From assembly GCA_016840065.1 (NCBI GenBank), contig JAEOTB010000015.1, positions 1 through 19,859 of the forward strand: a stretch of DNA of 19,859 nucleotides, read 5' to 3'. The notes beneath the pieces are model-generated. The model had not been told where the DNA came from, searched no databases, and saw nothing but the letters and a program-made list of their open reading frames with translations. This document shows positions 1 to 19,859 of the stretch, piece after piece; position 1 is the first letter of the stretch, and the number at the start of each line of letters is the position of its first letter. The stretch is from Candidatus Hermodarchaeota archaeon. GTDB taxonomy: Archaea > Asgardarchaeota > Hermodarchaeia > Hermodarchaeales > Hermodarchaeaceae. A program made the translations under genes and the position numbers.

Positions 1-1
1 C

Positions 2-715
2 GCAGCTGCTGTTTGGACCCAACTCGCTATGAAGCTAACCCCCTCTATGGAGGGCTGGGCACTGGAATATGAGAAGCGGATACGCTATGAGGAGACAAAG
101 GTCGGTCTGGAAATGGAAAGAGACGCCCCACGATCCATGACCTTGGGGATACCCGCAAAAGGGGCCAGGATTGACCCCGGCTTTCAAAAGTTCCGAGCAG
201 CCTACACAACCCTAATGGCCACCTACAAAAAGGGTATAGAGATTAGAGAAAAATATCTTCGAGGAGTAGCATGCCTGAAAGCGGCGCAGCTAAAATCTCA
301 GAGGGCCCAAGCACATCAAGAACTCCACCGCTCAATGAAATTCAATCACCTTGAAGGACTCGTGCTTGGGTTCCGGGGTGAAGCCCAATACTGGCAATTC
401 AAAACAGCACATGAAATCCTTGATGCCGTAGAACGGGTTCAAAGTGTTGTACGCAATTACCGGGAAACTGCTGAAAAGTACCTACAACGGATGAACCTGA
501 GCCAGGAGGAGGTCAATGAACTCTTCGATTGCCTCACCCTCTACGAAAGCATTGGTGACGGGTTCGCTGGCGCTTTCAGGCTTTATCGTCAGGCTTCAGC
601 AAAATGTGAGGAAGGTAAGGATGCAAAGATGTTACAGCAGCGCATCACTGCGATAACCCATCTCACCTCAACCAACCCAGTGATTTTCGTTCCTGACCCT
701 CCCCCTGTCCATTAA
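2..715 (+). CDS. Hypothetical all-alpha protein, probably 5'-truncated by the window edge
   Basis: The frame is open from base 2 (AAAVWTQLA-MKLTP...), so ATG 29 need not be the start. Amphipathic helical composition, Pro-rich tail (PDPPPVH), 21 nt upstream of the next gene. No family motif recognised. Confidence 0.7.
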   Translation, partial: AAAVWTQLAMKLTPSMEGWALEYEKRIRYEETKVGLEMERDAPRSMTLGIPAKGARIDPGFQKFRAAYTTLMATYKKGIEIREKYLRGVACLKAAQLKSQRAQAHQELHRSMKFNHLEGLVLGFRGEAQYWQFKTAHEILDAVERVQSVVRNYRETAEKYLQRMNLSQEEVNELFDCLTLYESIGDGFAGAFRLYRQASAKCEEGKDAKMLQQRITAITHLTSTNPVIFVPDPPPVH

Positions 716-722
716 TCCTGAA

Positions 723-730
723 AAGGAGGT
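723..730 (+). promoter_or_regulatory. Shine-Dalgarno site for the TPR gene
   Basis: AAGGAGGT 6 nt before GTG 737. Confidence 0.8.
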
Positions 731-736
731 AACCAG

Positions 737-1270
737 GTGTCCATAAACCTTGATGCTGAAACCAAGCAGTTAATCGCCCGGGCCCAAGAACTCCTGGCAA
801 GGTATGGAGCCAGCAATGAATCCGAACTCCCCCAGGTCAGGCAATCCCTTCTCAGCCTAATCCAGAAACTTGTGGCAAGGGCTAAACAATGCTTCAGCCA
901 GGGACAGCTAGACCAGTCACTCAAGCTTAACAAGGTTGTATTGGCAGCGTCTCGAATCCTGCAATCTAGAGGAGGCGAAGGTGTCACCCTCTACAACATG
1001 GGGCTAATCTACAAAGAGCTAAATCGTGAAGAAGACGCGCTCGAATGTTTCCTGCAGGCTCGCCAGATTGAACGAGAGCAAGGCGACCTGAAAAGCGAAA
1101 CCACATCAATCAAGCGAATCGCTGAGCTCTACCTGAAACTCGGGCAACCCGAGGTCGGCCTTGAATATTTAGAACAACTTAAGGCAATTCAGATACAGAT
1201 GGGGGATACAGCAGGGGAAACCGCGACCCAGGAAATCATCGATATAATCCATGAAGAGATGGGACAATAG
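737..1270 (+). CDS. Tetratricopeptide repeat protein (about 40-aa LGN/MalT-like repeats)
   Basis: GEGVTLYNMGLIYKELNREEDALECFLQARQI and SETTSIKRIAELYLKLGQPEVGLEYLEQ fit TPR consensus; strong SD. Confidence 0.85.
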   Translation: MSINLDAETKQLIARAQELLARYGASNESELPQVRQSLLSLIQKLVARAKQCFSQGQLDQSLKLNKVVLAASRILQSRGGEGVTLYNMGLIYKELNREEDALECFLQARQIEREQGDLKSETTSIKRIAELYLKLGQPEVGLEYLEQLKAIQIQMGDTAGETATQEIIDIIHEEMGQ

Positions 1271-1408
1271 ACACAGCTTACTCATTCAAGCTAGACGCCT
1301 CCTTCTCCCCTCCTCTTTGTATCTTGACAAAGTTTATGTTGGGTATTCTATTTTGAAATAGGACAAGTACGAAACCGAGAATTTTCTAATCAAAGGTAAT
1401 TGATTTCC

Positions 1409-2542
1409 ATGAACTCAGAAGGGAAACAGATGAACACAGAATCTAGAGGACCCCGGCTGTTATTCCTTGATAATATCAAGATTCTTTTTACGATTCTCGT
1501 GATTTTCCAGCACGTGATGGTCACTTATTCTTCTCAGGGTTGGTGGTACTATAGGGAGTCGATTCCATCTGATCCCGTCAGTAGCTTATCCTTTACAATT
1601 CTCATTGCGTTTGGAGGACTTTTTCAAGCTTCACTGATGGGATTGTTTTTCCTTCTTGGTGGCTACTTCACTCCTAAGAGTTATGATCGAAAAGGCGGCG
1701 GTCGGTTCTTGAAAGAGCGACTTGTTCGTATCGGTATTCCTCTCCTGTTGTATTATGTGCTAATCAGTCCCCTCTTGGTTTCTGTCGTAACCATCTTCAC
1801 AGCCCAACCGTTTAGTACTAACCCATTTAGCTATCTACTGTGGGGTCCAATGTGGTATCTCGCGGTACTCCTCATTTTCACAGCGGGTTATGCTCTTTGG
1901 CGTCAGATAACCAAGAGTGACTGGATTCAGCGAAGAATCCCGAAGGAACTTGCGATCCCACGGTACATCTATTTACTCCTATTAGCGATTGGCCTAGGCG
2001 CTCTGACTTATCTGGTTCGCATCGTTTCTCCCATAGACCAATTTCCGTTCGGAATTCCGGTAGCTCAGATTATTCAGTACATTCTGATGTTCACTGTTGG
2101 AGTCATCGCTGTTCGATATCAGTGGTTTGACAAGATGACCCGAAAACATGTAGGAATATGGGCGGCTACAATAATAGCTGCAATCCTGGTGGTCTTTACT
2201 CTTGGATTTACGGTTCTGGGAGTTACAGATTTTGTCGTCTTCACAGGAGGAGCATCTTGGCCTGCGCTTCTATTTGCGGTGCTAGACAATATCACCAGCA
2301 TGGGGATGATGTTTGTAGTCGTCAAAGTGTTTAAGGCAAAATTCAACAAACAAGGGCCTACTCTTCTGAACCTCTCTTCTAGCTCATATCACATGTACCT
2401 AATTCATCCACCAGTCCTTGTTGGCATATCACTTGGATTTGCAGCCATAGCCCTTATTCCCATTCTAAAAATGGTCATCGTATTTCCCTTGGGCGTTCTC
2501 GTTTGTTTTCTACTAAGTCATTATATCTTCAGAAGGCTCTGA
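1409..2542 (+). CDS. Acyltransferase family 3 (OpgC/MdoC-like) integral membrane protein
   Basis: RLLFLDNIK...VIFQH (RxxxLD...H), MGLFFLLGGYF, FLKERLVRIGIP, GPMWYL, SYHMYLIHP; about 10 hydrophobic segments. Start uncertain (TTG 1400, ATG 1409 or ATG 1430). Confidence 0.9.
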   Translation: MNSEGKQMNTESRGPRLLFLDNIKILFTILVIFQHVMVTYSSQGWWYYRESIPSDPVSSLSFTILIAFGGLFQASLMGLFFLLGGYFTPKSYDRKGGGRFLKERLVRIGIPLLLYYVLISPLLVSVVTIFTAQPFSTNPFSYLLWGPMWYLAVLLIFTAGYALWRQITKSDWIQRRIPKELAIPRYIYLLLLAIGLGALTYLVRIVSPIDQFPFGIPVAQIIQYILMFTVGVIAVRYQWFDKMTRKHVGIWAATIIAAILVVFTLGFTVLGVTDFVVFTGGASWPALLFAVLDNITSMGMMFVVVKVFKAKFNKQGPTLLNLSSSSYHMYLIHPPVLVGISLGFAAIALIPILKMVIVFPLGVLVCFLLSHYIFRRL

Positions 2543-2674
2543 GAAAACGCACAGAAAATTGAAACAAGCTCTTAGTGAAGGCTGCTCCTTAGTTGGGTTG
2601 TCTCCTTCTCACTCCTCTTTTCCCATTTAGCTATAAGGAAGTCCTTTTATCTTGTCTAGCCTGCGATAGTGTTA

Positions 2675-3754
2675 ATGACAAAGGATTCAGAGGACCGCCT
2701 TGGTAGACTTGAGCAAATCGTAGAGGCTGCTGTTAAAGCGAAGGACTGGAAGGATGTGGATGGTTTCAGGGTTGCCTTGAGGGAGCTGAGAGAAATCGGC
2801 AGCCCCACCGCAGTGGATTTCCTTGCTCGAATGCTGGAGGGTAAATCGAGAAGCATCAAGATTAGGGTACTGGACACCCTCTGGAGAATCAACGACCCCC
2901 GCGCCTTGAGTCTTCTAAAGCAAACACTGGAGACTAGCGAGAACGAAGGGATACGTCGAATGGCGGCACGAGGACTCATCCGAACTAGAGGAGCTGACGC
3001 CCTCGACTTGGTGGCTAAGGCACACCGCGAAGGACGGATTCTCTGGGATACTTTCATGGTCAAGTACATAACCGAGTTAGAAGGGGAAGAGTTCCGCGTC
3101 TTCGATATCTTGGTAGAACTCCTGCAGAGTGACAAGATGTACGCCTGGGGGAGTGCTATCTGGGGACTCGGTGCCCTCGGTGACAGAAGAGCCATACCCA
3201 TCATCGAGGAATTGATGCGGTCAAGGACGCTATTGAAAACTGGGGACTGGTACACACACTACTCAGCGGCAGACGCCCTGATCAAGCTCGGGGTCCAAAT
3301 CCCCAAGGAACGACGCCAAACACTATTCCCAAGGCATGGGGAGCTCGCACCTCAAGATGGCGTGACGGTGTACCAGGGCGAGAACCTCCCAGAAGAAGCC
3401 CTCGTCGCCATCAGTGCTGGGGAGACCTTTCAGTTCCGTGCATTGTGGTCTGAAGAACGCATGCATGAGGCCTGCCATGAATGCCGTGAATGCTGGGAAA
3501 AGGAGGAATACTTCGACCCCCCAACCTTCGACTCAGCAGCGGGACCAACGAATACGCTGGAGCTCCTCTTCGTCGTCCTTGCTAGCGCTGAAGCAGAAGC
3601 AACTAGTAAAGCTCAAAAAGCGGCTCACGCCTATCTAAACCAAAGATACTGTCTCCGACCACTGCAAGCCCCTAAGATAGAACAAGTGACCAATATGACC
3701 GCATCCGATGTTCTCCAACTACTTAGAGGAACCAAATGCTACCTCGTGATGTAG
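2675..3754 (+). CDS. HEAT/PBS-lyase-like repeat protein with an uncharacterised C-terminal domain
   Basis: Repeats such as ALRELREIGSPTAVDFLARML, VLDTLWRINDPRALSLLKQTL, AIWGLGALGDRRAIPIIEELM. TTTTAT at 2645-2650 favours a leaderless start at ATG 2675 (GTG 2669 is the alternative). Confidence 0.85.
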   Translation: MTKDSEDRLGRLEQIVEAAVKAKDWKDVDGFRVALRELREIGSPTAVDFLARMLEGKSRSIKIRVLDTLWRINDPRALSLLKQTLETSENEGIRRMAARGLIRTRGADALDLVAKAHREGRILWDTFMVKYITELEGEEFRVFDILVELLQSDKMYAWGSAIWGLGALGDRRAIPIIEELMRSRTLLKTGDWYTHYSAADALIKLGVQIPKERRQTLFPRHGELAPQDGVTVYQGENLPEEALVAISAGETFQFRALWSEERMHEACHECRECWEKEEYFDPPTFDSAAGPTNTLELLFVVLASAEAEATSKAQKAAHAYLNQRYCLRPLQAPKIEQVTNMTASDVLQLLRGTKCYLVM

Positions 3755-3803
3755 TGTATTCAACGTTTAACCTTAAAGGGAGAACCGTTCATCAATTGGT
3801 ATT

Positions 3804-4505
3804 ATGCCCATCAATCTTGAAAAAAGCGAGGAGGACTTCCTCTACCTCCACCTTGCTTTTGCCGTTATTTGTGCTGGTGCTTTGATTGGCGTACAGACGC
3901 TAACTCCAATCACCTTGATTGGACTGCAGCTGCTTTTCCTTGTTGCATTCTACAATTGCATTGTACTCGTTGTCGGGTTGTTGCGGAAGCACAAGGGCTG
4001 GGTGTCCATGTGGTTCTTCGCCTTTATCCTCAGCCTTCTAATGATTTTCCCCGACTGGTTCCTCGTCGCTCAGCTAGATGTCCTAGTATTTCCACCAGAT
4101 GGTGGTCCCCAAATCGGTGGAGTTTCGCTTTACATGGCTGGCCTCTGGGCTATTCCCTTCTTCATTATCCTCTTTCTTGGTCAGCGAGTACATGCACGGA
4201 GATCCACACTAGAGGCGTATCTTGTGGTTGCGCTCCTGTCAGCGCTTATCTTTGGTGGTGCAGAGCAGACGATGTGGATGCTACCCGGCTGGTACGCCCA
4301 GAACGTCTTGATGATAGGGCACATGGCCGTCTATATCTTCATCCCCGAAATCCTGCTAGGCCTCTCCACCTATGCCTGTTATGAGCTAATCCGTGAACAC
4401 CCACATTGGGTGAAACTCCCAGCCGCCTTCTTCGTGATGATACTATACCTAGGAAATGCATCCTTCTTCTACTTCATCATAGAAAGGATTCTACTCGGTA
4501 CTTAG
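3804..4505 (+). CDS. Multi-pass (about 7 TM) membrane protein, DUF6989-like
   Basis: Seven hydrophobic stretches with motifs FPDWFL, VLVFP, MAGLWAIP, IPEILLG. The family name is from memory, not a search. Confidence 0.7.
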   Translation: MPINLEKSEEDFLYLHLAFAVICAGALIGVQTLTPITLIGLQLLFLVAFYNCIVLVVGLLRKHKGWVSMWFFAFILSLLMIFPDWFLVAQLDVLVFPPDGGPQIGGVSLYMAGLWAIPFFIILFLGQRVHARRSTLEAYLVVALLSALIFGGAEQTMWMLPGWYAQNVLMIGHMAVYIFIPEILLGLSTYACYELIREHPHWVKLPAAFFVMILYLGNASFFYFIIERILLGT

Positions 4506-4524
4506 ATGTCCATACACCCATATG

Positions 4525-5109
4525 CTAAAAGACGTACAGCACGCCACCCAGGTGTGACCTTTTGTAGATTCTACAATCTGGAGCGATTTTTCGGAGATGG
4601 CTTGGTTTGGCTGCACGGATTTTTTCACGAAAGAAGAGCCTGTCCCAAACCAATGAGTAGTAGTACAGCCAGGAGCGTGGGAGAAAATCAAACATGTAGA
4701 ATTTCTCTGAAACACGGCGGGCCTCAGAAATCAGGGACTTGAAATCAGAGATATGGTGAGCTAGATACACCGCCAATGTTCGGTCGAAGACTTTGTCACG
4801 GAAGGGAAGGACTGTGCAGTCACAAACTACGTCAACTCCGGGAATCGGTCGTAGGTCGGAGCGAATGCAGTTAGTGAGGCCTGCACTCCCCGAACCCGCT
4901 TCAGAGCCCAATTCGAGGACCAACTGGTTCTTCAGCAGCGGCCATATATCTACGACACCTCGGATGGCGGCAGAGATAAACAGATTATCAAGTGAGTTGT
5001 GGAGCGGCTCCACGCGGGAGGGATCAGCGCCAAGAAGATTGTAGACAAAATACGTGACAATTGCTTCAAGAATCGGCAAAGTGGGTTCCTCAAAAATCTT
5101 CGAACCCAA
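4525..5109 (-). CDS. Class I SAM-dependent methyltransferase
   Basis: Motif I VLELGSEAGSG, acidic post-I (IRSDL), VVCDCTVLPFRDKVFD, AHHI, LISEARRV. TTG start uncertain. Confidence 0.8.
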   Translation of the reverse strand: MGSKIFEEPTLPILEAIVTYFVYNLLGADPSRVEPLHNSLDNLFISAAIRGVVDIWPLLKNQLVLELGSEAGSGSAGLTNCIRSDLRPIPGVDVVCDCTVLPFRDKVFDRTLAVYLAHHISDFKSLISEARRVSEKFYMFDFLPRSWLYYYSLVWDRLFFREKIRAAKPSHLRKIAPDCRIYKRSHLGGVLYVF

Positions 5110-5193
5110 TTTGTCGACTCCGCTTATATCGTTATTTGTGAAGCTGCTTTTGATTCAAAGCAATTATATCCTTCTTCAGGATTTGCTACACCT
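5110..5193. promoter_or_regulatory. Divergent promoter region (methyltransferase / PfkB-MFS)
   Basis: TTATATC at 5124-5130 and 5164-5170; the second lies about 25 nt before GTG 5194. Inverted repeat TGCTTT-N6-AAAGCA at 5145-5162. Confidence 0.5.
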
Positions 5194-6069
5194 GTGACCG
5201 TCGGATTAGTTGTTGCTGGTAAGTTAGCCATCGATGAACTCGCAATATCTAATCAGCACTATCAGTCTGTGCTGGGAGGCTCTGCAGCCCACTTTGCGCT
5301 TGCAGCCGCCACGGTGGGTTGCTCAGTAGCTGTTGTTGCTTCGATAGGCACTGACTTCCCCTCCGAGTTCATCTATCAGCTCCAAGCAAAGAAAATTGAT
5401 TTATCTGGTATAGCTCAGCGAGAGGGACGGTCTCCTTGGTTCCGGGCGAGCTTTGCACCGGATGGGTCGATGAGAGATTACGACTTCCGCTTTGGTGTTG
5501 GAAACCGAATATCTCTACGAGCCTATAAAAGGTTAGTATCTCAATCAAAGGCGGTTCACATAGGAATCCTTCCACCGAACATTCAACATAAACTCCTCGA
5601 AAGAGCCAGCAAAGGCGATCACATCCTTAGCATGACGACCATCGCTCACCAGCTACATCAACACCTTGACAGGATAATTCCATATCTTCCCTTACTTGAT
5701 ATCCTATTCCTGAACGAAGAAGAAGCCCAGATACTCAGCGGTAAAACAGACATTAGCCAAGCGATTGACCATCTCGGAGATAACGTTCCCCTTGTAGTAG
5801 TTACACAAGGTGAGGCGGGTAGCCTCATCAATAATCAAGGAAAAGTTTTCCAGGTTCCTGGCATCCAAGTTCCCCATCCAGTAAATAGCACGGGGGCTGG
5901 TGACAGTTTTGCTGGAACCTTCCTTGCCATCTACCTTGAAACTGGTGACGCCAGAATAGCAGCTCAATGGGGTAATGCTGCTGGGGCTTTAAACGTGCAG
6001 GCAATAGGTTCAACAGGAATCCTCGCTGCCACGAGACAAGACCTACAGAAGCTACTGCAATCACCCTGA
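5194..6069 (+). CDS. PfkB/ribokinase-family carbohydrate or nucleoside kinase
   Basis: LGGSAAHFALAAA (signature 1), IGTDF, FLNEEEA (NxxE), VTQGEAGS, NSTGAGDSFAG (signature 2). Start moved from 4999 to GTG 5194, where the first beta strand (VGLVVAG) begins; this removes the overlap with the opposite-strand gene. Confidence 0.92.
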   Translation: MTVGLVVAGKLAIDELAISNQHYQSVLGGSAAHFALAAATVGCSVAVVASIGTDFPSEFIYQLQAKKIDLSGIAQREGRSPWFRASFAPDGSMRDYDFRFGVGNRISLRAYKRLVSQSKAVHIGILPPNIQHKLLERASKGDHILSMTTIAHQLHQHLDRIIPYLPLLDILFLNEEEAQILSGKTDISQAIDHLGDNVPLVVVTQGEAGSLINNQGKVFQVPGIQVPHPVNSTGAGDSFAGTFLAIYLETGDARIAAQWGNAAGALNVQAIGSTGILAATRQDLQKLLQSP

Positions 6070-6086
6070 GCCATTGATGTGAAGAA

Positions 6087-7379
6087 ATGCGGAAATCCAA
6101 GCATGTTGCACCTTACCGGCGATACGTGGTTGTACTTGGAGCGCTCATTATTCAGATGTGCCTGGGCTCAATCTACGCCTGGAGCATCTACCAAACCGCC
6201 CTAACTAGCGGAGCCTACAACTGGCCAGTTCTATGGACCCAGCTCCCCTTCGCCACCGGGCTAGCCTGCCTAGCCTCCTTCATGATATTCGCTGGGCGAT
6301 GGCAAGACCGCATTGGACCCCGAAAGGTCGCAACGACTGGGGGTATCATACTTGGCATTGGCTACCTTCTCGCCTCCCAAATCGACAAAGTCTCAGCAGG
6401 AAATCCCCTCACAGGAACCCTCTATCTGGTGCTGACCTATGGCGTAATAGGAGGTGGAGGTATCGGAGTCGCGTACGTTTGCCCTATCGCTGCCCTGATG
6501 AAATGGTTCCCCGACAAGAAAGGCACCATTACCGGGGTAGCGGTGGCTACCTTTGGCGGCGGCTCCTTCCTCATCGGTTACCTAGAAACATTCCTCATCA
6601 TTCGGGGTGCCAATCTCATTGGTTTCTCGTTTCTCATCCTCGGAATCACCTACATGCTGGTCGTTGTGGTCGGCTCCCAGCTCTTATCCAATCCTCCATC
6701 GGGATGGTCGCCACCAGGGCAACCAGAACCGGTTTCCATGGGACAGACGACGGGTAGAGACCTTGGTCCAGGAGCGATGGTCCGGACCCGTATCTTCTGG
6801 CTCATCTGGGTGATGTTCATCCTCGCACCCACCGCCGGGCTCATGACCCTGAGCAACGTGAAAAGCGTAGCCCAAGCCATTGATGTGGCAGCCGCCAGCG
6901 ACCCCATTACCTGGCCCGTAATCGCTGCCTTGATCGTGGGAATCATGGCCCTATTCAATGGAGCAGGAAGACTCTTCTGGGGCGCCGTATCCGATAGGGT
7001 CCACAGAATCAAAACCCTCACTGCTATGTTCACAATCCTAGCTGGGAGCCAATTTGCTTTCGCGTTCCTGAGCCTCATCAACACGAGCTGGCTCATCGCG
7101 ATAGGTATCGCCGCCATCACCGGATTCTGCTTTGGCGGCAACTTCACTCTCTTTCCCTCCATGACCGCAGAGTTCTTTGGCACCAAAAACGTTGGCGTCA
7201 ACTGGGGCGTAGTCTCCACTGCTTATGGAATCGCGGGAGTGACAGGAGCCCTCGTCGCAGGCAACATCGTAGACTTCACCGGAAGCTACTTCCTAGCCTT
7301 CATGATTACAGGTGCACTCTCCCTTCTCGCTATCATCATCGCCGGCATATTGTATTTCACAACCAAGAGTAAGGCCTGA
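6087..7379 (+). CDS. MFS transporter, oxalate:formate antiporter (OFA) family
   Basis: LGSIYAWS, AGRWQDRIGPR (motif A), YVCPIAALMKWFPDKKG, FNGAGRLFWGAVSDR, GFCFGGNF, FFGTKNVGVN; 12 TM; 17 nt after pfkB (operon). Confidence 0.92.
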   Translation: MRKSKHVAPYRRYVVVLGALIIQMCLGSIYAWSIYQTALTSGAYNWPVLWTQLPFATGLACLASFMIFAGRWQDRIGPRKVATTGGIILGIGYLLASQIDKVSAGNPLTGTLYLVLTYGVIGGGGIGVAYVCPIAALMKWFPDKKGTITGVAVATFGGGSFLIGYLETFLIIRGANLIGFSFLILGITYMLVVVVGSQLLSNPPSGWSPPGQPEPVSMGQTTGRDLGPGAMVRTRIFWLIWVMFILAPTAGLMTLSNVKSVAQAIDVAAASDPITWPVIAALIVGIMALFNGAGRLFWGAVSDRVHRIKTLTAMFTILAGSQFAFAFLSLINTSWLIAIGIAAITGFCFGGNFTLFPSMTAEFFGTKNVGVNWGVVSTAYGIAGVTGALVAGNIVDFTGSYFLAFMITGALSLLAIIIAGILYFTTKSKA

Positions 7380-7428
7380 TTGTCTTGCTGCCTTAGCTGT
7401 CATCATTGTAAAGAAAATAGTAATGCCA

Positions 7429-7435
7429 TTTAAAT
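7429..7435 (+). promoter_or_regulatory. Candidate TATA box for speA
   Basis: TTTAAAT within CATTTAAATG, downstream of an A-rich tract, about 46 nt before ATG 7482. Confidence 0.4.
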
Positions 7436-7481
7436 GAGGCAACCAACAACACTCTCCTCTACAAAGAACCCATGTTGATTT

Positions 7482-9293
7482 ATGGTGACAACCTTGAAAT
7501 GGACTCTAAATGATTCCCGGCTAGTCTATGGAGTAGCCCGAAACGACCTCCACTTCCTCGACATCACACGCAAAGGCGACCTATGCGTCACCCTAGAAGG
7601 CACCAGCATCACCCTCAAAGAAATCATCCGACGCGTAGGCGCAAAAATCCGAGAACAGGGCTACACCCGAGCACCCAGCTTCACCCTCAGGATCCCCCAG
7701 CTCCTCACCACCCAGGTCGAGAAGATCTCAGGCATCTTCAAGAGGATAATCAAGGAGCAAAAATACGGAGGCAAGTTCCGCGCCGTCTACCCCATGAAGG
7801 TTAACCCCCGCTACCCCGCCGTCAAGGCCATCATCAACTCCAGCAAAGATTACGGCCTCGAAGTCGGCACCAAATCCGAACTCTACATCGTCCTCAAGAT
7901 GTGTGGTAAAGACAAGAGCCGGCTCATCATGTGCAACGGCGTCAAGGACGAAGAATACATCGAAATCGTCAGGCAAGCCCTCGAAGAAGGCTACAAGGTC
8001 TGGATCTCCATCGAATCCATCAAGGAGGCACAAATCGCCCTCGAACGTATCCCCAAGGAAAAACTCCAACTCGCTTTCCGTGTCAAACCTTACACCTCCA
8101 TCATCAGCCACTGGGGGGCTTCGGCGGGACGTCACTCGAAGTTCGGACTCGCCATTCATGACATCATCAACCTCGTTGACGTTTTGAAAGAAGCAAAGGC
8201 TGAATCCACTGTCGTGGCGATTCATGGCCACCCTGGCAGCCAGGTCCTCGGGAACATCCTCTCCTTCGGCGAATACATGGCTCGAGTCTACATCCACCTC
8301 CGAGAACTCGGCCTCGACCAGCTCACCGTCGTCAACATGGGCGGGGGACTCCCCATCAACTACGACAACCACCTCGACCCCGATGTCACCGAATCCTACA
8401 TTCTAGCTCTAGTCAAAGCCCTCAAAGACACAATTGGGAACAAATACCCACACCCCGACATTATGACCGAAGGCGGGCGCTGCCTCACCGCCCTCTATGC
8501 CCTTCTCGTAATACGCACCTTCGACCTCCGCCATATCTTCCCCGACCCCCTCCCTGGCGAAGCCCAACAAGCCAGAACCATCATCTCCAACATGCTCGAA
8601 GACACCGCTGACCCCCTTTCCGTCCTTGCGGCTTGGCGCAGTTGGCAGAAGACTCGCGTCCTCTACAAGGAGCTCCCCGATCTCCTCGAATACGAGCGAC
8701 TTTCTGGCACCATCAAACAACAGATTCGCCGCAAATTTGTCAAGAGCCCCAACTACGAAGCCTATACTGGCGAATCCGTCGCAAAGGACCTCCTGCGGGC
8801 AGAGCATATCCTCCTCGGTAACTTCAGCGTCTTCAACGGCGCCTGCGACCATGTCCTCGTTGGACAATACTTCCCTGTCATCCCCATCAGTCACCTCCAC
8901 ACGCAACCAGAAACTCTGGTGCGCCTGACGGATATCACCTGCGACTCAGATGGGGAGATTTCCACCTATCATCCACCCATCAGCGCTAAGTCCCTCTTCA
9001 CCCAAGATGGATTCCCTCTAACGACTACAAACCGGCAGACCTGGAAGGGATTCCCCATCGGTGACTTGAAATCCGCCCCTGACAACTACCTCATCATCGG
9101 ATTAGTAGGAGCCTATCAGGACATCATCGAAATGGATCACAATCTCGTTGGTGACCTACCCGATGTAGAACTCACCTTACAGAGTGATGGGCTCTGGGAT
9201 GTCAAATGGGTCGGTGCTGCCCAAACTATCCAAGACCTAGTTCGTGAAGTGGGTTTCACGCTACCCCAGCTAGACGACCCATATATCGACTGA
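7482..9293 (+). CDS. speA: Biosynthetic PLP-dependent arginine decarboxylase (fold type III)
   Basis: YPMKVN (PLP lysine), GLEVGTKSEL, CNGVKDEEYI, SKFGL, HxHxGSQ, NMGGGL, TEGGR, NFSVF, DITCDSDG, GAYQDI..HNL; 603 aa. Confidence 0.9.
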   Translation: MVTTLKWTLNDSRLVYGVARNDLHFLDITRKGDLCVTLEGTSITLKEIIRRVGAKIREQGYTRAPSFTLRIPQLLTTQVEKISGIFKRIIKEQKYGGKFRAVYPMKVNPRYPAVKAIINSSKDYGLEVGTKSELYIVLKMCGKDKSRLIMCNGVKDEEYIEIVRQALEEGYKVWISIESIKEAQIALERIPKEKLQLAFRVKPYTSIISHWGASAGRHSKFGLAIHDIINLVDVLKEAKAESTVVAIHGHPGSQVLGNILSFGEYMARVYIHLRELGLDQLTVVNMGGGLPINYDNHLDPDVTESYILALVKALKDTIGNKYPHPDIMTEGGRCLTALYALLVIRTFDLRHIFPDPLPGEAQQARTIISNMLEDTADPLSVLAAWRSWQKTRVLYKELPDLLEYERLSGTIKQQIRRKFVKSPNYEAYTGESVAKDLLRAEHILLGNFSVFNGACDHVLVGQYFPVIPISHLHTQPETLVRLTDITCDSDGEISTYHPPISAKSLFTQDGFPLTTTNRQTWKGFPIGDLKSAPDNYLIIGLVGAYQDIIEMDHNLVGDLPDVELTLQSDGLWDVKWVGAAQTIQDLVREVGFTLPQLDDPYID

Positions 9294-9312
9294 TTGTGGA
9301 GAATACAGGCTG

Positions 9313-9612
9313 TTAGTCTGCCAAAGAGACTCCTGTACCACCACACTTGTGACAAGCAACAGGAGGGTAGCCAGAATCTGGGTACGACCATCCTTTACCC
9401 TTACAATAAGAGCACCGTTCACCTGTAGCTCCACCCATCCCCTTACCTCTTGCTGAACCACGTTTACACTTGGGGCATTCCATTGGTTGAGCCTTATTCT
9501 CTAAGCTCAGCTTGGACCAACAACTCGTACAGCAGTTCCAAATTCCACAGCTGTTACAATTAAACAAATAATATTTTCTTGTGATGAACGAGTCACAAAG
9601 GGCACATCTCAT
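9313..9612 (-). CDS. 99-aa Cys-rich zinc protein: C4C4 RING-like finger + two DnaJ-type CxxCxGxG motifs
   Basis: Start reassigned to ATG 9612 (AAGGGG upstream; removes the overlap with the protease gene). Six CxxC pairs: CALC, CNSC, CTSC, CPKC, CSYCKGKG, CHKCGGTG. Confidence 0.75.
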   Translation of the reverse strand: MRCALCDSFITRKYYLFNCNSCGIWNCCTSCWSKLSLENKAQPMECPKCKRGSARGKGMGGATGERCSYCKGKGWSYPDSGYPPVACHKCGGTGVSLAD

Positions 9613-9643
9613 GAATTTTGCCCCTTCTTCCTGAATCCAAGGG

Positions 9644-9650
9644 AAAAAAA
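9644..9650 (-). terminator. Oligo-T tract, candidate archaeal terminator of the protease gene
   Basis: T7 on the minus strand 17 nt after the stop codon at 9668. Confidence 0.35.
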
Positions 9651-9667
9651 TCGTTGAAATAAAAGTG

Positions 9668-11572
9668 TTAGGTTCTACGGTGTTTGTATAGAACAACACC
9701 AGTCATAACAACGAGTGTTACGCATATCCCAGTTATTGTTAGTACAATAATCAGAGGGGCGGCTGCTCGCGTCGATACCACTACCATGATATCAGTAGAA
9801 AGAGTGTTCCCAAACGGGTCTGCAACACTTATCCTCAATCCATATGAGCCAAGGGACAGAACACCTAGACTCTCAAGGTACCCAGTACTGTTTATGGCGA
9901 AATCGGTTGTATCGTTTACCGCCCAAGAAGCAATTCCGGAAGGATCCATGGCCTCCAGCTGTAAGCCTAGGGCCTGCCCATAAAGGAGGAACTGGAAGGT
10001 AGGTTCTGTTATCCAAGTCGGGGGCTGGTTGTCGATGACTACGGTTACCTCTGAATTGATGGTGAACCGTTTACCTGAACCATTAAGCAGCATAGTGAGT
10101 GTGATGTTGTGGGGTCCTGCAGTCAATCCAGTCAATGTGAAATTGGTATCTAATCCCACATACTTGATGTAGCCATCAACGAAGAGGTCGTAGCGGTTGA
10201 TGCCTGGATCAGGGGCGACTCCTGTCCATTCCAGGTTATAGTCTGGGCCCCGTATTGTCGCTCCATCAGGAAGGTTGTCAAAGGAGACATAGACCCGATG
10301 AATTGAGATGTTGTACGAGTTACCGATTGCTCCCGCTACAACCATAGCGAACTTGTAGGGTTCAGACATGTAGGTATCTACTTCTCCTAGGCCGATGTCA
10401 AAGGCTGCATCAACCATGGTGAGGGATTCTGAGTGGGCGTCTATAACCTTCACAATTCCATGGCCTGACCCGATGCTCTCATCGATGTGGGTCAATAAGA
10501 CTCCACCATCTGGTAGGTATGAATCGTACCCGACCTTCTGTCGCACTTCAACCAGGAAGTACTCAGAGCTAGTTACAGGTATCTTGAGTAAGTGCACACC
10601 CGATGTGGCATACTCCAAGGGGTCGACAATCACACTATCCTCAATTGGCACCTCGACTATCTGTGCGCTAGAGACATAGCCAAGTTGCATCTTCGACCAA
10701 CCCATCATATGAGCAGGGCTCTCACCTAACCCGAAGGGTCCATTCCACGACCCAGATCCCATCAACCCAAAATACCCAATGAAATCCTCCTCACCATCAT
10801 AATCATAGAGATCAGGTAGACCCAGGTCATGACCATACTCGTGTGCAAGAACCCCGATATTAGCCTGATATCCTCCTATGCTCTCTTCGGGAGTAACCGA
10901 GGCACGACTGATGGGCTTCTCATCAGTGTAAATTGTGAACCCCGACCAAGAACAGGACCAATAATCTCGCCAATCATGACTGAGTTCCTGTCCCTGTCCA
11001 GCATGTATGATTGTGACATCATCATAGTCGGAATAGTCCACGTACGGGTCTGCAGCCTCGATAGCATCCCTAACCAAGGAGAACTTGGGCTGGCTGGGAT
11101 AGCCTGTGCCGAACACATACTGGTTTCGTGGGTTTCCCAGCTGGAGCCACATAGAAGTTGTGTTGCCTGTGACTCGCTGCAGCCCAAAGGAGTTCTCGTT
11201 GTAGTACTCGTCAAGAGTATCAATAGCACCAGAGGCGACCTCCTCAGGAGTAAAGGTATGGTTCTTGTCAGTAAATTCTACGAGAATGATAAGAAGCGTC
11301 CGAGAACCTATGGCAGCCTTTGAAGAAGAGGATGGCTGAAAAGGGGGGCGAACAACCAAACCATAGGGAGAAACGCAAGGAGAGTATGAAATCTTCTGTC
11401 TATAGGTTTCAGAAGCGGTTGGTGGAGCATCCTCTAGAATCACAGAGGGTTCAGAGCTGAAGCGAGCCTCCCGTCTACTATCAAATAAGGGTATCACCAT
11501 TAGGATGGCGAGAATGGTGATGAGAAGAACCTTCTCCAGCTTTGTGTTCCCTGGATTGGAAAGGAATACCAT
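9668..11572 (-). CDS. Surface-anchored M6 family (immune inhibitor A-like) zinc metalloprotease
   Basis: LIILVEFTD, YYNENSFG, IIHAGQGQE, HEYGHDLGLPDLYD, LMGSGSW, EYFLVEVRQ..GYD..LP..GVLLTHIDES. N-terminal signal, C-terminal beta-rich Ig-like domains, then TM + KHRRT; 8 N-x-S/T sequons. Confidence 0.93.
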   Translation of the reverse strand: MVFLSNPGNTKLEKVLLITILAILMVIPLFDSRREARFSSEPSVILEDAPPTASETYRQKISYSPCVSPYGLVVRPPFQPSSSSKAAIGSRTLLIILVEFTDKNHTFTPEEVASGAIDTLDEYYNENSFGLQRVTGNTTSMWLQLGNPRNQYVFGTGYPSQPKFSLVRDAIEAADPYVDYSDYDDVTIIHAGQGQELSHDWRDYWSCSWSGFTIYTDEKPISRASVTPEESIGGYQANIGVLAHEYGHDLGLPDLYDYDGEEDFIGYFGLMGSGSWNGPFGLGESPAHMMGWSKMQLGYVSSAQIVEVPIEDSVIVDPLEYATSGVHLLKIPVTSSEYFLVEVRQKVGYDSYLPDGGVLLTHIDESIGSGHGIVKVIDAHSESLTMVDAAFDIGLGEVDTYMSEPYKFAMVVAGAIGNSYNISIHRVYVSFDNLPDGATIRGPDYNLEWTGVAPDPGINRYDLFVDGYIKYVGLDTNFTLTGLTAGPHNITLTMLLNGSGKRFTINSEVTVVIDNQPPTWITEPTFQFLLYGQALGLQLEAMDPSGIASWAVNDTTDFAINSTGYLESLGVLSLGSYGLRISVADPFGNTLSTDIMVVVSTRAAAPLIIVLTITGICVTLVVMTGVVLYKHRRT

Positions 11573-11605
11573 TTCGAATCGTCCTTATCCCATTCTTGGC
11601 GACCG

Positions 11606-11623
11606 CTCATAAAAGTTTATGAG
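11606..11623. promoter_or_regulatory. Perfect 8-bp inverted repeat overlapping the probable protease promoter
   Basis: CTCATAAA-AG-TTTATGAG, 33 nt upstream of ATG 11572; reads TTTTATGA (TATA-like) on the minus strand. Confidence 0.55.
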
Positions 11624-11655
11624 AATTACAAGTGTGTATCAGTAAAATATTAGAA

Positions 11656-12852
11656 CTATTCCGTGGAATTTGACCTGAGTTGGGGGATTTTATCGAGGAT
11701 GTTCTTTAGGATGTACGCCTCCACCTGCTCCCGAAAATCTAATCCACCTATCCTTGTTATTTCGGCTAGCTCCTGAAGTACAACGTCCTTCGGTGAACGT
11801 TTCCATGGTAATCGCTTGTCCAGATCAAAGATAACCAGTTGTCCTATCTCTTCTAACGCTTTCCCCTGCTTGAGCAAATTCTCAACGACTATTCCAATCT
11901 TCTTCTTCAGGTAATCTTTTCTAAACTCAAGATCCCGTCTAGCAGCCAGCCAAACATATAGCTCTAGGAAATCGATGGGTGACCGAAGCTCGGGACCACT
12001 CCTAGGACTTTTCGGAAAGGCGTGGTGAATATACCCGTACTTGGGTTTCTCGTCTATTGAAATAGTCGGAGGAGGAAGTGACTCCACAAGTATCTCTTGA
12101 GCCGTTAGCGCTGATACCTCTTCTAGTGGGATATTGGCTTCCCCAATAACTTGGTGTAGATTATCGAGGACCTTCCTAAGGAGATGTGATTCTTCGGATT
12201 TTGATAGGAACTTCTCATAGCGTCGGAATTTAATTAATAATGAGTCGCGCAATCCGTGAATTAGTTCATCTACGGAATCAAGGTTGGTGTAGCGCAACCC
12301 ACATGCAATGACTCTTATTGCATCGGCGATAGTGCCCTCATCGTGATCCGCTAACCACCTGGTAATAAGAGATTCGAAGTATCCTTCACCGATTTTCCGA
12401 CGCTGCCTTATCACTGCCATTATGTTCTCTGTCGCTGGCTCGACTTCGTCTTTGACAACCTGTTGCAGGTTCTCAAGGCTATAGTTCTCGGTTTGTAGCT
12501 CTTTTCCTAAGCTATCATAAAGATACTCAATCCACTGCCCTTCTATGATCGAAACGCTCCTGATATAGGAGTCAACATCGGGAACTGGATTCCCTCGCTC
12601 TTCTCGACGAGTGAACTCGCTCATTATGATTGAGCAACATCGCTCAACATCAGTAATTGCTCCGTCCAACATGACACGATAAACTACTCTAGCCATTTCG
12701 ATGTGGACGCCGCACTGCTCTGCAATCGTTGATGCAGCTTCATCCGAGACTCGACGAACCTTCTCTTCAAAACTACCATGGGTCTCCTCAAATTCACTGG
12801 CAATACGTCGGCTTAATCTTCGTACCTCATCATCGTCGAAAAGCCGGCCCAT
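11656..12852 (-). CDS. Hypothetical 398-aa soluble helical protein
   Basis: Long ORF of charged helical composition. Start reassigned to ATG 12852 (MGRLFDDDE) with SD AGGTGGT at 12859-12865; the 49-codon upstream extension is AT-rich and looks intergenic. Confidence 0.8.
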   Translation of the reverse strand: MGRLFDDDEVRRLSRRIASEFEETHGSFEEKVRRVSDEAASTIAEQCGVHIEMARVVYRVMLDGAITDVERCCSIIMSEFTRREERGNPVPDVDSYIRSVSIIEGQWIEYLYDSLGKELQTENYSLENLQQVVKDEVEPATENIMAVIRQRRKIGEGYFESLITRWLADHDEGTIADAIRVIACGLRYTNLDSVDELIHGLRDSLLIKFRRYEKFLSKSEESHLLRKVLDNLHQVIGEANIPLEEVSALTAQEILVESLPPPTISIDEKPKYGYIHHAFPKSPRSGPELRSPIDFLELYVWLAARRDLEFRKDYLKKKIGIVVENLLKQGKALEEIGQLVIFDLDKRLPWKRSPKDVVLQELAEITRIGGLDFREQVEAYILKNILDKIPQLRSNSTE

Positions 12853-13077
12853 GTTGATACCACCTAGTATTATCTTGAGGGCTATGATAAACAGTCCTAG
12901 AAACACTCTGGTAACCCAACTATGGTCCGTATCTAAATAAGTCTTGTTAGTGATAAAAAGATAATACTTGATTAGGATGATCGGAATCCTGGGATTCACT
13001 GGAGTTAGGTGTATCCACTACCGGACCGGTTTACCATGGGAAATTTCTTACACCAAGGATTGGTGTTCTAACAGTGT

Positions 13078-13317
13078 TTACCGGGCGCCCTTACGCTTGA
13101 AAGTGAGCTTGATGGGACCCTCCTCAACTGGGACAAGCTGTCCTGCAATCAAGGCGACATCGAACGATATGAAGTCGAGGTAATACTTTGTAGTTTCGAT
13201 GAGTTGTTCACGTATAAGGGTAACGAAATTCTTTATGTTCTTCAACGCAGGCTTGATGTCATCCTTCGTGAGGATTACAGTTTTTCCTGACCTTTTGTCA
13301 ATCAGAGTTATTTCCAT
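13078..13317 (-). CDS. 79-aa small protein, Pepco/Trypco-like pattern
   Basis: SD GGAGGT 9 nt before ATG 13317. Helix (LKNIKNFVTLIREQL), strand (YYLDFISFDVAL), then terminal strand GPIKLTFKRK. The family resemblance is by eye. Confidence 0.65.
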   Translation of the reverse strand: MEITLIDKRSGKTVILTKDDIKPALKNIKNFVTLIREQLIETTKYYLDFISFDVALIAGQLVPVEEGPIKLTFKRKGAR

Positions 13318-13437
13318 TTCATGATAACCTCCATGAGTCAATTACTTACTGATTACAACGCATCCTGCTAAAATATTTTTCAGCGGGGGGAGCGAACACA
13401 TTTTATGTCGAGTTTGACAACTAAAGGGTGAAATACC

Positions 13438-13872
13438 ATGACTCGTGCCAGCACAAGTGGAGCAATCCTCCTCGTCGCAATAATTGTGTTAGGAGTGGCT
13501 ACACTTCTAGGCTTCAACTTCTACTCCTCCTTCGGTGAACAAGGATACCTACTAGTCTACCATTCCATCGGCACCTTCATCGGGGGAGCCATACTAATTG
13601 GAGTGGCCACCTATTTTGCCCTCCGATATGAACCCATGGAGTCTCCAAGCTCAGTTCAATCTAGATGGCGGATCAATGTCTGGAGCCGCCGAGGAGGCAC
13701 CTACATCATCGCAATGATCTTTATTGGCGTTCTACTCAACATTTTGACAGTTCAGACTACCTCGTCCTTCTCGACCTTCATCATTGTGCTTCAGGTTGTC
13801 AGTGCAACTCTCATTTGGCTTGGCGGCTTTGTATCCTCTCAGCTCCCCCAAGCTTTTCAACAGCCATCATAA
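13438..13872 (+). CDS. Hypothetical 4-TM membrane protein
   Basis: SD GGGTGA at 13426-13431, TTTTAT at 13401; two TM hairpins joined by a polar loop. Confidence 0.75.
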   Translation: MTRASTSGAILLVAIIVLGVATLLGFNFYSSFGEQGYLLVYHSIGTFIGGAILIGVATYFALRYEPMESPSSVQSRWRINVWSRRGGTYIIAMIFIGVLLNILTVQTTSSFSTFIIVLQVVSATLIWLGGFVSSQLPQAFQQPS

Positions 13873-13894
13873 TCCTTCGTATGGGTATGTTCTG

Positions 13895-14038
13895 TTAAAC
13901 TTCCTGGCTTTCGTAAACTACATCGCCGCAGCCAGGGCACTTGAACCTAACCACTTTGTATGTTTTACCATCAGAATCAGTCTTTGGCACAGAAGAAGCT
14001 GTGTCTTCCATAGCCTTACCACATTTTGGACAATCCAT
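13895..14038 (-). CDS. 47-aa CPxCG zinc-ribbon microprotein (not in ORF track)
   Basis: Manual translation: MDCPKCGKAMEDTASSVPKTDSDGKTYKVVRFKCPGCGDVVYESQEV*. Two CPxCG motifs; SD GGGTGA 9 nt upstream; no overlap with neighbours. Confidence 0.85.
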   Translation of the reverse strand: MDCPKCGKAMEDTASSVPKTDSDGKTYKVVRFKCPGCGDVVYESQEV

Positions 14039-14280
14039 TTCTTTCATTCACCCTTGAGGAATCTGTCTAGTCCTCGTCTTTCAGAGAAAATGACCGTCTT
14101 TCAAGGTCACTTCATTAAATCATCTGTTCAATTTGATATAATACTCTATCTACACCAAGTGAAGGAAAATCAGGCATTTATTTTCCAGTTCGGAAATTCG
14201 CTCTGCTAAATGTGACTAAGAACCAGCCCAGAAAACTCGGCAACCAAAAAGAATAATACATTCCAGAATAACAACTAGCC

Positions 14281-14625
14281 ATGCCTTCTATGTTTAATCC
14301 TCCTTTCCCCCAAATGATAAAGGGCCTTCCGCAAGCGGATGTCCCCCTCCCGGGTGTCCAGGCTTGGCTTTCTCAGGGAAAGGACCATCAGATTGTATTT
14401 TTCGAGATAGAGCCAACAGCCAAGGTACCTCCCCACTCCCATGGAGCCCAATGGGGAATCCTTGTTGAAGGCGAGATGTCCCTGACCATCGATGGCAAGA
14501 CCCAGCGGCTCAAGCCAGGCGACTCCTACTTCATCCCGGAAGGAGCGACTCATTCAGCGGTCTTCCACAGATTCTGCCGGGCAATCGACGTCTTCGCTGA
14601 CAAGGACAGATACAAGAGCAAGTAA
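14281..14625 (+). CDS. Cupin domain protein (Cupin_2-like)
   Basis: VPPHSHGAQWGILVEGEM and LKPGDSYFIPEGATHSA metal-binding motifs; IDVF. Confidence 0.93.
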   Translation: MPSMFNPPFPQMIKGLPQADVPLPGVQAWLSQGKDHQIVFFEIEPTAKVPPHSHGAQWGILVEGEMSLTIDGKTQRLKPGDSYFIPEGATHSAVFHRFCRAIDVFADKDRYKSK

Positions 14626-14759
14626 GAATCAAAGCCTATTCTAGCCCAGTCAGCTTTGTTAACAACAACAGAGAATAATGACGTTTGGGCTTCCTTTCTT
14701 GAACAATTAAATATGAAGAAGTCAATAGAACTTCCCTGAATATAGAAGGAAGGAAGCTT

Positions 14760-15155
14760 ATGGGACGTTTAAATATTGCAGGAGTCCTCTATGTTATCTC
14801 GCTATTTCTGTTGGTAGCAGGGATTGTCTTTGATTTCCTCACCATTCAACGTGACCTACTCCTAATCTTGGTCCTGGTGGTAGGATGCGCCTTTCTCGTT
14901 GCAGCCGTGTACCTCGCCTTCAGCGGGAAGACCTACACACCCAGTGAGGCAGACGAGTTCTCTATGATGTACAACGCAAGAAGAGCAGGCATCATTGGAG
15001 GGCTCATCCCACTATTCATAGGCATTGCCCTAATCATCTTGGATTATATCATTTTCCAACTATCCTACATTCGGCTACTCTATTATGGGATGTTGCTTAC
15101 CTCCGGTATAATAGCAATAATAGGTGGACTCCTAGCTCCAAAGAACACACAATAG
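14760..15155 (+). CDS. Hypothetical 4-TM membrane protein
   Basis: Four hydrophobic helices in two hairpins; purine-rich AGGAAGG upstream. Confidence 0.75.
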   Translation: MGRLNIAGVLYVISLFLLVAGIVFDFLTIQRDLLLILVLVVGCAFLVAAVYLAFSGKTYTPSEADEFSMMYNARRAGIIGGLIPLFIGIALIILDYIIFQLSYIRLLYYGMLLTSGIIAIIGGLLAPKNTQ

Positions 15156-15295
15156 GAACACCACAACCCCGGGTAGTACATAACTTAACCATAGGCGAAG
15201 CCATTGTTCTATTCCCGTACAATCGTTTTCTTCACAGATAAGAGCCTATACAAAACCAAATAGGATTGGATGTCAACGAGTTGTTGCAGCCTCAC

Positions 15296-15303
15296 TATTT
15301 ATA
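15296..15303 (+). promoter_or_regulatory. Candidate TATA box of the receptor operon
   Basis: TATTTATA about 52 nt before ATG 15356; SD-like GGAGATGA lies between them. Confidence 0.45.
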
Positions 15304-15355
15304 GGCTAGATTCCCTCTATTGATGGTATTCCAGTTTTGGAGATGAACCCGGGCC

Positions 15356-18097
15356 ATGGTCGGATTTAGCATTCGAAATCGTATCCTTGCAGCCTTCCTC
15401 ATACTACTTCTCATCCCAACCGCCTTCCTTGTATTCTTTAACGTTGGGTCGATAGTACAATTATCTAATACCAACGCGCAACAGGCTTCAGATGCCCTGC
15501 TGGCTGAAGAGCTCGACTACCTCCAGAGCATAGCCAATAACGAATCATCTCGCATCGATGAGTTCTTCGCCCAAATCGAAGCCGAGGTCACTATGCTCGA
15601 TCTCTACGCAGAGGGGCTCTTTAACGACGAAATAAACGTAACACCATATGTAAGTTACTGGTGGGATGATGCAGAGGAGTTCGCCGAGACCGGTCGAACA
15701 ATACCTGGTCAGTATTATGACCCTGATTATGATTCTGACATATCCTTCGATTGTAGCTGCTATTATCTACCTCGAGACAATTATCCTGGGGTAGACCCCT
15801 TTGACTGGAGCAGCGAAGAAGAAGCCCTCCTCAACTACTCTTCGAACCTAGACTACATGTTCCAGAACCTCCATGAGGCCAATCCAAACTATATCTGGAT
15901 ATACATGGCCTTTGCTGGAGGCCTCTCCCTCTTCCGCAACTACCCCTATGATACAATGGAGTGGACCCAGTATGAGGGCGACGGTAATCCCGCAACCACC
16001 TCAGACGATTGGGACCCACAAACCTGGGATTTCTACACAGGACCCGCGGGGACAACCGATAGCACCGTATTCACTAGCCCCTACTGGGACCCTGTAGGTT
16101 ACCTGATGTCCTGTGGTCGTCCTTCACGGTGGTCCAACAATAGCTTGATTGGTGTCGTGAGTGTAGACATAACCATTTCCCAATTAAATGACAGCGTCAT
16201 CGATATTGACGTTCTAGACAACGGCTATGCATTCCTCATCGACAATTCTGGTAACTCGATAGTACACCCCGCTCAGGGCGACCAGTCAATCGGGATCACC
16301 GCTCTTGAAATGGCAGGAACATCTGCCGCAGAAACAAGCACTTTCAACAGTATAGTATCTACTATGGCAGGAGGTAGTACTGGGTGGAGTACCTACCACA
16401 AGAACGGTCAAAAATGGTACATAGCTTACGCCCCCGTTCCCACCACCGAATATTCATTGGCTGTTGTGGTTCCCGAGGAGGATATCATTGGTGCAGTGTT
16501 GGCATTACAGAACTCGATTCTCACCCAGAGCAACACACAAATCATCCTTCTCATCGCGATACTAATTGCCGCCTTCGTTATCCTTTTCGCTATCAGCATC
16601 ACAATCTCCAACCGAATCACACGACCCATCAAGGAACTCACAACACTAACCAGCTTGATGGCAGAAGGCGACCTCTCCCGTGAACTCCGGGGCGACGCCA
16701 GCGAGATGGTTCCAGAAATTGGGACGCTCCACCAAGCCTTTAGCAACCTATTGACGAGCCTAAGGTTTGGAAATACCGCGTATTATGGTGGCGACCTTGA
16801 TAGGGCGTTTGCGAACTACACCAAGGCGTTGGAGCTCTTCAGGACCACGAAGAACCAACGAGGAATTGCCTTGGCAAAGAACAACCTAGGCAACATCTAC
16901 CGGGCTTGGGGCGATGCATCAGCAGCTGAACGCCACTACCGAGAAGCCATCACCATCGGTGAGCGCATCGACGATGTTCAAGGTCTCGCCTCCCGATATA
17001 ACAACCTGGCTCTCTTGAGGATGGACCAGGGCAAGAACAAGGAAGCCTTGAAACTCCTACAGAAAGCCCTGGGCTACGACGAGAAGGCAAAGAACGATCG
17101 CGGCAAAGTACTACGGCTAGCCAACATCGGACTCGTCCATCTTCAGATGAGACATAAAACCACAGCAAGAGAGCATTTCGAGAAATCTCTGGCAATCGCT
17201 GAACGTATCAAATACGACAGGGGCATCGCCTATGCCAAACTCCACTTGGGAACTCTCCTGATTAAAGAGAAAGACTACATAGAGGCACAGTCCCAGCTTG
17301 ACTCGGCTCTCACCATCGCTAAGGACCTTGTTGACGTATCGCTTGTCGCCCAGTGTCTGGACAGGCTGACTGAGGTCCAAAGGGAACTAGGCTTTACAGA
17401 GACCGCTGACCGTTACGCAGCCCTCGTCACAGGACTCAGACAGAGAATGATCAGTCGAAAGGTCGTCCTCTTCTGTATCGACTATTCAGGATCAATGGGT
17501 GGACCCCGTATACGCACCGCAATCCGAGGAGCTAGAACCCTCCTGGACAAGCAGGTCAACCCACAGGACGATGTAGGAATCGTCACCTTCAGTGACCGAA
17601 GCCATGTCGCCCTTAAACTAACAAGAGTCGAAACTGGGAAAGACCAGATAGTGAGCGCACTTGAGAGCCTGATGTATCCACAGGGCAACACAGCCTTCTA
17701 CGATGCACTAGGTGATGCAATGAAGCTCCTAGCCGAGGTGAAGGGCAGCGAACAACGCTGGCTAATCGCATTGACCGATGGCCTCGACAACTCCAGCCGC
17801 GACCACACAATCCAAGTCACACCTGGAAAAGAGATAGGAACAAGAGGCGACAAGTCGGTTCAGGGAGTCATTCACAGGAGTCTACTGAACGTGAACCTGA
17901 TCATCATCGCGGTCGGTGACGAGCTTCGACGTGTCAAGTCAGGGCTCGAAAGACTTTGCACAGAATCGCCCAGAGGAAAATACATCGGTATCTCAGATCG
18001 ACGCGACACCGAAAAAGCCATCACCGACGCCTTCCGAAAGGTGCGGGAGATTCTGGCACAAATCGACGTGGAGGGAATCCGCTTCGACCGAGAGTGA
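15356..18097 (+). CDS. Membrane receptor: TM - dCache - TM - HAMP - TPR repeats - vWA
   Basis: TM1; dCache motifs (WIYMAF, NYP, FTSPYWD, IGVVSVDI, GYAFLIDNSG..IVHP, YIAYAPV..TEYSLAVVVP); TM2; HAMP (ITRPIKELT...EGDLS...EIGTLHQAF); 5-6 TPRs of about 40 aa (NNLGNIY, YNNLAL, ANIGLVH, LHLGTL); vWA with IDYSGSM, GNTAFYDAL, LIALTDG. Confidence 0.92.
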   Translation: MVGFSIRNRILAAFLILLLIPTAFLVFFNVGSIVQLSNTNAQQASDALLAEELDYLQSIANNESSRIDEFFAQIEAEVTMLDLYAEGLFNDEINVTPYVSYWWDDAEEFAETGRTIPGQYYDPDYDSDISFDCSCYYLPRDNYPGVDPFDWSSEEEALLNYSSNLDYMFQNLHEANPNYIWIYMAFAGGLSLFRNYPYDTMEWTQYEGDGNPATTSDDWDPQTWDFYTGPAGTTDSTVFTSPYWDPVGYLMSCGRPSRWSNNSLIGVVSVDITISQLNDSVIDIDVLDNGYAFLIDNSGNSIVHPAQGDQSIGITALEMAGTSAAETSTFNSIVSTMAGGSTGWSTYHKNGQKWYIAYAPVPTTEYSLAVVVPEEDIIGAVLALQNSILTQSNTQIILLIAILIAAFVILFAISITISNRITRPIKELTTLTSLMAEGDLSRELRGDASEMVPEIGTLHQAFSNLLTSLRFGNTAYYGGDLDRAFANYTKALELFRTTKNQRGIALAKNNLGNIYRAWGDASAAERHYREAITIGERIDDVQGLASRYNNLALLRMDQGKNKEALKLLQKALGYDEKAKNDRGKVLRLANIGLVHLQMRHKTTAREHFEKSLAIAERIKYDRGIAYAKLHLGTLLIKEKDYIEAQSQLDSALTIAKDLVDVSLVAQCLDRLTEVQRELGFTETADRYAALVTGLRQRMISRKVVLFCIDYSGSMGGPRIRTAIRGARTLLDKQVNPQDDVGIVTFSDRSHVALKLTRVETGKDQIVSALESLMYPQGNTAFYDALGDAMKLLAEVKGSEQRWLIALTDGLDNSSRDHTIQVTPGKEIGTRGDKSVQGVIHRSLLNVNLIIIAVGDELRRVKSGLERLCTESPRGKYIGISDRRDTEKAITDAFRKVREILAQIDVEGIRFDRE

Positions 18098-18102
18098 GGT
18101 GA
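18096..18102 (+). promoter_or_regulatory. Shine-Dalgarno overlapping the upstream stop codon (translational coupling)
   Basis: GAGGTGA overlaps TGA 18095-18097 and lies 6 nt before ATG 18109. Confidence 0.8.
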
Positions 18103-18108
18103 AAAGAA

Positions 18109-19859
18109 ATGGCAAGAAGTATACGCAGTAACGTTTTGCTCAGCTTCATCATAATCACCATCGTATCGATGGGGGTTATTGGCGGCATAAGCATCTACTT
18201 CACAAACGCAATCGGCCAAAGCACCACGGTTCAAAGCTCCGATGCGCTGAACAATCAGATTCAGGAGAACCTGAATGGGAGCTCTGATCTAATCGCAGGA
18301 ATTATCCGAGAAAAATTCTCCAGCGCAGAAGCCATGGTGCTTGCGATGGCAAATGAACTCGAAGCCCTCTTCAACAACTCACGCTACGGATTCAGAGAAA
18401 GTTATTATGACTTCTGCTTCGAATACAACTACTCAGATCCAAATCTAGCACCCGCAGACACTCATTATGACTCTGCTTATGATGTGTACCTCTCCTGGAG
18501 CTACGCCAGTTACTACTTCAGAGACTCTGTTTACGGAAATTACACTCTGTACGACAACAACCCCAACCTGAACGATACCATCGAACGAGTGGCAAATATG
18601 GATTATATTTTCCAGAATATCCATGACACTGCACCTGAGTTTCGCTGGCTCTACATTGCCTTTGCTGGGTTTGACTTGTTCATCAATTATCCTGGGAGTA
18701 TCGTCGCTGGTACCGACGCTGAACGGGATGCTGAATCCTACCTACCCACCACACAACCATGGTATCTAGATGTAGTGGCTGGTAACGGTGACATCGTCTT
18801 CACCGAACCCTATTTTGACGAGATAGACGGTGTTCCACTCATCACCATTGGTCGTGCAGTATACTACCCCAATGGAACCCTGATGGGTACAATATGTGGG
18901 GATATTTCAATTCAAGACCTTGTTACACAAGTTGAGACCTTCGAAATCCTTCAAACGGGATACGCCGCCCTCATCCAAACATCTGGCCTCGTCGTCGCCC
19001 ACCCAGAAGCAGGAGCAACTCTACCACAAATCGAAGATGTGGAGGTCAACACCGCAGACAGCTCATCTGCACTATCAACGTCACAAATTACTACGATAAC
19101 TTCAGGAACATCAGGGCTAATCACATACACCAGAAATGGGCAGGACCGGTACCTAGCCTATAGACCTGTAGGAAAAGGCGATTATCTCTGTCTAGTAATC
19201 GTCCCGGTGGCTGAAGCCATCGCTGCCATCGCTCCCTTGCAACAAAACATCTTACTAGCAAGTCAGACGACCACGTTGCAAGTACTCCTAATCATCGTCT
19301 TGATAGCAGTTGCAGCCCTCGGCATAGGATTGGTCATCGCGAACAGCATCATGAACCCCATCACCAGACTAACGAAGCTCGCGGTAAGCCTCTCCACCGA
19401 ACGAGCACGCCAAGACATCATGTCAGGACTAGACCAGGAACTCAAGGACCTCGGAGGAACAGGAGAAATCGGCGACCTAACCCGAGCCTTCCGCGACATG
19501 GTCGACTCGGTCCGAGAAGAAGAACACCAGCTAGCAACCGGCAGCAAACTCTGCCCCAACTGCCAATCCCCCATCGGTCCACGCTGGAAGACCTGCATCT
19601 ACTGTGGCCACGACCTAGAAGCACCAGCCCCAGTCGCCAGCGAAACCGAACGAGTCCGCAGACTCATCGCACGCGGCAAGTGGGAAGAAGCCGCAAGGCT
19701 TGGAGCACCCGCCGTTTCACCCCTCGCCAAGGCACTCACCGAAGGTAACCCCGACGAACGAAGAGGTGCAGCTGACGCCCTTGGAAAACTAGGCGATGCA
19801 GCAGTAGAGCCCTTATCCCGTGCGCTCAAAGACGACGACGAATACGTAAGATGGCGATC
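18109..19859 (+). CDS. Second membrane receptor, 3'-truncated: TM - dCache - TM - HAMP - zinc ribbon - HEAT repeats (not in ORF track)
   Basis: Manual translation is open for 583 codons to the window end: [21 protein letters not shown]..., MDYIFQNIH...[46 protein letters not shown]2, [10 protein letters not shown]...[22 protein letters not shown], then [42 protein letters not shown]. Confidence 0.92.

Follow-up and report, generated by a model that had tools for sequence, protein, structure and literature searches.

The DNA analysed here (the window, 19,859 nucleotides) is an entire contig, C96, of a Candidatus Hermodarchaeota archaeon. Two genes, A and B, occupy its 3' end and an arginine decarboxylase gene lies about 6 kb away, outside their operon. 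The features are:

7482 to 9293, + strand: SpeA-like PLP-dependent arginine decarboxylase (NF003763, 335 bits against a cut-off of 369)
15356 to 18097, + strand: gene A, 913 aa, output subunit, TM-dCache_1-TM-HAMP-TPR-vWA
15488 to 16510, + strand: extracellular dCache_1 of A, in which a long insertion follows helix 1
16604 to 16765, + strand: HAMP of A, its second helix continuous with that of the first TPR (residues 453-478)
16766 to 17449, + strand: TPR solenoid of A, about six repeats
17459 to 18073, + strand: cytoplasmic vWA of A, MIDAS complete (D709, S711, S713, T779, D808)
18090 to 18111, + strand: A/B junction, with the A stop, an overlapping SD-like run, an 11 nt gap and the B start
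18109 to 19859, + strand: gene B, partner subunit truncated where the contig stops, TM-dCache_1-TM-HAMP-zinc ribbon-HEAT
18238 to 19248, + strand: extracellular dCache_1 of B, the sensor
19333 to 19518, + strand: HAMP of B, with a longer, acidic connector
19552 to 19857, + strand: tail of B, a zinc ribbon (482-503) followed by HEAT repeats of the PBS-lyase type, specific to the host's family

Domain organization of A and B

Both proteins have two TM segments with a dCache_1 domain between them, followed by HAMP, as in dCache_1-HAMP receptors. Over residues 5-470 they share 30% identity (E 5e-54), together with the motifs quoted in an earlier sequence-only reading, which had rightly taken them for paralogues. 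Pfam profiles locate dCache_1 (176-371), HAMP (417-470, weak), TPR (from 467) and VWA (704-870) in A, and dCache_1 (148-358), HAMP (409-470) and HEAT_2 (516-582) in B. The B zinc ribbon scores just under the Pfam cut-off. The cytoplasmic parts named in that reading, TPR+vWA and zinc ribbon+HEAT, are thus both present. An additional weak hydrophobic stretch of B (359-377) aligns with the last dCache strand.

The HAMP-TPR junction of A includes invariant residues R470, G472 and N473, and its TPR has invariant Asn at positions 487, 510, 513 and 550. The nearest natural solved relatives of this TPR are TONSOKU and LGN/PINS, followed by OGT and kinesin light chain. The start of the MIDAS is intact in 86 of 88 A proteins and also in eukaryotic copies; the vWA search named no special relative. 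Full-length homologues of A (P0001-P0058) are from Asgard archaea wherever they are named. The absence of a catalytic output, already proposed from the letters, is upheld: neither A nor B, completed B relatives included, contains a kinase, MCP, cyclase or phosphatase domain, and none of the canonical dCache outputs (histidine kinase, MCP, GGDEF/EAL, cyclase, PP2C, Ser/Thr kinase) follows HAMP in A or in completed B.

The B reading frame (18109-19857, 583 aa) is open at its 3' end and no overlap extending the contig was found elsewhere in the assembly. A 90% identical protein, P0127, continues for about 71 further HEAT-repeat residues and then ends. The complete B is therefore expected, by this comparison, to be roughly 654 aa long with no enzyme at its end. 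That the tail acts as an E3 ligase was rejected, since completed B relatives have no RING. Only 8 sequence clusters have this tail, all of them in the host's family, where the tail is 55-60% identical and the sensor 67-71%. B ends no more than 26 residues past HAMP in 80 of the 85 other loci; other zinc-ribbon tails are found in L095, L141, L145 and L197. To judge from these protein ends, B is normally without an output domain. The zinc ribbon and HEAT domains are promiscuous in the host genome (92 and 27 ORFs, respectively). The HAMP connector has a family median of 39 residues and a charge of -5 in B, versus 30 residues and -0.5 in A.

Conservation of the pair and its neighbours

At the junction, the sequence GAGGTGA overlaps the stop codon of A, in agreement with the earlier description of the 11 nt gap. 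A loose pattern, used without a shuffle control, finds an SD-like word at 83 of 87 related junctions, and the spacing is mostly 2-16 nt across loci. A sigma-70 promoter scan, which does not cover archaeal promoters, found nothing. B or its start lies 3' of A in all 74 genome loci with room for it, so that the conserved pairing that the earlier reading proposed to look for does exist. What is conserved across loci is A together with a B that has no output. This unit persists where the sensors decay: B retains its Tyr/Asp residues next to a degenerate A pocket in L098, L100, L103, L104, L105, L125 and L128, and in L137-L139 and L143 both genes are without dCache, B being reduced to a 150 aa TM-TM-HAMP protein. 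These dCache-less pairs stand behind a multi-TM gene.

The genes conserved in the neighbourhood of A/B encode an arginine decarboxylase and a beta-propeller protein; they include no MoxR, kinase, channel or transporter. Among the neighbours suggested earlier, MoxR and kinases are not linked to the pair, while a small GTPase does occur 3' of B, in the sister genus only. The host genome has two MoxR-like genes, both on other contigs, and a MoxR AAA+/vWA chaperone linkage was discarded as no MoxR adjoins the vWA gene. The propeller gene is present in 4 of 61 genomes, each time adjoining A/B, and was not found in the host's family. Docking of the Lokiarchaeum ossiferum propeller on A plus the B HAMP gives 0.53 versus 0.00 for the best control, which lends weak support: 58 of 80 solved pairs attained the docking mark, as did 2 of 110 mismatched ones, but only 7 of these solved pairs and both mismatches lie at or below 0.60. 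Contact agreement between runs is at least 74% and the partner pLDDT at least 84. The partner in the Thor, Hod and Loki lineages is likely to be this beta-propeller protein. The top nine Foldseek matches of its long form are BBSome core subunits (E 8.5e-17 to 5.8e-13, with a TM-score of only about 0.3), and it has a propeller, a beta-sandwich and an alpha/beta platform in the same order as BBS1/2/7/9. It differs from them by other C-terminal domains in most lineages. On its own the propeller is of a generic kind (COPB2 Z 24.6, NHL Z 24.5), and VIA-align did not uphold a BBSome identity for this domain.

Ligand pocket and arginine decarboxylase

The amino-group residues of PctA (Y144, D146, D173) are matched by Y243, D245 and D271 in A and by Y235, D237 and D265 in B. 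In contrast, its carboxylate residues Y121/R126/W128 are not matched (W219/W224/F226 in A, Y211/Q216/W218 in B, where W218 is kept). The Arg126 position, W224 in A and Q216 in B, is Glu in 72% of the A family and Glu/Asp in 81% of the B family. Host A thus has Trp and Phe at two pocket positions where its family has Glu and Trp, suggesting that it may bind something else or nothing. The amino-acid motif is complete in Loki and in eukaryotic and viral orthologues, and the ancestral ligand of the A/B receptor is, we infer, an amino acid. For the AM motif of dCache_1AM amine sensors such as PctD, a comparison restricted to the shared positions finds the aromatic and Asp ones present. The polyamine receptors McpU and TlpQ are distant sequence matches only (E 2e-3 and 1.6e-4).

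The decarboxylase at 7482 to 9293 is the sole arginine decarboxylase detected in the host genome. Such an enzyme is present in 10 of 11 genomes with A versus 4 of 50 without it. The Arg is missing from both subunits in all 61 decarboxylase-linked loci, and also in 5 of 8 unlinked ones; on the tree, the association of Arg loss with the enzyme is not significant (2-3 independent contrasts, sign test p 0.5-1). The absence of the carboxylate-binding Arg from linked copies hints at an amine ligand (agmatine or a polyamine, for instance) in these lineages including the host, which would tie an outside amine to agmatine synthesis. We hold this tentatively, at somewhat less than even chances. Alternatively the host pocket may still read an amino acid, perhaps arginine or ornithine from the substrate side of the decarboxylase, or an unrelated small molecule. 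The retained amino-group residues and the ancestral amino-acid motif favour this, and a link to the enzyme suits its substrate as well as its product, but the Arg has gone from both subunits and its position is acidic in most relatives, and we regard this alternative as rather unlikely.

Orthologues, mechanism and alternatives

Orthologues of A and B were found in protists and giant viruses. Named examples are Platysulcus P0175, Trimastix P0195, Stygiella P0266 and the Durusdinium assembly P0216, together with an uncultured virus protein annotated 'VWA Cache recognition domain protein' (CAH6420882.1). P0175 aligns with the cytoplasmic part of A over 460 columns (E 4e-46). A word-indexed search with the Platysulcus protein returned no further named eukaryotes and an Atlas search gave no usable match. 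These proteins have the architecture of Asgard A/B and are placed inside the Asgard A and B clades (support of the Asgard plus eukaryote/virus clades: A 100/97, B 99/96). Independent duplications are rejected by AU tests (p=0.002 and 6e-6; LG+G4, 32 rows, with groups picked after earlier trees). They differ from the host pair in keeping the amino-acid motif and in their B, which is variously divergent, tandem or fused. On giant-virus-like contigs A adjoins B, while P0196, P0216, P0221 and P0256 have four TMs, the first module branching in the B clade and the second in that of A. No SpeA or propeller gene was seen beside the protist and virus copies. The host pair has the HAMP-TPR junction, MIDAS vWA, adjacent B and clade placement by which an A/B pair is recognized at the sequence level.

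The presence of this pair in giant viruses and in protists, some of which have it as a single fused protein, suggests that A/B is an undescribed receptor class that predates eukaryotes. Eukaryotes probably inherited A and B as a pair from an Asgard ancestor; the trees fit the descent of both subunits, which would make A/B a surface receptor present at eukaryote origins. The entire chain, with inheritance as a pair, fusion in protists, capture by giant viruses, a propeller partner, amine retuning and replacement of the propeller by the tail, is unlikely to hold in full. Archaeal and eukaryotic Cache domains have been ascribed to transfer from bacteria, and Cache receptors are listed with a short set of outputs (PMC4822843, PMC8915833). 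Bacterial dCache_1-HAMP receptors such as PctA/B/C and Mlp24/37, and dCache histidine kinases, PP2C phosphatases and cyclases (PMC8915833, PMC4822843), share with A/B the TM-dCache_1-TM-HAMP layout and the Tyr/Asp amino-group site. A/B differs by its TPR-vWA output, by two paralogous subunits of which one is normally output-less, by the long dCache insertion and by loss of the carboxylate Arg in the host lineage. It therefore adds an output class and a probable two-paralogue design to Cache receptors. A literature search by title and abstract, not covering subscription papers, found no paper describing the system and none that characterizes its protist or virus proteins, in line with the earlier remark that its layout has no characterized counterpart.

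A and B probably form an obligate heterodimeric membrane receptor with a TPR-vWA output. The heterodimer, raised earlier as a possibility, is likely on genomic grounds: the constant pairing and the B-A fusions of some eukaryotic proteins. The two dCache domains would dimerise outside the cell, ligand binding would shift the second TM helices, and the two unlike HAMP halves would build one four-helix bundle. The second HAMP helix of A would then reposition the TPR solenoid and the MIDAS vWA, which would bind or release a cytoplasmic partner. B would provide the other half of both sensor and HAMP, leaving a single bulky TPR-vWA arm under each dimer. The TPR of this arm finds some of its best natural matches, in sequence and fold, in LGN/PINS and kinesin light chain, which have a similar Asn-lined groove typical of peptide binding; unlike A they are soluble adaptors without HAMP, and the likeness may reflect TPR type only. 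The earlier reading saw a eukaryote-like logic here. Recruitment without catalysis is not eukaryote-like by itself, as bacterial MCPs likewise signal by recruiting partners with no catalysis of their own (no MCP domain was found in the host genome), but orthology does provide a link to eukaryotes.

A could instead work as a homodimer that B damps, as a decoy or dominant-negative, through output-poor mixed dimers or ligand sequestering. dCache-HAMP receptors are normally homodimers, B has no output and A has a complete sensor of its own in most lineages. However, B is never missing beside A, A pockets decay where the B pocket is kept, B persists even without any sensor and the eukaryotic fusions join B and A 1:1, all of which makes this very unlikely. 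The proposal, made in the earlier reading, of two interaction outputs of equal rank, one the TPR-vWA of A and the other the zinc ribbon-HEAT of B, draws on a tail that is complete and conserved within the host's family and on the zinc-ribbon tails of a few other B proteins. It is most improbable given the restriction of the tail to 8 clusters, the other B proteins that end at HAMP and the similar HEAT repeats scattered through the host genome. With a heterodimer whose output lies on A, the B tail of the host's family may stand in for the propeller not found there; such a tethered substitute is possible, if doubtful.

A further alternative is an alpha2delta-like auxiliary or trafficking subunit of a channel or transporter, whose placement or turnover would be set by the vWA together with a propeller of coat type. 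Among solved structures the sensor profile matches alpha2delta-1 and CACHD1 best, and it is collinear with alpha2delta-1 69-246 and 432-598, the VWA_N region included (E 1e-30, a value summing several stretches; a likeness in profile alignment that need not mean common descent). Like A, these proteins have a MIDAS vWA, and the BBSome matches of the long propeller form point the same way. However, their vWA is inserted in the extracellular dCache whereas that of A is intracellular and C-terminal, after TM2, HAMP and TPR. HAMP, which converts signals, is conserved, the conserved neighbours include no channel or transporter and the propeller by itself is generic. We consider such a role highly improbable. 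The long VWA_N-type insertion of A/B is also found in prokaryotic relatives with other outputs. The heterodimeric receptor is testable now: the cultured L. ossiferum has A, B and the propeller (L084), and the soluble dCache domains are suited to standard ligand screens.

Architecture and conservation of the receptor pair

Gene A (15356-18097, forward strand) encodes a 913 aa protein with the layout TM-dCache_1-TM-HAMP-TPR-vWA. Gene B (18109 to the contig end, forward strand) carries TM-dCache_1-TM-HAMP followed by a zinc ribbon and HEAT repeats. The two share 30% identity across the sensor and HAMP regions, are separated by 11 nt with an SD-like run overlapping the stop of A, and are the only dCache proteins detected in the source genome. 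AlphaFold modelled A at pLDDT 82, the monomer giving a poorly resolved HAMP; in this model the second HAMP helix continues straight into the TPR solenoid, after which lies the vWA fold. B is incomplete at its 3' end because the window is the whole of contig C96, which belongs to a 2.6 Mb assembly. A catalytic end of B, which would have told against the sequence-only reading, is not seen in P0127, a protein 90% identical to B that extends about 71 residues further as HEAT repeats and then ends.

Full-length A homologues, where named, are all from Asgard archaea (Thor, Loki, Heimdall, Hod, Hermod and Odin); Sigyn and the cultured L. ossiferum are likewise among the A-bearing Asgard. A is spread unevenly, being present in 10 of 60 related genomes, many of these being incomplete. 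Downstream of A, B or its start is present in all 74 genome loci with room for it. B ends a median of 13 residues past HAMP, and within 26 residues in 80 of 85 loci. Eight clusters have the zinc ribbon-HEAT tail, every one from the lineage of the source genome (the window's family), within which the tail keeps 55-60% identity; both constituent domains are common elsewhere in the source genome. Since B mostly stops near HAMP and the tail is confined to one family, the conserved system is A plus an output-less B, the tail being a local addition.

Eukaryote and probable giant-virus members

A sensor profile search retrieved A-type proteins of Platysulcus, Trimastix and Stygiella, together with a fusion protein of a Durusdinium assembly and one protein annotated as coming from an uncultured virus. 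Each of four metagenomic A genes of this eukaryote/virus group has a B-like dCache gene as its direct neighbour or at a distance of two genes. The metagenomic contigs probably derive from giant viruses because one locus, L195, has 18 Mimiviridae-type promoter words within 18.6 kb; the contig of the fused P0196 is eukaryote-like.

Published accounts describe archaeal and eukaryotic Cache domains as transfers from bacteria (PMC4822843, PMC8915833). In a careful sensor tree against prokaryotic outgroups, Asgard and eukaryote/virus sequences group together for A (100/97) and for B (99/96), with eukaryote/virus rows nested within each clade, a placement limited by long branches and thin eukaryote sampling. 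Separate A/B duplications were rejected both for eukaryotes (AU p=0.002, LG+G4) and for Asgard (AU p=6e-6, LG+G4). In a quick, unrooted tree of the cytoplasmic part the eukaryote group adjoins the Heimdall-type group.

A high-GC group and an L197-type group comprise A/B pairs whose sensor comes from outside the clade. The pair at L197:3407-7878 has a B with a zinc-ribbon tail; its neighbours are a Band 7-zinc ribbon gene and two genes resembling GTPases, one of them faintly matching DO-GTPase2. Two A/B pairs (L042, L095) are found in one genome, CP070760.1, whose second A retains the Arg motif and groups beside eukaryote A sequences (95/86).

Neighbouring genes and a candidate ligand

In varying order and orientation, A/B are accompanied by a beta-propeller gene at 76 loci and by a gene for a SpeA-like arginine decarboxylase at 65 loci. 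The other genes of the window include:

7482-9293, +, SpeA-like arginine decarboxylase, conserved neighbour of A/B
9668-11572, -, membrane-anchored M6 (immune inhibitor A-type) metalloprotease (Pfam), adjoining the decarboxylase
11656-12999, -, 447 aa acidic helical protein, no match in Pfam/NCBIfam searches
29-3754, an unassigned gene (228 aa) together with a short TPR gene, an MdoC-like acyltransferase and a gene of HEAT repeats

The source genome has an expanded set of HEAT and zinc-ribbon genes. In the sister genus, three loci have, immediately 3' of B, a gene for a small GTPase of Ras/Roc type whose G3 and G4 boxes are degenerate (L190:14872-15471; L030:6916-7071); L021 and L191 lack it there.

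A search of 61 genomes detected the propeller in 4, each time beside A/B; none of 19 genomes of the window's family had it. Its long form (L137:3166-4992; also L098, L100, L103, L104 and L143) has a propeller-sandwich-platform layout whose top nine Foldseek matches are BBSome core subunits; the propeller domain taken alone shows generic likeness. Our literature search found no report of a BBSome-like protein in Asgard archaea. A docking model of the L. ossiferum propeller on A plus the HAMP of B scored 0.53 against 0.00 for the best control, a weak support, as only 7 of the 80 solved complexes, along with both mismatched pairs that passed, fall in the range of this score.

Of 11 genomes with A, 10 have the decarboxylase, versus 4 of the 50 that lack A; a pyruvoyl arginine decarboxylase was not found in the source genome. 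An AbrB/MazE-like regulator lies immediately upstream of A in the Heimdall-type loci (L035-L041, L082, L124), in most of which SpeA is followed by a second, shorter PLP decarboxylase. The pockets of both A and B retain the amino-group residues. The carboxylate Arg (PctA Arg126 position of the dCache_1AA motif) is probably ancestral because Loki and eukaryote/virus copies have it. It is missing from both subunits in 61/61 decarboxylase-linked loci. This loss would fit a carboxylate-free ligand such as agmatine, the association with decarboxylase linkage resting on 2-3 independent contrasts and not being significant.

Probable heterodimer, proposed mechanism and related systems

We infer that A and B form a heterodimer. 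B, typically tailless, has no output domain of its own to signal with. At seven loci (Hermod-, Sigyn- or Promethearchaeia-labelled, or without name) the A pocket is decayed while that of B is intact, so that the signal would have to pass from B to A. Four loci lack the dCache in both genes, B being cut down to TM-TM-HAMP; A and B still stand side by side there, with a multi-TM gene ahead of them. Four eukaryote-type proteins are B-A fusions with four TMs each.

In the sensor-less loci L137-L140 and L143, where A' has 575 aa and B' 150 aa, a membrane protein of 241-246 aa is encoded ahead of the pair. It has about six predicted TMs, matches no Pfam family and may be a replacement sensor for the dCache-less pair.

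In the most likely mechanism, ligand would bind the A/B dCache dimer, TM2 and a mixed A/B HAMP bundle would then move, and the TPR groove and MIDAS vWA of A would in turn engage or release a partner in the cytoplasm. In the window's family the zinc ribbon-HEAT tail may act as a tethered scaffold instead of the propeller, and agmatine synthesis may be the downstream target. Beyond the observed layout, pairing and orthology, our confidence falls from the dimer to the partner, the ligand and finally the target.

Like the pair, dCache-HAMP chemoreceptors have no enzyme of their own. A/B belong to none of the canonical dCache output classes and, in the window's lineage, fall outside dCache_1AA. The sensor of alpha2delta/CACHD1 is similar, whereas its vWA lies on the opposite side of the membrane from that of A. 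No paper describing the A/B system was found in the literature search, which covered openly accessible papers.

The insertion of vWA in dCache has been dated to LECA (Gumerov 2022). P0134 (L198:1416-4397; 993 aa), a protein placed outside the A/B clade, has a vWA inserted in its dCache at the same site as alpha2delta, followed by a second dCache, a TM and a zinc ribbon; its contig is operon-like and apparently archaeal.

Follow-up and report, generated by a model that had tools for sequence, protein, structure and literature searches.

Gene A of the window (the whole stretch of 19,859 nucleotides analysed here, contig JAEOTB010000015.1 of a Candidatus Hermodarchaeota archaeon) is, on balance, suggested to encode the output-bearing subunit of a two-subunit, enzyme-free transmembrane receptor, whereby ligand-gated docking of cytosolic partners is its likely function. 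In a single open reading frame it joins TM1, a dCache_1 sensor, TM2, a HAMP domain, six TPR repeats and a vWA domain in this order (Table 1), and it belongs to a family which was followed here through its architecture, topology pattern, conservation, gene linkage and phyletic spread. Judged from its sequence, the inner side of the protein is a protein-docking arm only and holds no enzyme domain. Pfam and NCBIfam scans of gene A and of its neighbouring paralogue, gene B, gave no histidine kinase, MCP, GGDEF/EAL, cyclase or PP2C match, and among the family members for which Pfam content was listed, over 150 in number, none showed a kinase, cyclase, MCP or other enzymatic output. Full-length relatives were found in giant-virus bins and chytrids, whereas no paper on this receptor family was found, and it hence looks like an undescribed mode of transmembrane signalling.

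Table 1. Positions of gene A, its parts and two further genes in the window.
Feature	Residues	Position (nt)	Strand	Evidence
SpeA-like PLP arginine decarboxylase, 6 kb upstream of gene A		7482..9293	+	NCBIfam NF003763 7e-100
Gene A, dCache-HAMP-TPR-vWA receptor	913 aa	15356..18097	+	ORF, translation, Pfam, AF2
TM1	about 8-30	15377..15445	+	hydropathy; R7/R9 precede; N-terminus predicted inside
dCache_1 sensor, predicted extracellular	about 32-373	15449..16474	+	PF02743 2.5e-14, 53.8 bits
TM2	about 392-416	16529..16603	+	hydropathy; AF2
HAMP	417-470	16604..16765	+	Pfam; invariant columns
Six 40-residue TPR repeats	458-697	16727..17446	+	register, conservation, AF2, Foldseek
vWA domain, Rossmann-like beta-alpha fold	699-901	17450..18058	+	Pfam, AF2, Foldseek
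MIDAS motif 1, D709-x-S711-x-S713 (DYSGS)	709-713	17480..17494	+	invariant
MIDAS Thr T779 (GNTAF, residues 777-781)	779	17690..17692	+	invariant
MIDAS Asp D808 in LTDG-x-DN-x-S (LTDG, residues 806-809)	808	17777..17779	+	invariant
Disordered C-terminal tail, conserved I-D-V-E-G-I		18059..18094	+	pLDDT <50; conservation
Gene B, dCache-HAMP paralogue with zinc-ribbon and HEAT tail		18109..19859, cut by contig end	+	Pfam

Membrane topology

TM1 and TM2 are the only two hydrophobic segments of gene A. Across all 47 Asgard relatives the net charge follows one pattern, in which the N-terminus carries +2.2, both outer ends -1.3 and the part after TM2 +1.1, and N-glycosylation sequons are twofold denser in the dCache part than in the arm in 44 of these 47. 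Taken together, the two hydrophobic segments, the positive-inside pattern and the sequon density support the prediction that the TPR-vWA arm sits in the cytoplasm, in line with the cytoplasmic vWA domain of the original prediction. The full-length AlphaFold2 (AF2) model reached a mean pLDDT of 84 with a pTM of only 0.52.

The HAMP-TPR junction

By score, the HAMP assignment is marginal for the protein alone, as Pfam PF00672 matched with 5e-4 and 20.8 bits, under the 25-bit cut-off; in the whole-genome scan the match reached 24.8 bits, and 26.5 bits with its neighbours in the frame, which was counted as over the cut-off. More distant relatives carry a precomputed PF00672 match, and the parts of a HAMP domain can be assigned in gene A itself: AS1, in which P424 is invariant, then a connector, and AS2, which begins at the invariant E454, modelled by AF2 as helix, loop and helix over residues 417-470. 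TM2 and AS1 are predicted to form a single unbroken helix (residues 374-436).

The original prediction had the HAMP domain running without a linker into five to six TPRs, which was borne out and can be put more sharply. The solenoid consists of six 40-residue repeats in register from residue 458, so that AS2 (453-470) at the same time serves as helix A of repeat 1; the junction string given originally, HQAFSNLLTSLRFGNTAYYGGDLDRAFANYTKAL, covers residues 459-492 (nt 16730-16831). The TPR region matches Pfam TPR_12 with 4.4e-23, and AF2 models it as twelve helices. LGN-type triplets, with their G-N at residues 472-473 and 512-513, mark repeats 1 and 2 and are invariant or nearly so in the Asgard as well as the giant-virus and chytrid alignments, and an Asn column runs through N510, N550 and N590. 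Among the 47 relatives, residues 471-497 at the HAMP-TPR junction are the most conserved segment of gene A, with conservation dropping from repeat 1 towards repeat 6, and the spacings E454-R470 (16) and R470-N513 (43) are the same in 47 of 47. From this rigid, conserved junction, a mechanical relay from dCache to MIDAS, as envisaged originally, appears plausible; AF2 places a kink at F471-G472-N473 instead of a single continuous helix, and the coupling may hence be less rigid than an unbroken helix would make it.

The vWA domain and its MIDAS

The MIDAS is complete in the part of gene A that reads as a vWA domain. Pfam matches are VWA_2 (5.8e-15) and VWA (6.3e-12), the domain folded alone by AF2 gave a pLDDT of 84 and a pTM of 0.83, and Foldseek matches of about 1e-10 were obtained to CMG2, TFIIH p44, integrin I domains, alpha2delta, BatB and ArnB, no particular vWA subfamily standing out in the fold search with the vWA domain alone. 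The DYSGS (17480-17494), GNTAF and LTDG strings from which an intact MIDAS had been proposed are present, and the five residues D709, S711, S713, T779 and D808 are invariant in the 47 Asgard sequences, in 18 further, more diverse sequences and in 23 giant-virus, chytrid and metagenomic sequences; conservation of this kind can have structural causes. In integrin I domains, gating means that the C-terminal helix shifts as the MIDAS opens or closes. Gene A has a conserved acidic tail after the last vWA helix, a hint at integrin I-type gating which is suggestive only. E906 within it is invariant across the Asgard rows of the alignment, and in the giant-virus and chytrid A proteins the tail motif (NVESL) forms the very C-terminus; the disordered V-E-G/S-hydrophobic tail is put forward as a candidate internal ligand, to be displaced.

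The dCache_1 sensor and its ligand class

The sensor scores 53.8 bits against a 45-bit cut-off and is assigned to dCache_1. Its best match among solved sequences is 3LIB (1.2e-12), and Foldseek retrieved Mlp24/37, PctA and 3LI9/3LIB. Gumerov et al. (2022) reportedly defined the amino-acid sensor motif dCache_1AA as Y..R.WY..Y..D, with the Arg said to bind the ligand carboxylate. This arginine/carboxylate site is absent from gene A, which has WDPQTWDFY at the equivalent place, gene B having LPTTQPWY; R.WY is kept in some Asgard relatives and in nearly all aligned giant-virus and chytrid rows, mostly as PRCR.WY. The amine motif dCache_1AM, which in PctD numbering comprises R103, D133, W155, F188, Y189, M215, S217 and D235, is also found in 3LIB (PMC10589655). 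Gene A lines up with it at the F/Y-Y, hydrophobic, Ser and Asp positions, and equivalents of W155 and of R103/D133 are not placeable. Across the family the pocket residues vary by lineage, a pattern that is typical of ligand retuning.

The partner gene and the gene neighbourhood

Gene B begins 11 nt past gene A and is 31% identical to it over residues 4-470. At every locus with enough flank, across Asgard families, a B-type gene lies 3' of A on the same strand with a gap of roughly 3-70 nt, and in most lineages the B protein stops right after the HAMP domain. Apart from A and B, the window's genome, which is 84% complete, gave no dCache match and no HAMP match. Within a Loki-like family, dCache-less A always occurs with dCache-less B (10/10) and long A with long B (6/6), and the joint loss may have been one evolutionary event. 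Canonical HAMP receptors are homodimers, and on this precedent A and B might be two independent homodimers encoded in one operon, whereby only A would signal via its arm and B would be a decoy or a separate sensor, for which the zinc-ribbon and HEAT tail that B possesses here also speaks. This is considered unlikely, given the strict A-B adjacency in Asgard families and giant-virus contigs, the joint dCache loss and the ending of B just after the HAMP domain in most lineages.

Among 23 mapped Asgard loci, a gene for a cytoplasmic beta-propeller/zinc-ribbon protein, which has no TM segment, adjoins the A-B pair in 16, and a SpeA-like gene is linked to it in 15, the genes being laid out in three different arrangements. 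Zinc ribbons reside either in the propeller protein or in the tail of B. In other Asgard families, the SpeA-like gene ranks as the one most often linked to A-B. In the window it is separated from gene A by unrelated opposite-strand genes and scores 335 bits against the 369-bit cut-off of NF003763. A propeller homologue was not found in the window's own genome at its 84% completeness, and the 447-aa ORF at 11656-12999 (-) was considered for this part and rejected, not being the propeller. Several Asgard families lack the propeller and the SpeA-like gene near the pair, as do the giant-virus loci, whose downstream ORFs were rejected as propeller homologues, too. Gene B, the propeller and the SpeA-like decarboxylase, i.e., the genes weightiest for the mechanism, had been missed by the original prediction.

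Gene A could also be a static membrane anchor or scaffold, its arm permanently tethering a cytosolic complex (propeller, decarboxylase, others) and its dCache serving assembly or surface contact instead of ligand-gated signalling. A family devoid of enzymatic output would fit this, as would the one lineage that drops dCache from A and B and keeps HAMP-TPR-vWA, which means that the sensor is not indispensable. However, a conserved 6-TM partner gene has been added upstream of these short forms, suggesting the input to be replaced rather than absent; moreover, HAMP is a signal-converting module, its junction with the TPRs is the most conserved and length-invariant part, and the lineage-patterned pocket variation is what ligand retuning would typically leave. 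A purely static role is hence regarded as improbable, and the receptor with ligand-gated docking is preferred.

Distribution and evolution

The family occurs in 117 of 400 Asgard genomes and 35 of 85 genera, mostly as a single copy per genome, with gene A identities of 89% within the genus, 64% within the family and 35-48% to other families. A profile search of 1.84 billion representatives was dominated by giant multi-TPR proteins, being uninformative on weaker or eukaryotic members, and about 45 single-stretch, full-length representatives of the family were shown in it; a search of the ESM Atlas gave no usable match. Among the matches listed in protein searches with Asgard queries, all were Asgard members, and a giant-virus query brought out the giant-virus and chytrid relatives. 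Collinear full-length homologues of A were thus found in giant-virus bins and in at least 13 chytrid fungi, as exemplified by the Obelidium mucronatum protein, which aligns end to end (residues 10-908 of gene A against 15-948, E 2e-49) and shares the RFGN..YY junction, the MIDAS and the C-terminal VE motif. Of the scans of viral sequences, only that with the vWA profile revealed true relatives, two in number; matches of the HAMP-TPR-vWA profile (TPR-glycosyltransferase and generic vWA proteins) were rejected after Pfam and tblastn, and a viral scan with a Thor protein found nothing. On giant-virus contigs, an A-type gene is accompanied by a B-type gene, the latter grouping with Asgard B (SH-aLRT 94).

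The original prediction had pointed to a similar Cache-TM-TPR-vWA layout in protists (ciliates) and proposed a candidate archaea-eukaryote link. Such a layout does exist in chytrids and giant-virus bins; ciliate homologues were absent from all match lists. The link to eukaryotes is real, as the full-length chytrid homologues document, and no bacterial protein of this architecture was found, which sets aside the concern that it might be a common bacterial one lacking eukaryotic counterparts. Its eukaryotic spread as found is narrow and patchy, comprising one fungal phylum besides giant viruses, and a quick phylogeny favoured nesting of the giant-virus/chytrid clade within Asgard, a direction which is not significant (AU p 0.094). 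Horizontal transfer would account for this picture no worse than would inheritance at eukaryogenesis.

As vWA-TPR combinations reportedly recur in NTP-dependent prokaryotic conflict systems, and relatives are found in giant-virus bins, a conflict or defence module was also weighed; it is deemed very improbable for a gene that is mostly present in one copy per genome, falls in identity with taxonomic distance, and keeps stable neighbours, which include a housekeeping-type decarboxylase and, in the window and the 23 mapped loci, no NTPase or effector domain.

A proposed model for ligand-gated docking

The suggested mechanism for the A-B receptor assumes that a small molecule is bound outside by the dCache_1 domain of gene A, and that the co-transcribed paralogue B most likely assembles with A via the sensor, TM and HAMP parts. 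Ligand binding would flip the HAMP bundle, and because AS2 belongs to TPR repeat 1, this switch would reshape the Asn-lined groove of repeats 1 and 2 and re-orient the vWA domain. As a consequence, the cytosolic partner held by the TPR groove or by the MIDAS metal would change, whereby the C-terminal tail, as candidate internal ligand, may be displaced on switching. With a docking arm and no enzyme domain, the receptor would give its output by docking or releasing proteins, and neither phosphorylation nor a second messenger would be involved. As clients, the operon-linked beta-propeller/zinc-ribbon protein (not found in the window's own genome, where B has the zinc ribbon) and the SpeA-like decarboxylase are candidates; through the latter, agmatine and polyamine synthesis could be made responsive to an amine or amino acid outside the cell.

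A wider reading takes the A-B pair as a new class of signalling device that Asgard archaea have in common with giant viruses and one eukaryotic lineage, being heteromeric, with metal-dependent (MIDAS) capture or release of cytosolic proteins driven by an outside ligand via the HAMP-TPR helix, an acidic-tail competitor, agmatine/polyamine gating in Asgard and a logic like that of integrins, with propeller and MIDAS, yet at work on the cytoplasmic face; in this full extent it is tentative and rather doubtful. In the prokaryotic HAMP receptors known so far, the C-terminal module is an enzyme or an MCP, and an output made of TPR-vWA only, together with an output-less twin, would add signalling by protein recruitment, which is usually tied to eukaryotic receptors. 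Gene A is among the few multi-domain membrane proteins whose layout and junction stay the same from Asgard archaea to giant viruses and one eukaryotic phylum, and hence could be used as a marker of gene flow between them. The linkage to a SpeA-type decarboxylase offers a concrete, testable physiological output, and the soluble arm, defined MIDAS mutants and ligand screening of the dCache domain make the system suited to biochemistry.

Comparison with known systems

The dCache_1-HAMP receptors PctA/B/C, Mlp24/37 and the Methanosarcina mazei kinase sensor 3LIB share with gene A the N-in order TM1-dCache_1-TM2-HAMP, but end in MCP, kinase, cyclase or phosphatase modules where gene A has TPR-vWA. 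The solenoid resembles those of LGN/Pins and of the kinesin-light-chain-type BtubC, which likewise are built of TPR_12 repeats some 40 residues long, helix A carrying Leu/Phe-Gly-Asn triplets (Foldseek TM 0.5-0.76, target-normalised, 20-23% identity to LGN and BtubC); in LGN, the Leu-Gly-Asn triplets bind peptide backbones (PMC3438535). Unlike in these proteins, the first helix of the gene A solenoid is a receptor HAMP helix.

The vWA fold and the full DxSxS...T...D MIDAS are shared with integrin I domains, CMG2/TEM8, CLCA1 and alpha2delta/CACHD1, whose vWA domains are extracellular, whereas that of gene A is predicted to be cytoplasmic. In alpha2delta and CACHD1, dCache and vWA are combined as well; however, alpha2delta interleaves both on the same membrane side, while gene A separates them by TM2, HAMP and TPR and thus falls outside the alpha2delta/CACHD1 group. 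This agrees with the contrast drawn originally, as domain order and membrane side both differ, and the structural match to alpha2delta is domain-wise only (TM 0.27, rmsd about 10 Å). Weak sequence and fold similarity to the vWA domains of BchD/ChlD and BatB, which is no closer than that to other vWA domains, might point to an adaptor of a MoxR-type AAA+ chaperone (BatA/BatB-like or ChlD-like) for metal insertion or remodelling, a role that is hardly probable at all, given that no AAA+ (MoxR/ChlI-type) gene was found fused or neighbouring in the window or among the conserved neighbour clusters of the 23 loci mapped. ArnB of Sulfolobus, at rank 38 among the fold matches of the gene A vWA domain, possesses a cytoplasmic vWA domain with MIDAS for regulatory docking, its partner ArnA binding through a zinc ribbon (PMC12852372); the zinc ribbons of the propeller or of the B tail offer a parallel. 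ArnB is soluble, with a beta-sandwich and a phosphorylated C-terminal domain, whereas the vWA domain of gene A ends a receptor and has no FHA or kinase partner linked to it.

A further parallel is given by the Cache_heme-HAMP receptor of Pseudomonas azotoformans, which is output-less and read by an operon-encoded Ser/Thr kinase with helical repeats (bioRxiv 10.64898/2026.05.25.727664). It is enzyme-free and signals by association with a partner encoded by the adjacent gene, and in this resembles B, and A-B as a unit; that partner is a soluble kinase whose readout is phosphorylation, whereas here, with no kinase in the conserved set, the putative partner is a second receptor bearing the TPR-vWA arm.

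Domain architecture and topology of gene A

The window spans an entire contig of 19,859 bp from the genome bin of an Asgard archaeon (84% complete). Gene A, whose closest named match is from a 'Candidatus Hermodarchaeota' MAG (89% identity across the C-terminal half), encodes a HAMP receptor whose output is new and non-enzymatic and which has a paired subunit; a literature search found no description of such a receptor family. Pfam identified dCache_1 (2.5e-14), several TPR families, among them TPR_12 (4.4e-23), and VWA_2 (5.8e-15), together with a HAMP match (5e-4) under the Pfam cut-off, and NCBIfam added no equivalog. Only two hydrophobic segments were found (residues ~8-30 and ~392-416). 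Among 47 relatives of A, net charge is positive at the N-terminus and after TM2 and negative at both outer ends, and the dCache part exceeds the HAMP-TPR-vWA arm 2.3-fold in density of N-x-S/T sequons, a pattern which places the dCache outside and predicts the arm to be cytoplasmic. In the AlphaFold2 model (built from the 47-sequence alignment; mean pLDDT 84), TM2 and HAMP AS1 form a single helix (374-436) and AS2 (453-470) is followed by a kink at F471-G472-N473, after which eleven further helices reach residue 698, preceding the vWA fold (702-901) and a disordered tail (902-913).

Location of the receptor genes and associated features
Feature	Location	Strand	Remark
Gene A	15356-18097	+	single ORF, 913 aa
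C-terminal tail motif of A (disordered)	18059-18094	+	conserved; also at the C-termini of proteins P0404, P0373 and P0414
Gene B	18109 to contig end (19859)	+	starts eleven bases after A
SpeA-like decarboxylase	7482-9293	+	NF003763 7e-100, slightly below curated cut-off
Stand-alone TPR and HEAT-repeat proteins	737-1270; 2669-3754	+	same contig as A and B
M6 (immune inhibitor A-like) metallopeptidase homologue	9668-11572	-	634 aa; next gene: 447-aa protein, one N-terminal hydrophobic segment, no family match
Short-form module (Loki-like)	related loci L084-L086, L093-L098, L103		order: 6-TM protein (~244 aa), A (~575 aa), B (~150 aa), propeller
A-type and B-type genes	L112:2245-6612; L113:1809-6615		IMG/VR giant-virus bins
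Histone-deacetylase-family gene (Thor-type example)	L079:5147-6241	-	divergent beside propeller gene

The HAMP-TPR junction and the vWA domain

The original prediction of a HAMP domain running without linker into TPRs and a MIDAS-intact vWA was borne out by coordinates, Pfam, repeat register and alignments, and the sequence strings it cited were all recovered in gene A at their positions. Arranged from residue 458 onward in rows of 40, the protein displays six repeats in register. AS2 stands in the place of helix A of the first of these, R470 aligns with N510, N550 and N590, and G472-N473 aligns with G512-N513; the HAMP helix hence forms part of the first TPR repeat. The E454-R470 and R470-N513 distances do not vary in any of the 47 sequences. 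Conservation peaks at residues 471-497, with a mean top-residue frequency of 0.71 compared with 0.48-0.52 for the dCache, the rest of the TPR repeats and the vWA, and within the TPR it declines from the first repeat to the sixth. The groove Asn residues are invariant or nearly so.

The MIDAS residues D709, S711, S713, T779 and D808 are invariant across all alignments made, including a 24-row mixed alignment in which junction residues G472, N473, Y476 and Y488 and tail residue E906 are at least 90% conserved. Predicted alone, the vWA reached a pTM of 0.83 and was about equally similar to many MIDAS-bearing vWA domains, including CMG2, TFIIH p44, integrin I domains, alpha2delta, BatB and ArnB, CLCA1 being its top sequence match. 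The tail motif, with the consensus (I/L/V)-(D/N/E)-V-E-(G/S)-(F/L/I), forms the very C-terminus of chytrid and giant-virus proteins as NVESL and is a candidate internal ligand of the MIDAS or the TPR groove.

The obligate sister gene B

A and B are paralogues (31% identity across sensor and HAMP) and carry the only dCache_1 and HAMP matches in the window's genome. Every related locus that extends far enough downstream has a B-type gene on the same strand, ~3-70 nt behind A. The window's B continues from dCache_1 and HAMP into a zinc ribbon (CPNC...CIYCG) and HEAT repeats, a tail confined to its own family, and in most lineages B stops just past the HAMP (476-521 aa). Where it does so, a similar zinc ribbon was found in a cytoplasmic beta-propeller protein.

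In one Loki-like family two forms were identified. A lacking the dCache is always followed by B lacking it, with TM-TM-HAMP architecture, and preceded by the 6-TM protein (10/10 loci); behind a long A there is always a long B (6/6). The sensor domains are thus absent from both subunits together, which may reflect a single evolutionary event and is as expected if A and B act as one unit.

Recurrent neighbour genes

Clustering the neighbour genes of 23 loci revealed two recurrent companions, namely a soluble protein comprising a beta-propeller and a zinc ribbon without TM segment (16/23) and a SpeA-like PLP arginine decarboxylase (15/23; NF003763 ~1e-100, slightly below the curated cut-off). Three arrangements relative to the pair were found: Thor-type genomes possess one tight propeller-A-B-decarboxylase operon, and in other genomes the decarboxylase gene lies upstream in divergent orientation or several kilobases off. 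A search of the window's genome found no propeller, and across the window and the 23 loci the pair was not consistently accompanied by a kinase, an AAA+ ATPase or any other enzyme. Many other Asgard families have the decarboxylase gene directly beside A and B. In the Thor-type loci L078-L083 a PP-loop ATPase gene follows the decarboxylase, and the histone-deacetylase-family gene, divergent beside the propeller gene, is possibly an acetylpolyamine amidohydrolase.

Distribution and phylogeny

At E ≤ 1e-30, HAMP-TPR-vWA matches were found in 117 of 400 Asgard genomes (35/85 genera), mostly in single copy; identity drops with taxonomic distance, and named members come from Thor-, Loki-, Heimdall-, Hod- and Hermodarchaeota, their annotation going no further than 'tetratricopeptide repeat protein', 'cache domain-containing protein' and the like. 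Scanning IMG/VR with a vWA profile yielded two giant-virus-bin contigs, L112 and L113, each encoding a dCache-TPR-vWA protein (883 and 964 aa) beside a second dCache protein, with no propeller or decarboxylase nearby; in L112 a DNA photolyase gene adjoins the pair. Used as query, the L112 protein retrieved proteins of identical architecture from Mimivirus LCMiAC02 and from no fewer than 13 chytrid fungi, including Polyrhizophydium, Obelidium (on a 1.1-Mb contig), Chytriomyces, Rhizophlyctis, Cladochytrium, Zopfochytrium and Phlyctochytrium. The window's A aligns end-to-end with the Obelidium protein (E 2e-49, 25% identity), sharing the junction ...NLLT.(L/V)RFGN.AYY...NY...NNLGN(I/V)YR, the vWA motifs DxSGSM, GxTAFYDA and ALTDG, and the C-terminal VE motif. 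The suggested archaea-eukaryote link is partly supported, with counterparts in chytrids and giant viruses but none in the ciliates originally proposed, the A-type searches having returned no ciliate or bacterial member. In Podochytrium sp., one gene model (P0408, 1122 aa) joins EF-hand/centrin domains to dCache-TPR-vWA, either as a true calcium-sensing fusion or as a merged model.

In a full-length tree (63 rows), one branch separates Asgard from giant-virus, chytrid and metagenomic sequences (SH-aLRT 100), the chytrids forming a single clade. In a second tree, of the sensor-HAMP part common to A and B with B as outgroup, giant-virus B-type genes cluster with Asgard B (support 94), indicating that the pair travelled together, and the giant-virus/chytrid A clade lies within Asgard A, where it adjoins P0034 (support 95), an Asgard metagenome protein of 899 aa. 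P0034 branches beside these proteins in both trees and is the sole Asgard member seen with their pocket motif YDPRCRxWY (as YDPRCRAWY). Both trees were built with a 'quick' method and contain long branches, and Asgard-A monophyly was not rejected by the AU test (p 0.094). The narrow eukaryotic range found agrees with transfer, possibly via giant viruses, as well as or better than with vertical descent.

Proposed mechanism and relation to known systems

The suggested mechanism assumes that A and B assemble into a single receptor, in which ligand binding to the dCache would switch the HAMP; this in turn would reshape TPR repeats 1-2 and reorient the vWA, whereupon groove and MIDAS would bind or release cytosolic partners, the cytoplasmic arm itself possessing no enzyme domain. 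In the window's A the Arg that binds the carboxylate in amino-acid sensors is missing, and the closest solved relative of its dCache is 3LIB, an amine-motif domain (PMC10589655). The linkage to the decarboxylase makes agmatine, another amine or a related compound a reasonable guess for the ligand.

The TPR repeats of A resemble those of LGN and BtubC, and LGN binds the backbone of its peptide ligands through the Asn of its Leu-Gly-Asn triplets (PMC3438535). A preprint provides the precedent of an output-less Cache-HAMP receptor which signals through binding a helical-repeat partner; for an archaeal regulator whose vWA is cytoplasmic and whose partner carries a zinc ribbon, the precedent is ArnA-ArnB.
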